Source: an uncultured Bacilli bacterium (GTDB lineage: Bacteria > Bacillota_I > Bacilli_A > RF39 > UBA660). From it: DNA of 64,000 nucleotides. The DNA lies in the NCBI GenBank assembly GCA_934101495.1, contig CAKORG010000002.1, positions 510 through 64,509 on the forward strand. Reading direction: 5' to 3'. Within the stretch, counting starts at the first letter, position 1. Every line of letters starts with the position of its first letter. The notes below the pieces were generated by a model. It did not search any database. It saw only the letters and a list, made by a program, of their open reading frames with translations, and was not told where the DNA came from. Shown here piece after piece: positions 1 through 64,000 of this stretch. Position numbers and translations under genes: made by a program.

Positions 1-96
1 ATGAAAATTGAACAAATTTGTGTTTGTTCTTTTTTTTCGACAAATTTTACACTTTCTTTGTGTTATGATAACAAATTAATGAAGGAGGTGCTCATT

Positions 97-519
97 TTGT
101 TTAAAATTGATAAGGAAGTTCTTATGATTGATTATGATGGGCTTAATACAAATGTTACAACTACTTATGGGGATGTAGTTTTTAGGGGAAATAATATTAA
201 AAATATTTTAATTGAGAGCTGCATTAGTTTTGGAAGTAGTTTAAATGGCAGAATAAAGGGAAGTAAATGGGCTTTAAAAAGTAAATATAAGCTGCCAATT
301 GTAGTTAGTGAGAAAGAAAAATTAGTGTTTTTCCCTGTTAAAGAGATGGGAAGAGAAATATGGGTTAATTTTGATATGATAAAAGAAGTAAAAAAGAATA
401 AAAATGTGGTAAAAGTAGAGTTTAAAAATGGTTTAAAAGTGGATATAAATGTAAGTTATACAATTTTTAATAACCAAGTTTTGAAAGCTAGTAGATTGTG
501 GATAATTTTTTTAACATAA
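97..519 (+). CDS. comK: ComK-family (competence transcription factor-like) protein
   Basis: Frame +1 ORF. AGGAGG at 83-88 is followed by TTG at 97, so the ATG at 1 is probably upstream read-through. ComK-like core: SCISFGSSLNGRIKGSKWALKSKYKLPIVV...LVFFPVKEMGREIWVNFDMI (compare ComK SC..GSS..GR / K.PI / FFPT...W). Start uncertain (79, 97 or 124). Confidence 0.55.
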   Translation: MFKIDKEVLMIDYDGLNTNVTTTYGDVVFRGNNIKNILIESCISFGSSLNGRIKGSKWALKSKYKLPIVVSEKEKLVFFPVKEMGREIWVNFDMIKEVKKNKNVVKVEFKNGLKVDINVSYTIFNNQVLKASRLWIIFLT

Positions 520-543
520 ATGTGAAAAAAAAGTAACTTTTTC

Positions 544-572
544 TTTAAAATGGGGCTAGATTGTGATATAAT
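544..572 (+). promoter_or_regulatory. candidate sigma-A promoter upstream of recF (extended -10)
   Basis: TGATATAAT (TGnTATAAT) at 564-572, with a weak -35 TTTAAA at 544-549 and a 17-nt spacer. Confidence 0.35.
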
Positions 573-640
573 TAGTATGTGTATAGGTATACCAAAATAG
601 CTTTAATTTTTAATATAGGGCTACTTAAGGGGGTAAATTA

Positions 641-1729
641 ATGAAAATCGATAGTTTAAGTTTGATGAACTTTAGAAATTATGAAACATTAAATATCTCT
701 TTTGGAAACCTTAATATTATATATGGGTTAAATGGCAGTGGAAAAACTAACATTGTGGAAGCTATATATATGCTAGCACTAACTAAATCATTTAGAATAA
801 ATAATGATAAGATTATGATTAAGAAAGGAAAAATAAAGGCTAAAATTAAGGGAAATGTTTTAAAAAAAAATGATGAAAATGAATTTGGTGTAGAAATAAG
901 TAATGATGGAAAAATTGTTGCCATTAATGGAGAAAAGCAAGATAAAGTAAGTGATTATGTATCTAGAATTAATGTTATTTTGTTTAATCCAAGTGATACA
1001 AGATTAATAGATGATGCACCAAGTGAAAGAAGAAAAATGCTTAATATTGAAATAAGTCAGATTTATAAGGAATATTTATTGGTTCTAACAAATTATCAAC
1101 GTATTTTAAAACAGAGAAACTTTTATATTAGGGGAATGTATATTAATGGAAGTTATACTAGTGAATATTTAGATATTTTAACTAAAAAGCTGGTTGAATA
1201 TGGGAAAGTTATTTGTAAATATAGACAAGATTTTATAGATAATATAAATAAATATATTAAAAGCAATTATGAGAAAATATTTGGTAGTGGAACTTTAAAA
1301 ATAAGATATGTTTCAACATTTAAAAATAAAAGTGAAGATGATTTAATTAAGAGATTTAAAGATAATTATCAAAAAGAACTTAGTGTAGGTAAGACTTTAG
1401 AAGGAATTCATCATGATGATATTATGTTTATTCTTGATAACAATAATTTGAAAGAATGGGGAAGTGAAGGCCAAAGAAAGAATGCTATTATTTCCTTTAA
1501 ACTTGCAGAAATTAATGTTATTAATGAGATAAAAGGTTATTATCCAATACTTATTTTAGATGATTTGTTTAGTGAACTTGATAAAGAAAAGATTACTAAT
1601 TTACTGGGTATGCTTGATAGGAATGTTCAGACGTTTATAACGACGACGGATTTAAAGAATATTAGTAAAAAAGTAATTAAAGATGCAAAAAAAATTAAAG
1701 TTTGTGATGGTGCAATTGAGGAGGAGTAA
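641..1729 (+). CDS. recF: DNA replication and repair protein RecF
   Basis: N-terminus L.L.NFRNY and Walker A GLNGSGKTN. C-terminal LILDDLFSELD. Conserved position before gyrB. RBS AAGGGGG. Confidence 0.95.
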   Translation: MKIDSLSLMNFRNYETLNISFGNLNIIYGLNGSGKTNIVEAIYMLALTKSFRINNDKIMIKKGKIKAKIKGNVLKKNDENEFGVEISNDGKIVAINGEKQDKVSDYVSRINVILFNPSDTRLIDDAPSERRKMLNIEISQIYKEYLLVLTNYQRILKQRNFYIRGMYINGSYTSEYLDILTKKLVEYGKVICKYRQDFIDNINKYIKSNYEKIFGSGTLKIRYVSTFKNKSEDDLIKRFKDNYQKELSVGKTLEGIHHDDIMFILDNNNLKEWGSEGQRKNAIISFKLAEINVINEIKGYYPILILDDLFSELDKEKITNLLGMLDRNVQTFITTTDLKNISKKVIKDAKKIKVCDGAIEEE

Positions 1730-1732
1730 AAA

Positions 1733-3655
1733 ATGAAAGAAACACATTATACTGATAATGATATACAGGTTTTGGAAGGGCTTGAAGCTGTTCGTAAAAG
1801 ACCTGGGATGTATATAGGTTCAACAGGAGAAAGAGGGCTTCATCATTTAGTTTGGGAAATTGTAGATAATGCAGTTGATGAAGCTTTAGCTGGGTTTTGT
1901 GATGATATTGAGGTTATGATAGATAAAGGTGATATCATTGAGGTTAGAGACGATGGTAGAGGTATGCCAACTGGTATAAATGCTAAGACAGGTTTATCAA
2001 CAGTTGAGACAATATTTACTGTACTGCATGCTGGTGGTAAATTTGGCGGTGAAGGTTATAAGGTTTCTGGAGGTCTTCATGGTGTTGGTGCTAGTGTTGT
2101 TAATGCTTTATCAAAATGGTTAGAAGTTAAAGTTTATCGTGATGGAAATGTATACTATCAAAGATTTGAAAATGGTGGAAAACCTGTTGAAGATTTAAAA
2201 ATAATTGATAGTTGTGATGCAGAGAGGACTGGAACTACAGTTAGATTTAAACCTGATGAAGAAATATTTACGGAAACAACTGTATATAACTATGATACTT
2301 TATATAAAAGATTACAAGAAATTGCATTTTTAAATAAAGGACTTAGAATTAATCTATATGATTTAAGAGAAACTGTAGAAAAACATGATACTTTCCTTTA
2401 TAATGGAGGAATTATTGAATATGTTGCAATGCTTAATAAGAGTAAGACACCAATTCATGATGACATTATATACATGGATGGTTCTGAAAATGGGATTGAA
2501 CTTGAAGTAGCTTGTCAATATAATGAAACTTATTCACCAAGTATTTATTCATTTACAAATAATATTAATACTTATGAAGGTGGTACTCATGAAGATGGAG
2601 TTAAAGCTGCCCTAACTAAAGTTATTAACAATTATGCTAAGAATGCTAAGATTTTAAAGGAAAATGATGCTGCTTTAATTGGGGAAGATTGCCGTGAAGG
2701 TTTAACAATGATTATTAGTTGTAAACATCCTGATCCTCAATTTGAAGGACAAACTAAGACTAAACTTGGTAATACTGAAGTAAGAAAAATAGCAAGTGAT
2801 GTATTTTCTCAAGGTTTTGAAAGATTTTTAATGGAAAATCCTAATGAAGCTAGAATAATTGTTGAAAAATGTATTAGTGCTTCACGTGGAAGAATTGCGG
2901 CAAAGAAAGCAAGAGAAGCCACAAGAAGAAAAAGTGACTTAGATATAGTTAATTTTGGTGGAAAACTTGTTGATTGTAAAGAAAAAGACCCAAGTGTTTG
3001 TGAAATATTCCTAGTCGAAGGGGACAGTGCCGGTGGTTCTGCGATTAAGGGAAGAAATAGTATGACTCAAGCTATACTTCCACTTAAAGGTAAAGTTTTA
3101 AATGTTGAAAAAGCAAGACTTGATAGAGCTTTAAGTAATGATGAAATTAAAACAATTATTACGGCTTTTGGTACTGGTATTGGACAAGAATTTGATTTAA
3201 GTAAAATGAGATATCATAAAGTTATTATCATGAGTGATGCCGATGTCGATGGTTCTCACATTAGAGTACTTCTTTTAACATTATTTTATCGTTTCTTTAA
3301 ACCAATTGTGGAAGCTGGTTATGTTTATGCTGCTCAACCACCATTATATTGTATTAAACATGGACAAACTATTAAATATGTTTTAAATGATGATGAAAGA
3401 GATGAATATATTAAAGGCTTAAATGAAAAAAATATTAGATATGATATAGCAAGAATGAAAGGTTTAGGGGAAATGGATGCTGAAGAATTAAATGAAACAA
3501 CTATGGATATTGATCATAGAATTCTTCGTAAAATAACTGTGGAAGATGCTATTAGTGCAGATGCTGCATTTAGTAAATTAATGGGTGAAGAAGTTGAACC
3601 TAGACGTAAGTTTATTGAAGAAAATGCAACTTATGCAAAGAATTTGGATTTTTAG
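1733..3655 (+). CDS. gyrB: DNA gyrase subunit B
   Basis: [50 protein letters not shown]. 640 aa. Confidence 0.98.
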
Positions 3656-3664
3656 GAGGTTAAT

Positions 3665-6178
3665 ATGGATCATAGTAGAGATAGATTACAAGAAAATAAT
3701 ATTGTAAGTGAAATTGAATCGTCTTTTATTGAATATTCAATGAGTGTTATTATTTCCAGAGCTTTGCCGGATTTAAGAGATGGTTTAAAGCCAGTTCATA
3801 GAAGAATTATCTATGACATGTTAGAAAATGGTTTGACACCAGATAAAAAACATCGTAAAAGTGCTACGATAGTTGGGGATGTTATGGGGAAATATCACCC
3901 ACATGGTGACTCATCAATATATGATGCTATGGTAAGAATGGCACAAGACTTTAATTATCGTTATTTACTTGTTGATGGACATGGTAACTTTGGTAATATT
4001 GAATATCCTAGAGCTGCTGCTTATCGTTATACTGAAAGTAAGCTTGCTAAGATTTCAATGGAACTTTTAAGAGATATCAACAAAAACACTGTTAATTTTG
4101 TACCAAATTATGATGATTCTACGGTAGAACCTGAAGTTTTACCTTCAAGATTTCCAAATATTTTAGTAAATGGAACAATGGGTATTGCTGTTGGTATGGC
4201 CACAAATATTCCACCACATAATTTAGGTGAAGTTGTTGATGGTTGTATTGCTTATATTGATAACCCTGATATTACTACGGAAGAGTTAATGCAACATATT
4301 AAAGGACCTGATTTTCCAACTGGTGGTATTATTTTAGGTAATTCTGGAATAAAGAAAGCTTATGAAACTGGTAGAGGTTCTATAACTATTAGGAGTAAAG
4401 CCACAATTGAAGAAAAAAATGGAAGACATTATATTGTTATTGAAGAAGTTCCTTATGGTGTTAATACATTAGATTTAAAACAAAAAGTAGCTGATTTAGT
4501 ACATAGCAAAGTACTTGAAGGTATTACTGATTATCATACTGATTTAAAAGATGGTATTAAAATAACTATAACACTTAAGAAAGATGCTAATCCTCAAGTA
4601 GTTTTAAATAATTTATATAAGCATACGGCTTTTCAAACAACTTTTGGTATTATTTTCTTGATGCTTGATAAAGGTGTACCTAGAACTTTAGGTTTAAAAG
4701 ATATAATTAGTAAATATGTAGATTATCAACAAGAAGTTATTATTAGAAGAACTCAATTTGAATTAGATAAAGCTGAAAAGAGAGTACATATCTTAGAAGG
4801 TTACCAAATTGTATTTGATAATATCGATGAGGTTATTAAAATTATTAAAGAGTCTAAGGCTGATGGTGAAGCAAAGCTTAAGTTAATGGAACGTTTTGGA
4901 TTAACTGAAGCTCAAACTGATAATATTCTAGAAATGAAATTACGTCGTTTAACGGGTCTAGAACGTGAAAAGATTGAAGAAGAACTAAATGCATTAAGAA
5001 TCGAAATAGAACGCTTACGTGGCATTTTAGCTGATAATAATAAGGTGTTAGGCATCATTAAAGATGAAATGACTGAAATTAAAAATAAATATGGTGACGA
5101 AAGACGTACTAAGATTGATATGACTGCGGTTGATTATATTGAAGATGAGTCATTAATTCCAGAAGAAAATATATTGGTAGTACTTACTAACAAAGGTTAT
5201 ATTAAGAGAACTACTGCTGATACATTTAAGTCACAAAATAGAGGTGGTGTTGGAATTAAGGGAATGTCTACGAATGATGAAGACTTTGTTGAACACATGA
5301 TTAACTTATCAACACATGATTATATCTTGTTCTTCACTGATAAAGGTAAGGTTTATAGACTTAAAGGTTATGAAATTCCTGAGTTTTCACGTCAATCTAA
5401 GGGTATTCCAATTGTTAACTTACTTCAAGTTGAAAAAGATGAAAGAGTAAATGCTGTTATTCAAATAAGTCGAAATGAGGATAGTAAATACTTGTTATTT
5501 GCAACCGAAGCTGGGGTAGTTAAGAAAACATTAATAAGTGAATTTGATAACATTAGAAATAGTGGTAAGATTTGTATTTCTTTAAGAGAAAATGATAAAC
5601 TTATTGGTGTTAAAAAGACAACAGGTAATGAATTGGTACTTCTTGGTAGTGATAGTGGTAGAATGGTTAAGTTTAATGAAGATGAAATTAGAGTTATGGG
5701 ACGTACTGCTTCCGGTGTTCGTGGTATTTCATTAGATGGAAGTAAGTGTATTTGTTCTGAAATTGTTAAAGAAGAAGATACTATACTTCTTGTAACTGAA
5801 AAGGGTTATGGAAAACAAACTAAGGTTAGCGAATACCGTCAAACTAGAAGAGGTTCTAAAGGTGTTAAAGCTATGAATATTACTGAAAAGAACGGTAATT
5901 TAGTAAGTGTTAAGATTGTTCATGAAGGTAAAGAACTCGTTATCATGACAAACTCTGGTATGACAATGAGAATGCCACTTGATCAAATATCTATTCTTGG
6001 TAGAGTTACGCAAGGTTTAAGACTTATTAATTTAAAAGATAATCAAAAGGTATCTACGATTAGTTTAGTAGATAAGACAGAGGAAGAAACTTCTGAAGAA
6101 AACACAGAACAATGTGAAAATGTTGCTCAAAATGAACCAAAAGTAACCGAAAATATTCAAAATACTGAGGCTGAATAA
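3665..6178 (+). CDS. gyrA: DNA gyrase subunit A
   Basis: [38 protein letters not shown], and the active-site AAYRYTE region. C-terminal beta-pinwheel repeats and an acidic tail. Confidence 0.98.
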
Positions 6179-6360
6179 GCCTTTTTATTTTGAATTATTG
6201 CGTATATACAATGTATAATTCAATAATTTTTATAATAAAAATCCATTATTTTGGCTGAAATATGCCAAATATTTTTTATCTTTATTATCTAATGTATGAG
6301 TTATCAACATAATTTTTGATTTGAATAAAACCGGTTATTTAATTTTTTATTTCATATTTA

Positions 6361-6376
6361 TGTTTCACGTGAAACA
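6361..6376. promoter_or_regulatory. parS: parS site 1 (perfect TGTTTCACGTGAAACA)
   Basis: Exact match to the universal parS palindrome, flanked by A/T to give the 18-bp palindrome ATGTTTCACGTGAAACAT. Confidence 0.9.
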
Positions 6377-6491
6377 TTTATTTAACATTGTTTAATTATC
6401 CTATTGTTTATTTTTTCACTTAATTATTTTAATTTACTTTTAAATTATATTATATCATTTTATGAAGTTATTTATTTATAATATGTCTGAA

Positions 6492-6507
6492 TGTTTCACG
6501 TGAAACG
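6492..6507. promoter_or_regulatory. parS: parS site 2 (TGTTTCACGTGAAACG, 1 mismatch)
   Basis: 15/16 match to consensus; the last base is A>G. Confidence 0.8.
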
Positions 6508-6649
6508 TTTAGTTATAACATTTTAATATTTTAATAGTTTTGTTATATTTTTATAATAATTAATAATTTTTAATTAATATTATAATTATAATTACTATTA
6601 TTTTATTATTTTATTTATAACATTGTTATTATTTACTATGATATTTTAA

Positions 6650-6665
6650 TGTTTCACGTGAAACA
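6650..6665. promoter_or_regulatory. parS: parS site 3 (perfect)
   Basis: Exact TGTTTCACGTGAAACA, followed by TGTTGATAA at 6669-6677. Confidence 0.9.
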
Positions 6666-6741
6666 TCGTGTTGATAACATGTTAATTTTTACATTTTTAT
6701 ATAATAATTATTATTTATAATTATTTTTACGATTATATTTA

Positions 6742-6757
6742 TGTTTCACGTGGAACA
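6742..6757. promoter_or_regulatory. parS: parS site 4 (TGTTTCACGTGGAACA)
   Basis: 15/16 match. Its reverse complement is TGTTCCACGTGAAACA, which fits TGTTNCACGTGAAACA. Followed by TGTTGATAA at 6759-6767. Confidence 0.85.
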
Positions 6758-6826
6758 TTGTTGATAATCGGTTATTAATTATATAATAAGCTAATTATTA
6801 TAGTAAAATAATTCTATATTTCATGA

Positions 6827-6842
6827 TGTTTCACGTGAAACA
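6827..6842. promoter_or_regulatory. parS: parS site 5 (perfect)
   Basis: Exact TGTTTCACGTGAAACA. Confidence 0.9.
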
Positions 6843-6928
6843 TCTGTTAGTAACTTGTTTGTATTCTATAATTGGTTTTATCTTGATAAAACTTTTATTT
6901 TTTATATCATTTGTAATAAACAATTTTA

Positions 6929-6944
6929 TGTTTCACGTGAAACA
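6929..6944. promoter_or_regulatory. parS: parS site 6 (perfect)
   Basis: Exact TGTTTCACGTGAAACA, followed by CGTTGATAA. Confidence 0.9.
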
Positions 6945-7033
6945 TTACGTTGATAATTAGTTACTAAGTACTTAATTAAGATTTACTTATGACATAATCA
7001 TCTTTTACAATTAATATATATAGCTAAAATATA

Positions 7034-7049
7034 TGTTTCACGTGGAACA
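7034..7049. promoter_or_regulatory. parS: parS site 7 (TGTTTCACGTGGAACA)
   Basis: 15/16 match, the same variant as site 4. Confidence 0.85.
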
Positions 7050-7103
7050 TATATTATTTTGTGTTGATAGTTCGATGATAATAAGGTTTATAATGTGTTT
7101 TAA

Positions 7104-7119
7104 TGTTTCACGTGAAACG
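7104..7119. promoter_or_regulatory. parS: parS site 8 (TGTTTCACGTGAAACG)
   Basis: 15/16 match, the same variant as site 2. Confidence 0.8.
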
Positions 7120-7254
7120 TTGTTAATTTACTAATAAATACCGCAATATTTTATTCGAATAAACGTATGTAACAACAAACAAATGTTTATTTAAAAACTT
7201 TTTTATTATATAACTATTATTTTGAAAGATTTTTATATATAATATAGCTTATAT

Positions 7255-7270
7255 TATTTCCCGGGAAATA
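7255..7270. promoter_or_regulatory. Noc-binding site (NBS) 1, perfect TATTTCCCGGGAAATA
   Basis: Exact 16-bp NBS palindrome (core ATTTCCCGGGAAAT). It lies inside the 32-bp repeat TTATTTCCCGGGAAATAATTGGTTAACATAAT at 7254-7285. Confidence 0.8.
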
Positions 7271-7411
7271 ATTGGTTAACATAATGTTATATTAAAAAGT
7301 ATAAAAAAATAAATTTTTAAAATGTCACGATGTAAGTAATTAACTAGGACTGATGAGAGTTATAAATTTAAAATTTTTATAAAAATAATAAAAGTTATGT
7401 CTTATCAAATT

Positions 7412-7427
7412 TATTTCCCGGGAAATA
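7412..7427. promoter_or_regulatory. Noc-binding site (NBS) 2, perfect TATTTCCCGGGAAATA
   Basis: Second exact copy, inside an identical 32-bp repeat at 7411-7442, 157 bp downstream of copy 1. Confidence 0.8.
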
Positions 7428-7550
7428 ATTGGTTAACATAATATTTAAAATAAGACAAAATTTTAATAAAGTTAGTATTTATCGAAGGATATTTTGTATT
7501 TTTAAATTAGTTTTCTTAGTTATTAACATTATTTTTGTGCTTGATTATAC

Positions 7551-7579
7551 TTGACTTATTGATTATAATTTGATACTAT
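7551..7579 (+). promoter_or_regulatory. sigma-A promoter for the SRP RNA
   Basis: -35 TTGACT at 7551-7556, 17-nt spacer, extended -10 TGaTACTAT at 7571-7579. Confidence 0.6.
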
Positions 7580-7583
7580 TTAG

Positions 7584-7667
7584 ACGTGCAACAAATATGC
7601 TGTAACCTGGTCAGAATTGGAAAATAGCAGCCACATCAGCCTATGTTTGTGTGCACATTTTTTTTGG
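7584..7667 (+). ncRNA. ffs: small (4.5S-type) signal recognition particle RNA
   Basis: CCUGGUCAGAAUUGGAAAAUAGCAGCCA matches SRP domain IV (GGUCAG..GGAA tetraloop..AGCAGCC). The 5' GUGCAACAAA pairs with the 3' UUUGUGUGCAC, and a U-run follows. In B. subtilis the scRNA gene also lies in the tadA/dnaX neighbourhood. Confidence 0.8.
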
Positions 7668-7675
7668 AGGAAAAC

Positions 7676-8104
7676 ATGGATATAGAAATATTTAATATTT
7701 TAATGGAAAATACTAATAAATCACTTGAAAATAACGACGTACCTGTTGGTGCAGTTATTGTTAAAGATGGACAAGTTCTTGCGTTTGGATACAATACGCG
7801 TGAAAAAGTTCAAAATGTTCTAGGACATGCTGAAATAAATGCTATATTGGAAGCTCAAAAAGTTTTAAAAAATTGGAATTTAAGTGGTTGTGATTTATAT
7901 GTTACATTAGTTCCTTGTTCCATGTGTTTAGAAATAATTAAACAAAGTAGAATAGATAATATTTATTATTTGCTTGATAAACCAACATTTAAAAGAGAAT
8001 TTTATAAAACAAAGTTACAAAAAATTAACGATACTAATTATGAAAATAAATATGCAGAAATATTAAGTAATTTTTTTAAAAAATTAAGAGAAAAAAATAA
8101 ATAA
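7676..8104 (+). CDS. tadA: tRNA-specific adenosine deaminase TadA
   Basis: HAEINAI...PCSMCLEIIKQSRI (CDA-fold zinc motifs). GGAGG at 7666-7670 precedes ATG 7676. The track start at 7643 would overlap the SRP RNA 3' stem. Confidence 0.9.
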   Translation: MDIEIFNILMENTNKSLENNDVPVGAVIVKDGQVLAFGYNTREKVQNVLGHAEINAILEAQKVLKNWNLSGCDLYVTLVPCSMCLEIIKQSRIDNIYYLLDKPTFKREFYKTKLQKINDTNYENKYAEILSNFFKKLREKNK

Positions 8105-8136
8105 CTGTGGTATAATTATTAGGTAAGGAGGTTTTC

Positions 8137-9744
8137 ATGAATTACAAAGTTTTATATCGTAAATATCGACCAGATGGTTTTGATAATTTAGTTGGTCAAA
8201 AACATGTTGTGGATATTCTTAAAAACTCAATAAAAGAAAAAAGAATAGCACATGCTTACCTTTTTTCAGGACCTAGGGGAACTGGTAAAACATCAACAGC
8301 AAGAATACTTGCTAAATCAGTTAATTGTTTAAATAATAAAGATGGTGTTGCTTGCGGAGAATGTGAAAGCTGTTTATCCTTTAACGGAAATCCTGATATT
8401 ATAGAAATAGATGCAGCATCTAATAATGGTGTTGAAGAAATACGTGAACTTATTAATAATGTTAAGATTATGCCTACGAGTTTAAAATACAAGGTTTATA
8501 TAATAGATGAAGTTCATATGCTAAGTCAAAGTGCTTTTAATGCGTTACTTCTTACTTTGGAAGAACCACCTGAACATGTTTTGTTTATTTTGGCAACAAC
8601 AAACTTAGAAAGTGTGCCAATTACAATTGTATCAAGATGTCAAAGATTTGAATTTCATAGAATTACCGAAAATGATATAATTGATAGACTTAAATTTGTA
8701 TGTGATGAAGAAAAAATTGCTTATGAAGATGATGGACTTAAAGAAATTGCTACTTTAGCTGATGGGGGACTTCGTGATGCCCTTAGTATATTAGATCAAC
8801 TTTCTAAAAATGATGAAGTTATTACAAGTAAGCTAGTTTCTGAAGAAATAGGGAGTATTTCAAATAAAAAAATAGATGATTTAATTAAATATTTAGATAA
8901 AAATGATATTCAAGGTGTTGAAGAAATATTTAATCATCTTCAAAGCGTTAATTTAAATTATAAAGTATTTGTTAAAAAGTTAGTTTATGCTTTAAGTGAT
9001 GTTGGAGTTAAACTACTTAATAGTCCAGATGGATGGAGACTCGGCTTTGATGATTGTAAAAATTTAATCCTTGAACTTAATAATATACTTATGAAAATTA
9101 ATATAAGTGTTAATCCATATCTTATAATAAAAATGTTAGTTTTAAGTTATATGGATGGTGCAAAAAAAGATGTTCAAATTGATAAAAATTTTGAAAAAAT
9201 AAATGATGTTCAATCAAGGGATGAACAGGAAAAAACTGTAGTAGAAAGTAAAAAAATAATTCCAAAAATTGAAAGTACAAAAATACAAGAAAACGAAAAT
9301 AAAAATGTAGATATAAGAATTAATAATTGTTTTGCAGAAGCTACCAGAAACGATTTACTTAATTTAAAAGAAAAATGGAATAATTTTGTAGGTAGTACTG
9401 ATGATGCTTCTTTCAAAGGACTTCTTAGTGATACAAGTGTTGTGGCAGCATCACAAAGTTATGCAATTATTCAAGTTACAATACCTCATAAAGATAAAGA
9501 ATTAATGGCAAAATTAGAAACTATAGAAAAAAGGTTTAATGATTTTGCAAATGTTAATTATAAATTAATATTTTTAGAAGATACAAAATGGAATTATGAA
9601 AAAAATGAATACGTGAAAAAACTTAAGAGTGGGTATAAATATGCTATTCTTGAGGAAAAAGTAGAAAAAAAAGATAAGCAAAATGACATGGATGTGTCGG
9701 ATGTATCTGACATATTTGATATAAATAAAATAGAAGTTGAATAA
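8137..9744 (+). CDS. dnaX: DNA polymerase III subunit gamma/tau
   Basis: YRKYRP..F..LVGQ, GPRGTGKTS, zinc module CGECESC, IIDEVHMLS, SRCQRFEF. Confidence 0.95.
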   Translation: MNYKVLYRKYRPDGFDNLVGQKHVVDILKNSIKEKRIAHAYLFSGPRGTGKTSTARILAKSVNCLNNKDGVACGECESCLSFNGNPDIIEIDAASNNGVEEIRELINNVKIMPTSLKYKVYIIDEVHMLSQSAFNALLLTLEEPPEHVLFILATTNLESVPITIVSRCQRFEFHRITENDIIDRLKFVCDEEKIAYEDDGLKEIATLADGGLRDALSILDQLSKNDEVITSKLVSEEIGSISNKKIDDLIKYLDKNDIQGVEEIFNHLQSVNLNYKVFVKKLVYALSDVGVKLLNSPDGWRLGFDDCKNLILELNNILMKINISVNPYLIIKMLVLSYMDGAKKDVQIDKNFEKINDVQSRDEQEKTVVESKKIIPKIESTKIQENENKNVDIRINNCFAEATRNDLLNLKEKWNNFVGSTDDASFKGLLSDTSVVAASQSYAIIQVTIPHKDKELMAKLETIEKRFNDFANVNYKLIFLEDTKWNYEKNEYVKKLKSGYKYAILEEKVEKKDKQNDMDVSDVSDIFDINKIEVE

Positions 9745-9761
9745 GAAAGGAAGATTAATTT

Positions 9762-10058
9762 ATGAATATGCAACAAATTATGCAACAAGCACAAAGAATG
9801 CAAAGGGATATTACAAAGAAAAAAGAAGAAATTGATGCTATGGAATTTACTGGCAAATCTGAATGGGTTGAAATAGTTTTTAATGGTAAAAAAGAAATTA
9901 AATCGTTTAAATTATTAAATGAAGGAACTATTGATGCTGATGATAAAGAAATGCTTGAGGATATGATTATGATAGCAATTAGGGATGCATTTACAAAAAT
10001 TGATAAAGAAACTGAAAATAAACTTGGAAGTTATGCATCTATGAGTGGACTTTTCTAA
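9762..10058 (+). CDS. ybaB: YbaB/EbfC nucleoid-associated protein
   Basis: MNMQQIMQQAQRMQ... N-terminus, about 98 aa, in the conserved dnaX-ybaB-recR position. Confidence 0.9.
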   Translation: MNMQQIMQQAQRMQRDITKKKEEIDAMEFTGKSEWVEIVFNGKKEIKSFKLLNEGTIDADDKEMLEDMIMIAIRDAFTKIDKETENKLGSYASMSGLF

Positions 10059-10059
10059 A

Positions 10060-10659
10060 ATGATATATCCAGAGTCACTAGAAAAATTAATTAATTATTA
10101 TAAGAAATTACCAGGTATCGGGGAAAAGAATGCTGAAAGACTCGCTCTTTCAACTTTGAATTTCAAAGAAGAAGATTTAGATAAATTTTCAGATGCAATT
10201 AAAAGTGTAAAAAAAATACATAAGTGTAGTATTTGTGGACATTTAACTGAAGGAGATATTTGCAATATTTGTGCAGATCCTTCACGTGATAAGAATTTAA
10301 TATGTGTTATTGAAGACTATAAAAGTGTATTTTCATTTGAAAAAGCTGGTAATTTCCGTGGTGTTTATCATGTTTTAAATGGTCTTATTAGTCCCGCAGA
10401 TAATATTGGTCCTGATAATATTAATTTATCTAGTTTAGTTAAAAGAGTTGAAGCATCAAAGAAACCTGAACTGATACTAGCATTAAAATCAACAGTTGAA
10501 GGTGAAACAACAACACTTTATATAAAGAAAATATTTGAAAAGAAAAATGTGCTTATATCTAGACTTTCTTATGGAATACCTATGGGTGCAGAAATAGATT
10601 ATTTAGATATAATTACTTTAGATAAAGCTCTTGAAGATAGAAAAAAAATAAGTGATTAA
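10060..10659 (+). CDS. recR: recombination protein RecR
   Basis: KLPGIGEKNAERLA helix-hairpin-helix, C4 zinc finger CSICGHLTEGDICNIC, Toprim VIEDYKSVFSFE. ATG 10060 preferred over the in-frame GTG at 10045. Confidence 0.93.
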   Translation: MIYPESLEKLINYYKKLPGIGEKNAERLALSTLNFKEEDLDKFSDAIKSVKKIHKCSICGHLTEGDICNICADPSRDKNLICVIEDYKSVFSFEKAGNFRGVYHVLNGLISPADNIGPDNINLSSLVKRVEASKKPELILALKSTVEGETTTLYIKKIFEKKNVLISRLSYGIPMGAEIDYLDIITLDKALEDRKKISD

Positions 10660-10696
10660 AAAATAAATTTTTCATATAGTTTTAGTGGAGATACTT

Positions 10697-10885
10697 ATGA
10701 AAAAAGTTATATTTGTTGTAGTAAAAAAAATAGTACTTGCAATATGCTTAGTATATGCCTTTAATTTACTAGCATCTGGTTTAAAAGTCTTTATTCCAAT
10801 TAATGTTGTAACAGTAAGTGTTGTTGCATCACTTGGGATGAGTGGACTTTTGGCTTTGGTAGCAATATATTTTGTTTTACTCTAG
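10697..10885 (+). CDS. small two-TM membrane protein, BofA-like (pro-sigma-K processing inhibitor family)
   Basis: 62 aa with two hydrophobic helices. IPINVVTVSVVASLGMSGLLALVAI resembles the BofA C-terminal motif. Sits in the recR-...-bofA syntenic slot. GGAG lies 6 nt before the ATG. Confidence 0.5.
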   Translation: MKKVIFVVVKKIVLAICLVYAFNLLASGLKVFIPINVVTVSVVASLGMSGLLALVAIYFVLL

Positions 10886-10894
10886 GAGGCAGAA

Positions 10895-11764
10895 GTGGAA
10901 GCAAAAGCATTAGAAAAATTAGTAAAATATTACCATGAGAATAAAATATCTCATGCTTATTTGCTTGAAACAAATAATTTAGAAAAATGCTTTTTGGAAC
11001 TTAAAACAGTGATAAAACAAATATTTTGTCAAAATGAATACAGTGAAAAGTGTTCTAAATGTAATTTATGTAATTTGGTAGAACAAAATTATTTACCATC
11101 ACTTGTAATTATTGAACCAGATGGAGTGAATATTAAAAAAGAACAGGTACTTGAGCTAAAGAAACAATTTAGTATGGTACCAATTTATACTAAAGATAAT
11201 ATTTACGTTATAAAGAATGCTGAAAAGTTAAATGGAGCTTCTGCGAATACAATGCTTAAGTTTTTGGAAGAACCTGAACCAAATATTATAGGTTTTTTTA
11301 TAACTGATAATGCAAATAATGTTATATCTACGATTAAAAGTAGATGTGAAACTGTAAAAGTTTATTATGATAATCATGAACTGGACATAAATTCAATCAA
11401 TAATGATACTTATAAGGATTATACGGATGTAGCAATTAATTATTTATATAAATTAGAAGTAGAAAAAAAAGATGTAATAATGTATAATAAAGATGTAATT
11501 TTGTGTAAGTTTAAAGAAAGAGAAGAAATTAAAACTATTTTTAAGATAATTCTTATTATTTATGAAGAATTATTAAATAAAGCATTGGGACTTGAAAATA
11601 AGTTTAATTTTGATAATTTGAATAGCTTATGTGAATTAGATTATAAAGATATATTAAAAAGAATAAATTTAACTATTAAATTTGTTGATGATATAGATAG
11701 CAATGTTAATATTGAATTATTACTTGATAAATTTGTTATAGAATTAGGTGATTATAGTGAGTAA
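10895..11764 (+). CDS. holB: DNA polymerase III subunit delta'
   Basis: ISHAYLLE..., NTMLKFLEEPEPN, TIKSRCE. GTG start. Confidence 0.85.
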   Translation: MEAKALEKLVKYYHENKISHAYLLETNNLEKCFLELKTVIKQIFCQNEYSEKCSKCNLCNLVEQNYLPSLVIIEPDGVNIKKEQVLELKKQFSMVPIYTKDNIYVIKNAEKLNGASANTMLKFLEEPEPNIIGFFITDNANNVISTIKSRCETVKVYYDNHELDINSINNDTYKDYTDVAINYLYKLEVEKKDVIMYNKDVILCKFKEREEIKTIFKIILIIYEELLNKALGLENKFNFDNLNSLCELDYKDILKRINLTIKFVDDIDSNVNIELLLDKFVIELGDYSE

Positions 11765-12530
11765 AGTTTATGGTGTAGTATTTAATGGATTAAATAAAAA
11801 ATATTATTATGAAAGTGATGAAGATTTGGCGTTAGATACACTTGTAATTGTTAATACTGACAGAGGTCTTCAACTTGTTAAAGTTGCTGAAGTTTTAGAT
11901 AAAAATCTTGAAGAAGATTTAGATAAAATAGAAAGAGTTGCAACTGATGAAGAATATGATGATTATTTAAATAATTTGAAAGATGCAGATCGGGCTTTGA
12001 AGAAATGTATTGAGTTTGCTCGTGAACTTGAACTTGATATGAATGTTGTTAATGCACAATTTAATTTAGATAGGAGTCAGCTTTTATTTAATTTTACAGC
12101 TGATGCTAGAGTAGATTTTCGAGAACTTGCTAAAAGACTTGCTTCAATTTATCACACTAGAATTGAATTAAGACAAATAGGAGCACGTGATAAGGCTAAA
12201 GAAATTGGTGGTATAGGTGTTTGTGGTGGAGAATTATGTTGTCTTAGATTTTTAAAAAAAATTGATACCATAAGCATGAATATGGCAAAAGATCAAAATT
12301 TAGCATTAAATCCATCAAAGATAAATGGAGCATGTGGAAGACTTTTGTGTTGTCTTGCATACGAAGATGAAATTTATATTGAAGCCGCTAAGAAATTACC
12401 TAATGTTGGTGAAACAATTAAAACTAAAAATGGTGAAGCATTGGTTGTTAGTGTTGATATTATAAATCATCGTGGAAAGATTATGCTTAATGGAGAAAAA
12501 GTAGATTATGATTTCGAAAGTGAAGAATGA
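11748..12530 (+). CDS. ricT: PSP1-domain protein YaaT/RicT (stage 0 sporulation/RNA maturation)
   Basis: VYGVVFNGLNKKYYYESD, and Cys-rich GVCGGELCCLRF...GACGRLLCCLAYE typical of PSP1/YaaT. Alternative GTG start at 11757. Confidence 0.88.
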   Translation: MIIVSKVYGVVFNGLNKKYYYESDEDLALDTLVIVNTDRGLQLVKVAEVLDKNLEEDLDKIERVATDEEYDDYLNNLKDADRALKKCIEFARELELDMNVVNAQFNLDRSQLLFNFTADARVDFRELAKRLASIYHTRIELRQIGARDKAKEIGGIGVCGGELCCLRFLKKIDTISMNMAKDQNLALNPSKINGACGRLLCCLAYEDEIYIEAAKKLPNVGETIKTKNGEALVVSVDIINHRGKIMLNGEKVDYDFESEE

Positions 12531-13230
12531 TTTATTTGATTATCCAAATAGATATATTATGCAAATCAAAGATGGGTTTAAGTTTTCCTTGGACTCACTT
12601 TTACTCGCGGAATTTGCTAAATTACGTCAAAGTGATAAACTGATTTTAGATATGTGTACTGGTAATGCTCCGGTTCCTTTGGTGTTGAGTTTGAAAACTG
12701 ATGCTAAAATTATAGGTTTTGAATTACAAAAGGATATTGCAGAACTTGCCTGGGAGTCTATATCTATAAATGGACTTGATAAACAAATAAAAGTTATTAA
12801 TGATGATGTTAAAAATATTGGTGAATTTTTCAAAACCAATACATTTGATGTAATAACATGTAATCCACCTTATTTTAAAATAAATGATGATGGATGTAAA
12901 AATAAAAATGATTACTTAACACTTGCAAGACATGAAATTGCTATAGATTTAGAAACTATTTTTAAGCTTGTTAATAGATTTTTAAAAGATAATGGTGTGT
13001 TTTACATGGTACATAGAGCTGAAAGACTTGATGAAATTATAATTTTGGCAAATAAATATAAGTTAAATGCTAAAGAAATTCAGTTTATTTCCACTAAAAA
13101 GAATAATAATCCAAGTACTATTTTAGTTAAATGTGTAAAAAACAGTAAGCTTGGTGTTAAAATAAGAAAAGAAATTTGTGTTGATAACCTAACTACTTAT
13201 CAACATTTATTTGAAGGGAGTAGAAAATAA
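12508..13230 (+). CDS. SAM-dependent methyltransferase, YabB/TrmN6-like (tRNA m6A37)
   Basis: DMCTGNAPVPL SAM pocket and the ITCNPPYF (NPPY) catalytic motif, in the syntenic yabB position. Confidence 0.8.
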   Translation: MISKVKNDLFDYPNRYIMQIKDGFKFSLDSLLLAEFAKLRQSDKLILDMCTGNAPVPLVLSLKTDAKIIGFELQKDIAELAWESISINGLDKQIKVINDDVKNIGEFFKTNTFDVITCNPPYFKINDDGCKNKNDYLTLARHEIAIDLETIFKLVNRFLKDNGVFYMVHRAERLDEIIILANKYKLNAKEIQFISTKKNNNPSTILVKCVKNSKLGVKIRKEICVDNLTTYQHLFEGSRK

Positions 13231-13781
13231 TGATACTTATTGTGGGTCTTGGAAATCCAGGGAAAGAATATGAAAATACTAGACATAATGTAGGTTTTAT
13301 GATTTTAGATGATTATTTAGGTAATGTTAAATGGTCAAATAAATTTAATGCCCTATATTATGAAATTGTTATTGGAACTGAAAAAGTAATCTTTGTAAAA
13401 CCTTTAACTTATATGAATAATTCTGGTAATGCTGTTGGTGAGTTTGTTAGATATTATAATATTGATATGAAAGATATTTTGATTATTCAAGACGATTTAG
13501 ATGAAGAAATTGGTTTATATAAATTAAAGATAAATTCATCTAGTGGTGGTCACAATGGTATTAAATCAATTATTAGTTCTCTTGGAACTCAAAGTTTTCC
13601 TAGATTAAAGGTAGGAATTGGAAGTGTTAAAAAAGATGCGGTTATAGATTATGTACTTGGAAAATTTAGTAAGAAAGAAATGGAAATATTAAATAATGAA
13701 TTTAGTATTTTTAGAAAAATAATTGAATCATTTGTAGATGTAGGAATAGATAAAACAATGAATGTTTATAATACTAAATAA
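13230..13781 (+). CDS. pth: peptidyl-tRNA hydrolase
   Basis: LIVGLGNPGKEYENTRHNVGF, GGHNGIKS. Confidence 0.95.
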   Translation: MILIVGLGNPGKEYENTRHNVGFMILDDYLGNVKWSNKFNALYYEIVIGTEKVIFVKPLTYMNNSGNAVGEFVRYYNIDMKDILIIQDDLDEEIGLYKLKINSSSGGHNGIKSIISSLGTQSFPRLKVGIGSVKKDAVIDYVLGKFSKKEMEILNNEFSIFRKIIESFVDVGIDKTMNVYNTK

Positions 13782-13790
13782 AGAGGAAAT

Positions 13791-16700
13791 ATGAAGTTTT
13801 TGGATGAATATTTTAAATATGAAATTGGAACGGAAATATCTGGTTTAACTAATGAGTTAAACGTTTTTTACGTTGATAAATTAAGTGAAAAGTATAATAG
13901 AAATATAATTGTTCTTACAAGTTCTTTATTTGAAGCTAATAAAATTTATGATAATTTAGTTAAAATACATGATAATACTTTACTCTTTCCAATGGATGAT
14001 TTTTTGTCATCAATGTTAGTGGCAAGTAGTCCTGAACTTAAGTATAAAAGACTTGAAACTTTAGATAAATTAAAAAGTGGCAATAAATATATTGTAGTTA
14101 CAAACTTAATGGGATATTTAAAATATTTACCTAGTGCTAGTATTAAAAATTATATTGATATTAAGAAAAATGATATTATTAAACGTGATGATTTAGTTAA
14201 AGAAATAGATGCCTTAGGTTATCATCGTGAGTCTTTAGTTACAATGTCCGGTGAATATGCTGTTCGTGGATTTATTTTAGACTTATATCCGATTGACTAT
14301 GTTCATCCGGTTAGAATTGAATTTGATGGTAATGTAATCGATAATATTAAATACTTTGATGAAAATACGCAGATGTCGAATGATGATATTCATGATATTA
14401 AAATTAAAGCTATTGATGAAATGGTATCAAGTGATAAAAATTCTTTATTTGATTATGCTAATAATCCATTGGTAGTTTATGTAGATAAATCTCAGATTGA
14501 AGCCTCATATTCTAAGTTATTTGATGATATATCTGAATATAAAGAGGCAAATGAAATTAATGAAGATTTGATGTATTCCTTAGATGATATTCATGATAAT
14601 GATAGAATATATGTAAATTTGTTTTCAAGTGGAAGTTTAAATTTAAAAGCTCAAAGTATTATAAATTACAAGGAAAATTTTGAAAAATTAGCTGCTGATT
14701 ATGATGCTTGGATTGCGAGTGGAAAAATAGTATATTTTTATTTAAGTAAATTGGAAGAAAAGAAAAAGCTACTTAAGATTATACCTAGTGCTCATGTAGT
14801 AATGAAAGAATTATCTCATGGTTTTATACTGGATAAATATGTAGTTATTTCTGAAAATGATATTGAAGATGTAAAATCAAGTAATGGAGTTTATAAAAAT
14901 AATTTCCATGTTGGTAAAAGAATAAAGGATTTTAATCAACTTGAAAAAGGAGATTATGTTGTACATATTTCTCATGGTATTGGTGTTTATCAAGGAATTA
15001 CCACGCTTTCTGTTCGCGGTGTTGAAAAAGATTTTTTAACAATATTTTATGAGGGCTCAGATAAGATTTATGTTCCGGTTGAAAAAATTAATTTAATTTA
15101 TAAATATACTGGTAAGGATGGAATAAAACCAAAGCTTAATAAACTTGGAAGTACAAATTGGGAAAAGACAAAAAAATATATTTCTGAAAAAGTAAAAGAT
15201 ATTTCTAGAGAACTTATTATTCTTTATAAAAAAAGATTAGAACTTAAAAAGAAACCATATAAAGATTATCCTGAAGAAGATGTGTTTGCTAGTGAATTTA
15301 AGTATGTCTTGACGGTAGACCAAGCTAAAGCAGTGTTAGAAATTAATAATGACTTAAAAAAGGATAATCCAATGGATAGATTATTATGTGGAGATGTAGG
15401 TTTTGGTAAAACCGAAGTTGCAATGAGAGCAATGTTTAAGGCAGTTTTAAATAATGAACAAGTACTTTATTTGTGTCCCACTACAATACTTTCAAAACAA
15501 CAATATAATGTAGCAAAAGAAAGGTTTAAAAATTGGCCTGTAGAAATAGCGCTTTTAAATCGACATGTAAGTGTTCGAGAAACTCATAGAATACTTGAAG
15601 ATTTAAAAAAAGGGAAAATAGATATATTATTTGGTACTCATAGAATACTTAGTGATGATATCGTTTGTAAGAATTTAGGGATGCTTGTGGTTGATGAAGA
15701 GCAAAGATTTGGTGTTACTCACAAAGAAAAAATTAAAACTATGAAAAGTGATGTTAATGTTTTAACTTTAAGTGCAACTCCGATACCTAGAACTTTAAAG
15801 ATGGCGATGTCTGGTCTTAGAGATTTATCAGTTATTGATACACCACCAGTTAATAGATATCCAGTTCAGACTTATGTAGCAGTTGAAGATGATTTTCTAA
15901 TTAAAGATGCTATTTATAAGGAACTAGCTAGAAAAGGACAAATATTTATTCTTTATAATAGAGTGGAAACTATTGAAAAATATATGAACCATATTCATGA
16001 GTTAGTGCCTGATGCTAAAATAAATTTTGCCCATGGTAAAATGGAAAAAGATGAACTTGATAATATAATGACATCTTTTATAAATAATGAGTTTGATATT
16101 TTAATTTGTACAACAATAATTGAAAGTGGAATTGATATACCAAATGTAAATACATTAATTATTCATGATGCTGATAATTTTGGTTTAAGTCAACTATATC
16201 AAATACGTGGTCGTGTTGGTCGTAGTGATAAAGTTGCTTATGCTTATTTAATGTATGAAAAAAATAAAATGCTTAATGATATTGCTATTAAAAGACTTAA
16301 TACAATTAAGGAATTTACGGAACTTGGTAGTGGATATAGAATAGCAATGAGGGATTTAAGTTTGAGAGGTGCAGGTGATGTATTTGGAGCTTCTCAGGCA
16401 GGTTTTGTTGATAGTGTTGGAATTTCACTTTATATGAAAATGGTTGAAGATGAAATTAAACGTCAACGTGGAGAAACTGTGGAAGAGGAAGATACTGATA
16501 CTCAAACTTTAATTAATGTAAATACTCATATTAGTGATACTTATGTTACTGATGAAGATATTAAAATTGAAATACATCAAAAGATTAATGAAATTGACTC
16601 TTACGAAAAGATGTTAAAAATTAAAAATGAGTTAGAAGATAGATTTGGTAAAGTTACTCCAGATATGCTTGTTTATATGTACGAGGAATGGTTTGAAAAA

Positions 16701-16940
16701 CTTGCTAAAAAATATAACATTAAACAAGTTGTTCAAACAGATAGAAGTATTGAAATTACATTACCTGAAGAAATATCAAGTAATATTAAAGGTGATAAGC
16801 TTTTAATCGAGGCTATGAACTTATCAAGAAGTTTTAATATAAAATATGTTAATAAGAAAATTAGTATTTTACTTTATACAAAAGATTTACCTAAACATTT
16901 TATATTTTATATAGTAACTTTACTTGAAAAAATACTTTAA
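13791..16940 (+). CDS. mfd: transcription-repair coupling factor Mfd
   Basis: 1049 aa. CarD-like GDYVVHISHGIG, helicase motifs GDVGFGKTEVA, DEEQRFGV, QLYQIRGRVGRS, and a TRCF C-terminal domain. Confidence 0.97.
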   Translation: MKFLDEYFKYEIGTEISGLTNELNVFYVDKLSEKYNRNIIVLTSSLFEANKIYDNLVKIHDNTLLFPMDDFLSSMLVASSPELKYKRLETLDKLKSGNKYIVVTNLMGYLKYLPSASIKNYIDIKKNDIIKRDDLVKEIDALGYHRESLVTMSGEYAVRGFILDLYPIDYVHPVRIEFDGNVIDNIKYFDENTQMSNDDIHDIKIKAIDEMVSSDKNSLFDYANNPLVVYVDKSQIEASYSKLFDDISEYKEANEINEDLMYSLDDIHDNDRIYVNLFSSGSLNLKAQSIINYKENFEKLAADYDAWIASGKIVYFYLSKLEEKKKLLKIIPSAHVVMKELSHGFILDKYVVISENDIEDVKSSNGVYKNNFHVGKRIKDFNQLEKGDYVVHISHGIGVYQGITTLSVRGVEKDFLTIFYEGSDKIYVPVEKINLIYKYTGKDGIKPKLNKLGSTNWEKTKKYISEKVKDISRELIILYKKRLELKKKPYKDYPEEDVFASEFKYVLTVDQAKAVLEINNDLKKDNPMDRLLCGDVGFGKTEVAMRAMFKAVLNNEQVLYLCPTTILSKQQYNVAKERFKNWPVEIALLNRHVSVRETHRILEDLKKGKIDILFGTHRILSDDIVCKNLGMLVVDEEQRFGVTHKEKIKTMKSDVNVLTLSATPIPRTLKMAMSGLRDLSVIDTPPVNRYPVQTYVAVEDDFLIKDAIYKELARKGQIFILYNRVETIEKYMNHIHELVPDAKINFAHGKMEKDELDNIMTSFINNEFDILICTTIIESGIDIPNVNTLIIHDADNFGLSQLYQIRGRVGRSDKVAYAYLMYEKNKMLNDIAIKRLNTIKEFTELGSGYRIAMRDLSLRGAGDVFGASQAGFVDSVGISLYMKMVEDEIKRQRGETVEEEDTDTQTLINVNTHISDTYVTDEDIKIEIHQKINEIDSYEKMLKIKNELEDRFGKVTPDMLVYMYEEWFEKLAKKYNIKQVVQTDRSIEITLPEEISSNIKGDKLLIEAMNLSRSFNIKYVNKKISILLYTKDLPKHFIFYIVTLLEKIL

Positions 16941-16993
16941 TACATAAAAAAAATAATTTGTTCCACAATAAGTAATGAAGTGGAGTGAATTTT

Positions 16994-17506
16994 TTGAAAC
17001 AAACTGGTGTAACAAGAAAAATAGATGAACTTGGAAGAATAGTTATTCCAAAAGAAATTAGAAAAAACTTAGGTATTAGGGATGGTGAGGCTTTAGAAAT
17101 ATTTACTAGTGAAGATAGTATAATATTAAAAAAATATTTTGAAGTTAGAAAGTATGAAGATTTAAGTAGTAAATTATGTGAACTAATTAAGAATATTTAT
17201 AATGTTGATTTAGTAATTACGGATAGAGAAAAGGTTATTACTTCTTCGAATAAGGATATTGTGGAAAACATTAAACTTAATAACAAATTTTTAGAGCTTA
17301 TTGATAATAGAGAAATGTTTATAAGTAAAGAGTTATTAACAATAAATTTAGGTATTGATATAAGTGGATATTTTACAGTTATACCTATTATTGTATCAAG
17401 TGACTCATTGGGGCTTGTTATAATTATAAGTGATAATGCTAATGATTATAATTCTTTGGGAAAATTACTTGCAAAAATTATTGCTGATAAAATTGATATA
17501 TTTTAA
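16994..17506 (+). CDS. spoVT: stage V sporulation protein T (AbrB-family regulator with GAF-like C-domain)
   Basis: KQTGVTRKIDELGRIVIPKEIRKNLGIRDGEALEIF is a SpoVT/AbrB swapped-hairpin N-domain. About 170 aa, located after mfd as in B. subtilis. TTG 16994 preferred over GTG 16985. Confidence 0.85.
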   Translation: MKQTGVTRKIDELGRIVIPKEIRKNLGIRDGEALEIFTSEDSIILKKYFEVRKYEDLSSKLCELIKNIYNVDLVITDREKVITSSNKDIVENIKLNNKFLELIDNREMFISKELLTINLGIDISGYFTVIPIIVSSDSLGLVIIISDNANDYNSLGKLLAKIIADKIDIF

Positions 17507-17544
17507 CTTGAATTAAACTAAGATTTATGATAAACTAGTTTTAA

Positions 17545-17745
17545 TTAACGAAGAAGGAAAGAGTAGATATCATTCATTTCATAGAGATTTCTTGGTTGGT
17601 GAAAAAGAAAAAATGAAGATATTCGAACATGGCTCTGGAGTTAAAATCGGGTAATTACGTTATAGATTTTAAGTTGCATGATAAATCATGAATTAAGGTG
17701 GTACCGCGGGTTATACTCGTCCTTAGTTTGTGATTTTTTTTTGGA
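17545..17745 (+). promoter_or_regulatory. T-box leader (tRNA-Met specifier) upstream of dut-metG
   Basis: Stem I elements: GAAGGAAAGAGTA, AGAGA at 17583-17587, distal GGTGAAA. Candidate specifier AUG at 17613-17615 is followed by A. T-box AATTAAGGTGGTACCGCG at 17691-17708, then a U-run at about 17733-17741 before the RBS. Confidence 0.85.
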
Positions 17746-17752
17746 GGTAAAT

Positions 17753-18250
17753 ATGAGAAAGTTTGAAAAAATAAGTTATCCTGAATTTGTTAAAGTTTTT
17801 GGTAATAATAAAACTTTATATGATGATTATATGCTCCCTTTAAGAGGGACAAAATGTAGTGCAGGTTATGATTTTTTTGCCATAAAAGATTATGTTATTA
17901 AACCAAATGAGATTGTAAAGATACCAACTGGTTATAAAGCTACATTTGAAAGTGATGAAATGCTTATGATCGTGGTAAGAAGTAGCATGGGTTTTAAATA
18001 TAATGTTAGACTTACTAATCAGGTGGGAATTATAGAAAGTGATTATTATAATAATCCAGATAATGAAGGTCATATGTGGGTATGCTTACAAAATCATAGT
18101 GATAAAGAATATATAATAAATAAAGGAGATGCTTATGCCCAAGGGATTTTTGTTAAATTTTTAATAACTGATGATGATAAAGCTGATGCAGTTAGAACTG
18201 GTGGCATAGGTAGTACAAATAAAAAGAAAGAAGGAAATAAAAATGAATAA
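17753..18250 (+). CDS. dut: dUTP diphosphatase (trimeric dUTPase family)
   Basis: GTKCSAGYDFFA, VRSSMGFK, GIIESDYY, C-terminal GGIGSTN. GGAGG precedes ATG 17753. The track start at 17678 overlaps the T-box. Confidence 0.85.
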   Translation: MRKFEKISYPEFVKVFGNNKTLYDDYMLPLRGTKCSAGYDFFAIKDYVIKPNEIVKIPTGYKATFESDEMLMIVVRSSMGFKYNVRLTNQVGIIESDYYNNPDNEGHMWVCLQNHSDKEYIINKGDAYAQGIFVKFLITDDDKADAVRTGGIGSTNKKKEGNKNE

Positions 18251-19775
18251 AAAATATTACATAACAACACCAATATATTATCCAAGTGCAAATTTTCATA
18301 TTGGTCATTGTTATACAACTATAATAGCGGATGCTATTGCAAGATATAAAAGATTAAATGGATATGATGTGTTTTTTCAAACAGGAACAGATGAACATGG
18401 TCAAAAAATTGAACAAAAAGCTAAGGAAGCTGGTGTAACACCAAAAGAATATGTTGATGTTATAATTGAAAATGCTAAAGATTTATGGAAAAGTTTAAAT
18501 ATATCTTACGATTATTTTATTAGAACAACTGATGAAAATCATGTTAAAGCTGTGCAAAAAATATTTAAAAAATTATATGACCAAGGGGATATTTATAAAG
18601 GTTCTTATGAAGGGCTATATTGTGTTCCCTGTGAGTCCTTTTGGACTGAAACTCAGCTTATAGATGGTAAATGTCCAGATTGTGGTCGTGAAGTTAAAAC
18701 TGTTACTGAAGAAGCATACTTTTTTAGATTATCAAAATACCAAGATAAATTAATTGAATTATATGAAAAAAATCCTGAATTTATTTTACCTGTTTCAAGA
18801 AAGAATGAGCTTGTAAATAACTTTATTAAACCAGGACTTGAAGATTTATGTGTTTCAAGAACTTCAGTTAAATGGGGAATTCCTGTAGATTTTGATCCAA
18901 AACATGTAATTTATGTATGGATTGATGCTTTATCAAACTATATCACATCTCTAGGTTATCCAGATGAAAATGCTCCATTATTTAAAAAATATTGGCCTGC
19001 TGATTTACACTTAGTTGGTAAGGAAATAACAAGATTTCATGCTATCATTTGGCCAGCACTTCTTATGGCTTTAGATTTACCACTTCCAAAACAAGTATTT
19101 GGTCATGGATGGCTTGTTATAAATGGTGGTAAGATTTCTAAGTCACTAGGCAATTATAAAGACCCAAGAGAATATATTGATGCTTATGGCGTTGATGCAG
19201 TTAGATATTTTGCTTTAAGGGAAGTTTCTTTTGGAAGTGATGGTGCTTTCTCTGAAGAAGCTTTGATTAATAGAACAAATGCAGATTTGGTAAATAACTT
19301 AGGAAATTTAGTTAATAGAACAATAAGCATGAGTCATAAATATTTTGATGGTGTGGTTGAAAATTCAAAAGTTAATGAAGAAATTGATAATGACTTAATT
19401 AGTGCTGTTACAAGTTTAAAAGCAAAAGTTGATGAAAAAATGGATGGCTTAAAAGTTAATGAAGCTTTAGAAGAAATATTTGAAGTTTTAAAAAGATGTA
19501 ATAAATATATTGATGAAACTACACCATGGATACTTGCTAAAGATGAGACTAAACAAGATAGATTAAAAACTGTTTTATATAATATTTTAGAAAGTATCAG
19601 AGTATGTGCTATACTTCTTGAACCATTTATTAATGTAACAAGTGAAAAAATATTAAATGAACTTAATACAAATGAAAGAAGCATTGAAAGTATAAGTGAA
19701 TTTGGTAATTTAGAATGTGGAATTACATTAAATAAACCTGAAATATTATTTAATAGGATTGAAATAAATGAATAA
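18243..19775 (+). CDS. metG: methionine--tRNA ligase (short form)
   Basis: ANFHIGHCY (HIGH), zinc knuckle CVPCE...CPDCG, KISKSLGN (KMSKS). 510 aa. Overlaps the dut stop by 8 nt. Confidence 0.96.
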   Translation: MNKKYYITTPIYYPSANFHIGHCYTTIIADAIARYKRLNGYDVFFQTGTDEHGQKIEQKAKEAGVTPKEYVDVIIENAKDLWKSLNISYDYFIRTTDENHVKAVQKIFKKLYDQGDIYKGSYEGLYCVPCESFWTETQLIDGKCPDCGREVKTVTEEAYFFRLSKYQDKLIELYEKNPEFILPVSRKNELVNNFIKPGLEDLCVSRTSVKWGIPVDFDPKHVIYVWIDALSNYITSLGYPDENAPLFKKYWPADLHLVGKEITRFHAIIWPALLMALDLPLPKQVFGHGWLVINGGKISKSLGNYKDPREYIDAYGVDAVRYFALREVSFGSDGAFSEEALINRTNADLVNNLGNLVNRTISMSHKYFDGVVENSKVNEEIDNDLISAVTSLKAKVDEKMDGLKVNEALEEIFEVLKRCNKYIDETTPWILAKDETKQDRLKTVLYNILESIRVCAILLEPFINVTSEKILNELNTNERSIESISEFGNLECGITLNKPEILFNRIEINE

Positions 19776-20538
19776 TTATTTTGTTGATACACATTGTCAT
19801 GTATTTAAATCTGATTATGAAAATATAGATGAAGTTTTAGAAAATGCAAGTAATAATCATATAAAATATGTTATTAATAATGGTAGTAATGATAAATCTA
19901 ATAAAGAAGTACTTAAGCTTGTAGAAAAATATCCATATATGTATGGAGCAATTGGTATTCATCCGGAGGATGTTGATGGTGTAACACAAGAAGATGTCAA
20001 ATTTATAGAAGATAATTTAGATAATAAAAAAATTGTTGCTATTGGTGAAATTGGTTTAGATTATCACTATACAAAAGAAAATAAAGATGAACAAATTAAA
20101 TTATTTGAAATGCAACTTTCTTTAGCTGAAAAATATGATATACCTGTTATTGTGCATTCAAGAGATGCTACAGAAGATACAATTAATTCTCTCAAAAAAT
20201 TTAATTGTAAAGGTGTTATTCATTCTTTTTCTGGAAGTTTAGAAACTGCTAGAATATATATTAAAATGGGATATATGCTTGGTGTTAATGGGGTTATAAC
20301 TTTTAAAAATGCTAAGATAAAAGATGTTATTAAAGAAGTTGGACTTGAGCATATTGTTTTAGAAACTGATAGTCCATATCTTGCTCCAGAACCATTTAGA
20401 GGAAAACAAAATAATCCTGGACATGTGCTAGAAGTAGCTAAATTTGTAGCTAATTTGTATGATATTTCTTTAGAAGAACTTGCTGTTCAAACTAATAAAA
20501 ACGTTACGGATATGTATAAAAAGATGAAGTTAGATTAA
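19768..20538 (+). CDS. tatD: TatD-family metal-dependent DNase/hydrolase (YabD)
   Basis: FVDTHCHV, GEIGLDYHY, VIVHSRDA, ETDSPYLAP. Confidence 0.92.
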   Translation: MNNYFVDTHCHVFKSDYENIDEVLENASNNHIKYVINNGSNDKSNKEVLKLVEKYPYMYGAIGIHPEDVDGVTQEDVKFIEDNLDNKKIVAIGEIGLDYHYTKENKDEQIKLFEMQLSLAEKYDIPVIVHSRDATEDTINSLKKFNCKGVIHSFSGSLETARIYIKMGYMLGVNGVITFKNAKIKDVIKEVGLEHIVLETDSPYLAPEPFRGKQNNPGHVLEVAKFVANLYDISLEELAVQTNKNVTDMYKKMKLD

Positions 20539-20689
20539 TTTTAACTTTATCTTTTTTTGACTAATTTAAAGTTACTAGTACTATATCATCTGTTATTAAT
20601 ATTACAAATAAATATGTAAAATATTGTCAATTGCTTTATTGGGTTATTAATGTTATAATTTAGTTATCCAAGAAGGAGTGGATATTTAT

Positions 20690-21217
20690 ATGAAAGTAGT
20701 AAATTACTTTATTAGAATGTCAATTGTTATATTTATGTTTATAATTGCTAAAAGTAGTTCTGATACAAAAATTGCTACAGTTGAAAATAATAATGTTAAT
20801 AAAACAGTTAATTTAACTACGATGGCTATGAAAATAATTGAAGTTGAAGATACAATAAAATATACACCAGTTGCTACATATACTGGAGATTTGACTGGTT
20901 ATGCTTATAATTGTCCGTTATGTAATGGCACACTTGGTTGTATGCCAAAATATAATATTAAAGATGGTACAACAACTTATAAGGATTATGAATATGGAGA
21001 AGTTAAAATTGTGGCTTCAAGTAAAAATATAGCTTGTGGTTCAATTATTAGATTTAAAAGTGATAGAGTTGGTGAAGGAGAACAATTTGCTATAGTTTTG
21101 GATCGTGGTGTTGGCGGCTATGCACTTGATTTGCTTACACCAAGTGAAGAATATGCTTCTAAATATATTGGAAGAAGTAAAATAACATATGATGTTTTAA
21201 GGAGCGGGTGGGAATAA
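20690..21217 (+). CDS. membrane-anchored 3D-domain (RlpA/MltA-like double-psi barrel) protein, YabE-like
   Basis: N-terminal TM helix. The C-terminal region (IVASSKNIACGSIIRF...FAIVLDRGVGGYALDLL) resembles the 3D domain. Syntenic with yabE after yabD. Confidence 0.55.
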   Translation: MKVVNYFIRMSIVIFMFIIAKSSSDTKIATVENNNVNKTVNLTTMAMKIIEVEDTIKYTPVATYTGDLTGYAYNCPLCNGTLGCMPKYNIKDGTTTYKDYEYGEVKIVASSKNIACGSIIRFKSDRVGEGEQFAIVLDRGVGGYALDLLTPSEEYASKYIGRSKITYDVLRSGWE

Positions 21218-21237
21218 AACCCTACCCGAATTTTTTT

Positions 21238-22017
21238 ATGAAGGCAAAGAAAAGTTTAGGACAAAATTTTTTAATTGATAACAATGTAATCAATAAAATT
21301 ATTGATGAAGTTTCAGCATGTGAAGATGATTTAATTGTTGAAATAGGGCCTGGAAGGGGTGCTCTTACAAGTAAGCTTAAGAATAAAGGTTGTAATGTAA
21401 TTGCTTACGAACTTGATAGAGATTTAAGTAATATATTAAGTAAATTAGAAGATGATAAATTACATATAATATATGGGGATTTTTTAAAAAGTGATATAAA
21501 GGAAGATATAAAAAATATTAAATATGATAATTTATATTTAGTTGGTAATCTTCCTTACTATATAACTACACCAATTATTGAACATATTATTGATGAAAAT
21601 CTTGAGTTTAGTAAATTTACTATTATGATACAAAAAGAAGTAGCTGATAGATTTATGGCTGAAGCTGGTACAAAAGATTATGGCTATATTACTTTAGTAC
21701 TTAAATATTACTTTAATATTAGTAAAGTTTGTGATGTATCTAAATATGCTTTTTCTCCAGTACCTAAGGTTGAAAGTAGTGTTGTAAGTTTTGTGCCACG
21801 AAAAGATAAGCTAGATGTAGGTGCTGATGGTTACTTTAAGTTTTTGAAAAATGCATTTAGACAAAAAAGAAAGAATTTAAGAAACAATTTAAATGGTTTA
21901 TATGATTTAGATATGGTCTTGCAGGTGTTAAATAAATATGACTTGGATTTAAGTGTTAGAGCAGAATGCTTAAGTGAAGAAATACTTGCAGATATCTATA
22001 AAAGTGTTACCCTATAA
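21238..22017 (+). CDS. rsmA: 16S rRNA (adenine1518/1519-N6)-dimethyltransferase RsmA/KsgA
   Basis: KKSLGQNFLID, VEIGPGRGALT, VGNLPYYITTPI. Confidence 0.95.
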   Translation: MKAKKSLGQNFLIDNNVINKIIDEVSACEDDLIVEIGPGRGALTSKLKNKGCNVIAYELDRDLSNILSKLEDDKLHIIYGDFLKSDIKEDIKNIKYDNLYLVGNLPYYITTPIIEHIIDENLEFSKFTIMIQKEVADRFMAEAGTKDYGYITLVLKYYFNISKVCDVSKYAFSPVPKVESSVVSFVPRKDKLDVGADGYFKFLKNAFRQKRKNLRNNLNGLYDLDMVLQVLNKYDLDLSVRAECLSEEILADIYKSVTL

Positions 22018-22031
22018 GGGTAATTTTTTTT
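22007..22031 (+). terminator. intrinsic terminator after rsmA
   Basis: TTACCC-tataa-GGGTAA hairpin overlapping the stop codon, followed by a run of 9 T. Confidence 0.6.
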
Positions 22032-22052
22032 TGATAATTTTCATATACTTTA

Positions 22053-22844
22053 TTGGTGATAATTATTTTGAATATAGAAAAAGGTGATTATGTAACTAGA
22101 AATAGTTATGGTAATGATACTGTATTTAGAGTTATTAATATAAAAGATGGAATATACTATCTAAAAGGTGTTGAAGTTAGATTAGTAGCTGATGCTGAAG
22201 CTTTAGATTTAAGAAAAGAAGAAAACATTCATGAAGATGATGTAATTGATGATATTGATTTACTTGATGATAATTTAGACCGAGGTGAGTTCTTTTATTT
22301 GCCTGCGAAAGCACTGCATATAGATTCTGATGAAGAATATCTTGCAAGATGCCTAAAGTTTTATAAAAGAAATGGCATAATGGCTGTTGGTAAAAAAATA
22401 AATGAAAAGAATGTTTATGAGCAGTTACCTACGTTATTAAAAGAATTTAGACCAGATATTGTGGTTATTACTGGACACGATGCTTATTATAGAAAAAAAG
22501 GTGACGCTAAAGATATTAAAAATTATAAGAATTCAGCATATTTTGTTAAAGCAGTTAAGGCAGCAAGAAATTATGAAAAAAGTCATGAGAAATTAGTTAT
22601 AATTGCTGGAGCTTGTCAAAGTGATTATGAAGAATTAATTAAGGCTGGTGCTAATTTTGCATCAAGTCCAAAGAGAGTTAATATACATGCCTTAGATCCA
22701 GCGATTATTGCTAGTACTGTTGCACTAACTGAGAGAAATAAAGAAATAGATTTAAAAAAGTTACTCGATAAAACAAAATATAAAGAAGATGGTATGGGTG
22801 GACTTATATGTAATGGGCTTATGTATGTAGGTTATCCTAGATAA
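22053..22844 (+). CDS. yabG: sporulation-specific protease YabG
   Basis: PDIVVITGHDAY...IIAGACQS...ASSPKRVNIHALDP is characteristic of YabG (peptidase U57). ksgA-yabG-veg synteny. Non-ATG start, exact start uncertain. Confidence 0.88.
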   Translation: MVIIILNIEKGDYVTRNSYGNDTVFRVINIKDGIYYLKGVEVRLVADAEALDLRKEENIHEDDVIDDIDLLDDNLDRGEFFYLPAKALHIDSDEEYLARCLKFYKRNGIMAVGKKINEKNVYEQLPTLLKEFRPDIVVITGHDAYYRKKGDAKDIKNYKNSAYFVKAVKAARNYEKSHEKLVIIAGACQSDYEELIKAGANFASSPKRVNIHALDPAIIASTVALTERNKEIDLKKLLDKTKYKEDGMGGLICNGLMYVGYPR

Positions 22845-22853
22845 GGGGGAATA

Positions 22854-23066
22854 ATGAATATTAATTTAGTTAAAGAAGAAATAAGTAAAAAGCTTAATAG
22901 TAAAGTAATGGTTTCTGTTTATGGTATGCGTAATAGAGTTAGTAGACTGGAGGGCATACTTTATAAAATTTATCCAAATTTGTTTACGATTTTGGTTAAT
23001 GGAGAAGAAAAAAGTTTTTGTTATAGGGATGTAATAACTGGTGATGTCAAAATAAAATATTTATAA
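22854..23066 (+). CDS. veg: Veg protein
   Basis: 70 aa. Y(G)MRNRVSRLEGILYKIYPNLFTI matches the Veg family. Syntenic. Confidence 0.88.
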   Translation: MNINLVKEEISKKLNSKVMVSVYGMRNRVSRLEGILYKIYPNLFTILVNGEEKSFCYRDVITGDVKIKYL

Positions 23067-23143
23067 AATAAAAAAATATATTGCAAAAAATTTAATTATG
23101 CTTTAAAATAAAATTATGTAATACATCATAAGGAGGTAATGTT

Positions 23144-23416
23144 ATGGAAATTACAAAACTAGAAATTTATAGGAGAGAAAAAGAAGGCTCAAGATTAAAA
23201 GCTTTTGTTGATTTTACTTTGGATGATTGCTTAGCAATTCGTGGAGCTAAGATTATTGATGGTAATTCAAGGATGTTTGTTTCTATGCCAGGAAGAATCA
23301 ATAAGGATGGTAAAGAAGAAAATGTTGTATTCCCAACAAATAAAGAAACAAGAGATAAACTTGAAAAAGTTATTCTTGATGCATATAGTAAAAAAATTGA
23401 AGAAGAAGCTGAATAA
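23144..23416 (+). CDS. spoVG: septation/sporulation regulator SpoVG
   Basis: MEITKLEIYR...LKAFVDFTLDDCLAIRGAKIIDGNSRMFVSMP. Confidence 0.93.
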   Translation: MEITKLEIYRREKEGSRLKAFVDFTLDDCLAIRGAKIIDGNSRMFVSMPGRINKDGKEENVVFPTNKETRDKLEKVILDAYSKKIEEEAE

Positions 23417-23431
23417 AAGCTTCTTTTTTTT
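23403..23431 (+). terminator. intrinsic terminator after spoVG
   Basis: AGAAGCT-gaataaa-AGCTTCT hairpin followed by a T-run. Confidence 0.7.
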
Positions 23432-23432
23432 C

Positions 23433-23460
23433 TTGACATATAATAAATATGTGATATAAT
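23433..23460 (+). promoter_or_regulatory. near-consensus sigma-A promoter
   Basis: TTGACA at 23433-23438, 16-nt spacer, extended -10 TGaTATAAT at 23452-23460. Confidence 0.7.
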
Positions 23461-23491
23461 CAAAGAACACTACTTGAAAGGAGTCGAATTT

Positions 23492-23974
23492 ATGTTATAT
23501 AATATAGAATACGTTTATGGTAAAGATTCCGAAGGGAATAACACTTTAATTGGTGCTAAAGTATTTAGTTATGATGGAGAAACAACTTATAAACAAGAAA
23601 TTTATGTAGGTTTAAAGTATTCACTACAAGATGTACTTAGTAATAAATCTTTAGCTGAGTTTATTGGTGTAGATAGTTTAGCAATGTTTAAGGCTAAATA
23701 TCAAAAATTCAATGCAACTGGAGTTATATATTTTCCGCAATTAAAATGTTATGAATTTCTTGAAAAAGATGATATTGTTTTACCTTGGATTTCTGATGAA
23801 CTGGCAATTGCTGATCTAGAAGCAGCTTTAGAATTATATAAAAGAAAAGAAATAAATAATTCTGTAGCAAAAAAACTAGCTGATAAAAAGATGTATTTAG
23901 AAAGTTTAGATCCAGAAGATCCAATGGCAGAATGGTTAGGCGTTTCTTTTCAAAGACGTGTATCAAACAGATAG
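23492..23974 (+). CDS. hypothetical protein (160 aa, no recognisable domain)
   Basis: AAAGGAG RBS lies 8 nt before ATG 23492. Flanked by its own promoter and terminator. Confidence 0.6.
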   Translation: MLYNIEYVYGKDSEGNNTLIGAKVFSYDGETTYKQEIYVGLKYSLQDVLSNKSLAEFIGVDSLAMFKAKYQKFNATGVIYFPQLKCYEFLEKDDIVLPWISDELAIADLEAALELYKRKEINNSVAKKLADKKMYLESLDPEDPMAEWLGVSFQRRVSNR

Positions 23975-23997
23975 TTATAAATTATCTGTTTTTTTCA
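23965..23997 (+). terminator. intrinsic terminator
   Basis: AAACAGATA-n9-TATCTGTTT hairpin followed by a T-run. Confidence 0.7.
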
Positions 23998-24017
23998 TAT
24001 AATTAATTGGTGATAAT

Positions 24018-24293
24018 ATGGATAATACTTATGGTACTCAAGAAGTAAAAATTGTTGACAGAAGTAGTATAAGTTTAAATGGAGTTAATAAAATAGTAAG
24101 TTTTGATGATGAGGAATTTTTAATGGAAACTGTAATGGGAAATTTAAGAATACTTGGTAGTAGTCTTGAACTTTTAAAACTTGATACTATTGATGGAAAT
24201 GTAAAGATAAAAGGAAAGATTAATTCATTTATGTATATTGATGGTAAAACTAAAAATAAAGAAGATAGTATTATAAGTAAATTATTTAAATGA
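24018..24293 (+). CDS. yabP: sporulation protein YabP
   Basis: 91 aa. The S..GV..I.SFDDEEF..ET..G.L.I.G..L.....D...G...I.G.I pattern is typical of YabP, and it is followed by a yabQ-like gene. Confidence 0.8.
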   Translation: MDNTYGTQEVKIVDRSSISLNGVNKIVSFDDEEFLMETVMGNLRILGSSLELLKLDTIDGNVKIKGKINSFMYIDGKTKNKEDSIISKLFK

Positions 24294-24589
24294 ATAGTTA
24301 TGTACAAGTACTTTCTTTCTTAGTATCTTTTGTTTATGGAATAGTATTTTATTTGTTTGCAAGATTTAATAGATTTATGCTTAGTAATAAAAATAATGTT
24401 ATTAAGTTGTTGGTAACACTTGTTTTTGTTATAGATATGGTTATTTTATATATTTATTTAATGTATAAAATTAATTTTGGAATTATTCATCCATATTTTG
24501 TAATGGTAGTTGTTTTAGGCTTTTTCTTTATGCTAAAAATGTATAGTAAATGTAAAAATTGTGTCAAAAAAATTAAATTTCAAAAATAA
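24290..24589 (+). CDS. yabQ: spore cortex biosynthesis membrane protein YabQ-like
   Basis: 99-aa polytopic membrane protein, overlapping the yabP stop by 4 nt (ATGA). Call rests on synteny. Confidence 0.6.
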   Translation: MNSYVQVLSFLVSFVYGIVFYLFARFNRFMLSNKNNVIKLLVTLVFVIDMVILYIYLMYKINFGIIHPYFVMVVVLGFFFMLKMYSKCKNCVKKIKFQK

Positions 24590-24648
24590 TAGTTTATATT
24601 TTTGAATTTTTTTTGTATAATCTGGGTGAAGAATGAGGAGGATCCGGT

Positions 24649-24933
24649 ATGAAGAAAACAAAAAAAGAAAAAAAACGGCTTTTTGTAATATCTGCCGTGA
24701 TTATTCTGCTTATTATTTCTTTGGTTAGTTCTGTTGCAGGAGATTGGACTAAAATTATGGAAAATAAAAGTAAGATTACAAGTTTAAATAAAAAATATAA
24801 TAATTTACTAAGTGAAGAAGAAAAATTAATTAGTGAAGTTACTAAACTTCAAGATGATGATTATGTTCTAAGATATGCAAAAGAAAAATTTTTGTATTCT
24901 GAAGATGGAGAAGTTATAATTAGAATGAATTAG
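24649..24933 (+). CDS. divIC: septum formation initiator DivIC/FtsB family
   Basis: N-terminal TM helix, coiled coil, then C-terminal [13 protein letters not shown]. yabP-yabQ-divIC synteny. Confidence 0.8.
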
Positions 24934-24948
24934 AATTCATTCTTTTTT
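24922..24948. terminator. bidirectional hairpin shared by the convergent divIC and clpP 3' ends
   Basis: AGAATGAATT-ag-AATTCATTCT palindrome spans both stop codons, with a T-run on the + strand side. Confidence 0.5.
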
Positions 24949-25508
24949 ATGATATCATCAATTAGTCCATATTCTTTGGCTTCGGTAGCACTTAGGAAAT
25001 TATCTCTTTCTGTGTCTTCATATATTTTTTCTAGTGGTTGATGAGTATTGTTAGCTAAAATTTTGTTTAATTTTTCTTTTAATTTAATTATGCGTTCAGC
25101 TGCTATTTTAATGTCTGTTGCTTGACCTTGAGCACCTCCGAGTGGTTGATGGATCATGACTTCAGCATTTGGAAGTACATATCTTTCGTCTCCGCTTGAA
25201 AGTAAAAATGCTGCCATGCTAGCACACATACCGACTCCGATGGTTATAACTTTGCTTTCAATAAATCTCATTGTGTCGTAAATTCCCATTCCAGAAGTTA
25301 TGGCACCACCCGGAGAGTTTATATACAAATATATATTTTCATGATTAATATTATCTAAATAAAGAAGCTCACTTATAATAATATTAGACATAGCATCATC
25401 AATTTCACCAGTTAAAAATATAATTCTGTCTTGAAGAAGTCTAGAATATAAATCATATGCATATTCTTTATTGTTACTCTTTGTAATTACTGTTGGAATT
25501 ATGTTCAA
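24930..25508 (-). CDS. clpP: ATP-dependent Clp protease proteolytic subunit
   Basis: [48 protein letters not shown]. Confidence 0.97.
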
Positions 25509-25604
25509 AATATATCACCTACATAAATAATAGTAAAATATGTTATTTTTTATTCACAAATAGTAAAAAAATTGATATAATTAATAAGAATAGAGGGAGA
25601 TTAG

Positions 25605-27251
25605 ATGGATATAGTTAAAGTTACATTTAATGATAATACTGTTCACGAGTACAAAAAAGGTACTTTGTTTTATGATGCTAGTAAAGATTTTGATATGGAA
25701 AATATTGTTGGTTATAAGATAAATAACGAAGTATTTTCTTTAGATAATAAAATACTTGAAGAAGTAAAAATTGATTTTATAAATACTGATGATTTAATTG
25801 GTAATAGGATTTATAAAGCAGGTCTAAAGTTTTTGTTTTTAGTTGCTTTACAAGAAGTTTTTAATGGTTTTGATGTTTCGTTTGAACATAGTGTTCCAAG
25901 AGGTATGTTAGGAATTATTGAAGGTCCACGAATACTTACACAAGAAGATATTTCCTTTATTAAGGAGAAAATGTGTAAAATAATTAATGATGATGAAATA
26001 ATAACTAAGTTAAATGTTTCTCCGAAAGATGCAATTAAGTATTATAAAGATAAAAATGAGTATGAAAAAGCAAATAATATCCAAAATATAAGTGATAAGG
26101 TTGTTAATTTGTATAAACTTAAGAATAAACTTAATTATTTTTATTCATTAATGCCTTATAGTACCGGGGCTTTAAATAAGTTTGAGCTTGTTTATTTAGG
26201 AAATAATAAGGTAATACTTTTGTTTCCAACAACCCGAAGTCATGGTAATGTTCCTGAGTATGTTCATTATGATAAAATTATTGAAAGTTTTGCAAGTGGA
26301 AAAAAATGGCTTGAAAACTTAAATATGCCATATGTCACGGATTTAAATAAAGATGTTGGAACTGGCAAAATAATTAATTTTATTAAATCAAGTGAGCTTA
26401 TGTTTAATTTAAATATTGCAGAAGTTGCTAAAGAAATTGAGAGGAATAAAGATATTAAGTTTATACTTATTGCAGGTCCATCATCAAGTGGAAAGACAAC
26501 AACAACAAGTAGGTTAGCATCATATTTCGAAACTTTGGGTTATAATCCAATAAACATAAGTTTAGATGATTATTTTGTTAATAGAGATGATACTCCGAAA
26601 GATGAAAATGGTAAATTTGATTTTGAATGTTTAGAAGCTTTGGATGTTAAATTATTTAATGAAAACTTAGGTAAGCTACTTGCTGGTGAAAGTATTAAAT
26701 TACCTAAATATAATTTTATGACTGGACTTAGAGAATACTATAAGGGTGAAGTTAAAATGACTAATAAAAGTATTTTCTTAATTGAAGGGTTGCATGCTTT
26801 AAATGATGAACTTACTAAGGAAATTGATAAAAAGTTTAAATATAAAATTTATTTAAGTCCATTTATTCCTTTAAGTATAGATAAATATAATTATGTGTCA
26901 ACATTAGATTTAAGATTACTTAGAAGAATAGTCAGGGATAATAGAACACGTGGATATGATGTTATAAAAACTATTGATAATTGGCAAAGTGTTAGAAATG
27001 GAGAAGAAAAATATATATTTCCATATATACATCAAGCTAATTCAATAGTTAATACAGCACTTCCATATGAGGTTGGGGTTTTGAAGGTTTATGTTGAGCC
27101 ACTTCTTTTGTCAGTAAGTGTGGATAGCATTTATTACGAAGAAGCTAGAAGATTAGTGGATTTTTTGAAACAATTCTTTCCCATACCGGGAGAATATGTT
27201 AATGATGAATCAATATTGCGTGAATTTATAGGAGGAAGATATAATGATTAA
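25605..27251 (+). CDS. nucleoside/uridine kinase-family P-loop protein with N-terminal TGS-like domain
   Basis: Walker A IAGPSSSGKTTT. The C-terminal half resembles the uridine kinase/PRK family. The N-terminal about 60 aa is TGS-like. Confidence 0.7.
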   Translation: MDIVKVTFNDNTVHEYKKGTLFYDASKDFDMENIVGYKINNEVFSLDNKILEEVKIDFINTDDLIGNRIYKAGLKFLFLVALQEVFNGFDVSFEHSVPRGMLGIIEGPRILTQEDISFIKEKMCKIINDDEIITKLNVSPKDAIKYYKDKNEYEKANNIQNISDKVVNLYKLKNKLNYFYSLMPYSTGALNKFELVYLGNNKVILLFPTTRSHGNVPEYVHYDKIIESFASGKKWLENLNMPYVTDLNKDVGTGKIINFIKSSELMFNLNIAEVAKEIERNKDIKFILIAGPSSSGKTTTTSRLASYFETLGYNPINISLDDYFVNRDDTPKDENGKFDFECLEALDVKLFNENLGKLLAGESIKLPKYNFMTGLREYYKGEVKMTNKSIFLIEGLHALNDELTKEIDKKFKYKIYLSPFIPLSIDKYNYVSTLDLRLLRRIVRDNRTRGYDVIKTIDNWQSVRNGEEKYIFPYIHQANSIVNTALPYEVGVLKVYVEPLLLSVSVDSIYYEEARRLVDFLKQFFPIPGEYVNDESILREFIGGRYND

Positions 27252-28248
27252 AGTAGCAATTAATGGTTTTGGTAGAATAGGCAGACTAGCCTTTAGACAA
27301 ATAGTTACACAAACAGATTTTGATATTGTAGCTATTAATGATTTAACAAGTGCGGAGGATTTAGCATATTTAGTTAAATATGATACAGTGCATGGTTCAT
27401 TTCATGAAGATGAAATTAAAGCAGAAGGTAATGAAATAGTAGTTGCAGGTGTTAAGAGAATTAAAGTTTATAGTGAAACTGACCCAGCTAATTTACCTTG
27501 GGGGGAACTTGGAGTTGATTTAGTTCTTGAATGTACTGGTAAGTTTACTCAAAAAGAAGATGCAATGAAACATATTACTGCTGGTGCTAAAAAAGTATTA
27601 ATTAGTGCTCCAGGTAAAGGTGAAATGAAGACAGTTGTTTATAATGTTAATGATAGCATTTTAACAAATGATGATGTTATTGTTAGTGCAGCAAGTTGTA
27701 CAACAAATTGTTTAGCTCCAGTTCTTAATATTTTGCAAAAAAATATTGGTATTAAAAAAGGATTTATGACAACTGTTCATGCTTATACAAATGATCAAGC
27801 AACACTTGATATAGCTCATAAAAAAGGTATTAAATCAAGACGTGGTAGAGCATGTGCTCAAAATATTGTTCCATCTAGTACAGGAGCAGCAAAAGCTATT
27901 GGTTTGGTTATTCCTGAACTTCTTGGTAAGCTTGATGGTAATGCTTTAAGGGTTCCAACTGCGGATGGTTCTGCTCTAGATTTAACTTTAGAACTAAATA
28001 GAAATACAAATGTAGAAGAAATTAATAAATTATTTAGTGAAAATCAAAATGAAACAATTAAATTTACAATGGATCCAATTGTTTCAAGTGATTGTCTAGG
28101 CAAAAAGGTTGGGGCAATAGTTGATGGCCTTTCTACAAGCATTGTGGAAGCTGATGGTTCTCAACTTGTTAAAGTACTAGCTTGGTATGATAATGAGTAT
28201 GGTTATACTGCTCAAATGCTTAGAACTGCTAAAAAAATGTTTCAATAA
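27244..28248 (+). CDS. gap: type I glyceraldehyde-3-phosphate dehydrogenase
   Basis: KVAINGFGRIGRLAFR, ASCTTNCLAP, WYDNEYGY. Confidence 0.97.
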   Translation: MIKVAINGFGRIGRLAFRQIVTQTDFDIVAINDLTSAEDLAYLVKYDTVHGSFHEDEIKAEGNEIVVAGVKRIKVYSETDPANLPWGELGVDLVLECTGKFTQKEDAMKHITAGAKKVLISAPGKGEMKTVVYNVNDSILTNDDVIVSAASCTTNCLAPVLNILQKNIGIKKGFMTTVHAYTNDQATLDIAHKKGIKSRRGRACAQNIVPSSTGAAKAIGLVIPELLGKLDGNALRVPTADGSALDLTLELNRNTNVEEINKLFSENQNETIKFTMDPIVSSDCLGKKVGAIVDGLSTSIVEADGSQLVKVLAWYDNEYGYTAQMLRTAKKMFQ

Positions 28249-28258
28249 AATAAAAAAG

Positions 28259-28279
28259 CTCTCAGAAATGAGGGTTTTT
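28259..28279 (+). terminator. intrinsic terminator after gap
   Basis: CTCTCA-gaaa-TGAGGG hairpin followed by TTTTT. Confidence 0.5.
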
Positions 28280-28349
28280 AAAAATAGACTAGCAAAATTC
28301 TTAAAAATGGTATATTAAATTTTAAATTGAAGGGAGAATTGATAATTAA

Positions 28350-28886
28350 ATGGATACTATAGTTGGAATATTATTTGTTTCTATATTTGGAACTTTACTT
28401 CATTTTATGTATGAGTGGAGTGGACATAAAAGTTTTGTTTCAATATTTGCTGCGGTTAATGAAAGTACATGGGAGCATATTAAAATAGCTTTGACTCCAA
28501 GTTTTATATGGATGTTATATGACGGAGCAAAATATGGCTTAGAACCTAATTATTTTGTAGCTAAGACCGTTAGTTTACTTGCAATAATAATTATTATACC
28601 CGTACTTTTTTACACATATCAAATATTTACTAAGAAAACTATGTTACCAATTGATATAATAATATTTTATATAGCTATTATTGTTAGTAATTTGTTATTT
28701 AAATATTTAATTCTTTTGGATCCAACTAATTTCTTTATTACTTATTTTGCAGTAATATTATTATTTATTATATTTGGATTTTATATGGTACTTACATTAA
28801 TGCCATTTGAAAACTTTATATTTAAAGATCCAATAACTAATAAGTATGGAGTAAAAGGACATTCTCATCATGAACATAAGAAATAA
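28350..28886 (+). CDS. polytopic membrane protein of unknown function
   Basis: Five or six hydrophobic helices, NESTWEHIK motif, His-rich C-terminus. Confidence 0.6.
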   Translation: MDTIVGILFVSIFGTLLHFMYEWSGHKSFVSIFAAVNESTWEHIKIALTPSFIWMLYDGAKYGLEPNYFVAKTVSLLAIIIIIPVLFYTYQIFTKKTMLPIDIIIFYIAIIVSNLLFKYLILLDPTNFFITYFAVILLFIIFGFYMVLTLMPFENFIFKDPITNKYGVKGHSHHEHKK

Positions 28887-28894
28887 CTAAGAAA

Positions 28895-29152
28895 TTAGTT
28901 GTTTTTTTTAATTAATTTAACATTAGTTAATATTGACTTTTTATATGGCTTCCTTTCATCAGTTCTTCCCACTAAGTAGTCTAGTGAAGTGTTATAAAAT
29001 TCAGCTAAGTCATATAGATAATTAATTGGAATTAATCTTTTACCAATTTCATATTCACTATATTGTTGTTGTTTTATACCTAATGCTTTAGCAACATCTA
29101 TTTGTTTTAAATCTTTATCTTCGCGTATTTCTTTTAATCTTGATATATCCAT
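28895..29152 (-). CDS. XRE-family helix-turn-helix transcriptional regulator
   Basis: 85 aa. LKQIDVAKALGIKQQQYSEYEIGKRLIPINYLYDLAEFYNTSLDYLVGRTD is a canonical HTH_3 domain. Confidence 0.9.
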   Translation of the reverse strand: MDISRLKEIREDKDLKQIDVAKALGIKQQQYSEYEIGKRLIPINYLYDLAEFYNTSLDYLVGRTDERKPYKKSILTNVKLIKKNN

Positions 29153-29179
29153 GAGACACCTCTATCAACATTTTGACAG

Positions 29180-29220
29180 ACAAAGGATGTTTTGTATTGA
29201 TTTTACAAGACATCTTTTGT
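29180..29220. promoter_or_regulatory. operator-like inverted repeat overlapping the island promoter
   Basis: ACAAAGGATGT (29180-29190) and ACATCTTTTGT (29210-29220) are complementary at 10 of 11 positions, 19 nt apart. Confidence 0.5.
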
Positions 29221-29225
29221 ATAAT
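29197..29225 (+). promoter_or_regulatory. sigma-A promoter of the accessory operon
   Basis: TTGATT at 29197-29202, 17-nt spacer, TATAAT at 29220-29225. Confidence 0.6.
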
Positions 29226-29267
29226 GTTTGTAGAATAGTAATGTTCTTGATTACTTAGGAGGTATTT

Positions 29268-29804
29268 ATGGATCAACTAGAAGAAAAAGAAATAGAAATT
29301 AGTAGAGAGTATGATTATTCTAATTCTGTTCCTGAAGTACAAAACATTTTGTTTTTAGCTAAATACTGCTATTCTTACTATGTTCAATTAATTAAAATGT
29401 GTGAAGAAGATGAAGAAAAAAACCGAATTTTAAAATCTGAATATAAAGATTTTCTATATAAAAAATCATTTAGTTCTAAATACGAAGTTGCCATTAGAGA
29501 AAAAGACGTTTTTTCAAGTCTGTCATGCAAAACATACGATTCTTTAGTTGAAGCGGCTAATTCTGGACATCTTAAAAATGTAGAAAGTGTGGTAATAACT
29601 TTAGATTTATCGTTTAGAAGAGGAAGAGATATGGCTACAAAAGAACATGAAAATTTATTTAAAATATCTTTTAAACCATATAATATTGTTTTTATTCGCA
29701 AATCTAATTATGCGGATTCTAGTATGGATAATATAGAAAATGTTATAAATGAGATTTTAAAAAAGTTTAGAGTGCAAAATACTATATTCTGTACCAAGGA
29801 ATAA
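29268..29804 (+). CDS. hypothetical soluble protein (178 aa), paralogous to the N-domain of the next ORF
   Basis: GGAGG RBS. By eye it shares the pattern E(D/E)E.KNR.L.S.Y...(S)K..V.I......YDS... with the product of 29829-30773. Confidence 0.65.
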   Translation: MDQLEEKEIEISREYDYSNSVPEVQNILFLAKYCYSYYVQLIKMCEEDEEKNRILKSEYKDFLYKKSFSSKYEVAIREKDVFSSLSCKTYDSLVEAANSGHLKNVESVVITLDLSFRRGRDMATKEHENLFKISFKPYNIVFIRKSNYADSSMDNIENVINEILKKFRVQNTIFCTKE

Positions 29805-29828
29805 ATTATAGTGGACGGAGGTAAAAAA

Positions 29829-30773
29829 ATGTATAACGATACAATTAAAGCTGAAAATAAAATAATAAGTAGTGATGATTTGGCACAAATATTTCAATTG
29901 ATGGGAGAAACATTAAAAAAGTATCTTAGAGTTTCTGAGCAAGAAGAAATGAAAAATAGAATGTTAGATAGTTCTTATCAAAGCTATACTTTTAAGGATG
30001 AAGGTAGTAAAATAAAAGTGATTGTTGATTTTTATGATAATACAAATATTACTTTTGATAACTATGATAGTTTTATGGGTATATTTTATAGTAGAATAAA
30101 TGAAATAAAGACTATGGACGTTTATTATTCATTAAATTATACTGTCATGAATCCCGAACCAAATAGAAGTAGAAGTTATTATACTCAATCAATTCAAATG
30201 CATATTAATGAAAATAAATTATCTATAGAATTAAACTTAAAAAGTGAAGATCCTAAACTAGATGATGTATATAAGTTTATAAAAAACAAAATACTTAATG
30301 CTCCAGAGAAATATGATGATATAATTAAAAATAAAAACAAAATTATGAATACGATTACCTTTGCTACTGGGTTAATACCTGGTATGGTTATGGCAGCTTT
30401 ATTATTATTTGTTCCATATGTTAATAATATAATTTTTAAGGGTTTTGTTGTTTATCCGTTAATTGTTTTATTCATTGCTTATCTAATTGGTAGTATGATT
30501 GCTTCATCTAAACTAGATAACTATTATGAGCCAATAATACCTAGTAAAAAATACGTTGGGTATGATTCAACAAATAATGAAAGAATTTATAAAGACGATA
30601 TAGATTCATTTGTAAGTTCTAGTGAAATTTTGATAGGTAAAAAAGTTAATAATTTAGATTATCGCAGAATAATTAAAAAAGAATATGAAAAGTATAAAGA
30701 TTTGATTCCAAAGGAATTAGTTGCATTATTGATTGTAACCATTATTATCATTATTATCGGGATATTTATTTAA
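29829..30773 (+). CDS. hypothetical membrane protein (cytoplasmic N-domain plus 3 TM helices)
   Basis: GGAGG lies 7 nt before ATG 29829. TM helices: ITFATGLIPGMVMAALLLFVPYV, GFVVYPLIVLFIAYLIGSMIASS and C-terminal LVALLIVTIIIIIIGIFI. Confidence 0.65.
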   Translation: MYNDTIKAENKIISSDDLAQIFQLMGETLKKYLRVSEQEEMKNRMLDSSYQSYTFKDEGSKIKVIVDFYDNTNITFDNYDSFMGIFYSRINEIKTMDVYYSLNYTVMNPEPNRSRSYYTQSIQMHINENKLSIELNLKSEDPKLDDVYKFIKNKILNAPEKYDDIIKNKNKIMNTITFATGLIPGMVMAALLLFVPYVNNIIFKGFVVYPLIVLFIAYLIGSMIASSKLDNYYEPIIPSKKYVGYDSTNNERIYKDDIDSFVSSSEILIGKKVNNLDYRRIIKKEYEKYKDLIPKELVALLIVTIIIIIIGIFI

Positions 30774-30804
30774 AAATTGTATAAAGTAAAAGGAAGAAGT
30801 AAAA

Positions 30805-31587
30805 ATGGATGGAAAAATAAGAGAAATTATTGACGAGTATAAAAAAAGAACTGAGAAGGAATGTTGTTTTATAAATTATGCTTTTGAATTTCCAACTATA
30901 TTAGACGACAAGATTGGAGGAAAACCCTATTTACCTGTGGGAGAAGAGTATCCAAAAGATAAGTATGGAAATCCAATGGCTTTATTCATGCAAGTGAATT
31001 TGACAAAGTTAGATTTAGAAGGTTATCCAAAAGGAATTTTAGAATTGTTTGTTACAACAAATGAAGATGATCTTTTTGACTTTGAAATAGCAGAAGGTAG
31101 CTTTGAAATAAAGCTTTTTGAAGAAGATTTAGAATACCAAACAATACTACCTGATGTGAAATTAGAAACATTTTTAGTAAGTGGTCCAATAAAAATAGAG
31201 TTTAATAAAGGGAAAATGAGCATGCCATATAATATGGGAGATAATAAAGCTGTAAATTTATTGTTAGATTTATTTGAAGAAAAATTTGATGTAAAAATAA
31301 ATTATCCAAGTGATTTGGAAAAATTATTTGGTATAGATTATTATGATTTACAAGATAAATTAGATGATGGTAGTGGTTTTGCTTCACATGTAGGGGCTTA
31401 TGCGGCTTTTATAAATGACCCATATATTGATTATTATGATAAAGAAGAATGCTTAATTTTTATTGGATCAAATTTAAGTGAAATGTTTGATTTGGGTAAC
31501 GCCTCTAGCTTTTATGTGTTAATATCAAGAAAAGATTTGTTAAATAAAGATTTTTCAAATGTTACTTGTAATTTTGAATGGTCATAA
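30805..31587 (+). CDS. YwqG/DUF1963-family protein
   Basis: GGKPYLPVGEEYPKDKYGNPMALFMQVNL, and C-terminal FYVLISRKDLLNKDFSNV, typical of the YwqG family. Confidence 0.7.
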   Translation: MDGKIREIIDEYKKRTEKECCFINYAFEFPTILDDKIGGKPYLPVGEEYPKDKYGNPMALFMQVNLTKLDLEGYPKGILELFVTTNEDDLFDFEIAEGSFEIKLFEEDLEYQTILPDVKLETFLVSGPIKIEFNKGKMSMPYNMGDNKAVNLLLDLFEEKFDVKINYPSDLEKLFGIDYYDLQDKLDDGSGFASHVGAYAAFINDPYIDYYDKEECLIFIGSNLSEMFDLGNASSFYVLISRKDLLNKDFSNVTCNFEWS

Positions 31588-31601
31588 AAAGGAGAAATCA
31601 T

Positions 31602-31853
31602 ATGGAAGAAGAGAGAAAAGATAATAAAGTAATAATCAATGGCAAAGAATATGAAATTATTTCTTATATTGCTATTGATAGTGGAAATTTCATTGTTTAT
31701 ACGGATGGAAAACAATTAGAAAATGGAAAAATTGTGTTATATGTTAATCGTGTTTCTCAAGAAAATGAAGAAATAGTATTTGATGAAGTAGAAGATACTG
31801 AAGTAATGCAAGTAATTGATGCATTAAGAGAAAGGTTGATAACTAATGAATAA
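31602..31853 (+). CDS. DUF1292-like small acidic protein
   Basis: NGKEYEIISYIAIDSGNFIVY...IVLYVNRV...EIVFDEVEDTEVMQVIDAL follows the DUF1292/YrzB pattern. GGAG lies 7 nt before the ATG. Confidence 0.5.
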   Translation: MEEERKDNKVIINGKEYEIISYIAIDSGNFIVYTDGKQLENGKIVLYVNRVSQENEEIVFDEVEDTEVMQVIDALRERLITNE

Positions 31854-33192
31854 TAAATATGATAGTTTAGTTGATTATTCTATAGAACTTAGAAAGAGCA
31901 TAGAAAAAGTTGATACTGTTATACTTTGGTCGAAACCTCCGAAACAAATGGGAAGTTTAAAAGTTACACTACGAGGTATTTCTGAGATTTTTGAAAATAT
32001 TAAAAAAGTGCAAGAATTGCGAGAAAAAATGAGAAAATTTCCTAGTATGGATAATGAAGCTAAGCAAGAAAATAAAAGTGCTAGAAAGGCTGCGGACCAA
32101 ATAAGTTCTATAAGAGAAGAACTAGCTGAAAGTTTTTCTAAAATGCGAGATGAATTTTCAAAACAAATGAAAATTGCAGGAAAACAGTGTAGAGAAGTAA
32201 GTAGTTCAATAACTGATAAACGAGATAAAGAAACATTTAAATCCTCATGTAAAAACTTTGAGAGAATGGCTTATGAAGCTGAATATGAAAAACATAGAAT
32301 ACCTTTTGTTGAAAAACAGACTACAGAAGAAAGAATACAAGACCCAATAAGAAGAGAACATAAGGAAAAAGAGGAAAAAATAAATAGACTTTCAGAGTTT
32401 GAATTAGAGAATAACGATAAATTAGAGGTGGCTTTAAGTGAACTTACTACAATATTAGCATTAACTCCGATGGATAATTTATCAAAAGAAATTAGAAGTG
32501 AAGTTGCTCAGATTAGGAAAGCTTTGCCACCTAAAACTATGTCTATAACTAAAGAAAATTTAGAAAAACTACGACATTCTTCGCATTTGTTGCTAGACTT
32601 AGACCAAATAAGTGATATCTTGAAAACTACTTATGGTTTTGATGGAAAAGATGGAAGATTACAAAAAATAAATAAAAGATTAGAAAACTTAAAAACATTA
32701 TTAACACAAGCAATAAAAGAAGAAAAAGAAAATAGAGTAGACCTTAAACAAGAACAAGATAGTCTTCAAAGTAAGGTTGATTATGCAACTGAAGCTGTTA
32801 AAACTTATGGTGATATATTAGATGGAAATCAAAGACTTGAACAGGAACAGATACGAATTAGTAATGAAACTCATGGACTAAATGCTGAAAACGAAAGATT
32901 AAAAGCTGATGAGAAAAAAGCAAGTGAAGAGATGCATGAAATACAAAAGAAACCCGTTGATAGACAAGATTGGAAAGATGAACTAAAAGTTGATCAATTA
33001 CATGAACGGGCAAAAAATGATCGTGAAATGATAAAAGATAATGAAACTTATATGGCTGATAAAATGTACGAAAAACCTGTAGTTACTTTGCCGCCGGAAT
33101 ACACTAACATGAAAAAGAAACTTCAAAGTATGAGTTCTTTATATCAAAAGCAAATGACTCAACAACTATCTAATGGAGGTGCTTCAAGATAA
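31846..33192 (+). CDS. hypothetical 448-aa highly charged coiled-coil protein
   Basis: Long ORF overlapping the upstream stop by 8 nt. K/E-rich with heptad-like stretches. No enzymatic motif recognised. Confidence 0.6.
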   Translation: MNNKYDSLVDYSIELRKSIEKVDTVILWSKPPKQMGSLKVTLRGISEIFENIKKVQELREKMRKFPSMDNEAKQENKSARKAADQISSIREELAESFSKMRDEFSKQMKIAGKQCREVSSSITDKRDKETFKSSCKNFERMAYEAEYEKHRIPFVEKQTTEERIQDPIRREHKEKEEKINRLSEFELENNDKLEVALSELTTILALTPMDNLSKEIRSEVAQIRKALPPKTMSITKENLEKLRHSSHLLLDLDQISDILKTTYGFDGKDGRLQKINKRLENLKTLLTQAIKEEKENRVDLKQEQDSLQSKVDYATEAVKTYGDILDGNQRLEQEQIRISNETHGLNAENERLKADEKKASEEMHEIQKKPVDRQDWKDELKVDQLHERAKNDREMIKDNETYMADKMYEKPVVTLPPEYTNMKKKLQSMSSLYQKQMTQQLSNGGASR

Positions 33193-33473
33193 TGGAAGAT
33201 AAGCAAAAAGTTTTTGCATCTTTTATGGATGAATTTGTTAAACTAGATATTAGTCAAAAAAACAATGAAATAGTTGAAAAACAAAAGTTAATATTAGCTT
33301 TTTTAATTAAATTTGCAACAGAACATGGAATTAGCTTTGAATTTTTAAAAAGCAAGGAAATAAGTGATATAGAGGGAAACAATGGAACTAATGAAGATTA
33401 TTTAGAAGCTATGATGGTTTATACTCAAAATATTGAAGAGTTAATAGGAATTATATTAGGAAATATACAATAA
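33192..33473 (+). CDS. hypothetical small helical protein (93 aa)
   Basis: The start overlaps the upstream stop by 1 nt (TAATG). Confidence 0.5.
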   Translation: MEDKQKVFASFMDEFVKLDISQKNNEIVEKQKLILAFLIKFATEHGISFEFLKSKEISDIEGNNGTNEDYLEAMMVYTQNIEELIGIILGNIQ

Positions 33474-33498
33474 ATTGTTTAAGAAAGAAGGAAAAATT

Positions 33499-33765
33499 AT
33501 GAATGAAGAAGAAACCAAAAGAATTATTGAAACGTTTAAAAGTTCGAGAGAAAAAATTGGCGAACAATATGAAACACTAATTAAAGAAGTAGATAACGAT
33601 TTAAAAAAGATATTAACTGAAGAAGAATATAATGTTTGGAATGCAGTAAATGGTGATAGAGATAAAGAACAAGAGTTAATAAATAAGATTGGTAAAGAAA
33701 GATATAAGGTATTATTAAGTAAAATAAGTGATAAAATATCAGATAAAATGAAAAATGTTAATTAA
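33499..33765 (+). CDS. hypothetical small helical protein (88 aa)
   Basis: ATG 33499 is preceded by GAAGGA. Charged and predicted helical. Confidence 0.5.
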   Translation: MNEEETKRIIETFKSSREKIGEQYETLIKEVDNDLKKILTEEEYNVWNAVNGDRDKEQELINKIGKERYKVLLSKISDKISDKMKNVN

Positions 33766-34438
33766 AGTGGTTGCAGTTATGATGGAAATAAATAGATTAA
33801 AAAGAAAAGATATAAGAGAAAAATTACTTGGTATTAATCATAGTTCAGAAGATTTTGAAATTAATTTTGTTAGTGTTGTTGAAGATTATATCTCAAATCA
33901 TGAATTTGAATCAGATGATGATTTTCTATTTTGTGGAAGAAAAAAATTTCTATATGATGAGTTTTATGAATATTTAGATAATAAAGAAAAATACGAAAAT
34001 CCTATACACTTTGCTATTATTAATTTAGAGGAATTTATTTGTGATGATAATTTTATTTCTTTAACTATGGATATTGATAAACAGTATTGGAAAAATGAAG
34101 AAAAACTAGATGGAAGTGTTGTTGCAAAATTAAGGAATAGAAATGATAAATATTCTGCATCGGGATACATTTGTCTAGAAGAAAAAGAATATATTGTAGA
34201 AATGCTTAATAGAATTAAAAAAGAAATGTTTAGAACCGATAAATTTACTTATCATGAGGGCGAGATTAAAATAGTTGATTGTCAATGTGAATTATGTAAT
34301 CATTATAATAATGGAAAAAGAAGTGATGTATGTCCAGTTGAATTATTAGATAAAATAATTATTAATGAAATTAGTTGTCCCGTTTCTGCTGAAGAAAATT
34401 CATTTGAAAACATTATGAAGAGGATTGATTCGAATTAA
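33755..34438 (+). CDS. hypothetical protein with C-terminal Cys cluster
   Basis: CQCELCNHYNNGKRSDVCPVE...ISCP near the C-terminus. Alternative start at 33779. Confidence 0.5.
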   Translation: MLIKVVAVMMEINRLKRKDIREKLLGINHSSEDFEINFVSVVEDYISNHEFESDDDFLFCGRKKFLYDEFYEYLDNKEKYENPIHFAIINLEEFICDDNFISLTMDIDKQYWKNEEKLDGSVVAKLRNRNDKYSASGYICLEEKEYIVEMLNRIKKEMFRTDKFTYHEGEIKIVDCQCELCNHYNNGKRSDVCPVELLDKIIINEISCPVSAEENSFENIMKRIDSN

Positions 34439-34517
34439 ACTGATCTAAAAATTATGATTTATCTTTACGCTGATTTTAAAATAACCATTTAATAAGTAAG
34501 AAAGGAATGAAATTTAA

Positions 34518-35564
34518 ATGAATAATAATATAGTCTTATATAAATCAACTGGTGAGGGTTATGAAATAACTACTATTAAAGAAAATGGAAATGTTGAATA
34601 CAAAAGTAATTCAAGTGATAAAAAAATAGTTCATATAGATTTTTTTAATGATTTAGTGAATGAATTAAATGGTGCTTTTGAAAAAATGCAATACGTTTAT
34701 GATAATGAAAAAAGTGAAACATTTTGTGTTAGATATAGAAATTATGATTTTTATAGTTTTGATTTATATTTAGATATTATATTAATGATTAGAAATAACA
34801 AATTAAAAAAGCTATCTGTTTATGAAAAATATAAAAAATTAAAAAAAACGCAAGAAAAGCAAAAAATTTCAACAATTTTAAACAAATTAGAAAACGAAAA
34901 AAATAAAATTGATATAATAGATGTTGATTCAACATTAAATGATGAAAGAAATATTATATTATTTGATTTAATTAATAAAAATGAGTTTCGAGTTGGAGAA
35001 ACAAAGTTTTTTTCAAATACTGTTGATGTAAATGAAAATGTAGAGATACCAGAATATTTAATATTTGTTGGACAAATAAATTTGGAAGAAGTGTCAAAGT
35101 ATGATATAAATAAACTATTACCTAAAAAGGGAATGCTGTATTTTTATATAAGCCCATTATTCTATAATGATAAAATGTATGACTTTGGAAAAGTTATTTA
35201 TGTTCCTTCAGCTGAAGATTTAGTAAGAAAAAAAGTAACTATGTCAGAAGAAGAAACAATGGATTCTTTTGGAATAAACAATATTAAAAATTGCAATGAG
35301 AAATTTAGTGATAGATATTATTTTGAAAAAGGAAAAAAAACATATTCACATTTTTATGGAGAAAAACTTAATAAAATATTTGGATTTTATACTGATTGTC
35401 AAATGGATGAGGGAGATATAAGGAAAGTATCTAATAAATATATAGTGTTATTACAATTAGGAACGCAGATATATGGAGAAGGAGTTACTACATTTTTAAT
35501 AACAGAGGAAGATTTGAAAAATAAGAATTTTGATAATGTTATTTATCAATATGTTCAATCATAA
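34518..35564 (+). CDS. YwqG/DUF1963-family protein with about 170-aa N-terminal extension
   Basis: IPEYLIFVGQINLEEVSKYDINKLLPKKGMLYFYIS, and C-terminal YIVLLQLGTQIYGEGVTTFLITEEDLKNKNFDNV. Confidence 0.65.
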   Translation: MNNNIVLYKSTGEGYEITTIKENGNVEYKSNSSDKKIVHIDFFNDLVNELNGAFEKMQYVYDNEKSETFCVRYRNYDFYSFDLYLDIILMIRNNKLKKLSVYEKYKKLKKTQEKQKISTILNKLENEKNKIDIIDVDSTLNDERNIILFDLINKNEFRVGETKFFSNTVDVNENVEIPEYLIFVGQINLEEVSKYDINKLLPKKGMLYFYISPLFYNDKMYDFGKVIYVPSAEDLVRKKVTMSEEETMDSFGINNIKNCNEKFSDRYYFEKGKKTYSHFYGEKLNKIFGFYTDCQMDEGDIRKVSNKYIVLLQLGTQIYGEGVTTFLITEEDLKNKNFDNVIYQYVQS

Positions 35565-35627
35565 ATTCTTATTAAATTGATTTTACTATAATAAAATAAT
35601 TAAATATTATATGAGGAGGATTAAAAA

Positions 35628-35930
35628 ATAGAAATAGTTGTACAAGGAAAAGGAGTAGAATATTTTACGCCTGATGAGGTAATTTTAAATATAAGTTTTA
35701 ATACAAAAGATCAAAGTTATGAAGAAGCGGTTGGAAAAAGTTTAAAACAATGTGTAAAAGTTGATTTCAAGCCATTTACTATAGATTGTATATCACAAAG
35801 TGCCATTAACTCAGATATGATGTATGCTAAAGATACAAGATTTGATGCAGCACCAACAATTATTAATACATTTACACCAGAAGATATTGAATTATCTGAA
35901 ACATTGTATTGTTTGTGGATAACAGAGTAA
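35628..35930 (+). pseudogene. decayed SIMPL/DUF541-like gene remnant
   Basis: A 100-codon open frame with GAGGAGGA about 8 nt upstream, but ATA where ATG is expected. Translation: IEIVVQGKGVEYFTPDEVILNISF...EEAV ... PTIINTFTPEDIELSETLYCLWI, which resembles the SIMPL N- and C-termini without the middle. Absent from the ORF track because it has no start codon. Confidence 0.4.
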
Positions 35931-35933
35931 ATG

Positions 35934-35982
35934 AAAAGACCATTAGTAAATTAAACAAATAATTTATAGATGGTCTTTTTTT
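35934..35982. terminator. bidirectional terminator between the island and the flippase gene
   Basis: AAAAGACCAT...ATGGTCTTTT arms with an AT-rich inner stem, an A-run upstream and a T-run downstream. Confidence 0.55.
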
Positions 35983-35986
35983 AAAA

Positions 35987-37597
35987 TTATTTTTTTCTTT
36001 TAAATTTATTTAATAATCTATCTCCGAGGAGTTTGTTAAGTAAGTCTTTATTCATTAAATAATAAAGTATTAAACAAATAAGACCTATAAATCCTAGAGC
36101 TAGTAACATATATAATTTGCCTGTAATATGATTAAATATAAGTGGCTTTATAATTAGACATATTGCTATTAATATTGCTATTGTTAATATAAGTTTGGGT
36201 ATTGATTTAACTGTTTCTTTATAACTAAAGTTGTATTTATGATGCAATGTATAAAGTGGGATTATTAATGATAATATATAACCAATTGTTGTTGCAAGTA
36301 TTGCTCCGTAGAATGGATATGTACCAAGTTTATTAAATAAAAATATTAATGGGATATCTAATATTGTTTTAGTAATTAGTCCAGTTCCACATGATATGTA
36401 AATTAGTTTGGTTTTTGATAAGCCTTGAAGAGCACTACATATCATTATGTAAGCTGAGTCTAATATGGCAAGTAATATTGTATATTTAAATATTAATGGA
36501 CCATAGAAGCTTTCACCATAAAATATTGTCCATACTTCTTTTGAAAAGATACTTAAGAATATTGAAAGTGGCAATATAACATATAAAAGTACTTGAAGTG
36601 TTTTGTTAAATTGTGAATTTACTTCTTTCATATCTTTTTTTGTGTAAGATTCAACTATTGTTGGGATTAAACTTATTACAAGTCCCGTTGCAATTGCTGT
36701 TACTACACTTACAAGTTTACTTCCCCAGGTGGTAAATACTGAGGATATTGTTTCAATGTCTGCGGCTGGGTAACCTATCCAATTTAATCCTTTAATAACT
36801 AATATCATATCAACAGTATTATAAATACTATTGGCAACGTTAATAACAATAAATGGAATGCAATAGCCAATTAGTTTTTTAAATATTGTTTTCTTTTCAT
36901 CTTTAGATACTTCTTCGTATGGAACAAATAAATCTTTTTTTACTTTATTTGTTTTAATAAGTAGGTAAAGATATGAAACTAAGGCTCCTGCACACGCTCC
37001 GAATACAGCGATACCTACGGCTTGTGCAGTTGATAAGTGAAATACTTTTAGTGCTAAGTAAGAACCAACTATAATTACTAGGACCCTTACAAATTGTTCA
37101 ATTACTTGCCCAATTGATGGTGCTGCAATGTAGTGATGGCCTTGTAAGTATCCTCTGAAAATACTTAATAGTGGTACAACTAAAATGGCAAATGATACAC
37201 ATCTGATTACAAATGCAACATCTGATACTGTGTTTCCTCCAGTTAAATCACCAACTATAGTATTTGCTATTAAATTTGCTCCGAAGAAACAAATACAAAA
37301 TGATACAATTGAGAATATTCTTATTATTTTTTGTGAATATTTAAACATGTAAGTTTTTTCTTTCATTTTGCCTAATGTATTATATTCACTGGTGATTTTA
37401 CTTATAGCAAGGGGAATACCTGCGGATGATATAATTAAAAAGAAATTGTATATATTGTAAGCATAACCATATAAGGAACCACCATTTTCACCGATTATAT
37501 TATAAAATGGAATTACATAAAGTACTCCGAGTATTTTAGATAAAATTATAGCTATAGTTGCTATCAACGCACCTTCGATAAATTCGTTTTTTTTCAA
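35987..37597 (-). CDS. MOP-superfamily flippase (MurJ/SpoVB/YtgP-like polysaccharide biosynthesis protein)
   Basis: 536 aa, about 14 TM helices. N-terminal GALIATIAIILSKILGVLYVIPF is typical of the family. Confidence 0.8.
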   Translation of the reverse strand: MKKNEFIEGALIATIAIILSKILGVLYVIPFYNIIGENGGSLYGYAYNIYNFFLIISSAGIPLAISKITSEYNTLGKMKEKTYMFKYSQKIIRIFSIVSFCICFFGANLIANTIVGDLTGGNTVSDVAFVIRCVSFAILVVPLLSIFRGYLQGHHYIAAPSIGQVIEQFVRVLVIIVGSYLALKVFHLSTAQAVGIAVFGACAGALVSYLYLLIKTNKVKKDLFVPYEEVSKDEKKTIFKKLIGYCIPFIVINVANSIYNTVDMILVIKGLNWIGYPAADIETISSVFTTWGSKLVSVVTAIATGLVISLIPTIVESYTKKDMKEVNSQFNKTLQVLLYVILPLSIFLSIFSKEVWTIFYGESFYGPLIFKYTILLAILDSAYIMICSALQGLSKTKLIYISCGTGLITKTILDIPLIFLFNKLGTYPFYGAILATTIGYILSLIIPLYTLHHKYNFSYKETVKSIPKLILTIAILIAICLIIKPLIFNHITGKLYMLLALGFIGLICLILYYLMNKDLLNKLLGDRLLNKFKRKK

Positions 37598-37737
37598 AAA
37601 ATATCATCTCCGTATGTAGTTATTATATTAAAATTATGTACTTGTTTCAAGTAAACATGAGTTAAATCCATGTAAATTACATAAATTTGGCATTTATTTG
37701 ATGCATAAATCATGGTATAATTATGATGGAGGACCAT

Positions 37738-38439
37738 ATGAAGTTTATAGAATTAAAAAATGTTAATAAAACTTATAAAAATGGAATTACTGCTGTGGCA
37801 GATATGACAGTTAGTGTAGCTAAGGGTGAATTTGTTTTTGTTATTGGTCTAACTGCAAGTGGTAAATCAACATTTATTAAGATGCTTTATAGAGAAGAAA
37901 AACCAACAAGTGGTACAGTTTTTGTTGGGGGGGTAAATGTTGGAAAACTTAGAAATGGAAAAGTTTATAAATTAAGAAGAAAAGTTGGTATTGTATTCCA
38001 GGATTTTAAATTATTACCTAGACTAACAGTATATGAAAATGTAGCATTTGCTTTGGAGTGTATTGGTATGAAAGGTTCTGAGATAAGGCCTCAGGTTTTG
38101 AGTGCTTTAGAAAGAGTTGGGCTTAAAGAAAAAGTACGTTCTTTTCCTGGGGAACTTTCTGGTGGGGAACAACAAAGAGTTTGTATTGCAAGAGCAATTG
38201 TTAATGAACCAAAATTATTAATTTGTGATGAACCAACGGGAAATTTAGACCCTGAAACTAGTAAAGAAATAATGAAAGTTATTGAGAATATTAATAAGGA
38301 ATTGGGAACTACTATAATTATGGCTACTCATGATAAAGATATTGTTAATAGAATGAAGAAAAGGGTACTAGTTATTAATCATGGTGTTTTGACTCATGAT
38401 TATGCGAAAGGAAGTTATAAGACAAATGAGAGCATGTAG
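37738..38439 (+). CDS. ftsE: cell division ATP-binding protein FtsE
   Basis: Degenerate Walker A GLTASGKST, LSGGEQQRVCIARA, LICDEPTGNLD. Followed by ftsX. GGAGG precedes ATG 37738. Confidence 0.9.
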   Translation: MKFIELKNVNKTYKNGITAVADMTVSVAKGEFVFVIGLTASGKSTFIKMLYREEKPTSGTVFVGGVNVGKLRNGKVYKLRRKVGIVFQDFKLLPRLTVYENVAFALECIGMKGSEIRPQVLSALERVGLKEKVRSFPGELSGGEQQRVCIARAIVNEPKLLICDEPTGNLDPETSKEIMKVIENINKELGTTIIMATHDKDIVNRMKKRVLVINHGVLTHDYAKGSYKTNESM

Positions 38440-39319
38440 AATATTTTTTAGAAGTATAAGAGATGCTTTCAAGAGCGTCGTTAGAAATTTTTCTTTGAGT
38501 TTTGCATCCATTATGTGTACAACAATTACTCTTATTTTGGTGGCTGTTGCTATTGTGGCTGCTGCTAATGTTCAAAATGCAACTAAGTTAATTGAAGATG
38601 AACTTACAATTGTTACATATCTTAAAAAGGATGTAACTGAAGACCAAATTGAAAATATTAAAACTGAGTTGAAAAGTTATAAATACATTGATGAAGTGGA
38701 ATTTAAAAGCAAAGATGAATGGAAGCTTGAAATGAGTAATTATGATGACTCATTTAAGACAGTTCTGGATTATTTGGATGAAAATCCTTTGAAAGACTCT
38801 TTTGTTTTGAAGGTAAATAATGTTAAAAAATTAAGCGAAACAAGTGAATATGTTAAGGCCATAACTGGAGTTGATACTGTTAAGTATGGTGAAGGTATGG
38901 TTGAACAAGTAATATCTGTATTTGATGTTGTTCAAAAAATTGTTGTAGTTGTTGTAATAGCTTTAATTTTAGTAACAGGTTTTTTAATTAGTAATACGAT
39001 TAAACTTACAATATTTAGTAGAAGAAGTGAAATTGAAATTATGAGGCTAGTTGGTGCTAGTAATATTTCTATTAAACTACCTTTCTTATTTGAAGGGTTA
39101 ATTATTGGCTTGATTGGTTCTGTTATTCCAATATGTGTTACCATTTATGGATATGTTATTCTTTATTCAAGACTTCATGGTAAATTATTTTCAAATATGA
39201 TTATGCTTATTAAGCCTTATCCATTTGTGTTCTATGTATCATTTATTGTAGTTGCAATTGGTGCTTTGGTTGGTATGTATGGCAGTATTAAAGCTGTTAG
39301 AAAGTATTTGAAGGTGTAA
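38426..39319 (+). CDS. ftsX: cell division permease FtsX
   Basis: Four TM helices with an extracellular domain between TM1 and TM2. EIEIMRLVGAS motif. The start overlaps the ftsE end. Confidence 0.88.
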   Translation: MRACRIFFRSIRDAFKSVVRNFSLSFASIMCTTITLILVAVAIVAAANVQNATKLIEDELTIVTYLKKDVTEDQIENIKTELKSYKYIDEVEFKSKDEWKLEMSNYDDSFKTVLDYLDENPLKDSFVLKVNNVKKLSETSEYVKAITGVDTVKYGEGMVEQVISVFDVVQKIVVVVVIALILVTGFLISNTIKLTIFSRRSEIEIMRLVGASNISIKLPFLFEGLIIGLIGSVIPICVTIYGYVILYSRLHGKLFSNMIMLIKPYPFVFYVSFIVVAIGALVGMYGSIKAVRKYLKV

Positions 39320-39321
39320 CT

Positions 39322-40560
39322 ATGTGTGTAAAAAAAATAAGTGGATATTTTGTTAGATATATTTTAGCAATATTTATATTTGTATCTTGTTTTGTATTTA
39401 AACCAGCGGATACATATGCAAAAGCAAATACTTTTGGAGAGTTAAAACAAGAACTTGCAGATTTAAAAGCTAAACAACGAGCTAATAATAATAAAAAGAA
39501 TTTGACTAAAAACCAAATTGCATCTAAGAATAATGATATTAATAATGCAGAAAAAGAGATTGATAGTGGAAGACAAAAGATTGAAGACGCTAAACAATTA
39601 ATTAAAGATACTCAGGTAAAGATACAAGAACTTGAAGATAAAACTAATCAGTTAATGGAAGCATATCAAGTTATGATGAGCAATAATTCATATATCGAAT
39701 TTGTTACTAGTTCTTCATCAATGACAGATTTAATCATGAGAATTGATGCTGTTAAAGAGTTATCAAATTATAATAAAGAAAAATTAACTGAATTTGAGGA
39801 ATTAATTAATACTAATAAACAAACTCAAGTTGATTTAGCTAATTATGAAAAAACTTTGGAAGCTAATATAGAAACCTATAAAAATAATATTCAATCTCTT
39901 CAAAATGATTTAGCAAGTCTTAATGAAATTGGAATGGACTTAGTTGATGAGATTAATTCTAAACAACAACTTGTTGACTATTATAATAAAATAGGTTGTA
40001 AAAGTGAACAAACTTTAGAGGATTGTTCTAGAATTGCTGGTAATGATGCGTGGCTTAAACCTTTAAATAAAGGTAGGGTTAATAGTAAATTTGGACAAAG
40101 AATTGACCCAATTAGTGGCAAGCTTAAAATACATAAAGCTGTTGATTTAGGTGGTAATGCAGAAGGTACAAATGTGTATTCTATCGGTAATGGTGTTGTT
40201 GTTGGCATTGTTGATGCTAAAAAAACCATGGCTAGAACTGGTAGAAAAGTATGTGGTGGTAATCAAGTTTATATTCAATACGTTATTAAGGGTCAATATT
40301 ATACTATTTTGTATGCTCATTTGCTTACTTTAAATGTTTCAGTATCTCAGAAAGTAACTTCGGAAACTGTAATTGGAAAACAAGGCGGAGGTACACAAAC
40401 TAGATCTTGGGAAAGCTGTTCAACTGGCACACATTTGCATTTTCAAGTAAGTAAACATCAATACGAAGGTTATAATACATTTATGGCTTATAGTATCGTG
40501 CCACCAGGATATCCGGGAGGTGGAGGCTGGTTCTATTCAAGGACTCAGTACTTTAATTAA
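39322..40560 (+). CDS. coiled-coil M23 peptidase (PcsB/EnvC-like, FtsEX-associated murein hydrolase)
   Basis: Signal/anchor sequence, a long coiled coil, and a C-terminal M23 domain (HKAVDL...ILYAHL...GTHLHFQV). Confidence 0.85.
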   Translation: MCVKKISGYFVRYILAIFIFVSCFVFKPADTYAKANTFGELKQELADLKAKQRANNNKKNLTKNQIASKNNDINNAEKEIDSGRQKIEDAKQLIKDTQVKIQELEDKTNQLMEAYQVMMSNNSYIEFVTSSSSMTDLIMRIDAVKELSNYNKEKLTEFEELINTNKQTQVDLANYEKTLEANIETYKNNIQSLQNDLASLNEIGMDLVDEINSKQQLVDYYNKIGCKSEQTLEDCSRIAGNDAWLKPLNKGRVNSKFGQRIDPISGKLKIHKAVDLGGNAEGTNVYSIGNGVVVGIVDAKKTMARTGRKVCGGNQVYIQYVIKGQYYTILYAHLLTLNVSVSQKVTSETVIGKQGGGTQTRSWESCSTGTHLHFQVSKHQYEGYNTFMAYSIVPPGYPGGGGWFYSRTQYFN

Positions 40561-40561
40561 T

Positions 40562-41059
40562 ATGAAGATAGATATATTAGTTGTTGGTTCTTTGCAAGAA
40601 AATTGTTATATTGTAACTATTGGAAATAATTCTTTTATTGTTGATCCAGGTGATGAAGCAGAAAGAATAATTAGCGCTTGTAAAGATAAAAATATAAAGG
40701 AAATACTTGTTACTCATCATCATTTTGACCATGTTGGAGCTTTAAAAAAGGTTGAAGAATATTTTGGATTAAAAGAAAATGTTAAAAGTGGTTTATTTGA
40801 TTATGAAGTAATTAAAACACCGGGACATACGGATGATAGTTTGACTTATTATTTTTCAAATGAAAAAGTAATGTTTACTGGTGATTTTCTCTTTTATCAT
40901 ACAATTGGTAGATGTGATTTGCCAACTGGTAGTGAAGAAGATATGGTAAAAAGTCTTGAACTAATAAGTAAGTATCCAGATAATATAGAAATATATCCTG
41001 GACATGGGCCTAAGACAAGTTTAGGTAAAGAAAAACAAAACTTTAAATATTATTTTTGA
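40562..41059 (+). CDS. MBL-fold metallo-hydrolase (glyoxalase II-like)
   Basis: VTHHHFDHVGA, TPGHTDDS, GHG. Confidence 0.85.
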   Translation: MKIDILVVGSLQENCYIVTIGNNSFIVDPGDEAERIISACKDKNIKEILVTHHHFDHVGALKKVEEYFGLKENVKSGLFDYEVIKTPGHTDDSLTYYFSNEKVMFTGDFLFYHTIGRCDLPTGSEEDMVKSLELISKYPDNIEIYPGHGPKTSLGKEKQNFKYYF

Positions 41060-41155
41060 ATATGTAAAAGGCACGCTGTGTCTTTTTTAGTGTTGTCATC
41101 TATATCTTTTTGTGATATCATTATTTTAGAAATAAATAGGAAAAGGTGAAAATGA

Positions 41156-41800
41156 GTGAAGAAAAATGTTAATTTTAAAGTTATTCAAATATGTTTGTTA
41201 ATTGTGATGATAGTATTGCTTTTAATGTTGTGTTTTATGAACTTAAAATATAAAAGAAATGAAAATATAGATGGTACATCAAAGTTGTGGGATATATATG
41301 ATTTAAATTTAACTGAAATGAAATATAATCTTGATAAAACGATGGATAAACCGAAGGAAAATGTCACTTGTGGTAATTTAAAAGGAATAACATTAAAAAA
41401 TGACTCTTATGAAGCTTTGCTCAATAATTTAGGTTGTTATATTACTTTATATTATTATGGATTAATTGAATATAATGAAACATATCATAATTCTATAGCT
41501 GATTATAGAAATAAGCATGAAGTTACAAAAAAAGATATTTTGAATTTAAATCAGGATTTGAAAAGTGATACAAGTTTATACTCTAATTTAAAAGGTATGT
41601 TAACGTTAAAAATTGATAAGGAAGATTCTGGAAAAGATTTATATAATGTTGTATCTGAATTTATTGATAAATTTGATGGTGTATTTTATGATAGTAATAA
41701 AACATATCAAGAAATTTTTTCATATAAACTTGCTGAAATTTCTTATGTTACTTATTTGTCTGATTGGTTAAAAAATGAATATTATAATTTAGTGAAATAA
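41156..41800 (+). CDS. hypothetical membrane-anchored protein
   Basis: N-terminal TM helix (ICLLIVMIVLLLMLCFM), no recognised domain. GTG start after AAAGGTGA. Confidence 0.5.
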   Translation: MKKNVNFKVIQICLLIVMIVLLLMLCFMNLKYKRNENIDGTSKLWDIYDLNLTEMKYNLDKTMDKPKENVTCGNLKGITLKNDSYEALLNNLGCYITLYYYGLIEYNETYHNSIADYRNKHEVTKKDILNLNQDLKSDTSLYSNLKGMLTLKIDKEDSGKDLYNVVSEFIDKFDGVFYDSNKTYQEIFSYKLAEISYVTYLSDWLKNEYYNLVK

Positions 41801-41809
41801 TAAAAAATA

Positions 41810-41840
41810 CCTCTGCAAAATTGATTGCTGCAGAGGTTTT
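41810..41840 (+). terminator. intrinsic terminator
   Basis: CCTCTGCA-n11-TGCAGAGG hairpin followed by TTTT. Confidence 0.7.
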
Positions 41841-41932
41841 AAAATAGCTGAAAAGTCGAGTTATCGACAAAAAATTCCAGTAAATGTAGTAAAATATGTC
41901 GATAACTGACAATTTCTCGATAGTTTGTTTTT

Positions 41933-42301
41933 TTAGTATGTTTTTTCTGAGAAACTGTGAGAATAGATAATTGGTTCCATGAACTCAACATAGTTTAAAT
42001 AAATTATTCTAATTAAGTACCAAATATTATTTGTGTTATCTCTGATTATAAGATGATCTCTGCCTGCTTCTTCAATTATACCTTCATATACCTTGTTTTG
42101 CCATGCGCTACTGTCTGGGTAAGAAACATAAGCTTTAATCTTTCTTCCTTTGTTAAGTCTTAGAATATTTTCTATATAACTCTGTTCTTCTGGCAATTTA
42201 TTATTTACCTCAGTTACTGACATATTTCCTGGTGGAGTTTGAAAACTTTGACTAGGAAATGTTGGATTTTGATAGAAATTACCATTCATTTTTAAATTCA
42301 C
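41933..42301 (-). CDS. gerQ: spore coat protein GerQ
   Basis: EQSYIENILRLNKGRKIKAYV...YEGIIEEAGRDHLIIRD...YLNYVEF matches GerQ (YwdL). Confidence 0.8.
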   Translation of the reverse strand: MNLKMNGNFYQNPTFPSQSFQTPPGNMSVTEVNNKLPEEQSYIENILRLNKGRKIKAYVSYPDSSAWQNKVYEGIIEEAGRDHLIIRDNTNNIWYLIRIIYLNYVEFMEPIIYSHSFSEKTY

Positions 42302-42388
42302 CTCTAAAACAATATATGTTTTTTAATATTAATAATTGCTAAAAAGTTAATAATCGTTTATAATTAATATAGAAAAGTGGTTGAAGAA

Positions 42389-43264
42389 ATGGAAAAGATA
42401 AATTATAAAGAAATTATATTTGACGGATGTTCTTTGGTTTTTGGATTATTCTTTTATGCTCTTTGTTTTAATTTGTTTTTAACTCCGAATGATTTAGTTG
42501 TATCTGGTTTTAGTGGTATTGCTATTGTTATGCAAAAATTATTTGGGTGGACACCATCAATATTTTTGTTATGTGCCAATGTGATTTTACTTATTATTTG
42601 TTATATATTTTTAGGATGGAGTACAACAAAGAAAAATATTGTGGGTTCATTATTGTACCCATTAATGGTTACAATTTCTCTCCCTATGGCAACTTTCTTA
42701 AGTAAGTATCTTATAACTGAGGATTTTTATTTAACTTTGTTATTTGCATTAATTTTATATGGCGTAAGTAGTGGGTTTATTTATAGAAGTGGATTTACTG
42801 CGGGTGGTTCTGATATTATAATGCAAATTATTAATAAGTATTGTAAAGTTAGTGAATCAAAAGCAATGATATTTGCTAATGGTTTAATTATTGTTTCAGG
42901 TATGTTTGTATTTGGGTTTACTAAAGGTGTTTATTCATTTATTATTTTGTATTGTTCAACATTCTTTGTTGATAAAATTATGTTTGGTATTTCTGATAGT
43001 AAGTTATTTTATATTTACACTAGAAAAACTAGAAAAATAAAGAAATTAATTTTAGAAGAATTTCAAACTGGCTTTACTACAATACCTGGTACTGGTGGAT
43101 ATTCACATAAAAATGGAATTATGATTATGTGTGCCGTTTCTAATAATGATTATTATAATTTAAAAAAAAGAATTTTAGAAATAGATCCTAGTGCTTTTAT
43201 GATTATTGATAAATGTTATGAAGTTAATGGAGGAGTTAAACGAAGTAATATTCCATTTTTGTAA
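42389..43264 (+). CDS. YitT-family membrane protein (DUF2179 C-domain)
   Basis: Polytopic N-terminal part with GFTAGGSDI, and C-terminal GFTTIPGTGGYS...IIDKCYEVNG. Confidence 0.85.
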   Translation: MEKINYKEIIFDGCSLVFGLFFYALCFNLFLTPNDLVVSGFSGIAIVMQKLFGWTPSIFLLCANVILLIICYIFLGWSTTKKNIVGSLLYPLMVTISLPMATFLSKYLITEDFYLTLLFALILYGVSSGFIYRSGFTAGGSDIIMQIINKYCKVSESKAMIFANGLIIVSGMFVFGFTKGVYSFIILYCSTFFVDKIMFGISDSKLFYIYTRKTRKIKKLILEEFQTGFTTIPGTGGYSHKNGIMIMCAVSNNDYYNLKKRILEIDPSAFMIIDKCYEVNGGVKRSNIPFL

Positions 43265-43295
43265 TATTTGTGATATAGTAATTACGTGATTAATT

Positions 43296-44252
43296 ATGAA
43301 AAAAATTGTTATATTTGGTGGAGGAAGTGGTCTTTCTCAACTTTTAAAAGGTATTAAACTTTTTCCCGTAGAAATAACTGCGGTTGTTTCTGTTGCAGAT
43401 AATGGGGGAAGTACAGGGTTACTTAGAAGGGAACTTAATATTCCAGCAGTTGGTGATATTACAAAAGTTATGCTTAGTATGGCTGATACTAATCAAGATA
43501 TAATTGATTTAATGAACTATAGATTTACCAAGTCTAAATCTTTAAAAATTCATTCTGTTAAAAACCTGCTTTTAATTGCTCTAATGGATTTGAAAGGTAG
43601 TTTTGCTGATGCTATGCCTGTTATGGAAAAGTTACTTGATGTTAGGGGTAATGTTTTGCCTTTAACTGAAGATAATGTTAATTTGGTTGGTATTACTTCG
43701 AGTGGTAAAAAAGTTTGTGGAGAACATCAACTTACAGAATGTGCAAATAAAATTGTAGAAGTTAAATATGATAAGGAAATTGAGGTTAATCCTAAGGTTA
43801 TTCGTGCAGTTGAAGAAGCGGATTTGATTATTTTTTCATCTGGTAGTTTACTTACAAGTATTGTGCCACATTTAATTAATAAAAAGTTAGTTCATACAAT
43901 TAATAAAGCTAAGGCTGATAAGGTATATATTTGTAATTTGTTTACTCAACCTGGAGAAACTGATGATTTTACTGTAAAAGATCATATTGATTATTTGGAA
44001 AAATATTTAGGTAAAGGTAGTATAGATGTTGTTATTGCTAATAATGAAGTTATTAATAGTGATTTAGCTAATAAATATGCTACCGAAGAACAAAAAGATC
44101 CAGTTATTTTGGATATACATGAACTTGATAAAAGTAATATTTATGTTATTTCTGATAAACTTTTTACTATTGAAGACGGCTGGTATAGACATGATGCACT
44201 CAAAACTGGATATTTGTTATTCTCATACTTAATGGATGGTAAAAGAAAATGA
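43296..44252 (+). CDS. yvcK: gluconeogenesis factor YvcK (CofD-like)
   Basis: IVIFGGGSGLSQLLKG, VADNGGSTG, GDITKV. Followed by whiA. Confidence 0.92.
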   Translation: MKKIVIFGGGSGLSQLLKGIKLFPVEITAVVSVADNGGSTGLLRRELNIPAVGDITKVMLSMADTNQDIIDLMNYRFTKSKSLKIHSVKNLLLIALMDLKGSFADAMPVMEKLLDVRGNVLPLTEDNVNLVGITSSGKKVCGEHQLTECANKIVEVKYDKEIEVNPKVIRAVEEADLIIFSSGSLLTSIVPHLINKKLVHTINKAKADKVYICNLFTQPGETDDFTVKDHIDYLEKYLGKGSIDVVIANNEVINSDLANKYATEEQKDPVILDIHELDKSNIYVISDKLFTIEDGWYRHDALKTGYLLFSYLMDGKRK

Positions 44253-45175
44253 CGTTTACTACGAGTTTAAAAGAAGAAATAACTAAAAATGATATAAATT
44301 CTATGGAAGCTAGATATGAGTTAATGGCATTTTTAAATAGTGTTGCTAAGTTTAATAAAGAAGAAATAAGTATTACCTTAGAAAATGCTAGTATAGCTAG
44401 AAGAATTTATAAAGAAATAAAAGAAATATATGATGTTAATCCAAGTATTGTTATAAGATTGCAAAAAAGATTTAAAGTAAAACAAATATATATTCTTAAT
44501 ATAAAAGAAAGAATAGATTTTATTAAAAAGGATATAAGTGTTGGAATAAAAATAGAAGTTGATGATTTAGTTAGTGATGAAGAAAAAATAGCTTTTTTGG
44601 AAGGCGCTTTTCTTGCAGTTGGGAATGTTTCTAATCCAAGCACAAGTGGTTATCATTTGGAATTTATTTTTACTAAGGAAAGATTAGCTAAACAAGTTCT
44701 TAATTTACTTATATATTTTAAACTTAATGCTAAGCTTATTAAAAGAGGTTATAAAACTGTGGTATATATTAAGGCTAGTGAAGATATAAGTGATTTAATA
44801 AAAAGATTTAAAGCCACTAATTCATTATTTTATTTTGAGGATATAAGAATATATAGAGATCATAAAAATATGGTTAATAGATTAAATAATTGTGAAATTG
44901 CTAATCAAGAAAAGACTTTTAGAACAGGGCAAATGCAACTAGAAAATATTAATTATTTAAAGACACATGATTTGTTTAATTTGCTTGAGGAAAATACTCG
45001 AATTGTTGCAGATGCAAGAGTAAAGTATCCTGAAGTTTCCATGCAAGAACTTGCAGATATAATAACGCTTGAAAATGGTTATAAAATAGGTAAATCTGGT
45101 GTTAATCATCATTTTATTAAGATAAAAACCCTAGTTAAAAGACATAAAGAAAGAAGTGAAGAAAATGATAGTTAG
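44249..45175 (+). CDS. whiA: DNA-binding protein WhiA
   Basis: FTTSLKEEI N-terminus, LAGLIDADG-derived domains, C-terminal HTH (MQELADII...KSGVNHHF). Confidence 0.92.
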   Translation: MTFTTSLKEEITKNDINSMEARYELMAFLNSVAKFNKEEISITLENASIARRIYKEIKEIYDVNPSIVIRLQKRFKVKQIYILNIKERIDFIKKDISVGIKIEVDDLVSDEEKIAFLEGAFLAVGNVSNPSTSGYHLEFIFTKERLAKQVLNLLIYFKLNAKLIKRGYKTVVYIKASEDISDLIKRFKATNSLFYFEDIRIYRDHKNMVNRLNNCEIANQEKTFRTGQMQLENINYLKTHDLFNLLEENTRIVADARVKYPEVSMQELADIITLENGYKIGKSGVNHHFIKIKTLVKRHKERSEENDS

Positions 45176-45662
45176 ACTTGCTGCAGATATTCAGCCTGAT
45201 AGTATTTTGGATGGTTCTGGTATTAGAACGGTTATTTGGTTTCAAGGTTGTTTACATAACTGTGAAGGATGCCAAAATCCTGAAACTCATGATATGTTTG
45301 GTGGGTTTGAAATCGATACTAAAGATATTTGTGAAAAACTAAAAAATTTAAAATATCAAACTGGTATTACATTATCTGGTGGGGATCCATTTTTTCAAGC
45401 TAATGGAGCTTTGGAAATAGCTAAGTTTGCTAAAAGTATTGGACTTAATGTTTGGGCTTATACAGGCTTTACTTATGAAGCTTTACTTGCTGGTGATAAG
45501 GATAGGTTAGAACTTTTAAAAAATGTTGATGTTTTAGTAGATGGTAAATTTGTACTTGCCAAAAAGAGTTTAAATTGTAAGTTTAGAGGAAGTGCTAATC
45601 AAAGACTTATCGATGTGAAAAAAAGTATGGAAGAAGGAGATATTGTTTTATATGGAGTTTAG
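45156..45662 (+). CDS. nrdG: anaerobic ribonucleoside-triphosphate reductase activating protein
   Basis: DGSGIRTVIWFQGCLHNCEGCQNPETH (radical SAM CxxxCxxC), LSGGDPF. Start possibly at 45165. Confidence 0.88.
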   Translation: MKKMIVRLAADIQPDSILDGSGIRTVIWFQGCLHNCEGCQNPETHDMFGGFEIDTKDICEKLKNLKYQTGITLSGGDPFFQANGALEIAKFAKSIGLNVWAYTGFTYEALLAGDKDRLELLKNVDVLVDGKFVLAKKSLNCKFRGSANQRLIDVKKSMEEGDIVLYGV

Positions 45663-46125
45663 TGATAATGTAAATTATGTTGTGCTTTCAAATAATGCTG
45701 ATAAAAAGTTTATGTCTAAGTTTGGGATATATCAAATAATTGATGTTTTACCCTTTGAAAAACTAAAAAATAATTTAGAAATGTTTCCAAGTAAAAGGGT
45801 AATATTTAATGAAAGTTTGAGCTCATTAAGTAATAAAGAGAAAGAAGAAATATTTGATTTATTAGATAAACAAAATATTAATTATGTGAGTGTTACTAGT
45901 AATATAGAGGATGCTTTATTTGGTGACTATATAATTGTGTATGATGAAGATATGAAGGTTCTTGAAGGTAATAAAGAAATGGTTTTAAAGAATGAAAAAT
46001 TACTAAAAAAATTAGGCTTTGGTGTACCATTTGTCGTTGATTTATCTATTCAACTTATGTATTATGATATTTTAGATAGAGTTTATTTTGATGTTGATAA
46101 CTTGTTGGAGGCTTTATGGAATTAA
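45643..46125 (+). CDS. degenerate EcfA-like (ABC ATPase-derived) protein lacking nucleotide-binding motifs
   Basis: The C-terminal part aligns by eye with the EcfA C-terminus (..VTSNIEDALFGDYIIVYDEDMKVLEGNKEMV...LKKLGFGVPFVVDL). No Walker A, signature or Walker B motif. Confidence 0.5.
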   Translation: MFYMEFSDNVNYVVLSNNADKKFMSKFGIYQIIDVLPFEKLKNNLEMFPSKRVIFNESLSSLSNKEKEEIFDLLDKQNINYVSVTSNIEDALFGDYIIVYDEDMKVLEGNKEMVLKNEKLLKKLGFGVPFVVDLSIQLMYYDILDRVYFDVDNLLEALWN

Positions 46126-46670
46126 GCAGTTTAGAAGGAAATATTGTTGGTGTAATCAGTAATGACTACAAAAATGAAGACTATAGTGATAAAGTTGTTA
46201 AAGATATTGTTTTAAATAGAGCAAGTGATGCATTAAAAATGGTTGGTCTTAGTGAAAGTGCTTTGGAATGTAAGTTTGATGATTTAAGTCATGGTAATCA
46301 AAATAGAGTAGTTCTTGCTAGTAAACTTCAAGATAAATGTATTATTTTGAATAATTTTAGTATTGGTCTAACAAATAAGGATATTGAATTTTTTAAAAAA
46401 TTATTTAAAAGAGTATCTAGTTATGGAAGAAAAATAGTATTAGTAGATACAAATAGTAATTTGTTTTTTAATCTTGTTGATAAAGTTTATGTTATAAGCA
46501 AAGAAATAATATATGAAACAAGTGATATGTTTGATAAAGTTTTGAGTGAAAATATTGATTTGCCAAAGATAGTGGAATTTTCTAACAAAAGTGAAAATAA
46601 AGGTATAAAAATAAACCATTATAAGGAATTAGATGAGCTTTTAAAAGCTATTTATAGGATTAAATCATGA
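46116..46670 (+). CDS. degenerate EcfA-like (ABC ATPase-derived) protein lacking nucleotide-binding motifs
   Basis: LSHGNQNRVVLASKL replaces LSGGQ.RRVAIA, and CIILNNFSIGL replaces Walker B hhhhDEPTxGL. No P-loop. Sits immediately upstream of truA. Confidence 0.55.
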   Translation: MELSSLEGNIVGVISNDYKNEDYSDKVVKDIVLNRASDALKMVGLSESALECKFDDLSHGNQNRVVLASKLQDKCIILNNFSIGLTNKDIEFFKKLFKRVSSYGRKIVLVDTNSNLFFNLVDKVYVISKEIIYETSDMFDKVLSENIDLPKIVEFSNKSENKGIKINHYKELDELLKAIYRIKS

Positions 46671-47392
46671 GATATTTAATTAAGTTTAGTTATGATGGGA
46701 CAAAGTTTCATGGTTTTCAAAGGCAAAATGATGTTAAAAGTGTGCAAAAAACTTTGGAAGATGATTTAAGTAAGCTTTTAGCTACTGAAATAGTTATAAA
46801 GGGAAGTGGAAGAACTGATGCTGGTGTTCATGCCTTAGGTCAATGTGCTCATTTTGATTACGATGGTAAGTTTACTAGTAAAGAAGTTTATGAATTAAAT
46901 AAAATATTAAATAATGAAATAGTAATAAAAAATTGTAAAAAAGTAGGGAATAATTTTCATGCAAGACATAGTGTGAAGAAAAAGACTTATGTGTATAAAA
47001 TCAATAATGGTAACTATAGAAAAGATTATGAAGGTTATTATTTTCAATGTAGGTATCCTTTGGATATAAGAAAAATGAGAAAAGCAAGTAAGTTGTTTGT
47101 TGGTGTTCATGATTTTCATAATTTTGTAAGTGGATTTAGAGTTGATTATACTACATGTATTTATAAAATTAATATTAAGAAATATGGTGATATCGTTCTT
47201 TTAAAATTTGTTGGTGCAGGATTTTATCGTTATATGGTGCGCCATTTAGTTGGAGCTTTAATAGATGTTGGTAGAGGTAAAGTAGATATTAATGTGATAC
47301 AAAATATGCTTGAAAATGAAAAATTAAATAAAAAATTAAGTATTGTGCCTGCAGATGGGCTTTATCTAAAAAAAATTGAATTTATAATGTAA
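46667..47392 (+). CDS. truA: tRNA pseudouridine(38-40) synthase TruA
   Basis: YDGTKFHGFQRQ, GSGRTDAGVHALGQ, FYRYMVRHLVG. Confidence 0.95.
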   Translation: MRYLIKFSYDGTKFHGFQRQNDVKSVQKTLEDDLSKLLATEIVIKGSGRTDAGVHALGQCAHFDYDGKFTSKEVYELNKILNNEIVIKNCKKVGNNFHARHSVKKKTYVYKINNGNYRKDYEGYYFQCRYPLDIRKMRKASKLFVGVHDFHNFVSGFRVDYTTCIYKINIKKYGDIVLLKFVGAGFYRYMVRHLVGALIDVGRGKVDINVIQNMLENEKLNKKLSIVPADGLYLKKIEFIM

Positions 47393-47447
47393 AATGTTGT
47401 TTTTTTTAATGAAATTAACAAAAAAAAGTAAAAATGACCAAAAACAT

Positions 47448-47476
47448 TTGACTTTTGGCCATTTTTTTCATATAAT
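47448..47476 (+). promoter_or_regulatory. sigma-A promoter of rplM-rpsI
   Basis: TTGACT at 47448-47453, 17-nt spacer, TATAAT at 47471-47476. An approximately 80-nt leader follows, so an L13 leader is possible. Confidence 0.65.
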
Positions 47477-47555
47477 TTTAATCGGTACATTTTATTTATG
47501 TGATTTGTTTAGTCGTGGGAAAATTAAACAGAAAACATGATGAAAGGATTAATAT

Positions 47556-47987
47556 ATGAAAACATTTATGCAAAAAAAAGAAAATATCGAAAGAAATTGG
47601 TATGTTATTGATGCTGAAGGTCAAACTTTAGGTCGAATTGCTACTAAAGCTGCTCACGTTTTACGTGGAAAACACAAAGTTATTTACACTCCATATGTTG
47701 ATTGTGGTGACTATGTAATCATCGTTAATGCTGAAAAGGTTGTTCTAACTGGAAATAAGCTAGAAGATAAGAAATATTATAATCATAGTGGATTCCCAGG
47801 AGGACTTAGAGAAAGAACTGCTAAAGAAATGATTAGTAATTATCCAGAAGAAATGGTTGAAAGAGCTGTTAAAGGAATGCTTCCTCATAATAGACTTGGT
47901 AATGCTATGGGTAAGAAATTGTTTGTTTATAGCGGACCTGATCATAAACATGAAGCTCAAAAGCCTAAGGCTTTGGAAGTTAAATAG
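47556..47987 (+). CDS. rplM: 50S ribosomal protein L13
   Basis: [33 protein letters not shown]. Confidence 0.98.
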
Positions 47988-47995
47988 GAGGAATT

Positions 47996-48415
47996 ATGGC
48001 TAAGAAACAAGAATGGACAGCAACTGGTAGAAGAAAAAGAAGTGTAGCGAGAGTTAGACTTGTTGGTGGTACTGGTAATATTATTGTTAATGGTGTTGAT
48101 GTTAATGAATATATGCCATTTGCAACACTAGTTATGGATTTAAAACAACCATTAGTTGCAACAGGTAATGAAAACAGATTTGACATTGACGTTAATGTAA
48201 CTGGTGGTGGATTTTCTGGACAAACTGGTGCAATCCGTCTAGGTATTACTAGAGCACTTTTAGCATTTGATGCTAATACAGATCAAACTAGAGAAGATAG
48301 TTATAGACATATTCTTAAAAATGCTGGATTTGTTACAAGAGATCCAAGAGTTAAAGAACGTAAGAAATATGGTCTTAAGAAAGCAAGAAGAGCTCCACAA
48401 TTTAGTAAACGTTAG
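47996..48415 (+). CDS. rpsI: 30S ribosomal protein S9
   Basis: [55 protein letters not shown]. Confidence 0.98.
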
Positions 48416-48434
48416 TAGATATTTTGATTTTAAT

Positions 48435-48466
48435 CCTCATGAACCTTTGGTTTGTGAGGTTTTTTG
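48435..48466 (+). terminator. intrinsic terminator after rpsI
   Basis: An 11-bp stem, CCTCATGAACC-ttt-GGTTTGTGAGG (two G-U pairs), followed by TTTTTT. Confidence 0.75.
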
Positions 48467-48549
48467 ATAAAATAATATTGCTTTTTTAATGACTTTTTAT
48501 AATAAATTTGGTAAAATATTCATGAAATGACTGAGATGGGTGGTTAGTT

Positions 48550-49416
48550 ATGAGAATTAGTAATGAATGGAAAGATTATGAATGTTTGGATGCTGGTAAT
48601 GGTGAAAAGTTAGAACGTTGGGGTAATATTGTTCTTAGAAGACCAGAACCTCTTGCTATGTGGCCAATTGAGATGGATAATGCTTGGAAAAAAGTTGATG
48701 GAGTTTATTATAGATTTGTTGATGGTGGTGGACACTGGGAATTTAATAAAAAATTACCTGATTTTTGGACTGTAAATTATAAAGATTTAAAGTTTAAAGT
48801 TAGTCCAACTAATTTTAAACATACTGGTTTATTTCCTGAACAAGCTTGCAATTGGGATTTTATGATGGATAAAATTAAAAATGCTAATAGACCTATTAAA
48901 GTTCTTAATTTATTTGGCTACACAGGTGGTGCAACTGTTGCATGTAGTAAAGCTGGTGCAGAACTTGTTGTTCATGTTGATGCTGCACGTGGAATGGTTG
49001 AATGGGCTAAAGAAAATGCAAAACTTTCTGGAATAGAAAATAATTATATTAGATTTTTAGTTGATGATTGTTTAAAATTTGTGGAAAGAGAAATAAGGCG
49101 TGGTAATAAGTATGATGCTATTGTTATGGATCCTCCATCATATGGAAGAGGTCCAAGTGGTGAAGTATGGAAACTTGAAAAAAACTTAGAAGAACTTGTT
49201 AGTAGATGCACTCTGCTTCTAAGTGATAAACCATTATTTTTCCTTATAAATGCTTATACTACAGGTGTTTCTAGTACTGTTTTACATAATATTTTAAAAT
49301 TAACTGTTGGTAAAACTTATGGCGGTATTGTTGATGCTGGAGAAATTGGCCTTCCAATAAGCAAGAATGATTTAGTACTTCCATGTGGTATTTATGGTAG
49401 ATGGCAAGATGAATAA
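48550..49416 (+). CDS. class I SAM-dependent (rRNA large-subunit RlmI/K-type) methyltransferase
   Basis: LNLFGYTGGATVA, VVHVDAA, IVMDPPSYGRG. Confidence 0.8.
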   Translation: MRISNEWKDYECLDAGNGEKLERWGNIVLRRPEPLAMWPIEMDNAWKKVDGVYYRFVDGGGHWEFNKKLPDFWTVNYKDLKFKVSPTNFKHTGLFPEQACNWDFMMDKIKNANRPIKVLNLFGYTGGATVACSKAGAELVVHVDAARGMVEWAKENAKLSGIENNYIRFLVDDCLKFVEREIRRGNKYDAIVMDPPSYGRGPSGEVWKLEKNLEELVSRCTLLLSDKPLFFLINAYTTGVSSTVLHNILKLTVGKTYGGIVDAGEIGLPISKNDLVLPCGIYGRWQDE

Positions 49417-50080
49417 AATTATTTATGAAGATAATCATTTATTGGTCGTAGAAAAACCTCAGAATGTACTTGTGCAAGCAGATAATACGAATGATTTAGA
49501 TTTGCTTACTAGCTTAAAAAAGTATATTAAAGAAAAATATAATAAACCTGGTGAAGTTTATTTGGGCCTTGTGCATAGACTTGATAGACCTGTTGGTGGT
49601 GTTATGGTGTTTGCAAGAACTAGTAAGGCAGCATCAAGACTAAGTAATATGATAAGACTTAAAGAATTTGAAAAAACTTATTTAGCTGTTGTTGAAGGTA
49701 AAGTTCCAGATGAAGGTGTATTTGAAGATTATTTGTTAAAAATAGAAAATGAAAATAGAACTATTGTGGATAAGAATGGAAAATATTCTAAACTTAGTTA
49801 TAAATTATTAAGCTATAAAGACGGACTTAGTTTGGTTAGAATAAAACTTGATACTGGAAGATCACATCAAATTAGAGTACAATTTTCATCTCGCGGGTAT
49901 GCTTTGTGGGGTGATCAAAAATATAATTCTAAGGCAAAAGTGGGAAATCAAATTGCTTTGTGGGCTTATGAGATAAAGTTTAAACATCCTGTTCGTGATG
50001 AGATTGTGGACTTTAAATGTAATCCACCGATGAATGCCCCTTGGAACTTATTTGGAGATGTTTTGAATGGAAAGATATAA
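49409..50080 (+). CDS. RluA-family pseudouridine synthase
   Basis: LLVVEKP, HRLDRPVGGVMVFA (catalytic Asp), GRSHQIRVQ. Confidence 0.88.
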   Translation: MNKIIYEDNHLLVVEKPQNVLVQADNTNDLDLLTSLKKYIKEKYNKPGEVYLGLVHRLDRPVGGVMVFARTSKAASRLSNMIRLKEFEKTYLAVVEGKVPDEGVFEDYLLKIENENRTIVDKNGKYSKLSYKLLSYKDGLSLVRIKLDTGRSHQIRVQFSSRGYALWGDQKYNSKAKVGNQIALWAYEIKFKHPVRDEIVDFKCNPPMNAPWNLFGDVLNGKI

Positions 50081-50894
50081 AGAAATAGAAAAAAGTATTA
50101 TAAAAAGATTTAGAAAGGAGATATGGGCTAAGTTTGTAAAAGCTGTTAAAGATTATAAACTTATTAACGAAGGCGATAAAGTTATGGTTTGTATTTCTGG
50201 TGGTAAAGATTCCTTTTTGCTTGCTAAGTGTGTGGAAGAATTAAAGAAACATGGCAAAGTTAATTTTGATGCTTGTTATGTTTGTATGAATCCAGGTTAT
50301 AATGAAATAAATAAACAAATGATACTCAGAAATGCTAAAATATTAAATGTAGATTTAGAGATGTTTGAAAGCGATATATTTGATGTTGCTAATATTTTAA
50401 ATGAAAAAAGCCCTTGTTATATGTGTGCTAGAATGAGAAGAGGATATCTTTATAATAGAGCTAAGGAACTTGGTTGTAATAAAATTGCTTTAGGACATCA
50501 TTTTGATGATGTAATTGAAACAACACTTTTATCTATGTTTTATGGAAGTGAAATAAAAACTATGCTTCCTAAGTTACATAGTGAAAACTTTGAAGGACTA
50601 GAGCTTATTAGACCACTTTATTTGGTAAAAGAAGCAAATGTACTTGCTTGGTGTAAATATAATGATTTAACTTTTATTAATTGTGCGTGTAAATTTACTG
50701 ATAGAGTAAGTAAAAGTGATGAACATATTAGTAAGAGAAAAGAAATGAAAGAACTTATTAAGAATCTTAGAGAAATAAATCCAGATATTGATTATAATAT
50801 ATTTAAATCTATGGATAATGTTAATTTGAATTGTGTGCTTGGCATACGAAAAGATGGAGTACATAAAAGTTTTATGGAGGATTATGATAAATAA
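50067..50894 (+). CDS. PP-loop ATPase, TtcA-like tRNA 2-thiocytidine biosynthesis protein
   Basis: CISGGKDS PP-loop, CYMCARMRRG, GHHFDD. Confidence 0.8.
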   Translation: MERYKEIEKSIIKRFRKEIWAKFVKAVKDYKLINEGDKVMVCISGGKDSFLLAKCVEELKKHGKVNFDACYVCMNPGYNEINKQMILRNAKILNVDLEMFESDIFDVANILNEKSPCYMCARMRRGYLYNRAKELGCNKIALGHHFDDVIETTLLSMFYGSEIKTMLPKLHSENFEGLELIRPLYLVKEANVLAWCKYNDLTFINCACKFTDRVSKSDEHISKRKEMKELIKNLREINPDIDYNIFKSMDNVNLNCVLGIRKDGVHKSFMEDYDK

Positions 50895-50921
50895 TTCTTC
50901 TTTTTTATAATATAATTTATT

Positions 50922-51572
50922 ATGAAAAGTTATTATGTTAAAATTATTTCTGTTTTTTTAGGTTTATTTATACTTATGTATGGTTATCCAGTAAAGGCTG
51001 ATTTACCACTTCAAGGTAAAGTGATTGTTGTTGATAGTGGTCATGGTGGTCTTGATCCTGGCGCTCTTTATAATGATATTTATGAAAAAGATATAACTCT
51101 TGCAATTGGTAAATATTTGGAAGAAGATTTGAGTAAAATGGGTGCCACAGTTATTATGACAAGAAATAATGATAATGATTTAAGTAATGGTGCTAAAAAT
51201 CATCGTAAAAGAGCTGATTTTGATGAAAGAATTAAAATTATAAATCAAAAATATATTGATATGTATGTTTCTGTGCATTTAAATTATTTAACTGATTCAA
51301 GGTATTATGGTGCTCAAGTTTTTTATAATAAAGATAATAAAAAGTTGGCTGAAAGTGTGCAAGAATATTTAAATATAAATACGAATAGTGATAGAAATGT
51401 AAAAAAAATACCTACCTCAACATATATGTATGATAAGTTAAAAACTAAAGGTATTTTAGTAGAATGTGGTTTCTTATCAAATTCTATGGAAAGAAGTAAG
51501 CTTGTAACTAAAGAATATCAAAGGGAATTTGCGGAAGTTCTTGCAGAAGCTATAAGTCATTATTATAATTAA
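50922..51572 (+). CDS. cwlD: N-acetylmuramoyl-L-alanine amidase CwlD (germination-specific)
   Basis: VVDSGHGGLDPGA, VSVHLN, VECGFLSN. N-terminal anchor. Located downstream of rpsI as in B. subtilis. Confidence 0.85.
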   Translation: MKSYYVKIISVFLGLFILMYGYPVKADLPLQGKVIVVDSGHGGLDPGALYNDIYEKDITLAIGKYLEEDLSKMGATVIMTRNNDNDLSNGAKNHRKRADFDERIKIINQKYIDMYVSVHLNYLTDSRYYGAQVFYNKDNKKLAESVQEYLNINTNSDRNVKKIPTSTYMYDKLKTKGILVECGFLSNSMERSKLVTKEYQREFAEVLAEAISHYYN

Positions 51573-51789
51573 TGTAGAATAGTTTTAAAAAATTTGCCAT
51601 AATTATGACAGTTTTAGATTGGGAGTTTTAAATATCCTTAAACATGTATATGAAAAGTTAATAAGTGCTGAAAGTAAAAAAATTAGATTTTCACTTTTTT
51701 TTCACAAGTTTTTTACATTATATCCATTAATTAGGTATATATTTATTTTGTCAGTTGTGATATAATGTTTAAAGTAAAGGCGGTATAGT

Positions 51790-52725
51790 GTGAAATCAAA
51801 AACATTTAAAACATTAGATGAACAAATTGACATACTAACTAAAAAAGGATTAGTGGTTGAAGATTTTGAAACTGCTAAAACTGTTTTGTTACGTGAAAAT
51901 TACTTTTTCTTAAGTGGTTACCGTCATTTATTTATGAGACCCGATGATAACAAGACTTATCTTGAAGGTACAACATTTAATGAATTGTATTCAATGTTTC
52001 TTTTTGATAGACAAATAAGAAATATAATTTTTAAAAATATTTTAATAGTAGAAAATAATTTAAAAAGTATACTTGCTTATATTATGAGTAAAAATCATGG
52101 GTTTAAAGAAAATAATTATTTAAATCCAAATAACTTTGTGAGAGATTCAAGAAGAAATAGACAAATTAATGATTTAATCAGAAAAATGAAAAGACAGATA
52201 AGTGTTAATGGTAAACAACATAGTGCAACAGCTCATTACATCATAAATTATGGTTATATTCCTCTTTGGGTTGTTGTTAAAGTTTTATCGTTTGGAATAG
52301 TAGGTGAACTTTATACTGTACTTCAATATCAAGACCAAAAGGAAATTGCTGATGTTTTTGGGGTTAGTATTGATAGTATGGTTGATTATTTACCAATTGT
52401 AGCTAATTATCGTAATTTGTGTGCTCATGAAGATATTTGTTATGTTAATAGAACTCAAAAGGCTATTGATGATACAAAATATCATAAACTATTGTATATT
52501 CCTAAGATAAATGAAGAATATATATATGGGAAGAATGATTTGTTTGCACTTATAATTATTTTAAAACAGTTATTAGATGAAGATAATTTTAACTTATTTA
52601 TTAGCGAAATCAGTTATGAATTTGATAGACTTTCTGGTAAATTAAAGGTAATTAAGATAGAAAAAGTATTACATGAAATGGGATTTCCAAATAATTTTAA
52701 AGAAATAGTGAGGTTAGAAAAATGA
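51790..52725 (+). CDS. Abi_2 family (AbiD/AbiF-like) abortive-infection protein
   Basis: The N-terminus FKTLDEQIDILTKKGLVVEDFETAKTVLLRENYFFLSGYRHLF is the hallmark Abi_2 opening. HEDICY follows near RNLCAHE. GTG start after AAAGGCGG. Confidence 0.8.
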   Translation: MKSKTFKTLDEQIDILTKKGLVVEDFETAKTVLLRENYFFLSGYRHLFMRPDDNKTYLEGTTFNELYSMFLFDRQIRNIIFKNILIVENNLKSILAYIMSKNHGFKENNYLNPNNFVRDSRRNRQINDLIRKMKRQISVNGKQHSATAHYIINYGYIPLWVVVKVLSFGIVGELYTVLQYQDQKEIADVFGVSIDSMVDYLPIVANYRNLCAHEDICYVNRTQKAIDDTKYHKLLYIPKINEEYIYGKNDLFALIIILKQLLDEDNFNLFISEISYEFDRLSGKLKVIKIEKVLHEMGFPNNFKEIVRLEK

Positions 52726-53834
52726 ATGAAGAACAAAACAAACAAAGAAGAAAGATAGTTTATTATTTAATTGCATTTTTTGTAGGATGCTTAGCTATGT
52801 ATGCTGTTGTGTACTTTTTCCCGACTAGTATAACTGAAAGTATTACTAAACTTGAAAAAGATGTTACGGTTACTGATACAGGTATTGCAGATGCTGTGGA
52901 AAAGGTTTATGATGCTGTAGTGGTTGTATCTACTTATAAAGATCAAACTTTGATATCATCTGGTACTGGCTTTGTTTATAAAAAAGATGGTAATAAATAT
53001 TATATTTTAACAAATCATCATGTTATTGATGGTGGTAATAAAGTTACAGTTACATTTACAAGTAAAGAGGTTGAAGAAACTAAAATTGTTGGTTCAGACC
53101 AATATGCTGATATTGCAGTTTTAAGTTTAGAAAGTTCAAAAGATTTAGCTGTTGCTGAGCTTGGTAAGAGTGAAGCTTTAAGAGTTGGTGATACTGCATT
53201 TGCGGTTGGGGCACCACTTGATACTGCTTATTCTTGGACTGTTACGAGAGGCATTGTTTCTGGCAAAGAAAGAGAAGTGGCTGTTTCATTAAATAATTCT
53301 AGAAGTAATGATTACGTTATGAAAGTATTACAAACTGATGCAGCAATTAATTCAGGTAACAGTGGTGGACCTTTATGTAATAGTAATGGTGAAGTAATTG
53401 GTATTACATCACTTAAACTTGTAAGTAGTGGTGTTGAAGGTATGGGATTTGCTATTCCAATTGAAAATGCTGTTACTAAAGCAGAACAAATTATAAGTGG
53501 TGATGCATATGAATATCCTTATTTAGGTATTCAAATGCTAGATATTACAGATGCTTATAGTTTATATCAATATTATGATTTAATTAAGTCTTCGGGTCTT
53601 TCTGGTGGGGTTCTTGTTGCAAGTATAGAAAAAGGTAGTCCAGCTAGTAAAGCTAAATTTGAAAAAAATGATATAATTACTAAAATAGATGGTAATGATA
53701 TTAAGAATCTAGCTTATTTAAGATATTATTTGTATCAACATAAAGTAGGCGATACTATTAAAGTTACAGTTTATAGAGATGGAAAAACTAAAGAATTAAG
53801 TGTTACTTTAGGAACAAATAAGCAAACAACATAG
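52722..53834 (+). CDS. htrA: membrane-anchored HtrA/DegP-family serine protease with PDZ domain
   Basis: TM anchor, catalytic triad regions TNHHVI, DIAVL, GNSGGPL, and a C-terminal PDZ domain (GVLVASIEKGSPASKA). Confidence 0.93.
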   Translation: MNEEQNKQRRKIVYYLIAFFVGCLAMYAVVYFFPTSITESITKLEKDVTVTDTGIADAVEKVYDAVVVVSTYKDQTLISSGTGFVYKKDGNKYYILTNHHVIDGGNKVTVTFTSKEVEETKIVGSDQYADIAVLSLESSKDLAVAELGKSEALRVGDTAFAVGAPLDTAYSWTVTRGIVSGKEREVAVSLNNSRSNDYVMKVLQTDAAINSGNSGGPLCNSNGEVIGITSLKLVSSGVEGMGFAIPIENAVTKAEQIISGDAYEYPYLGIQMLDITDAYSLYQYYDLIKSSGLSGGVLVASIEKGSPASKAKFEKNDIITKIDGNDIKNLAYLRYYLYQHKVGDTIKVTVYRDGKTKELSVTLGTNKQTT

Positions 53835-53862
53835 TTTGCTTATTTAACTTTTTGGAGGGTAT

Positions 53863-54474
53863 ATGAAATTAAAAAGATTTGTGGCATATTTAATTGATAT
53901 TTTACTTGTGGGATTTATTGCATCAGCTATTGCAAGTATTGATGTATTAAATCCTTATTATGATGATTATTTGGATGCTTATGAAAATTTTAATGAAACT
54001 ATTGATAGTATAGATGAAAGTAATGTAGTAGAAATAGTTACAAGTAGTGATTTTACTGATGAATATAGAAGTGTTTTAAAGTATGGAGCATGTGCTTCGA
54101 TTATTTCTGTTTCTTGTTATTTGCTTTATTTTGTTGGTTTTCAAAAATGGAATAAAAATCAAACTATTGGTAAGAAACTTATGAAAATTAAGGTTGTTAA
54201 TAAAGATGGTAGTGATAATGTAAACGTTTTGAGATATATTGCAAGAACAATGGTTGCTTATAATTTGTTTTTTAATAGTTTAGGCATTTGTATAGCATTT
54301 TATTTTAGTGGAAAATCTTTTTTAATAATATTTATGGTTGTTAGTTTGCTGGGATATTTGATTACTTATGCTGGTTATTTAATGGTTTTATTTAAGAAAG
54401 ATGGAAGAGGTATTCATGATATAGTTGGTGCTACTAAAGTTGTGGAGGTAGAAAATGTCACTTGTGAAAGTTAA
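53863..54474 (+). CDS. RDD-family membrane protein
   Basis: KRFVAYLIDILLVGF..., ...RGIHDIVGATKVV. Confidence 0.8.
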   Translation: MKLKRFVAYLIDILLVGFIASAIASIDVLNPYYDDYLDAYENFNETIDSIDESNVVEIVTSSDFTDEYRSVLKYGACASIISVSCYLLYFVGFQKWNKNQTIGKKLMKIKVVNKDGSDNVNVLRYIARTMVAYNLFFNSLGICIAFYFSGKSFLIIFMVVSLLGYLITYAGYLMVLFKKDGRGIHDIVGATKVVEVENVTCES

Positions 54475-54916
54475 AGAATATTTAAAACAATATGGAAAAG
54501 ATAAAGAAATAATAGAATTTAATGAATCTAGTGCAACAGTTAGTGAAGCTGCTCATGCTATTGGATGTGGTGAAGCAGATATTGCAAAAACTTTATCATA
54601 TATAGTTGATGGTAAACCTATTTTAATTGTCATGGCTGGTGATAAAAGATGTGATAATCATAAATATAAAGTATATTTTCATGAAAAAGCTCATATGATA
54701 CCAAAAGAAAATTTAGTGGAATTAATTGGCCATGAAGCTGGTGGTGTATGTCCATTCGGAGTAAATGAAAATGTGGATATATATCTTGATGTATCCTTGA
54801 AGGAACATGAATTTGTGTATCCTGCTTGCGGAAGTACTAATAGTGCTATTAAGCTTTCCATTAAGGAGTTAGAAAATCTATCCATGTATAAAGAATGGAT
54901 AGATGTAACAAACTAA
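54455..54916 (+). CDS. YbaK/EbsC-family aminoacyl-tRNA deacylase
   Basis: KTLSYIVDGKPILIVMAGDKRCDNHK...GGVCPFG. Confidence 0.85.
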   Translation: MSLVKVKEYLKQYGKDKEIIEFNESSATVSEAAHAIGCGEADIAKTLSYIVDGKPILIVMAGDKRCDNHKYKVYFHEKAHMIPKENLVELIGHEAGGVCPFGVNENVDIYLDVSLKEHEFVYPACGSTNSAIKLSIKELENLSMYKEWIDVTN

Positions 54917-54936
54917 TTACAATAAAACCAGCAAGT

Positions 54937-55500
54937 TTAAATACTTGCTGGTTTTAGTCTTATTCTTGCTTTACCTAAATCTTCTTCGGGTGTTTCTATT
55001 GTGTAATCTAAATGTGCAACACTTAATGCGTAGCTAAATCTGGTTTTTAGTTCATTTACCATGTTTATGTAAACTTGAACTGCACTTTCATAACGATTTT
55101 GCTTAATTAAATCATAACATGGTAGTATGTATTTATGTGCTAAGACTATTGAATCAATTACTGGACACTTTGCTAATTCATTACTTATTACAGGCCCAAT
55201 AATGTCATATTCTTGTAGTAAAGCTTTACCTGAATTAGTTTTCTTTAAATAATTTTCTCTGATAAATCTCAGTGTTTGTAAGACATCGCAATTGTCTTCA
55301 TATCCAAGAATCTCACAAACTATTGTAGTTATAAAGCAACCAGATGGTTGGTATCCTCCCTCAGGTCTTTTTACATAGCTATAGCATGCTTTTTCACTTG
55401 CATCTTTATATTTACAAGTTTCTGTGCAGTAATACCTATCTCCCCAATATTCTTTTTGATTTTTGTCAAAATGTGCACAATTTCCGCAGTAATCTGCCAT
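54937..55500 (-). CDS. hypothetical Cys-rich protein
   Basis: N-terminal CGNC...C..TC zinc-ribbon-like motif, followed by GCFITTIVCEILGYEDNCDVLQTLRFIRENYL. Confidence 0.55.
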   Translation of the reverse strand: MADYCGNCAHFDKNQKEYWGDRYYCTETCKYKDASEKACYSYVKRPEGGYQPSGCFITTIVCEILGYEDNCDVLQTLRFIRENYLKKTNSGKALLQEYDIIGPVISNELAKCPVIDSIVLAHKYILPCYDLIKQNRYESAVQVYINMVNELKTRFSYALSVAHLDYTIETPEEDLGKARIRLKPASI

Positions 55501-55624
55501 TTTACTATTCCCCCTTTTTGAGTAATATATATTATAGTCATTTTTTAGAAAAAGTCAAGTTTTTAATTGTAAGGCACTTGACAATTTTTAATTAATGTAT
55601 TAATATTGTGTAGCGGTGGTGGAT

Positions 55625-56077
55625 ATGGAAGATAGATTGCTTTATAATCTAAATTTGTTAAATAAGCTTATTGCGAGAGAATTTATCTGTAATAATAAGG
55701 ATTTGTTTAATGGTGAACCCAGTGCAACTCAGATGATTATTATGGATTATATTTTAAACCATCAAAATGAAGATATTTATCAAAGAGATTTAGAAGAAGT
55801 GCTTCACTTAAGAAGAGCCACTGTTTCTGGAGTTCTTCAAACTATGGAAAAACATGGATTAGTTGAAAGAGTTTTGTGTGAGAAAGATGTTAGATGTAAG
55901 AAAATTATTTTAAAAGAAAAAGCTAAGAAAATGTTTGATATGAAAAGAATGGAATTCTATAAAATGGAAGAGGTTATTAAAAAAGGCTTAAGTGAAGAAG
56001 AAATTGAAATATTTTGTCATATAATAAAAAGTATGCAAGATAATATAAACGAGTATGCAAATAGAAGAAAGGATTAA
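55625..56077 (+). CDS. MarR-family transcriptional regulator
   Basis: Winged HTH: QRDLEEVLHLRRATVSGVLQTMEKHGLVER. Promoter TTGACA-17-TAATAT lies upstream. Confidence 0.88.
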   Translation: MEDRLLYNLNLLNKLIAREFICNNKDLFNGEPSATQMIIMDYILNHQNEDIYQRDLEEVLHLRRATVSGVLQTMEKHGLVERVLCEKDVRCKKIILKEKAKKMFDMKRMEFYKMEEVIKKGLSEEEIEIFCHIIKSMQDNINEYANRRKD

Positions 56078-56079
56078 TT

Positions 56080-57843
56080 ATGTTTAAATTATTAAGAAGT
56101 TTTAGAAAAAAAGAGTGGTTAATTACTATAGTTAGTGTTTGTTTAATAGTTATGCAAGTATGGCTTGAACTTAAGATGCCTGATTACATGTCAAAAGTTA
56201 CTATTTTAGTGCAAACTGAAGGAAGTAAAATGTCTGATATCTTAATAAATGGTGGATATATGCTTTTATGTGCATTTGGAAGTTTAGTTGGTGCTGTTAT
56301 TGTTGGATATTTAATTGCGTTGTTATCAGCTGGATTTTCTAAGAAACTTAGAGGTAAATTGTTTAGAAAAGTAGAAGAAATGTCTATGAGTGAAGTAAAA
56401 GTTTTTTCTACGAATAGTTTGATTACGAGAACTACGAATGATATTACACAAGTTGAAATGTTTGTAGGCTTTGGGTTGCAATTATTAATTAAAGCTCCGG
56501 TTACTGCAGTTTGGGCTATAACTAAAATTCTTAATAAAAGTTGGGAATGGAGCGTGGTAACATCTGTTGCTGTTGTTATTTTACTAGTAGTTATTGGTGT
56601 TTTAACTATTATTGTGCTTCCTAAATTTAAGATTGTACAAAAGTTAACAGATAAATTAAATGAGGTTATAAGAGAAAATTTAACTGGTATAAGAGTGGTT
56701 AGAGCTTTTAATGCGGAAGACTATCAAGAAAAGAAGTTTAAAAATGTAAATGATGATTTAACTAATTTACAATTGTTTAATCAAAAATCAATGTTAATTA
56801 TGTCACCAGTTATGTATTTAATTATGCATATGTTAACACTTATTATATATTTTATTGGGGCTTACCTTATTAAAGATGCCATGATGGTAGATAAAATAGC
56901 ATTATTTGGTGATATGGTAGTGTTTTCATCTTATGCAATGCAGATTATAATGTCTTTTTTGATGCTTGCTATGATTTTTATGATTTTACCAAGAGCAGAG
57001 GTTTCTGCATCTAGAATTAATGAAGTTCTTGATACTGATATTAGTGTTAGGGATGGTAATGTTGAAACTAAAAATGAAGTTGGTACAATTGAATTTAAAA
57101 ATGTTTCATTTAAGTATCCAGATGCAGAAGAATATGTTTTAAAAAATATATCGTTTAAGGCAAATAAAGGAGATACAGTGGCATTTATTGGTTCAACTGG
57201 TTCAGGTAAATCAACTTTGGTTAATTTAATTGTAAGATTTTATGATGTAACTGAAGGCGAAATACTTATTGATGGAAGAGATATTAAAGATTATAAACTT
57301 GAGTATTTATATAAGTTAATTGGTTATGTTCCTCAGAAAGCAGTTATGTTTAATGGAACAGTTAATTCTAATATTGCTTATGGGGAAGCTAAAGAAGTAA
57401 TAACTGATAGTAGAATAATGGAAGCAGCAAAAGTTGCACAAGCAGATGATTTTGTGTCAAAAATGGATGATGGATATGCATCTCATATAGCTCAAGGCGG
57501 CACGAATGTTTCTGGAGGTCAAAAACAAAGAATTGCAATTGCACGTGCTATAGCTAAAAATCCTGAAATATATATTTTTGATGATTCATTTTCAGCATTA
57601 GACTATAAAACTGATGCTATTCTTCGGAAAGAATTAAAGAAATATACAAAAGATGCAACTAGTTTAATAGTTGCTCAAAGAATTGGTACAATAATGAATG
57701 CTGATAAAATAATAGTTCTAGATAATGGAACATCTGTAGGTGTTGGTACACATGAAGAATTATTAAAAAGTTGTGAAGTTTATAGAGAAATTGCTTTATC
57801 ACAGCTTTCAAAGGAGGAATTAGATAATGCCAAGACCAAATAG
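56080..57843 (+). CDS. ABC exporter permease/ATPase fusion (heterodimer half 1)
   Basis: Six TM helices plus NBD: GSTGSGKST, VSGGQKQRIAIARA, IFDDSFSALD. Confidence 0.92.
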   Translation: MFKLLRSFRKKEWLITIVSVCLIVMQVWLELKMPDYMSKVTILVQTEGSKMSDILINGGYMLLCAFGSLVGAVIVGYLIALLSAGFSKKLRGKLFRKVEEMSMSEVKVFSTNSLITRTTNDITQVEMFVGFGLQLLIKAPVTAVWAITKILNKSWEWSVVTSVAVVILLVVIGVLTIIVLPKFKIVQKLTDKLNEVIRENLTGIRVVRAFNAEDYQEKKFKNVNDDLTNLQLFNQKSMLIMSPVMYLIMHMLTLIIYFIGAYLIKDAMMVDKIALFGDMVVFSSYAMQIIMSFLMLAMIFMILPRAEVSASRINEVLDTDISVRDGNVETKNEVGTIEFKNVSFKYPDAEEYVLKNISFKANKGDTVAFIGSTGSGKSTLVNLIVRFYDVTEGEILIDGRDIKDYKLEYLYKLIGYVPQKAVMFNGTVNSNIAYGEAKEVITDSRIMEAAKVAQADDFVSKMDDGYASHIAQGGTNVSGGQKQRIAIARAIAKNPEIYIFDDSFSALDYKTDAILRKELKKYTKDATSLIVAQRIGTIMNADKIIVLDNGTSVGVGTHEELLKSCEVYREIALSQLSKEELDNAKTK

Positions 57844-60091
57844 AAAAGTAGAAAAAGCTAAAGACTTTAAGAGCGCTATTAAAAGGTTAATTAATGAATT
57901 ATCAGGATTTAAAAAATTAACTATAATTGCATTAGTTCTAGCGGCTTTAGGTTCTATTCTTACTATAGTAACTCCAGATATTTTGTCTAATTTAACTGAT
58001 GAAATATCAAATGGTTTAGTTATGAATAAAGATAATTTTGAAAAAATTATAAAAGAAGTAACTGGTAGTTTAAATGAAGAAAATATTAGTAAAGTTGTTA
58101 AAATAGACTTTAGTGAAAAAAATATAACAAGTATTATGATGGATAATGGTATTTCTTCAGAAGATAAGGAAAGATTTCGTAAATTACTTGGAGAAATGCA
58201 AAGTAATTCTGGTAATAAAGTTAAGTTAATTGCTAATATGCCAGATAGTATTTTATATAAACTCGTTGTAAGCAATAAGGAAGATACCATTAAATTTATT
58301 AAGAGTTTGAATGGTAATGTAGTAGTTCCAGACAGTATTGCTAAAGAAATATTTAAAGAATTTGAAATTGATGGTGTTAAAATAAGTGTAAGTGATCAGA
58401 AAGAATTTTTGGAAATAGTTACTGGTATGAATGAAAATATGGATGCAACTAGTATATATGCAAAAGTAGATGAAATGCCTAGTTCTATAAAAACACTTGT
58501 TGAGCCATATATGAATATTGATAAAATAAAAAATATGGCTATAGTTTTAGTTGCTATTTACTTGATTAGTGCAATATTTACTTATTTTGAATCTATACTT
58601 ATGTGTGATGTCTCAAATAATTTTGCTAGAAAATTACGTAGTAATATTTCAGGTAAAATAAATAAATTGCCACTTAAATATTTTGATAAACATGCAATTG
58701 GGGATACTTTATCAAGAATAACAAATGATGTTGATACAATTGCTCAATCAATGAACCAATCATTATCAACTTTGGTTAGTGCAATTACATTATTTGTGGG
58801 AACTACAATTATGATGTTTGTAACAAATTGGGTTATGGCAATTACTGCAATAGTTGCAAGTTTATTTGGGTTTGCATTTATGGCATCAATTTTAGGTAAA
58901 TCTCAAAAATACTTTGTGGCTAAACAAAAAGAACTTGGTGATTTAAATGGACATATTGAAGAGGTATATTCAGGACTTAATGTAGTTAAAACATATAATG
59001 GTCAAAAAATATCAAACGAAAAGTTTGATGAATTAAATGATAAATTATATAAAGCTAATTGGAAGAGCGTTTTTTTATCTGGACTTATGATGCCTATGAT
59101 GAATTTTATTGGTAACTTTGGTTATGTTGCAGTATGTGTTGTTGGGGCGCTACTTGCATTAAATGGCCATATTAGCTTTGGGGTAATTGTTGCATTTATT
59201 GTTTATGTAAGATTATTTGTTTCTCCACTTTCTCAAATTGCTCAAGCTATGACTAGCTTACAATCAACTGCAGCAGCTAGTGAAAGAGTATTTGAATTTT
59301 TAGATGAAAAAGAAATGCTTGATGAAAGCAAATTAACAAAAATCTTAGATAAAAAAGAAGTAAAAGGCAATATTGAATTTAAAAATGTTGAATTTAAATA
59401 TGATGGTAATGAAACTCCAACAATTAAGAACTTTAGTGCTAAAGCAAAAGCTGGTCAAAAAATAGCTATTGTTGGTCCTACAGGTGCTGGTAAGACTACG
59501 ATGGTAAATTTACTTATGAAGTTCTATGATATTAATAGTGGAGAAATACTTATTGATGGTGTTTCTACCAAAGAATTAACAAGGAATAATATTCATAGGC
59601 TGTTTACTATGGTTCTTCAAGATACTTGGGTATTTAATGGTACTGTTAGGGATAATATTGTTTATAATGCTGAAAATATAACTGATAAAGAAGTTGAAAC
59701 TGTTTGTAAAACTGTTGGACTTGACCATTTCATTAAAACCTTACCTGATGGATATAATACTATATTAAGTGATAATGATTCTGTTTCTGCAGGTCAAAGA
59801 CAGCTTTTAACTATTGCCCGAGGTATGTTGCAAGATGCACCATTCTTAATTTTGGATGAAGCTACTAGTAATGTTGATACGAGAACTGAAGAATTAGTGC
59901 AAAAAGCAATGGATAAATTAACTCATGGTAAAACTTCATTTATAATTGCCCACAGATTATCAACAATAAAAAATGCTGATTTAATACTTGTTATGAATAA
60001 TGGTAATATAATTGAACAAGGAAATCATGAAGAACTTATGAAACAAAAAGGTTTTTATGCGGATTTGTATAATTCCCAATTTAAGTTATAA
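57827..60091 (+). CDS. ABC exporter permease/ATPase fusion (heterodimer half 2) with enlarged TM1-TM2 loop
   Basis: GPTGAGKTT, VSAGQRQLLTIARG, LILDEATSNVD. About 180 residues separate TM1 and TM2. Confidence 0.92.
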   Translation: MPRPNRKVEKAKDFKSAIKRLINELSGFKKLTIIALVLAALGSILTIVTPDILSNLTDEISNGLVMNKDNFEKIIKEVTGSLNEENISKVVKIDFSEKNITSIMMDNGISSEDKERFRKLLGEMQSNSGNKVKLIANMPDSILYKLVVSNKEDTIKFIKSLNGNVVVPDSIAKEIFKEFEIDGVKISVSDQKEFLEIVTGMNENMDATSIYAKVDEMPSSIKTLVEPYMNIDKIKNMAIVLVAIYLISAIFTYFESILMCDVSNNFARKLRSNISGKINKLPLKYFDKHAIGDTLSRITNDVDTIAQSMNQSLSTLVSAITLFVGTTIMMFVTNWVMAITAIVASLFGFAFMASILGKSQKYFVAKQKELGDLNGHIEEVYSGLNVVKTYNGQKISNEKFDELNDKLYKANWKSVFLSGLMMPMMNFIGNFGYVAVCVVGALLALNGHISFGVIVAFIVYVRLFVSPLSQIAQAMTSLQSTAAASERVFEFLDEKEMLDESKLTKILDKKEVKGNIEFKNVEFKYDGNETPTIKNFSAKAKAGQKIAIVGPTGAGKTTMVNLLMKFYDINSGEILIDGVSTKELTRNNIHRLFTMVLQDTWVFNGTVRDNIVYNAENITDKEVETVCKTVGLDHFIKTLPDGYNTILSDNDSVSAGQRQLLTIARGMLQDAPFLILDEATSNVDTRTEELVQKAMDKLTHGKTSFIIAHRLSTIKNADLILVMNNGNIIEQGNHEELMKQKGFYADLYNSQFKL

Positions 60092-60243
60092 AGAGTGCTT
60101 AGGCATTCTTTTTTTGAAAATGTAATAATTTATTTTTTACATAATGAAAGCATTTAAAACTAAGTATTTTTATGATATACTGGAGTTGAATTTAAATTTG
60201 AAAAAACTATATATAGGTGTTATAATAATTCCTGATTTAGGAG

Positions 60244-60954
60244 GTGACTTTTTTGCATAATAAAATTTTGGTAGCAGAAGATGATACGGATATAGTAGAA
60301 CTTCTTAAACTTTATTTAGAAAGTAATGGTTTTGAAGTGACATCAACATATGATGGACTTGAAGCTTTGGATGCTTTTAAAAAAGGTAATTACGATATTA
60401 TAATTGCAGATTTAATGATGCCCGGTTTAAATGGTTATGAACTTATTAAAATTGTAAGAGAAACAAGTAATGTTCCTATAATTATTGTATCTGCTAAAAA
60501 TATGGATAGTGATAAAGTTCTAGGACTTGATATAGGTGCTGATGCTTATATAACTAAACCATTTAATCCTTTGGAATTAGTTGCTTATGTTAAAGCACTT
60601 CTTCGTAGATATTATGAATTCAAAAGTTCTAATAATGAAATTAATACCTTAAATGTTGGTGAACTTTCTCTTGATTTAAATAAATATATTTTTATGAAAA
60701 ATAATAAAATTGTGCCTCTTACATCAACGGAAATTAAAATACTGGCAATGATGATGAAGTCACCTGGCAAAGTATTTACGAGGAGCCAAATTTATGAATG
60801 TATTAATGGAGATTTTTATGATACTGATGATAATACTATGATGGTTCATATTTCAAATATAAGGGGGAAAATTGAGAATAATCCTGCAAAACCAGAGTAT
60901 ATAAAAACAGTTAGGGGGTTAGGTTATAAACTTGAAAATAAAGAAGAATTATAG
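60244..60954 (+). CDS. OmpR-family response regulator
   Basis: ILVAEDD, phospho-acceptor IIADLMMPGLNG, and a C-terminal winged helix (..TVRGLGYKL). The start is probably TTG 60253, after AGGAGG. Confidence 0.93.
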   Translation: MTFLHNKILVAEDDTDIVELLKLYLESNGFEVTSTYDGLEALDAFKKGNYDIIIADLMMPGLNGYELIKIVRETSNVPIIIVSAKNMDSDKVLGLDIGADAYITKPFNPLELVAYVKALLRRYYEFKSSNNEINTLNVGELSLDLNKYIFMKNNKIVPLTSTEIKILAMMMKSPGKVFTRSQIYECINGDFYDTDDNTMMVHISNIRGKIENNPAKPEYIKTVRGLGYKLENKEEL

Positions 60955-62506
60955 TTTTAGCAAATATATTATTATTCAATTTGCTATTTACACCTTAATT
61001 ATTTTAGGGGTTGCTTTATTAACATACTTATCAATTAATTGGAGGCTTAACAATAGTTTTTTAGTATTGGATGATTTTCTCCTTTATAAAGAAAAACTTG
61101 AGTATGAAGATTATGATGGTATTCCAATGTCTAAGTTTCCTGGCTGCGATTTTGCCCTATATGATGAAAATAATGAACTTATTTATACTACAGATGGTGA
61201 TGTAAATGACATTGTTGATGGTGATGACTTAGAGTTTGTTAACGATTATAGTGGAATTTATTATTATAATATTTTTAATTACAAAGAAAAAAATAGAGAT
61301 AAAATATATAAAATATATAAAACCACATATGATGCTGAAATTGATGATGAAATAGTTATTGGTAATGCTAAATTAAATGAAGACTTGGAAATAGTTGATG
61401 GCAATCTTTTTAATGAGAAAAATAGCTTAACTGAAAGAGAACTTGATTTACTAAATGGTTATTATAATGATGAACAAATGGTAGAAAAGTATGAATATGT
61501 AACATCTGGTAATGGATTAAAGAGAACTTTGCTTTTTATGTCGCCGATATTTACTGCGGAAAGCTATGATTCTGCGGTTTCTGATTCTAGTAACGTGTGG
61601 TTTATTTCTATTCCAATTTTGATAATTATTATTATAATTGAAACTTATATATTTAATCGTAGAGTTAAAAAAATCTTAAAAGAATTAAATAAAGTTATTT
61701 CATCTTATGAAAATGAAGAAATTATTGTAAATGATACGAATTTACCAAAGGAATTTGATGAAGTTGCAGAAAGTTTTGAAAATTTAATGGAAAAATTAAA
61801 AAAATCAAATGCAGAAAAAATTAAAATTTATGAAGATAAACAAAAATCTATTGCTAATTTATCTCATGATTTGAAAACTCCCCTTACAGTTATTAGTGGG
61901 TACTCAAAAGCATTTTTAGATGATTTGGTTCCTGATAATAAGAAAAGACAATATATGGAGAGTATCAATAAGAAAGCGTGCGTTGCAACAGATGCTATTG
62001 ATTCATTGTTTTTATATACACATATGAATAATTCGGAGTATAGTTTATGTAGAGAAAAAATAGATATAGTAACATTTACTAAGGAATATTTAGCGGAAAA
62101 ATATAATGAAATTGAGTCTGCTGGTATGGATTTAGAATTAGATATTGAAGAGAATAAAATAATGTTTGATGCTGATAAAAACGCTTTCAGAAGAATATAT
62201 GAGAATATAATAAATAATTCTATTAAATATAATAAAAAAGGAACTAAGATATATTTTAAAATGTGGAAAGATAAAACATTAAATATAGTAATCGGAGATG
62301 ATGGCATTGGAATTGATAAAGAAATAAAAGATAGATTATTTGAACCATTTGTTACAAGTAATAAAGCTAGGACATCTGGTGAAGGTACTGGACTAGGACT
62401 TGCAATTGTTAAAAACTTTGTGGAACTTCACGATGGTGAAATAGTTTTAGTAAGTAAAACACATAGAAAAATGAAGACTGAATTCTTAATGAAATTCAAA
62501 ATTTAA
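60932..62506 (+). CDS. sensor histidine kinase
   Basis: Two TM helices flank an approximately 180-aa extracytoplasmic domain. H-box SIANLSHDLKTPLT, N-box IINNSIKYN, G-boxes GDDGIGI and GTGLGLAIV. Confidence 0.92.
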   Translation: MKIKKNYSFSKYIIIQFAIYTLIILGVALLTYLSINWRLNNSFLVLDDFLLYKEKLEYEDYDGIPMSKFPGCDFALYDENNELIYTTDGDVNDIVDGDDLEFVNDYSGIYYYNIFNYKEKNRDKIYKIYKTTYDAEIDDEIVIGNAKLNEDLEIVDGNLFNEKNSLTERELDLLNGYYNDEQMVEKYEYVTSGNGLKRTLLFMSPIFTAESYDSAVSDSSNVWFISIPILIIIIIIETYIFNRRVKKILKELNKVISSYENEEIIVNDTNLPKEFDEVAESFENLMEKLKKSNAEKIKIYEDKQKSIANLSHDLKTPLTVISGYSKAFLDDLVPDNKKRQYMESINKKACVATDAIDSLFLYTHMNNSEYSLCREKIDIVTFTKEYLAEKYNEIESAGMDLELDIEENKIMFDADKNAFRRIYENIINNSIKYNKKGTKIYFKMWKDKTLNIVIGDDGIGIDKEIKDRLFEPFVTSNKARTSGEGTGLGLAIVKNFVELHDGEIVLVSKTHRKMKTEFLMKFKI

Positions 62507-62527
62507 TAAATAATTTGTTGCTAAAAC

Positions 62528-62562
62528 AAAGCAAGCATATACACGTATATGCTTGCTTTTGT
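62528..62562 (+). terminator. intrinsic terminator after the kinase gene
   Basis: A 13-bp stem, AAAGCAAGCATAT-acacgt-ATATGCTTGCTTT. Confidence 0.65.
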
Positions 62563-62600
62563 ACTGTAATAAGCAAATTTTATAAAGTGGCTTAAATTTC

Positions 62601-62629
62601 TTGCTTTTAAAACGTATTTGTAATATAAT
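62601..62629 (+). promoter_or_regulatory. sigma-A promoter
   Basis: TTGCTT at 62601-62606, 17-nt spacer, TATAAT at 62624-62629. The track ORF start at 62601 coincides with the -35 element. Confidence 0.55.
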
Positions 62630-62696
62630 TAATTTATGGAATATCCAGTTTGATTGGATGTTACCTCTTCAAGTTCAATGGAATGGAAAAGGGGTG

Positions 62697-62789
62697 ATGC
62701 CTATGAAGGCCAGAGAAGACTTAATAAAACTTCTTTTGATAATTATTTTATTACAATTATTTGCCATTTTGGCGTTAATTATAAAATAA
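62697..62789 (+). CDS. candidate 30-aa hydrophobic peptide (MPMKAREDLIKLLLIIILLQLFAILALIIK)
   Basis: AAAGGGGTGA RBS directly before ATG 62697. Single TM helix. Lies upstream of the dltA-like gene. Confidence 0.35.
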   Translation: MPMKAREDLIKLLLIIILLQLFAILALIIK

Positions 62790-63017
62790 GAAAAGCATCT
62801 AAATCAACGGGGTTGGTTTAGATGCAAACCACTAAATTGGTAGCATCCAATCTCGACAAAAACTGGATGTTCCTTTTATTATATGCAAATCTTCTTTGCT
62901 AAATACATAATAACATAAATGTGGCTAAAAGTCAAATTCAATTTCTTAATAAAAATTAAGATTTGGTTAAGAAATAATTTATTATATTAATGTATAATTG
63001 TTTTGAGGTAAAAATAT

Positions 63018-64000
63018 ATGAAAAACGTATTGGAATATTTAGAAAATATTAGTAATGATAATAAAGTAATTGATAAAAATGGAAGTATTACTTATAAAGA
63101 CTTGCAAGTGGTTAGTAAAAAAATAGGTAGTGGACTTGCAAAGTATGTTAAAAATAATGACCCCGTTCCAGTTTATATGGAAAAAGGAACTTCTTGTCTT
63201 GAAGTTTTTATGGGAAGTTTATATGCTGGTGGCTTTTATAGTTTACTTAATGCTGGACTTCCAAAAATGAGACTTGAACAAATAATTAGTGTTTTAGATG
63301 TAGATTATGTAGTAACTGATAAAGAACATTTGGAAAATGCTAAAGAATTTTTTCCTGATAAGGAGTTAGTACTTTATGAAGACTTGGTTGATAGTGAAAT
63401 AGATGATGAATTGCTTTCTAATATTAGAGCTAAAAAACTTGATGTTGATCCTGTTTATGCAAATTTTACAAGTGGTTCAACAGGTGTACCTAAAGGAGTT
63501 GTGGTTGGAAATCGTTCAATAATTGATTTTATAGATAATTTTACAAGTACCTTTGGGATTAATGAAACTGATATTATTGCTAACCAAGCCCCATTTGATT
63601 TTGATGTTTCTGTTAAAGATATATATCCAGCTTTAAAAACAGGAGCAACACTTGTTATTGTTCCTAAAGAATTGTTTTCAAGACCTGCGGAACTTATTGA
63701 TTTTTTGGTAGAACATAAGGTTACAACGATGACTTGGGCAGTGTCTGCACTTTGCTTAATTTCGACATTTCATGGTTTAGATTATAAAGTGCCTGAAACA
63801 GTAAAAAGAGTTATGTTTAGTGGTGAAGTTATGCCAATGAAGCATTTGAAAGAATGGATGAAACACTTACCAAATGCAACTTTTGTTAATTTGTACGGAC
63901 CAACTGAAATTACATGTAATTGTACTTATCATATTATTGATAGAAATCGTGAATATGAAAAAATACCTGTTGGTATACCATTTAATAATGAAGATGTTTT
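63018..64000 (+). CDS. dltA: DltA-like adenylation enzyme (D-alanine--D-alanyl carrier protein ligase family), 5' partial
   Basis: Open frame from ATG 63018 (GAGGT RBS) to the window end, and not in the track because it has no stop. Motifs: YANFTSGSTGVPKGV, ANQAPFDFDVSVKDIYPALKTGATL (compare DltA NQAPFSFDLSVMDLYP), NLYGPTEIT. Confidence 0.7.
   Translation, partial: MKNVLEYLENISNDNKVIDKNGSITYKDLQVVSKKIGSGLAKYVKNNDPVPVYMEKGTSCLEVFMGSLYAGGFYSLLNAGLPKMRLEQIISVLDVDYVVTDKEHLENAKEFFPDKELVLYEDLVDSEIDDELLSNIRAKKLDVDPVYANFTSGSTGVPKGVVVGNRSIIDFIDNFTSTFGINETDIIANQAPFDFDVSVKDIYPALKTGATLVIVPKELFSRPAELIDFLVEHKVTTMTWAVSALCLISTFHGLDYKVPETVKRVMFSGEVMPMKHLKEWMKHLPNATFVNLYGPTEITCNCTYHIIDRNREYEKIPVGIPFNNEDV

Follow-up and report, generated by a model that had tools for sequence, protein, structure and literature searches.

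A lineage-wide array of parS and Noc-binding sites beside the chromosomal origin in uncultured Bacilli

Downstream of gyrA in an uncultured member of the Bacilli, eight parS sites and two perfect Noc-binding sites (NBS) share one non-coding gap near the replication origin, and clusters of such sites recur at the same syntenic position in related species. The gap is probably a centromere-like hub near the origin, where two CTP clamps of the ParB family would be loaded. The array is a lineage trait and, across the lineage, a composite of parS and NBS; no description of an arrangement in which the two alternate was found in the literature.

Binding sites in the gap between gyrA and the SRP RNA gene

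The window analysed here is a 64-kb stretch of DNA, and its source organism is an uncultured gut bacterium. The array occupies a 1.4-kb gap between gyrA (3665–6178, plus strand) and a small SRP RNA gene (7580–7665, plus strand), with tadA next. The context, recF-gyrB-gyrA on one side and SRP RNA-tadA-dnaX on the other, is chromosomal, and in the coordinates of L009 roughly 9 kb separate the dnaA start codon from the beginning of the array. Two terminator-like hairpins (6167–6183 and 6250–6269, plus strand) are predicted to end gyrA transcription upstream of the array, and promoter-like sites directly 5′ of the SRP RNA gene (7541–7579, plus strand) mark the downstream edge of the presumptively untranscribed gap. 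A hidden coding or RNA function of the gap was ruled out, as its longest ORF does not exceed 45 aa and the sole Rfam match is the SRP RNA, with no structured RNA inside the gap itself. An assembly artefact was likewise ruled out, since three independently assembled metagenomes (L001/L009, L002 and L008) show exactly the same layout.

Searching the whole window for the parS 16-mer TGTTTCACGTGAAACA with up to two mismatches returned exactly eight matches, all within 760 bp of non-coding DNA in this gap and none outside it; the mean chance expectation was 0.03 matches, and none of 100 dinucleotide-preserving shuffles reached eight. All eight conform to the palindrome tGTTNCACGTGAAACa with zero or one mismatch. 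Four copies are perfect, namely parS 1 (6361–6376), parS 3 (6650–6665), parS 5 (6827–6842) and parS 6 (6929–6944), and the other four have one mismatch each: parS 2 (6492–6507) and parS 8 (7104–7119) both read TGTTTCACGTGAAACG, with the ending AAACG, and parS 4 (6742–6757) and parS 7 (7034–7049) both read TGTTTCACGTGGAACA, with the ending GTGGAACA. The start-to-start spacings are 131, 158, 92, 85, 102, 105 and 70 bp, and no strand is assigned to these sites or to the NBS. The first-pass annotation had reported eight canonical parS sites (four perfect, four with one substitution) at spacings of 70–158 bp, in ORF-free and extremely AT-rich DNA and at a density above that of the model chromosomes studied, and each of these statements was borne out, the gap having a GC content of 19 %.

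Overlooked in that annotation were two perfect copies of the NBS palindrome TATTTCCCGGGAAATA in the same gap. NBS 1 (7255–7270) and NBS 2 (7412–7427) lie inside 35-nt direct repeats (7254–7288 and 7411–7445, respectively) that are 97 % identical, and no further NBS occurs in the 64-kb window. The NBS core ATTTCCCGGGAAAT is printed both in PMC7383237 and in the Noc CTP-switch paper (bioRxiv 10.1101/2021.02.11.430593 = PMC8429893).

Among the eight parS sites, the 16-mers have a pairwise identity of 94.6 %, and the 30-nt flanks share 39–40 % identity, the random background being 36 %; within the window, therefore, the sites alone are conserved. Growth of the array by local duplication, which had been proposed from the paired variants, is only weakly visible in the window species, where parS 2 and parS 8 alone share a short flank (17 nt upstream; repeat family D1, 91 % over 35 nt) and TRF detected no tandem unit across the array. 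It is obvious, however, in relatives with true tandem units and in strain-level change of copy number, the interval from parS 6 to parS 7 being deleted in the diverged strain L004, which is too similar to the window for a within-species selection test to inform.

In model species, parS sites are spread over kilobases to hundreds of kilobases and often lie inside genes. Their number is four to ten, and they are described as lying near oriC or inside the ori domain (PMC7022226). The parS/ParB systems of the Firmicutes Bacillus subtilis, Streptococcus pneumoniae and Staphylococcus aureus use the identical palindrome in an origin-proximal position, as here, and by analogy their CTP-dependent clamp loading and SMC recruitment would be the mechanism to expect; they differ from the present case, in which eight sites are packed into 760 bp, far from any par gene, and mixed with Noc sites. 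Caulobacter, Corynebacterium and Myxococcus also have chromosomal parS clusters near oriC; clusters in other phyla extend over approximately 5 to several hundred kb, mostly beside parAB and with one site type only, whereas here two site types are combined at a density greater by an order of magnitude. Likewise grouped near oriC are parS1–4 of Pseudomonas aeruginosa and the sites of Streptomyces coelicolor, which form one merged ParB complex, seen for parS1–4 as a 50-kb ParB peak (PMC7022226).

The array across the lineage

All 22 related species of uncultured Bacilli for which this interval is available carry clusters of parS between gyrA and dnaX; their GyrA proteins are 59–82 % identical to that of the window (full-length tblastn). 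NBS share the gap with the parS cluster in 14 of the 22, and in eight species of the lineage the cluster at this position contains parS alone. In 56 Bacilli from outside the lineage, no such sites occur directly after gyrA. Comparison of this region among relatives, a check suggested at the outset, found the cluster kept in each of the related species that were examined. Among the 22 species, the filler DNA varies, as do repeat length and copy number, and the syntenic position is constant, even though the array may stand before tadA or, in some species, between tadA and dnaX.

In four species, the tandem unit itself, 64–126 bp long, contains parS and NBS in alternation: 126 bp × 5.6 in L027, 64 bp × 7.8 in L028, 82 bp × 8.1 in L030 and 72 bp × 5.0 in L037. 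More broadly, head-to-tail units of 35–126 bp, each with a 16-bp palindrome for a ParB-family protein, were found in relatives L018, L021, L027, L028, L030 and L037. This architecture resembles that of sopC on the F plasmid, which PMC3177203 describes as 12 repeats of 43 bp, each with a 16-bp SopB-binding inverted repeat; unlike sopC, the window array is chromosomal, does not adjoin a parAB operon and has ceased to be a true tandem repeat, and the units in the lineage combine sites for two paralogues. Dense parS-only arrays of the chromosomal type, with up to eight sites in approximately 310 bp, occur on mobile-element contigs in IMG/VR, and the earlier likening of the window array to a plasmid centromere is therefore fair for its architecture; it fails for the setting, which is chromosomal and has no par genes within 10 kb of the array. 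A composite NBS–parS unit was found in none of the 2.9 million viral or mobile contigs in IMG/VR.

The relatives have NBS clustered at this locus and a few more within 10 kb, and neither parS nor NBS was found in 431 kb of lineage contigs around the noc-like gene; in non-lineage contigs, the same scan found parS beside parAB as usual. When the half-sites were classified, 107 were of the NBS type, 76 of the parS type and one was a hybrid, and no full site combined a parS half with an NBS half. Two discrete site classes imply two readers.

Candidate readers of the two site types

A candidate NBS reader is present in the same species. The position after rsmG, the noc-soj-spo0J locus, holds a single ParB-family gene of the Noc type with no ParA beside it; the same-species copy is on contig L011, which is 97 % identical to the window over a 1.6-kb overlap. 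The specificity residues of the L011 protein are Q-K-T-R, and Q-K-x-R is found in 41/42 lineage contigs, the 42nd ending before that region. In work on the ParB/Noc switch, Q173, R201 and one permissive lysine (K179 and/or K184) specify NBS, and parS binding needs R173 (PMC7383237). The best family match of the protein is the NCBIfam nucleoid-occlusion model (TIGR04285), at 274.9 bits against a curated cut-off of 315, and its best matches among solved structures (PDB) are Noc proteins. Its CTP-binding motifs (GERRxRA and ENIQRxDL) are intact, and its C-terminal region looks Noc-like by eye, though the aligner did not pair the two C-termini. The linker is long, variable and acidic, and holds an amphipathic peptide, NKFFNFLED. 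Absent is the N-terminal amphipathic membrane helix, with approximately 8–12 residues preceding the ParB N-domain in 13 aligned lineage proteins and in-frame stop codons within 60 nt upstream of the gene's aligned start. Given the score below the cut-off and the lack of this defining helix, the activity of the protein is uncertain. A perfect NBS palindrome and a Noc-type paralogue after rsmG are shared with the Noc–NBS systems of B. subtilis and S. aureus; however, the protein here is without the helix needed for nucleoid occlusion, and the sites, scattered around the chromosome in Noc systems (PMC8429893), are here clustered beside oriC and in the lineage often alternate with parS.

The first-pass annotation had looked to soj and spo0J near oriC for confirmation, and this expectation failed: besides the single Noc-type gene after rsmG, no canonical ParB (R…G residues, R173…G201) was found in the ~90 kb inspected around oriC (about −20 to +69 kb). 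The search encompassed the window (tblastn, as well as Pfam and NCBIfam HMM scans of ORFs of at least 110 aa), approximately 20 kb to the left of dnaA (a walk via MnmE homologues), 10 kb around the noc-like gene in 42 lineage contigs and 10 kb around gyrA in 24 lineage species, all without a canonical ParB. Neither a metagenome scan with the Noc-like N-domain, which gave 80 loci, nor a search of 1.84 billion representatives with Spo0J, followed by a look-up of AT-rich candidates, located a lineage ParB. Among the candidates set aside, P0347 and P0303 come from other organisms, P0381 sits on a 1.8-kb contig (GC 31 %, with an MscS-type channel as neighbour) that is too short to assign, and low-GC ParA–ParB contigs look, by the authors' reading of sequence motifs and neighbouring genes, like those of Bacteroidota or Rickettsiales. 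The cognate ParB gene was thus found neither at its canonical locus nor elsewhere in the DNA inspected, and this absence is the chief weakness of the two-clamp reading.

The absence of ParB from the inspected DNA bears on the strongest alternative, according to which canonical ParAB has been lost and a single protein, either Noc-derived or an unknown factor outside the ParB family, reads both site types. All lineage DNA inspected does contain just one ParB-family gene, of the Noc type, and no ParA, and in several species parS and NBS are coupled in one repeat unit. This alternative is nevertheless unlikely. The search covered only about 6 % of a genome of roughly 1.5 Mb; a relaxed reader would not enforce two discrete half-site classes, and parS-only clusters occur in eight species. 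In S. aureus, parB lies far from noc. That species also provides a precedent for keeping ParB without ParA alongside a separate Noc (PMC5540599). Finally, the Q173/R201 variants are NBS-specific, parS binding requiring R173 (PMC7383237), and in B. subtilis parS is not a loading site for Noc (PMC8429893).

Proposed function, other explanations and significance

On the favoured reading, a canonical ParB, presumably encoded elsewhere in the genome, would be loaded at the eight parS sites, and the two NBS would serve the Noc-type paralogue whose gene follows rsmG. If these proteins behave like the ParB and Noc already studied, each 16-mer would nucleate a dimer, CTP binding would close it into a clamp and the clamp would slide to flanking DNA, so that many packed sites might make loading fast and assemble a single dense nucleoprotein complex that marks the origin region. 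Since there is no ParA at the usual locus, the likely output would be organization of the origin and recruitment of SMC rather than ParA-driven transport, and ParA-less systems are on record in S. pneumoniae and S. aureus (PMC7022226, PMC5540599). The Noc-type protein probably acts at the origin, in tethering, insulation or replication control, and not in chromosome-wide nucleoid occlusion, because it has no N-terminal membrane helix and, within the 64 kb, the NBS are concentrated here; in S. aureus, Noc restrains replication initiation (PMC5540599).

A bolder form of this proposal, put forward tentatively and as something possible rather than expected, is a hybrid centromere in which ParB and a helix-less, specificity-switched, origin-bound Noc stand side by side on an interleaved array, with ParA apparently lacking. 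Such a Noc could be a living intermediate on the path from ParB to Noc, its specificity having switched before a helix was gained, or else a secondary re-purposing, in which case the NKFFNFLED peptide is perhaps a relocated contact with the membrane or a partner. In its extreme version, this proposal dispenses with canonical ParB altogether.

It is decidedly improbable that the gap is instead a replication-control element, in which a cluster of DnaA boxes titrates or positions DnaA and both parS and NBS are accessory. DnaA-box-like motifs follow parS more often than expected by chance, after four of the eight window sites (GTTGATA) and three of seven in L029, and five of six sites in L022 are followed by T[AT]TCCACA, as the perfect box TTATCCACA or the variant TTTTCCACA. 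In the window, parS 3 is followed by GTGTTGATAAC and parS 4 by TTGTTGATAAT, the reverse reading of each being the variant TTATCAACA (6669–6677 and 6759–6767, minus strand); the same variant, possibly an accessory motif, also occurs at 6301–6309 (plus strand) and in the species' own oriC, and the effect of S. aureus Noc on replication initiation (PMC5540599) would suit such an element. The gap holds 2.1 boxes per kb and the remainder of the window 0.56 per kb. On the other hand, repeat units are not independent observations, which inflates the P-values, and the excess, strong in L022, is absent from the arrays of 11/23 genomes, including the most regular composites (L027, L028 and L037); the association is species-specific. 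Moreover, an unbiased 8-mer scan of 23 spacers found no third motif common to the species apart from SRP RNA sequence. That the gap is part of oriC was ruled out: GC skew stays positive throughout the window, and the perfect DnaA boxes that mark oriC form clusters flanking dnaA up- and downstream.

There is very little to recommend the view that the sites are operators through which spreading ParB or Noc silences or tunes the SRP RNA-tadA-dnaX-ybaB-recR operon, for although the array stops approximately 150 bp short of the SRP RNA promoter and lies between tadA and dnaX in some species, and ParB-dependent repression near parS is known in P. aeruginosa and S. pneumoniae (PMC7022226), one or two sites would suffice for regulation, the position relative to promoters is not conserved (before or after tadA) and loss of Spo0J in B. 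subtilis leaves the expression of parS-adjacent genes unchanged (PMC7022226). Equally remote is a neutral or selfish, satellite-like expansion from one ancestral parS seed in a recombination-prone, AT-rich gap, devoid of collective function, as copy number and unit length do change fast between species and even strains, and contigs L023, L034, L036 and L037 end where the array would be expected or just short of it, but 16-mers intact at no fewer than 15/16 positions amid window filler at background similarity, 22/22 species with the cluster in place despite complete filler turnover and the joint maintenance of two distinct protein-binding palindromes all speak against it.

The significance of a platform for two clamps stems from the standing of ParB and Noc as the textbook duplicated DNA-binding protein, with two specificities and two jobs, i.e. 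the origin centromere and the control of division along the chromosome. Here, both site types are found in one origin array, repeatedly and in many species, and are paired with a Noc that is without the nucleoid-occlusion feature. As the sequences are short and synthesizable, and heterologous ChIP and in vitro CTP-loading assays exist (PMC7383237, PMC8429893), the proposal is testable without culture. The array would offer a test bed for whether ParB and Noc clamps loaded a few base pairs apart cooperate, insulate or block, for what Noc does before, or without, membrane binding, and for how origins may be marked and segregated in small-genome, ParA-less Firmicutes.

A composite site cluster beside gyrA

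The stretch analysed derives from an uncultured human-gut bacterium present in metagenome contigs only. All genes in the window run with strongly positive GC skew; dnaA lies ~2.6 kb to its left, and the array starts ~9 kb from the dnaA start codon. A search of the 64-kb window for the parS 16-mer TGTTTCACGTGAAACA, allowing up to two mismatches, returned exactly eight matches, all within 6361-7119 and none beyond, against a mean of 0.03 in shuffled sequence. Four are perfect (6361, 6650, 6827 and 6929), two share a variant ending in ...AAACG (6492 and 7104) and two the variant ...GTGGAACA (6742 and 7034), just as the first-pass annotation had described them. The sites occupy a 1.4-kb gap of 19% GC, bounded on the left by gyrA (3665-6178; NCBIfam) and on the right by a small SRP RNA gene (7580-7665), after which come tadA, dnaX, ybaB and recR. 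The gap contains no ORF of more than 45 aa and no Rfam match except the SRP RNA; at its edges, two terminator-like hairpins follow gyrA and promoter-like sites directly precede the SRP RNA gene. The eight-site layout is identical in three independent metagenome assemblies, and a diverged strain (L004), with flanking genes ~98% identical to those of the window and point variants in two sites, is without exactly one parS-to-parS interval (L004:349-420 versus window 6929-7049), so the array is real and its copy number variable. Because precisely one such interval is missing, copy number changes through recombination between sites.

The same gap also holds a feature that the first-pass annotation did not mention, i.e., a pair of perfect Noc-binding sites (NBS), TATTTCCCGGGAAATA, located ~150 bp past the last parS (7255 and 7412, each within a 35-nt direct repeat). 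The NBS core printed in Noc papers is ATTTCCCGGGAAAT, and NBS and parS differ at two positions per half-site (PMC7383237). No further NBS occurs in the window, even at three mismatches. Relatives carry extra single perfect NBS at recurring near-origin positions, inside or between genes, namely at the recF-gyrB junction (L014:7707, L015:7704, L016:7706), within dnaX (L014:15021, L017:14295, L032:14246) and 2-3 kb downstream of recR (L014:18605, L015:18424, L019:19122, L027:19818); the window species has none at these positions.

The array across related uncultured Bacilli

The lineage was sampled by a GyrA scan of species-representative genomes, in which its members are labelled 'uncultured Bacilli bacterium', once 'uncultured Tenericutes' and three times 'uncultured Muribaculaceae bacterium', the last being probably mislabelled bins. 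Its MAGs were recovered from the guts of humans, mice, rabbits and goats, have 23-31% GC and include one closed genome of 1.52 Mb; the species representative closest to the window reaches 82% GyrA identity over the best-matching segment. In 24 of 24 lineage loci, the conserved order is comK-like, recF, gyrB, gyrA, array, tadA, dnaX, ybaB, recR; two of the contigs stop just past gyrA, leaving 22 for array counts. Clusters of parS-like sites (up to two mismatches) lie between gyrA and dnaX in all 22 species, with two to eight sites each, and 14 of the 22 have NBS in the same interval. In several species, parS and NBS alternate within one tandem unit (126 bp x 5.6 copies in L027, 64 bp x 7.8 in L028, 82 bp x 8.1 in L030 and 72 bp x 5.0 in L037), and in three others (L031, L032 and L035) their starts are merely 23-28 bp apart. 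Between species, unit length and filler are wholly different, while both 16-mers are kept. Since parS-NBS start-to-start spacing in the interleaved arrays varies from 23 to ~70 bp, co-localisation of the two sites seems more important than precise geometry. One relative has an ORF of 390 aa (L033:12730-13902) inserted between gyrA and its parS/NBS cluster. A cluster immediately past gyrA is absent from all 56 non-lineage Bacilli loci retrieved by the GyrA scan; dispersed parS, two or three in number and lying 1.7-6 kb further along, occur in a few Erysipelotrichaceae and in one unclassified Firmicutes MAG. A census of every 16-mer of the form T-N-TTTC-N-C-G-N-GAAA-N-A in 497 kb of lineage DNA found 107 NBS-type half-sites (A,C), 76 parS-type (G,A) and one hybrid, with no full site composed of one parS and one NBS half; such discrete classes are the pattern that two separate, specific readers would be expected to produce.

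Plasmids classically carry ParB-family sites as dense tandem arrays, the account of F sopC in PMC3177203 giving 12 repeats of 43 bp. IMG/VR contigs likewise carry chromosomal-type parS arrays, with up to eight sites in ~310 bp, and the earlier description of the array as plasmid-like was, on both counts, fair. In 27 viral or mobile-element contigs (L177-L203), two to eight chromosomal-type parS fall within 1 kb, and a ParB-family gene is present in the fetched stretch of only one; these elements may exploit host ParB. Chromosomal parS clusters of other phyla, including those of Caulobacter, Corynebacterium and Myxococcus, extend over kilobases to hundreds of kilobases and are not known to hold more than one site type. 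Clusters are also known in Pseudomonas aeruginosa and Streptomyces (PMC7022226). No description of natural arrays mixing parS and NBS was found in the literature searched, and none occurs among 2.9 million viral or mobile contigs.

Other genes of the window bear on the organism itself. Sporulation genes encode the YabG protease (22053-22844), GerQ (41933-42301), BofA (10685-10885) and an SpoVT/AbrB-like protein (16985-17506), in a lineage with a closed genome of ~1.5 Mb that NCBI labels partly as Tenericutes, and a penicillin-binding protein gene adjoins noc; the organism probably forms spores and has a cell wall. Between dnaN and recF lies a small gene of the ComK family (97-519; 140 aa; Pfam PF06338), an unusual location for a competence regulator homologue; it is found in 20 of 20 lineage loci covering that region (L014-L035). 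An Abi_2 (abortive-infection-like) gene (51790-52725) and two DUF1963 genes (30805-31587 and 34518-35564) flank a 448-aa ORF lacking a Pfam match (31846-33192), around which, at 32-34 kb, AT skew is unusually high; a small island of variable or defence genes may lie here.

A Noc-type protein and the search for ParA and ParB

Contigs L010 and L011, which belong to the window species since their overlaps with the window are 100% and 97% identical, cover the region left of oriC. There, after rpmH, rnpA, yidC, jag, mnmE, mnmG and rsmG, comes only one ParB-family gene, which encodes a Noc-type paralogue of 399 aa (L011:14056-15255); a small gene and that for the penicillin-binding protein come next, on the opposite strand. 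An 80-aa PT-HINT or intein-like fragment (L011:9599-9841) lies just upstream of mnmE. The top solved-structure matches of the 399-aa protein are Geobacillus and Bacillus subtilis Noc, ahead of Spo0J. At four specificity positions, ParB has R-T-A-G and Noc Q-K-K-R (PMC7383237); the 399-aa protein has Q-K-T-R. A metagenome scan found Q-K-x-R in 41 of 42 lineage contigs, the 42nd ending before the region, and R-x-x-G in ParBs of unrelated organisms. NBS specificity follows from Q173 plus R201 and one permissive lysine, parS-specific variants always retain R173 (PMC7383237), and on parS DNA no accumulation of B. subtilis Noc is seen (PMC8429893). By these published rules, the Noc-type protein is predicted to read NBS and not parS.

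While the sites of the array agree with parS and NBS in both sequence and position, the associated protein departs from Noc in two respects. Its best NCBIfam match, the nucleoid-occlusion model, scores 275 bits, under the curated cut-off of 315, and, in 13 aligned lineage proteins, the N-terminal segment with the 10-residue amphipathic membrane helix of textbook Noc is missing, with in-frame stop codons <60 nt upstream of the aligned gene start. That helix is needed for nucleoid occlusion (PMC8429893). The lineage proteins have a long, variable acidic linker, in which many species (loci L094-L134) conserve an amphipathic island, (P)NKFFNFLE(D). NKFFNFLED has the linker's top helical hydrophobic moment (0.62, versus 0.56 for the B. 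subtilis Noc helix) and may act as a relocated peptide for membrane or partner binding.

The first-pass annotation had proposed a check for soj/spo0J near oriC; in the DNA covered, no ParA and a single Noc-type ParB-family gene were found. Its interpretation is partly supported: the centromere-like reading stands without that element, and the composite nature of the array and a Noc-type reader were not part of it. Neither ParA nor a second ParB-family gene was detected in the 64-kb window, whether Spo0J, Soj and the Noc-like protein served as tblastn queries or NCBIfam or Pfam models were applied to called genes and ORFs of at least 110 aa. Nor was either detected in the ~20 kb to the left of dnaA, or in the 10 kb on either side of noc-like (42 lineage contigs) and of gyrA (24 lineage species). 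As controls, the Spo0J query was 100% identical to the database protein, and the same search recovered noc-soj-spo0J or parA-parB in non-lineage contigs. The 431 kb around lineage noc-like genes contain no parS or NBS; non-lineage contigs in that scan have parS beside parAB, as usual. Protein databases yielded no lineage ParB. Three AT-rich ParB candidates were looked up, two belonging to other organisms and the third lying on a contig (1.8 kb) that is too short for assignment. As the inspected DNA makes up ~6% of a genome of this size, ParB may well be encoded elsewhere. In Staphylococcus aureus, the parB gene is far from noc. That species retains ParB in the absence of ParA and has a separate Noc as well (PMC5540599). 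As canonical parS is so strictly maintained, a canonical ParB very probably exists in the genome. The failed search nonetheless keeps alive a single reader, or a non-ParB reader, of both site types, with no canonical ParB; the separation of the sites into two classes and the specificity rules from the literature speak against it.

Competing functions and a proposed loading platform

Among other functions considered for the array is DnaA titration. DnaA-box-like motifs lie a few bases past many parS, and are not lineage-wide. They follow parS in the window (6669-6677 and 6759-6767, with a further motif at 6301-6309), in L029 (13197-13655) and, strikingly, in L022 (12593-13870), where a perfect box TTATCCACA or the variant TTTTCCACA comes after five of six parS. 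The window and L029 share the motif GTGTTGATAAC (reverse complement, TTATCAACA), and the window variant is the one that its own oriC uses. However, such boxes are missing from the arrays of 11 of 23 genomes, and no third motif is common to the arrays. Against an operator function for the downstream operon, array position relative to promoters is not conserved. Neutral repeat expansion is contradicted by the universal retention of the cluster and by sites conserved while their flanks decayed: in the window, where TRF does not report the array as a tandem repeat, the eight 16-mers have 94.6% pairwise identity, and their 30-nt flanks 39-40% versus the 36% background of the AT-rich gap. That the sites alone are maintained bears the signature of selection on protein-binding motifs.

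The best-supported reading is that the gap would serve two ParB-family CTP clamps as a loading platform near the origin, placed in an untranscribed stretch where RNA polymerase would not sweep the clamps off. By analogy with family biochemistry (PMC8429893, PMC7022226), each 16-mer would nucleate a dimer, CTP would close the dimer into a sliding clamp, and the many sites would jointly build one dense complex. Without ParA, the output would likely be origin organisation and SMC recruitment, as in Streptococcus pneumoniae and S. aureus. In the latter, Noc restrains initiation (PMC5540599). For the helix-less Noc of this lineage, an origin-specific role is likely, which would be tethering, mutual insulation of the sliding clamps, or initiation restraint.

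Follow-up and report, generated by a model that had tools for sequence, protein, structure and literature searches.

Noc-binding sites beside a parS array in the gyrA-ffs spacer of an uncultured Bacilli bacterium: a probable composite loading zone for ParB and a Noc-like paralogue

Introduction

ParB and Noc are textbook paralogues that have diverged to read DNA sites differing at two bases per half-site, and they are treated as separate systems, the former acting in chromosome segregation and SMC loading, and the latter in the control of the division site. Another system of B. subtilis, RacA-ram, makes use of many copies of a short site in origin-proximal DNA. To our knowledge, no clustering of parS with Noc-binding sites (NBS) has been described for the model species. 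Oligonucleotides carrying the NBS and parS sequences have served the biochemistry and crystallography of B. subtilis Noc and ParB (PMC8429893, PMC7383237), and the residues involved in discrimination have been mapped: in Caulobacter ParB numbering, which is employed throughout for positions 173, 179, 184 and 201, Q173 reads adenine 1 and R201 reads cytosine 6 of the NBS, one lysine, at either 179 or 184, is sufficient for NBS recognition, and R173 is invariant among parS binders (Jalal et al. 2020, PMC7383237). Membrane binding and occlusion by B. subtilis Noc require a 10-residue amphipathic helix (PMC8429893), and the Noc protein of S. aureus restrains DnaA-dependent initiation (PMC5540599).

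The locus that is the subject of this work lies in a 64-kb stretch of DNA (the window) from an uncultured Bacilli bacterium, where the spacer between gyrA and ffs holds eight parS sites followed by two NBS. The NBS and parS palindromes, together with their readers Noc and ParB, were already known; what is new is their juxtaposition across a clade, and no description of clade-wide parS/NBS clustering was found in the literature searches that touched on it.

The gyrA-ffs spacer and its parS array

The spacer measures 1.4 kb. It is bordered on the left by gyrA (3665-6178, forward strand), an open reading frame of 837 residues whose identical counterpart in locus L001 is assigned the Pfam domains DNA_topoisoIV and DNA_gyraseA_C, and on the right by ffs, encoding the small SRP RNA (7580-7665, forward strand; it scores 54.5 bits with Rfam RF00169, for which the gathering score is 40). 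Promoter-like hexamers precede ffs (7541-7579, promoter scan), and a tadA-like tRNA adenosine deaminase gene follows it (7676-8104, forward strand; Pfam), succeeded by dnaX, ybaB and recR according to gene calls on L001; dnaA is located approximately 9-10 kb to the left of the spacer. The window has a G+C content of 27% and a very strong GC skew, and proteins identical to those it encodes occur in human-gut metagenome contigs. The organism may belong to an RFN20- or RF39-like order of small-genome Bacilli. No credible open reading frame is present in the spacer, where none exceeds 45 residues, and the possibility that the NBS region encodes an RNA or a peptide was set aside: Rfam yields ffs only, and the reading frames of up to 45 residues have the character of AT-rich noise.

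A pattern search based on the parS consensus TGTTTCACGTGAAACA locates eight sites within the spacer, at 6361-6376, 6492-6507, 6650-6665, 6742-6757, 6827-6842, 6929-6944, 7034-7049 and 7104-7119, none with more than one mismatch on the strand that matches better. In having consensus sites close to oriC, the array agrees with chromosomal ParB-parS centromeres. Seventeen parS strand matches were counted in the window, against 0.03 expected, and a ninth parS-like match, with two mismatches, is found at 2878, outside the array. The spacing between sites is uneven, ranging from 70 to 158 bp, and repeat families D1-D4 show the parS units to be old duplications. DnaA-box variants accompany many of the sites: TTATCAACA occurs on the reverse strand at 6669-6677, separated by 3 bp from the parS at 6650, and again at 6759-6767, beside the parS at 6742, and less perfect copies accompany the parS sites at 6827, 6929 and 7034. 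The GTTAxxAAC flanks of the parS sites are DnaA-box variants of the TTATCAACA type, which is also found in the oriC of this species (positions 2217, 2324 and 3826 of L001).

Two perfect Noc-binding sites

The initial annotation had described two perfect NBS, each within an identical 32-bp repeat, the first of them approximately 135 bp past the last parS, and this description was confirmed: the 16-bp palindrome TATTTCCCGGGAAATA, whose 14-bp core is ATTTCCCGGGAAAT, is present at 7255-7270 (NBS-1) and at 7412-7427 (NBS-2), and the gap that separates NBS-1 from the array measures 135 bp. The palindrome occurs exactly twice in the window, with no further match at up to two mismatches, and shuffled versions of the window contain a mean of 0.01 matches, with none of 100 shuffles reaching two. 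The hexamer CCCGGG is itself present only twice in these 64 kb of 27% G+C, each time within an NBS. Both 16-mers, that of the NBS and that of parS, correspond to the cores of the oligonucleotides used in vitro (PMC8429893, PMC7383237).

Seven independent conspecific assemblies display the same layout of eight parS and two NBS, with the 32-bp units unchanged; two further assemblies, L095 and L098, end between the two copies of the unit. The search for additional NBS, proposed as a means to judge whether the pair is exceptional, gave different results within and beyond the species: perfect NBS are found elsewhere in relatives (see below), but within the species the 14-bp core is confined to the pair throughout the sequence read, which amounts to approximately 117 kb in all and includes the window, 10 kb beyond it and about 31 kb to the left of recF.

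Association of NBS and parS among relatives

In order to place the pair in a comparative setting, both palindromes were mapped in the 10 kb on each side of gyrA from 80 species representatives, the closest of which display GyrA identities of 60-82% and include one closed chromosome of 1.5 Mb. Among 24 clade loci, the parS array is located just after gyrA in nearly all, and NBS join it in more than half. With clusters counted once per locus, 12 of 21 related loci have NBS no more than 200 bp away from the parS array on the gyrA side, where 1.66 would be expected (P = 2e-9), although such P values overstate independence because the loci are phylogenetically related; moreover, of 55 NBS, 38 fall inside the 4.7% of sequence situated at most 200 bp from a parS. 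The gyrA-side loci of the clade contain 51 perfect NBS in 433 kb, the noc-side loci from the same protein family contain four in 880 kb, and the gyrA loci of other Bacilli, 878 kb in total, contain none.

The arrangements adopted by the two types of site are diverse. In L024, the closest GTDB representative, a triad formed by parS, 10 bp, NBS, 10 bp and parS abuts the ffs promoter. Units that hold one parS and one NBS have been amplified in tandem in L020 (a 64-bp unit of NBS, 10 bp, parS and 22 bp, in 7.8 copies), L022 (82 bp, 8.1 copies) and the closed genome L019 (126 bp, 5.6 copies), and since the unit spacers are unrelated between species, these amplifications are taken to be independent. 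A similar alternation of parS and NBS is seen in L028 and L029, mixed clusters are present in L014, L017, L018, L023 and L027, and L021 carries three NBS followed by seven parS, a mirror of the order in the window; in two species, the array comes after ffs rather than before it. No hybrid site was found among those mapped, every one being of a single pure type on both halves, and this clean separation into parS-type and NBS-type sites favours the existence of two separate readers. The suggestion of a combined parS/NBS platform, which had been made for the window, is strongly reinforced by the 12 related loci and by the alternating tandem arrays.

The juxtaposition is thus frequent, and it is not obligatory, since the nearest relatives (L006-L009) possess a parS array without adjacent NBS. 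The window itself is a modest case of the clade pattern, its sites forming separate blocks that are not interleaved, with only two NBS in the approximately 117 kb read. It is of note that the NBS are placed towards ffs in the window, towards gyrA in L021 and between two parS in L024, and that they alternate with parS elsewhere; arrangements this varied do not fit a simple boundary role, and the idea that the NBS could halt the sliding of ParB into ffs was therefore rejected.

These data also bear on the alternative that survives best, although it is unlikely: that the NBS are real but their proximity to parS is incidental, arising from enrichment of Noc sites near the origin and from the long AT-rich gyrA-ffs spacer, in which they are most easily accommodated, with ParB and the Noc-like protein acting independently. 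The coding-region sites can be read in both directions here. Relatives carry 1-3 additional perfect NBS per 22 kb, and in several of them, L006-L009 included, NBS are kept within genes (recF, one in the dnaX region and one for a methyltransferase), where they occupy orthologous positions and dictate the peptides ISRE and FPGN (this species has no NBS at those positions). Such sites lie away from parS, as incidental proximity would predict, and the 135 bp between the blocks of the window can be accommodated in the same manner; nevertheless, relatives that hold NBS inside genes are not limited by non-coding space, which consequently does not force the NBS to settle beside parS. Enrichment near the origin would have to account for the scarcity of perfect NBS in the noc-side DNA of the same family, which is origin-proximal as well. 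Incidental placement is also at odds with the excess of loci in which the two clusters lie within 200 bp of each other, and with the fact that at least three lineages have amplified one-of-each units with fixed gaps, such as the 10 bp of L020.

A Noc-like protein encoded beside rsmG

The rsmG side of oriC is located outside the window, and was reached via MnmE homologues. A Noc-like gene was identified in the conspecific contigs L003, L004, L005 and L100 (97% identity), the window's own contig not being among them; L003, L004 and L005 share 96.6-97.0% nucleotide identity with the strain of the window over 6.6 kb, and are therefore considered to belong to the same species. In these three contigs the gene order is rpmH-rnpA-yidC-jag-...-mnmE-mnmG-rsmG, followed by a single gene of 399 residues with ParB_N and HTH_ParB domains, after which no soj or spo0J is found. 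A sister species shares this layout, adjacency to rsmG being seen in L003, L004, L005, L086 and L087, and more than 120 sequence variants keep the gene intact. The initial annotation had made its reading of the sites depend on the genome encoding a Noc homologue, usually next to rsmG; in conspecific genomes rsmG is indeed followed immediately by the gene of a ParB paralogue of the Noc type, which lies across oriC from the NBS pair and roughly 20 kb away from it.

Among solved structures, the protein matches Noc best, with 194 bits for 7NG0/7NFU and 181 bits for 7OL9 of B. subtilis, compared with 175 bits for Spo0J. The NCBIfam Noc model (TIGR04285) is likewise the best model, at 274.9 bits compared with 186.5 for parB_part, but this score lies below the cut-off of 315, for which reason PGAP assigns only the generic name 'ParB/RepB/Spo0J family partition protein'. 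Positions 173/179/184/201 are occupied by Q-K-T-R (Q136, K142 and R164 in the protein's own numbering), such that the glutamine, K179 and arginine associated with NBS specificity are all present, with threonine at 184, and the motifs GERRFKA and ENIQRKDL, characteristic of ParB-type CTP binding, are invariant in alignments A1 and A2. The best 150 matches from 1.84 billion cluster representatives are all of the Noc-like type, range from 227 to 747 residues, and each outscore B. subtilis Noc; together with the query (n=151), they display Q173 in 144, K179 in 147 and R201 in 149 sequences, and N, S or T at position 184 in 140. The species is thus predicted to encode a protein that reads NBS and not parS, and the NBS pair has a cognate-type protein by virtue of the Noc-type gene with Q173, K179 and R201 in the conspecific contigs.

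The protein also departs from textbook Noc. Its alignment to Noc begins at approximately Noc residue 23-28, with just 5-8 query residues ahead, and the N-terminal amphipathic membrane-targeting helix is absent. This shortening is found throughout the family, since 14-20 residues precede the PNRFQPR motif in 136 of the 151 sequences, compared with 39 in B. subtilis Noc. An AlphaFold model is confident for residues 10-206, which include the CTPase domain and the HTH, and for the C-terminal domain at 355-393; between the modelled domains it places around 150 disordered acidic residues, with a short helix at 281-286 (NKFFNF). The corresponding NKFFNFLE motif is amphipathic, and was considered as a candidate for a membrane helix relocated in all members; however, it is carried by only 38-62 of the 151 representatives, about a quarter to 40%, and is thus not a family-wide feature. 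The membrane tethering or nucleoid occlusion that had been envisaged for the site is consequently unsupported, and may not apply, given that the Noc-like protein is devoid of the N-terminal helix of Noc. Taken together, the score below 315, the lack of K184 and the absence of the membrane helix indicate that the cellular role of this protein may differ from that of Noc. Judging by sequence, what emerges is a large and unnamed Noc subfamily of at least 150 clusters at 50% identity, which does not possess the membrane helix of Noc.

The presumed reader of the parS sites

The detection of a Noc-like protein evokes the question of which protein occupies the parS array. Using Spo0J, Soj and the Noc-like protein as queries, tblastn retrieved no canonical ParB or Soj from the approximately 117 kb of species sequence, which represent about 8% of a genome of roughly 1.5 Mb, and tblastn with the synteny markers RpsR, SsbA, YchF and Soj gave no match in this species. 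In the closest relatives (L100-L121) no soj-spo0J pair lies within 10 kb of the Noc-like gene, the best 150 matches of the representative search contain Noc-like proteins only, and a homologue search seeded with the ParB of a relative listed matches exclusively from that relative's genus.

A metagenome scan employing a profile of the Noc-like family retrieved 80 loci, and in 26 of these canonical soj and spo0J are encoded beside the Noc-like gene or at a distance of 8-9 kb. Most of the 18 ParB sequences that were extracted display an ALGKGLEELF-type N-terminal motif, the sequence GKSRSHITN (which includes R173), and G, S or A at position 201; no parS is found near the parB gene of the relatives. 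The nearest lineages that bear soj-spo0J have an MnmG identity of 68% to this species, a value that many lineages without the adjacency equal, and the overlaps between ParB-positive metagenomic loci and gyrA loci reach at most 77% nucleotide identity, as a result of which they provide no ParB/gyrA locus pairs from the same species. Canonical ParB is clearly found alongside the Noc-like family, and the soj-spo0J pair has apparently moved in this sub-lineage. From the eight consensus parS sites and the requirement for R173 we infer that a separate ParB exists in this species and, from the parS sites and the situation in relatives, that ParB-SMC loading takes place at the array.

The same observations make it very improbable that a single protein of the ParB family, whether the rsmG-linked one or another form of dual specificity, serves both parS and NBS after loss of canonical ParB. 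Only one ParB-family gene is indeed found in the sequence read of this species and of its closest relatives, but the portion searched is a small fraction of the genome, and related lineages with a Noc-like family member retain canonical soj-spo0J. Dual-specificity variants were recovered in the mutational scan of Jalal et al. (PMC7383237), and the T, N or S found at position 184 in place of the lysine of Noc could be viewed in that light; those variants, however, mostly carried T or S at 201 and not R, and no functional variant or natural ParB bound parS without R173, whereas the family has Q173 and R201. In addition, a reader with relaxed specificity is difficult to reconcile with sites that are strictly of two types, with no intermediates.

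The repeat units that carry the NBS

Each NBS lies within a repeat unit of family D6, consisting of the palindrome followed by ATTGGTTAACATAAT, on the forward strand at 7254-7288 and 7411-7445. The copies are identical over 32 bp (7254-7285 and 7411-7442) and share 34 of 35 positions over 35 bp, with a start-to-start distance of 157 bp; the second is invariant in the conspecific assemblies L090-L094 and L097, and the window contains no third. Beyond 35 bp, the flanks of the two copies are not more alike than shuffled sequence. A longer, decayed tandem duplication around the unit was considered and rejected, since flank similarity is at chance level and TRF finds no such array.

The initial annotation had proposed that the extension ATTGGTTAACATAAT could be the site of another factor, and had called for conservation of the 32-bp unit to be assessed. 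The unit did prove to be invariant across conspecific assemblies, but ATTGGTTAACATAAT follows no NBS in any other species examined, and there is consequently little to suggest that a further factor binds to it. The extension loosely resembles the GTTAxxAAC flanks of this species' parS sites; its candidacy as a DnaA box was dropped, since its reverse complement matches TTATCAACA at only 5/9 positions (by eye). Many NBS of other species are flanked by AAAT...ATTT, which merely lengthens the palindrome. The 32-35-bp units are best read as a short, recent and species-specific local copy of one NBS plus a little flanking sequence, and not as an extended recognition element, this being the simplest reading of the sequence.

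One could instead regard the palindromes as operators of an unrelated transcription factor that controls ffs-tadA-dnaX, with the 32-bp unit as its extended site, but the probability of this is slight. The NBS do lie 150-320 bp upstream of ffs, and the triad of L024 abuts the ffs promoter; in relatives, however, this 16-mer is also encountered within coding genes and downstream of ffs, and eight-fold tandem arrays are unlike operators. The identity of the full 32 bp in both copies and among strains would be expected of an extended site, and yet the extension is conserved in no other species, whereas the 16-mer is exactly the site of Noc, of which a reader of the appropriate type is encoded in the species. 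Least credible of all is that the unit is a functionless fragment of a dispersed or mobile repeat, a chance occurrence or an assembly artefact: sharp bounds at 35 bp and unrelated flanks might result from insertion of a small element, and the L095 and L098 assemblies break between the copies, but the sequence read contains two copies only, both in the window, and not the many copies in unrelated contexts that a dispersed repeat would display, the unit has zero matches among 2.9 million viral contigs (on which account a phage or mobile origin was rejected), chance is excluded by the shuffles, seven independent assemblies share the architecture, and the core corresponds to a known protein-binding site that is retained throughout the clade.

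A probable composite loading zone for two clamp proteins

In the reading that we consider probable, the two palindromes are genuine NBS, and form part of a composite ParB/Noc loading zone in the gyrA-ffs spacer. The NBS pair would serve as nucleation or loading sites for the Noc-like protein, a ParB-like CTP-clamp protein of the Noc family, which would recognize them by means of Q173, K179 and R201 and, given that these residues read NBS, should ignore the neighbouring parS; the parS sites would presumably be loaded by a canonical ParB with R173 and G or S at 201. If both proteins behave as is established for the family (PMC8429893, PMC7383237), each would nucleate on its own palindrome, bind CTP, close as a clamp and slide onto the flanking DNA, such that clamps of both paralogues would be loaded next to one another and would coat origin-proximal DNA. 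Selection would have repeatedly brought parS and NBS together in the relatives, with eight parS and then two NBS as the outcome in this species. Actual binding, CTP-dependent spreading and functional coupling of the two proteins are what we infer from these arrangements.

The purpose of the pairing could be the joint positioning of the origin, the mutual confinement of the clamps, which would raise their local density, or the recruitment of a partner through the linker of the Noc-like protein. A link between the zone and the control of initiation is conceivable by analogy, since Noc of S. aureus restrains DnaA-dependent initiation (PMC5540599) and many of the parS sites described here have DnaA-box variants beside them. 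A more ambitious proposal, which is tentative and rather less likely to be correct than not, is that ParB and the helix-less Noc paralogue are partners in one mixed CTP-clamp complex, acting as a hybrid organiser of centromere and origin. Loading would then occur at alternating sites just 7-10 bp apart, the long linker of the Noc-like protein could bring contact with the membrane, the divisome or DnaA, and selection for the partnership would explain the independent amplification of parS-plus-NBS units in several lineages.

If the composite zone is real, the pairing of sites within the clade would constitute natural evidence that two clamps interact or are co-regulated. The arrays would represent ready substrates for the study of site discrimination, mutual roadblocking, co-spreading and possible cross-loading, and the helix-less Noc subfamily raises the question of the function of 'Noc' in these organisms.

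Comparison with known systems

The closest described counterpart of the NBS pair is the Noc-NBS system of B. subtilis and S. aureus, with which this locus has in common the identical 16-bp site, the origin-proximal location of the sites and the presence of the protein's gene beside rsmG, as well as a protein built from a ParB_N CTPase fold, an HTH and a C-terminal domain, with Q173, K179 and R201. The two differ in that the protein described here has no N-terminal membrane helix, carries T, N or S in place of K184, includes a disordered acidic linker of approximately 150 residues before the C-terminal domain, and falls below the NCBIfam Noc cut-off, receiving a generic PGAP name. In addition, the NBS of the clade are clustered with parS, and even arranged in tandem, whereas those of the model species are scattered singly; NBS are typically distributed in large numbers along the chromosome and become rare towards the terminus.

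With chromosomal ParB-parS systems, the locus shares multiple consensus parS within approximately 10 kb of dnaA, and related lineages encode Soj and a Spo0J with the N-terminal ParA-contact motif, R173 and G or S at 201; it differs from them in the packing of 8-10 parS into approximately 1 kb of a single post-gyrA spacer, and in the mixing of these sites with those of a paralogue. Finally, the RacA-ram system offers a parallel in that dense, short, origin-proximal sites could give rise to a protein coat that positions the origin region, but it involves a different protein family, and the sites of this clade are distinguished by being arranged in tandem and paired with parS.

DnaA-box variants beside parS

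Many of the parS sites carry a DnaA-box variant, TTATCAACA or TTATCCACA, at a distance of 1-5 bp, and both variants are employed at the oriC of the window's species. In the window such variants lie at 6301-6309, 6669-6677 and 6759-6767, with weaker copies near 6845, 6949 and 7066, and the parS flanks of related gyrA-side loci (L006-L009, L014 and L018) likewise carry them. Of 87 parS sites, 15 have such a box, perfect or one mismatch away, in their 18-nt flanks, where approximately 4 would be expected; DnaA box and parS may form a composite unit.

Position of soj-spo0J

The canonical ParA/ParB pair, soj-spo0J, is not adjacent to the Noc-like gene in certain lineages (L122:1773-3435; L133:194-1865; L135, minus strand), where it lies approximately 8 kb off, divergent from the rnpA-yidC-jag cluster. 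For the sub-lineage of the window, the pair would have to be over 10 kb away from noc and from gyrA alike. A search of approximately 880 kb of noc-side sequence (loci L100-L177, among them the ones bearing soj-spo0J) revealed no parS.

NBS turnover and assembly breakpoints

Perfect NBSs also occur within coding genes, at orthologous positions across several relatives: in recF (L006:7707, L007:7704, L008:7706), and in a methyltransferase gene (L006:18605, L007:18424, L009:17820, L024:17745; window equivalent, 12826). The encoded peptides there, ISRE and FPGN, are set by the NBS sequence. At the orthologous recF and methyltransferase positions of the window's species the NBS is absent, and other codons and residues are present; NBS positions turn over between species.

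Assembly breaks recur at the 32-bp repeat, or at the array: two short-read assemblies (L095 and L098) share a single breakpoint between the two NBS units, each starting 133 bp before NBS-2, and the start of a third locus, L096, falls within the same NBS-bearing spacer.

Neighboring genes

A ComK-family gene (window 1-519; L001:5174-5596) lies between dnaN and recF, an unusual location for a competence regulator that is maintained in the sister species. A T-box leader (17542-17727; Rfam, 110.8 bits) is found upstream of an ORF starting at 17678, and the gene table of L088 places a Pfam Abi_2 (abortive-infection) domain in the gene at 51790-52725, a possible phage-defence gene amid housekeeping genes. 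On conspecific noc-side contigs, mnmE is preceded by an ORF of 431 aa that bears a PT-HINT/intein-like domain; it is whole in one strain and broken into pieces of 190 and 80 aa in another (L004:8546-9841 versus L003:8547-9841).

The Noc-like subfamily

The rsmG-linked Noc-like gene (L003:14056-15255, encoding P0121; L086:13991-15214 in the sister species) belongs to a large, unnamed subfamily that comprises 150 or more clusters when grouped at 50% identity. Its members possess a disordered linker of approximately 150 aa, and an amphipathic NKFFNFLE helix is conserved in a subset of them. With respect to Noc itself, they lack the N-terminal membrane helix, and K184 is replaced by N, S or T.

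Follow-up and report, generated by a model that had tools for sequence, protein, structure and literature searches.

Paralogous soluble and membrane proteins encoded side by side in a variable island of uncultured gut Bacilli

Organization of the locus

The two genes considered here, named A and B, lie within the window, i.e. the whole stretch of 64,000 nucleotides that was analysed. The genes and the elements surrounding them are the following.

28895..29152, minus strand: gene of an 85-aa XRE/Cro-C1-type HTH regulator, transcribed divergently (Pfam HTH_3, E 2.2e-15; PHROG 8, transcriptional regulator, 6.7e-20)
29180..29225, plus strand: operator-like palindrome with 17-bp arms at 29180-29196 and 29204-29220, complementary at 15/17 positions (consensus scan and sequence reading)
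29257..29262, plus strand: Shine-Dalgarno sequence AGGAGG of gene A, 5 nt 5' of its ATG (sequence reading)
29268..29804, plus strand: gene A, 178-aa soluble alpha+beta protein consisting of the A domain alone (ORF; AlphaFold2 model, pLDDT 83)
29817..29821, plus strand: Shine-Dalgarno sequence GGAGG of gene B, 7 nt 5' of ATG 29829
29829..30773, plus strand: gene B, 314-aa membrane protein with three TM helices (homologue lengths; AlphaFold2 model, pLDDT 85)
30805..35564, plus strand: remainder of the co-directional island, context outside the A-B pair (Pfam and ORF list)

Both open reading frames described in the initial annotation were found in the ORF list. The start of B is most likely ATG 29829 and not the annotated GTG 29811, since its homologues are all 311-314 aa long and this ATG is preceded by GGAGG at 29817-21. 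The stop codon of A and the start of B are separated by 24 nt with no terminator in the gap, and the two co-oriented genes are presumably transcribed together from a common promoter. A promoter-like site (TTGATT-17-TATAAT) has its -35 element at 29197-29202, in the centre of the palindrome, and its -10 element at 29220-29225. The palindrome with this site adjoins the divergent XRE gene, which is found in the equivalent position in the same-species contigs L082 and L083. It is likely that the XRE regulator is the repressor of the island promoter, and the layout of the sites suggests that transcription of A and B would be repressed by it.

The genes at 29268-35564 form a unidirectional, closely spaced array. 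Downstream of B it continues with genes of a DUF1963 protein (260 aa), a 91-aa protein, a 448-aa coiled-coil protein, 93-aa and 96-aa proteins, a 227-aa Cys-cluster protein and a second DUF1963 protein (348 aa). The island as a whole spans 28895-35986. Housekeeping genes border it, with GAPDH and DUF6512 on the upstream side and MurJ-like, FtsE, FtsX and PcsB on the downstream side. The content of the array differs across the loci L009, L012, L013, L018 and L019, the A-B pair being followed by this same gene string in L009, L013 and L018. No empty site of the island was found among the contigs of the same species, every one of which carries it. The GC content of the pair region is equal to that of the flanks.

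Architecture and conservation of the two proteins

Protein A is devoid of hydrophobic segments (the maximum 19-residue hydropathy is 0.99). Its homologues form 48 clusters, and their alignment reveals the conserved motifs DYSN, EDEEKN and FKPY-I-F-RKSN, as well as a C-terminal NTIFC(T/S)K tail with invariant Phe-Cys. Protein B is composed of four parts.

29829..30323, plus strand: residues 1-165, cytoplasmic A-like domain (A'), paralogous to gene A (hhalign; fold order of the models)
30354..30512, plus strand: residues 176-228, hairpin of TM1, a short conserved loop and TM2 (hydropathy peaks 2.07 and 2.42; alignments; AlphaFold2 helices 169-193 and 209-233)
30513..30707, plus strand: residues 229-293, K/R-rich cytoplasmic mini-domain made of a beta-hairpin and a helix (alignments; 13 K/R in 65 residues; AlphaFold2)
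30708..30770, plus strand: residues 294-314, C-terminal TM3 (hydropathy peak 3.17; AlphaFold2 helix 293-313)

The C-terminal half of B had been described initially as two adjacent TM helices, a linker of about 70 aa and a terminal TM helix. Hydropathy and the AlphaFold2 model agree with this layout, placing the helices at residues ~176-198, 206-228 and 296-314 with a K/R-rich linker of ~65 residues; in the predicted topology the C-terminus is located in the membrane or is extracellular. Nine residues of the hairpin are near-invariant (G181, P184, F194, P196, N199, K204, G205, P210 and G221). The mini-domain carries the motif YKDD(I/V)D-F-x-TSEILIGKK-NNL-x-R, which even the distantly related B-type proteins P0295 and P0300 have kept. 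In conservation the TM hairpin and the mini-domain equal the shared domain (mean identity 0.49 vs 0.50), which argues against a purely passive anchoring role of B. In the alignment of 34 sequences, whose identity goes down to 62%, 71 columns are invariant; judging from this, B is under strong purifying selection.

Common domain of A and B

The initial annotation had noticed by eye a resemblance between A and the N-terminal part of B. Profile-profile alignment, reciprocal profile searches and the fold order of the models demonstrate that A and the first ~160 residues of B are indeed remote paralogues. Pairwise BLASTP is marginal here (E 6e-4 over 53 residues, the same stretch that had been quoted in that annotation). 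Alignment of the first family profiles by hhalign (36 A vs 34 B sequences) yielded 81% probability with E 1.2e-5 over 95 columns, and the broader alignments (150 A domains vs 65 B N-domains) yielded 98.8% probability with E 1.3e-16 over 149 columns, A17-169 being matched to B8-160. A profile built from A only retrieved B-type membrane proteins from 1.8 billion representatives (library-wide E 2.8e-6 and 1e-4). Within a set of 2504 ORFs the B HMM matches A proteins down to 1e-14, and the A HMM matches B proteins at 1e-5 to 1e-10. Both AlphaFold2 models have the same order of elements: strand-strand-long helix-three strands-helix-strands-helix. The long helix contains an Asn common to the two proteins (A N52, B N43).

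The two domains are only ~14% identical and belong to two old separate families, each being much closer to its own orthologues in other species than to the other. Taken together, the profiles and models indicate that A and B are ancient paralogues with a common domain.

No known domain had been recognised in either protein initially, and the searches are in agreement with this. No match above noise was obtained for A or B in Pfam, NCBIfam, PHROGs and PADLOC. The sole PADLOC match is that of B to Csx26 (16.7 bits, E 0.0016, 58 residues), and the homologues of A and B at locus L036 gave none. Comparison of the A and B profiles with PDB sequences returned coiled-coil noise alone. Foldseek found no match with TM-score >0.4 for either model in the PDB or for A in BFVD; scattered matches to SRPBCC, PsbP/Mog1, CorA and TRPML-ELD were judged to be a generic alpha+beta resemblance. 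Assignment of B to DUF2207_C (PF20990) was rejected as well: 7/19 B sequences match it below the gathering threshold (best E 1.3e-4), B of the source genome reaches 15 bits vs the cut-off of 33, and hhalign of the B profile vs a true DUF2207 neighbour gives 0.2% probability.

Distribution and co-divergence

B was found in at least 64 species-level genomes, all of them uncultured gut Bacilli of one clade, with one copy per locus. In 46 of 65 species-level loci gene A immediately precedes B on the same strand. The two proteins diverge in step, their pairwise identities being correlated (r = 0.86, Mantel p = 0.001). An intact B without adjacent A occurs in 14 of 60 species, where neither A nor its remnant was detected within 10 kb (tblastn); to place this pattern on the B tree takes no fewer than 3-8 independent changes. 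Collections of phages and plasmids do not contain the pair, and only a single match was obtained among 2.9 million viral contigs (IMG/VR). The chromosomal position of A-B differs even between the closest relatives (79% identity), and many loci comprise A-B alone amid housekeeping genes such as Ldh, Alr, MnmA and aminoacyl-tRNA synthetases.

Domain fusions and recurring neighbours

In some genomes the A domain belongs to larger proteins with DUF4272, TPR and an unnamed ~180-aa module, and in all fusions seen it is C-terminal. The fusion genes are located just upstream of B in L030, L040, L051, L064, L077, L079 and L080, i.e. in all cases with readable context save one 2-kb contig. DUF4272 and TPR are fused to the A domain in L030, P0173, P0183 and P0214, and in L050 and L080 a soluble VirD4-like (T4CP-like) ATPase is joined to DUF4272. 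In most genomes, the source genome included, A is the bare domain without any extra module. No literature on DUF4272 or DUF6508 was found; DUF1963 is described there only as a predicted protein-binding TYPP domain.

Recurring accessory neighbours include ADP-ribosylglycohydrolase (11 loci), SIMPL (10) and a radical-SAM/SPASM enzyme (9), along with DUF1963, Metallophos, Fic, NUDIX and MerR or XRE regulators. Extended loci carry both the VirD4-like ATPase and the radical-SAM/SPASM enzyme, and a serine recombinase and PemK are found nearby in L080. The neighbouring radical-SAM enzyme matches pVip of PADLOC (2.6e-27), but it contains a SPASM domain and the viperin label was therefore withheld. Enrichment of such neighbourhoods in defence genes had been suggested as a check of the initial annotation, and the survey gives a mixed picture. 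Among the immediate neighbours ADP-ribosylglycohydrolase, Metallophos and Fic (Pfam) are interspersed with housekeeping genes, and the 108 immediate flanking proteins show, as raw counts, only scattered PADLOC matches to candidate PDC-S families, MzaA and mad.

Possible function of the A-B pair

In the explanation that we favour, the two paralogues would work as one membrane-associated unit. The three TM helices would anchor B, with its A-like domain and the 65-residue mini-domain facing the cytoplasm. The soluble A domain may pair with the homologous domain of B as a pseudo-homodimer, and through this contact A would either regulate B or load partners onto it. In such a scheme A would be an adaptor that couples cytoplasmic modules, which vary, to an output at the membrane, which is constant; this role is proposed because the A domain elsewhere ends larger proteins with DUF4272, TPR and the ~180-aa module, themselves fused to the VirD4-like ATPase. 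As the leading pair of cistrons in an island that varies between strains and is probably gated by a repressor, the unit would be accessory, and its most likely function would be one in conflict, e.g. defence or competition between bacteria, where B would act at the membrane. We put forward this assignment, namely an accessory membrane-associated unit in which A is the adaptor or regulator, and not a classical toxin-antitoxin pair, as a tentative one. Most genomes possess the bare A, so the word "adaptor" may overstate its role. Against the assignment speak the low identity (~14%) of A and the N-domain of B, the persistence of B without adjacent A in 14 species, the many loci with A-B alone amid housekeeping genes, the lack of matches to known defence families, with only scattered matches to candidate ones in the flanks, and the occurrence of a sister subfamily, B2, in LemA-DUF2207 operons resembling membrane housekeeping.

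According to the initial annotation, the locus would be a two-gene toxin-antitoxin or abortive-infection module with B as a membrane-disrupting toxin and A as its decoy or antitoxin. The small soluble gene followed 24 nt downstream by a co-directional gene of a membrane protein, the adjacency repeated at 46 loci, the co-divergence of A and B, the predicted repressor gating of the operon, PemK and the recombinase close to the pair in L080 and the few flanking genes matching PADLOC candidate families would all suit such a module. However, the would-be toxin is found intact and conserved without an antitoxin within 10 kb in those 14 of 60 species, with repeated independent changes on the tree; neither protein matches a toxin-antitoxin, Abi or defence family; carriage by phages and plasmids was not observed beyond the one viral contig; and the gene is single-copy and conserved clade-wide. 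What stands of it is the stand-alone domain copy beside the membrane-fused one and, probably, the soluble copy as a partner or regulator, as suggested by the C-terminal position of the A domain in larger proteins upstream of B; the decoy or antitoxin part is not supported. The claim is weakened, short of being refuted. As a weakly supported one it is, in our opinion, improbable.

B2 occupies the third position in a conserved LemA-DUF2207-B2 operon, and this keeps a role in membrane homeostasis in play. In this case A and B would form a lineage-specific membrane-homeostasis or envelope-stress complex, the B superfamily being structural or regulatory, A its cytoplasmic partner and the variable islands incidental. 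The strong purifying selection on B, its single copy per locus across no fewer than 64 species, all from one clade, the absence from phages and plasmids, the loci with housekeeping flanks alone and the GC content matching the flanks are all consistent with this. Against it speak the variable chromosomal position even among the closest relatives (79% identity) and the recurrent linkage and domain fusion, under the probable control of XRE or MerR regulators, with ADP-ribosylglycohydrolase, VirD4-like ATPase, DUF4272, radical SAM, Metallophos and NUDIX; hhalign gives no homology of B to the DUF2207 partner. Such a complex is possible, though we would not expect it.

A more far-reaching possibility is that uncultured gut Bacilli have a multi-gene conflict system, hitherto undescribed, whose output module is always A-B; the source locus would be its reduced XRE-gated version, and B would alter membrane integrity. 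The full-form operon (e.g. L036, L040, L043 and L059) would then comprise, in this order, a MerR regulator, the soluble VirD4-like ATPase, the radical-SAM/SPASM enzyme followed by the Cys-cluster protein, ADP-ribose- or nucleotide-removing enzymes and the DUF4272 module, and these components would signal via the A adaptor domain to the three-TM B. We find this scheme doubtful. Alternatively, the island may be a heterogeneous polyimmunity locus in which A and B are soluble and membrane-anchored immunity proteins against toxins of competitors and the A fusions are polyimmunity proteins. Such loci and proteins are characterized by unidirectional, tightly spaced genes, variable content and fusions of unrelated non-enzymatic domains (Zhang et al. 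2012, PMC3482391). The packed gene string of the island, its variation among relatives and the fusions of unrelated non-enzymatic domains agree with these features, the ADP-ribosylglycohydrolase neighbours could reverse the action of ADP-ribosylating toxins, and predicted protein-binding DUF1963/TYPP domains are nearby. Yet no Pfam Imm, SUKH or SuFu match was obtained among the island proteins, neither a toxin gene nor a secretion system was seen at any locus, the extended loci carry a VirD4-like ATPase and a radical-SAM/SPASM enzyme, neither of which is a protein of the immunity type, and A-B is far more conserved and constant than immunity genes usually are. An immunity role is improbable in our view.

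The preferred explanation, a membrane-associated unit with A as its adaptor or regulator, concerns two families without an entry in any domain or defence database, which make up a conserved unit in dozens of species of uncultured gut Bacilli, and a fold that no solved or viral structure matches convincingly. In nature the pair clearly exemplifies one domain existing both free and membrane-tethered. The fusion network joins orphan families (DUF4272, DUF6508, the soluble VirD4-like ATPase and the Cys-cluster protein beside the radical-SAM/SPASM enzyme) and provides a testable context for each of them. If B is a regulated membrane effector, it would represent a new bacterial conflict system, in a lineage that has hardly been studied experimentally; if B serves membrane homeostasis instead, the LemA-DUF2207 operons, which are just as obscure, would become better understood.

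Comparison with known systems

Type II toxin-antitoxin and membrane-toxin Abi pairs are similar to A-B in being compact two-gene units with a small soluble protein encoded upstream of a membrane protein and an HTH-regulated promoter. In contrast to them, A and B are paralogous to each other, have no homology to known toxins or antitoxins and are not carried by phages and plasmids, and the putative toxin is kept without an adjacent antitoxin in 14 species.

CorA/Mrs2-type channels have a comparable build, in which a cytoplasmic alpha/beta domain precedes a hairpin of two TM helices whose loop is conserved, and both models gave weak Foldseek matches to them. However, the TM-scores are 0.13-0.20, the loop of B (PYVNNIIFKGF) has no GMN motif and a long stalk helix is absent. 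Judging from the models, the similarity is one of layout alone.

In LemA-DUF2207 operons the third gene encodes B2, which has 25-27% identity to B with equal length and architecture. The A-B locus of the source genome differs in having no LemA or DUF2207 neighbour, and B is not detectably homologous to DUF2207. With polyimmunity loci A-B shares a unidirectional, packed, strain-variable string of mostly non-enzymatic proteins of unknown function with fusions of unrelated domains; however, A-B is a constant core of the string and not an interchangeable cassette, and no recognised immunity family, toxin or secretion system accompanies it.

The effector-associated domains (EAD) provide a precedent for the adaptor model: the same domain in adjacent genes serves there as a homotypic coupling adaptor of conflict systems built around NTPases (Kaur, Burroughs, Iyer, Aravind 2020, PMC7159879). 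The A domain exceeds them in size (~150 aa, alpha+beta) and has no relationship to EAD1-10. EAD pairs are typically closer, lineage-specific paralogues, whereas A and B belong to old separate families, and at 14% identity the adjacent copies are not closer to each other than to copies elsewhere. Soluble A is mostly unfused, and its link to an NTPase is indirect (VirD4-like ATPase to DUF4272 to A). The likeness lies in the organization: one non-catalytic domain is present in two adjacent genes (A, and A' joined to the three-TM module), with one copy on the output module, here the TM one, and the other on variable or core components. In the window A is a bare domain; wherever a fusion was seen, the domain stands at a terminus, at the C-terminus of the protein encoded upstream and at the N-terminus of B, and the variable or core components are elsewhere fused to one another (DUF4272 and TPR proteins to a VirD4-like ATPase in L050 and L080).

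The two genes and their promoter region

The window, of G+C content ~27% throughout, carries two consecutive genes:

29268-29804, + strand: gene A, a 178-aa ORF coding for a soluble protein
29811-30773, + strand: gene B, coding for a membrane protein, annotated as a 320-aa ORF

The start of B is most likely ATG 29829, resulting in a 314-aa product, because all homologues are 311-314 aa long and GGAGG is located 7 nt upstream of this codon. The ATG of A is preceded by AGGAGG at 5 nt, and the resulting 24-nt gap between A and B contains no terminator-like site. A divergent gene for an 85-aa XRE-type HTH protein lies upstream of A. Between them there is a promoter-like sequence (TTGATT-17-TATAAT, 29197-29225), whose -35 hexamer TTGATT lies centrally between the two 17-bp arms of a palindrome (15/17 complementary). 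This arrangement fairly matches the initial annotation, where the pair was placed first after a repressed promoter; repression itself is presumed.

Architecture and paralogy of A and B

B is composed of the following elements:

residues 1-165: A-like N-terminal domain (A')
residues ~176-198 and 206-228: TM hairpin with nearly invariant Gly/Pro of the helices and short connecting loop
65 residues between the hairpin and the last TM helix: K/R-rich segment, predicted beta-hairpin and helix
residues 296-314: C-terminal TM helix

This is the layout described initially (two adjacent TM helices, a linker of ~70 aa and a C-terminal TM helix). The K/R-rich segment harbors the motif YKDD(I/V)D-F-x-TSEILIGKK-NNL-x-R, of which P0295 and P0300, two distant members of the B type, keep D(V/I)D … E(V/I)x-IGK. 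As B has no signal peptide and the segments flanking the hairpin are positively charged, we infer a topology that places A' and the K/R-rich mini-domain on the cytoplasmic side. Hydrophobic segments are absent from A. Its tail NTIFC(T/S)K (residues 171-178, window 29778-29801), for which disorder is predicted (pLDDT 46), has no counterpart in B. Phe174 and Cys175 occur in all 36 sequences compared, including those with identity as low as 41%; the tail might serve as a short motif for docking or modification.

Comparison of single sequences by BLASTP gave a marginal match of A to B (E 6e-4, 53 residues), and hhalign of the family alignments gave 81% probability (E 1.2e-5, 95 columns). With alignments widened to 150 A domains (from 1.8 billion cluster representatives) and 65 B N-domains (64 genomes), the probability was 98.8% (E 1.3e-16, 149 columns, A17-169 versus B8-160). 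The A-only profile found P0295 (E 2.8e-6) and P0300 (1e-4) library-wide, and the HMMs of A and B matched each other's family reciprocally in the local ORF set. The AlphaFold2 models are confident (pLDDT 83 for A and 85 for B) and follow a common secondary-structure order: a pair of short strands leads into a 30-residue helix; three strands and a second helix come next, then a multi-strand meander and a last helix. The long helix bears an acidic (E/D)E-x-x-N motif kept in both families, its Asn being invariant in each (N52 in A, N43 in B). A and the N-terminal domain of B are thus real paralogues, and the homology of A with the first ~180 residues of B, initially seen by eye, is borne out by the profile alignment proposed with it.

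Neither protein matched Pfam, NCBIfam, PHROGs or PADLOC above noise, in line with the initial annotation, which recognised no known domain in either. Profile searches against PDB sequences returned coiled-coil artefacts only, and Foldseek with the AlphaFold models, likewise proposed there, gave no TM-score above 0.4 in PDB (both models) and BFVD (model of A). No source names the homologues beyond "hypothetical protein". DUF2207_C was considered for B due to repeated sub-threshold matches and was rejected, as comparing the B profile with a true DUF2207 neighbour did not confirm it.

Distribution

Pattern scanning with a single genome for each species located B in 64 genomes, nearly all of which are uncultured gut "Bacilli" MAGs (human, rabbit, mouse and rumen samples), Clostridium sp. 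CAG:433 included. Neither the 50,697 phage records nor the 72,556 plasmids searched contain B; among 2.9 million IMG/VR contigs there is one match, a homologue of 62% identity on a 41-kb putatively viral contig (L076:10001-10936).

At 46 of the 65 loci, a co-directional A is located directly 5' of B. Pairwise sequence identity in A tracks that in B (r = 0.86; Mantel p = 0.001), and the means are similar (46% and 50%, respectively). In 14 species with readable upstream DNA, B is full-length and conserved, another gene occupies the place of A, and tblastn detected no A remnant within 10 kb of B; as this search covered the DNA near B, A might reside elsewhere in these genomes. The adjacent-A state changes at least 8 times on the B tree, three changes being forced by well-supported branches.

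A sister subfamily, B2 (304-314 aa, 25-27% identity to B, same layout), is the third and last gene of conserved LemA-DUF2207-B2 operons (L086:4720-7424, also L087, L088, L074 and L075), which have no A partner. Two other deep-branching B proteins, of 479-487 aa (L057:1272-2735, L068:9494-10933), bear an N-terminal CxxC...CxxC zinc-ribbon extension, and no A gene precedes them. Both groups indicate that the B superfamily is not restricted to islands. A itself may have originated as a copy of the B N-terminal domain.

Genomic neighbourhood

A-B occurs at many different chromosomal sites, in some loci alone amid housekeeping genes (Ldh, Alr, MnmA, aminoacyl-tRNA synthetases), in others first or last in a co-directional string of unknown genes. 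In the window, GAPDH and DUF6512 flank the island on one side and MurJ-like, FtsE, FtsX and PcsB on the other; the island is present in all same-species contigs compared. In L009, L013 and L018, the genes from A through the second DUF1963 gene match those of the window (29268-35564). The rest of the island lies between two divergent DUF1963 (TYPP) genes:

30805-31587: first DUF1963 gene
34518-35564: second DUF1963 gene

For this family, published analysis predicts a protein- or peptide-binding role only (PMC4275035).

Recurrent companions of A-B
Cys-cluster protein family: 18 loci (window copy 33755-34438)
ADP-ribosylglycohydrolase: 11 loci
SIMPL: 10 loci
Radical-SAM/SPASM enzyme: 9 loci
262-aa unknown protein: 9 loci
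Also DUF1963, Metallophos, Fic, and MerR or XRE regulators

Proteins of the most frequent family are 62-1231 aa long; the window copy has 227 aa with a C-terminal cluster. In 9 loci its gene directly follows that of the radical-SAM/SPASM enzyme, which suggests that it is the enzyme's substrate or partner.

A long co-directional operon surrounds A-B at L036:1760-15753 (also L040, L043, L052 and L059), its order kept in ~9 species: MerR regulator, soluble VirD4/TraG-like ATPase (PF02534, no TM), radical-SAM/SPASM, Cys-cluster protein (227-1231 aa) and ADP-ribosylglycohydrolase 5' of the pair; DUF6508 protein, then 702-aa and 576-aa unknown proteins 3' of it. At L009:1-7226, in a relative at 79% identity, genes for a sortase, a SpaA-type surface protein of 901 aa and SSB, located 5' of A-B on the opposite strand, resemble conjugative-element cargo.

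PADLOC gave only scattered candidate-family matches on 108 flanking proteins. Judged by the recurrent companions, varied sites and these matches, the context appears accessory and conflict-flavoured; the neighbourhood survey proposed in the initial annotation found no recognised defence island.

Fusions of the A domain

Longer proteins (265-1138 aa) likewise end in the A domain; their N-terminal portions contain DUF4272, TPR-like repeats and an unnamed ~180-aa module. The latter module is also found, together with DUF6508, in a protein encoded separately just 3' of B. In L050 and L080, DUF4272 and a soluble VirD4/TraG-like P-loop ATPase form one fusion protein; elsewhere this ATPase has its own gene within the same operon. 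In every readable context (L030, L040, L051, L064, L077, L079, L080) the A-bearing fusion gene is located just 5' of B. P0230 (A domain with a soluble tail), on a 2-kb contig, has no B downstream.

In L077 (2529-3463), B follows a DUF4272-A fusion and is broken into two parts (213 aa and 52 aa), and is therefore probably a frameshifted pseudogene. In L080 (1-13584), the A-fusion/B pair lies amid the VirD4-like ATPase-DUF4272 fusion, His_Phos_1, NUDIX, an XRE regulator, a sigma-70-like gene, PemK and a 703-aa serine recombinase, a content that suggests carriage on an integrative element.

Possible function

Tentatively, we favor a reading in which A and B would join into a heteromeric unit via their homologous domains, A acting as a soluble regulator or adaptor and B as the membrane output, in an accessory, probably conflict-related role. 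The same pairing might instead serve lineage-specific membrane homeostasis, which we consider rather unlikely.

It is improbable that A and B are polyimmunity proteins: the islands have the features listed for such loci (PMC3482391), but no recognised immunity family or toxin is found at A-B loci. The toxin-antitoxin or abortive-infection module proposed in the initial annotation seems equally improbable, being weakened mainly by the persistence of B without adjacent A and by the lack of mobile-element carriage in the phage and plasmid collections.

As judged from sequence and predicted fold, the A and B families are undescribed and their fold is without match. The pair is a clearly bounded object of study, with many links to other families through fusions. 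The principle of an adaptor domain common to a soluble and an effector-bearing protein is already known: for effector-associated adaptor domains, homotypic contact was proposed to couple components (PMC7159879). A-B resembles these systems in having a variable module with A next to A' with a TM module. In contrast to them, A and A' are old, separate families and not recent copies.
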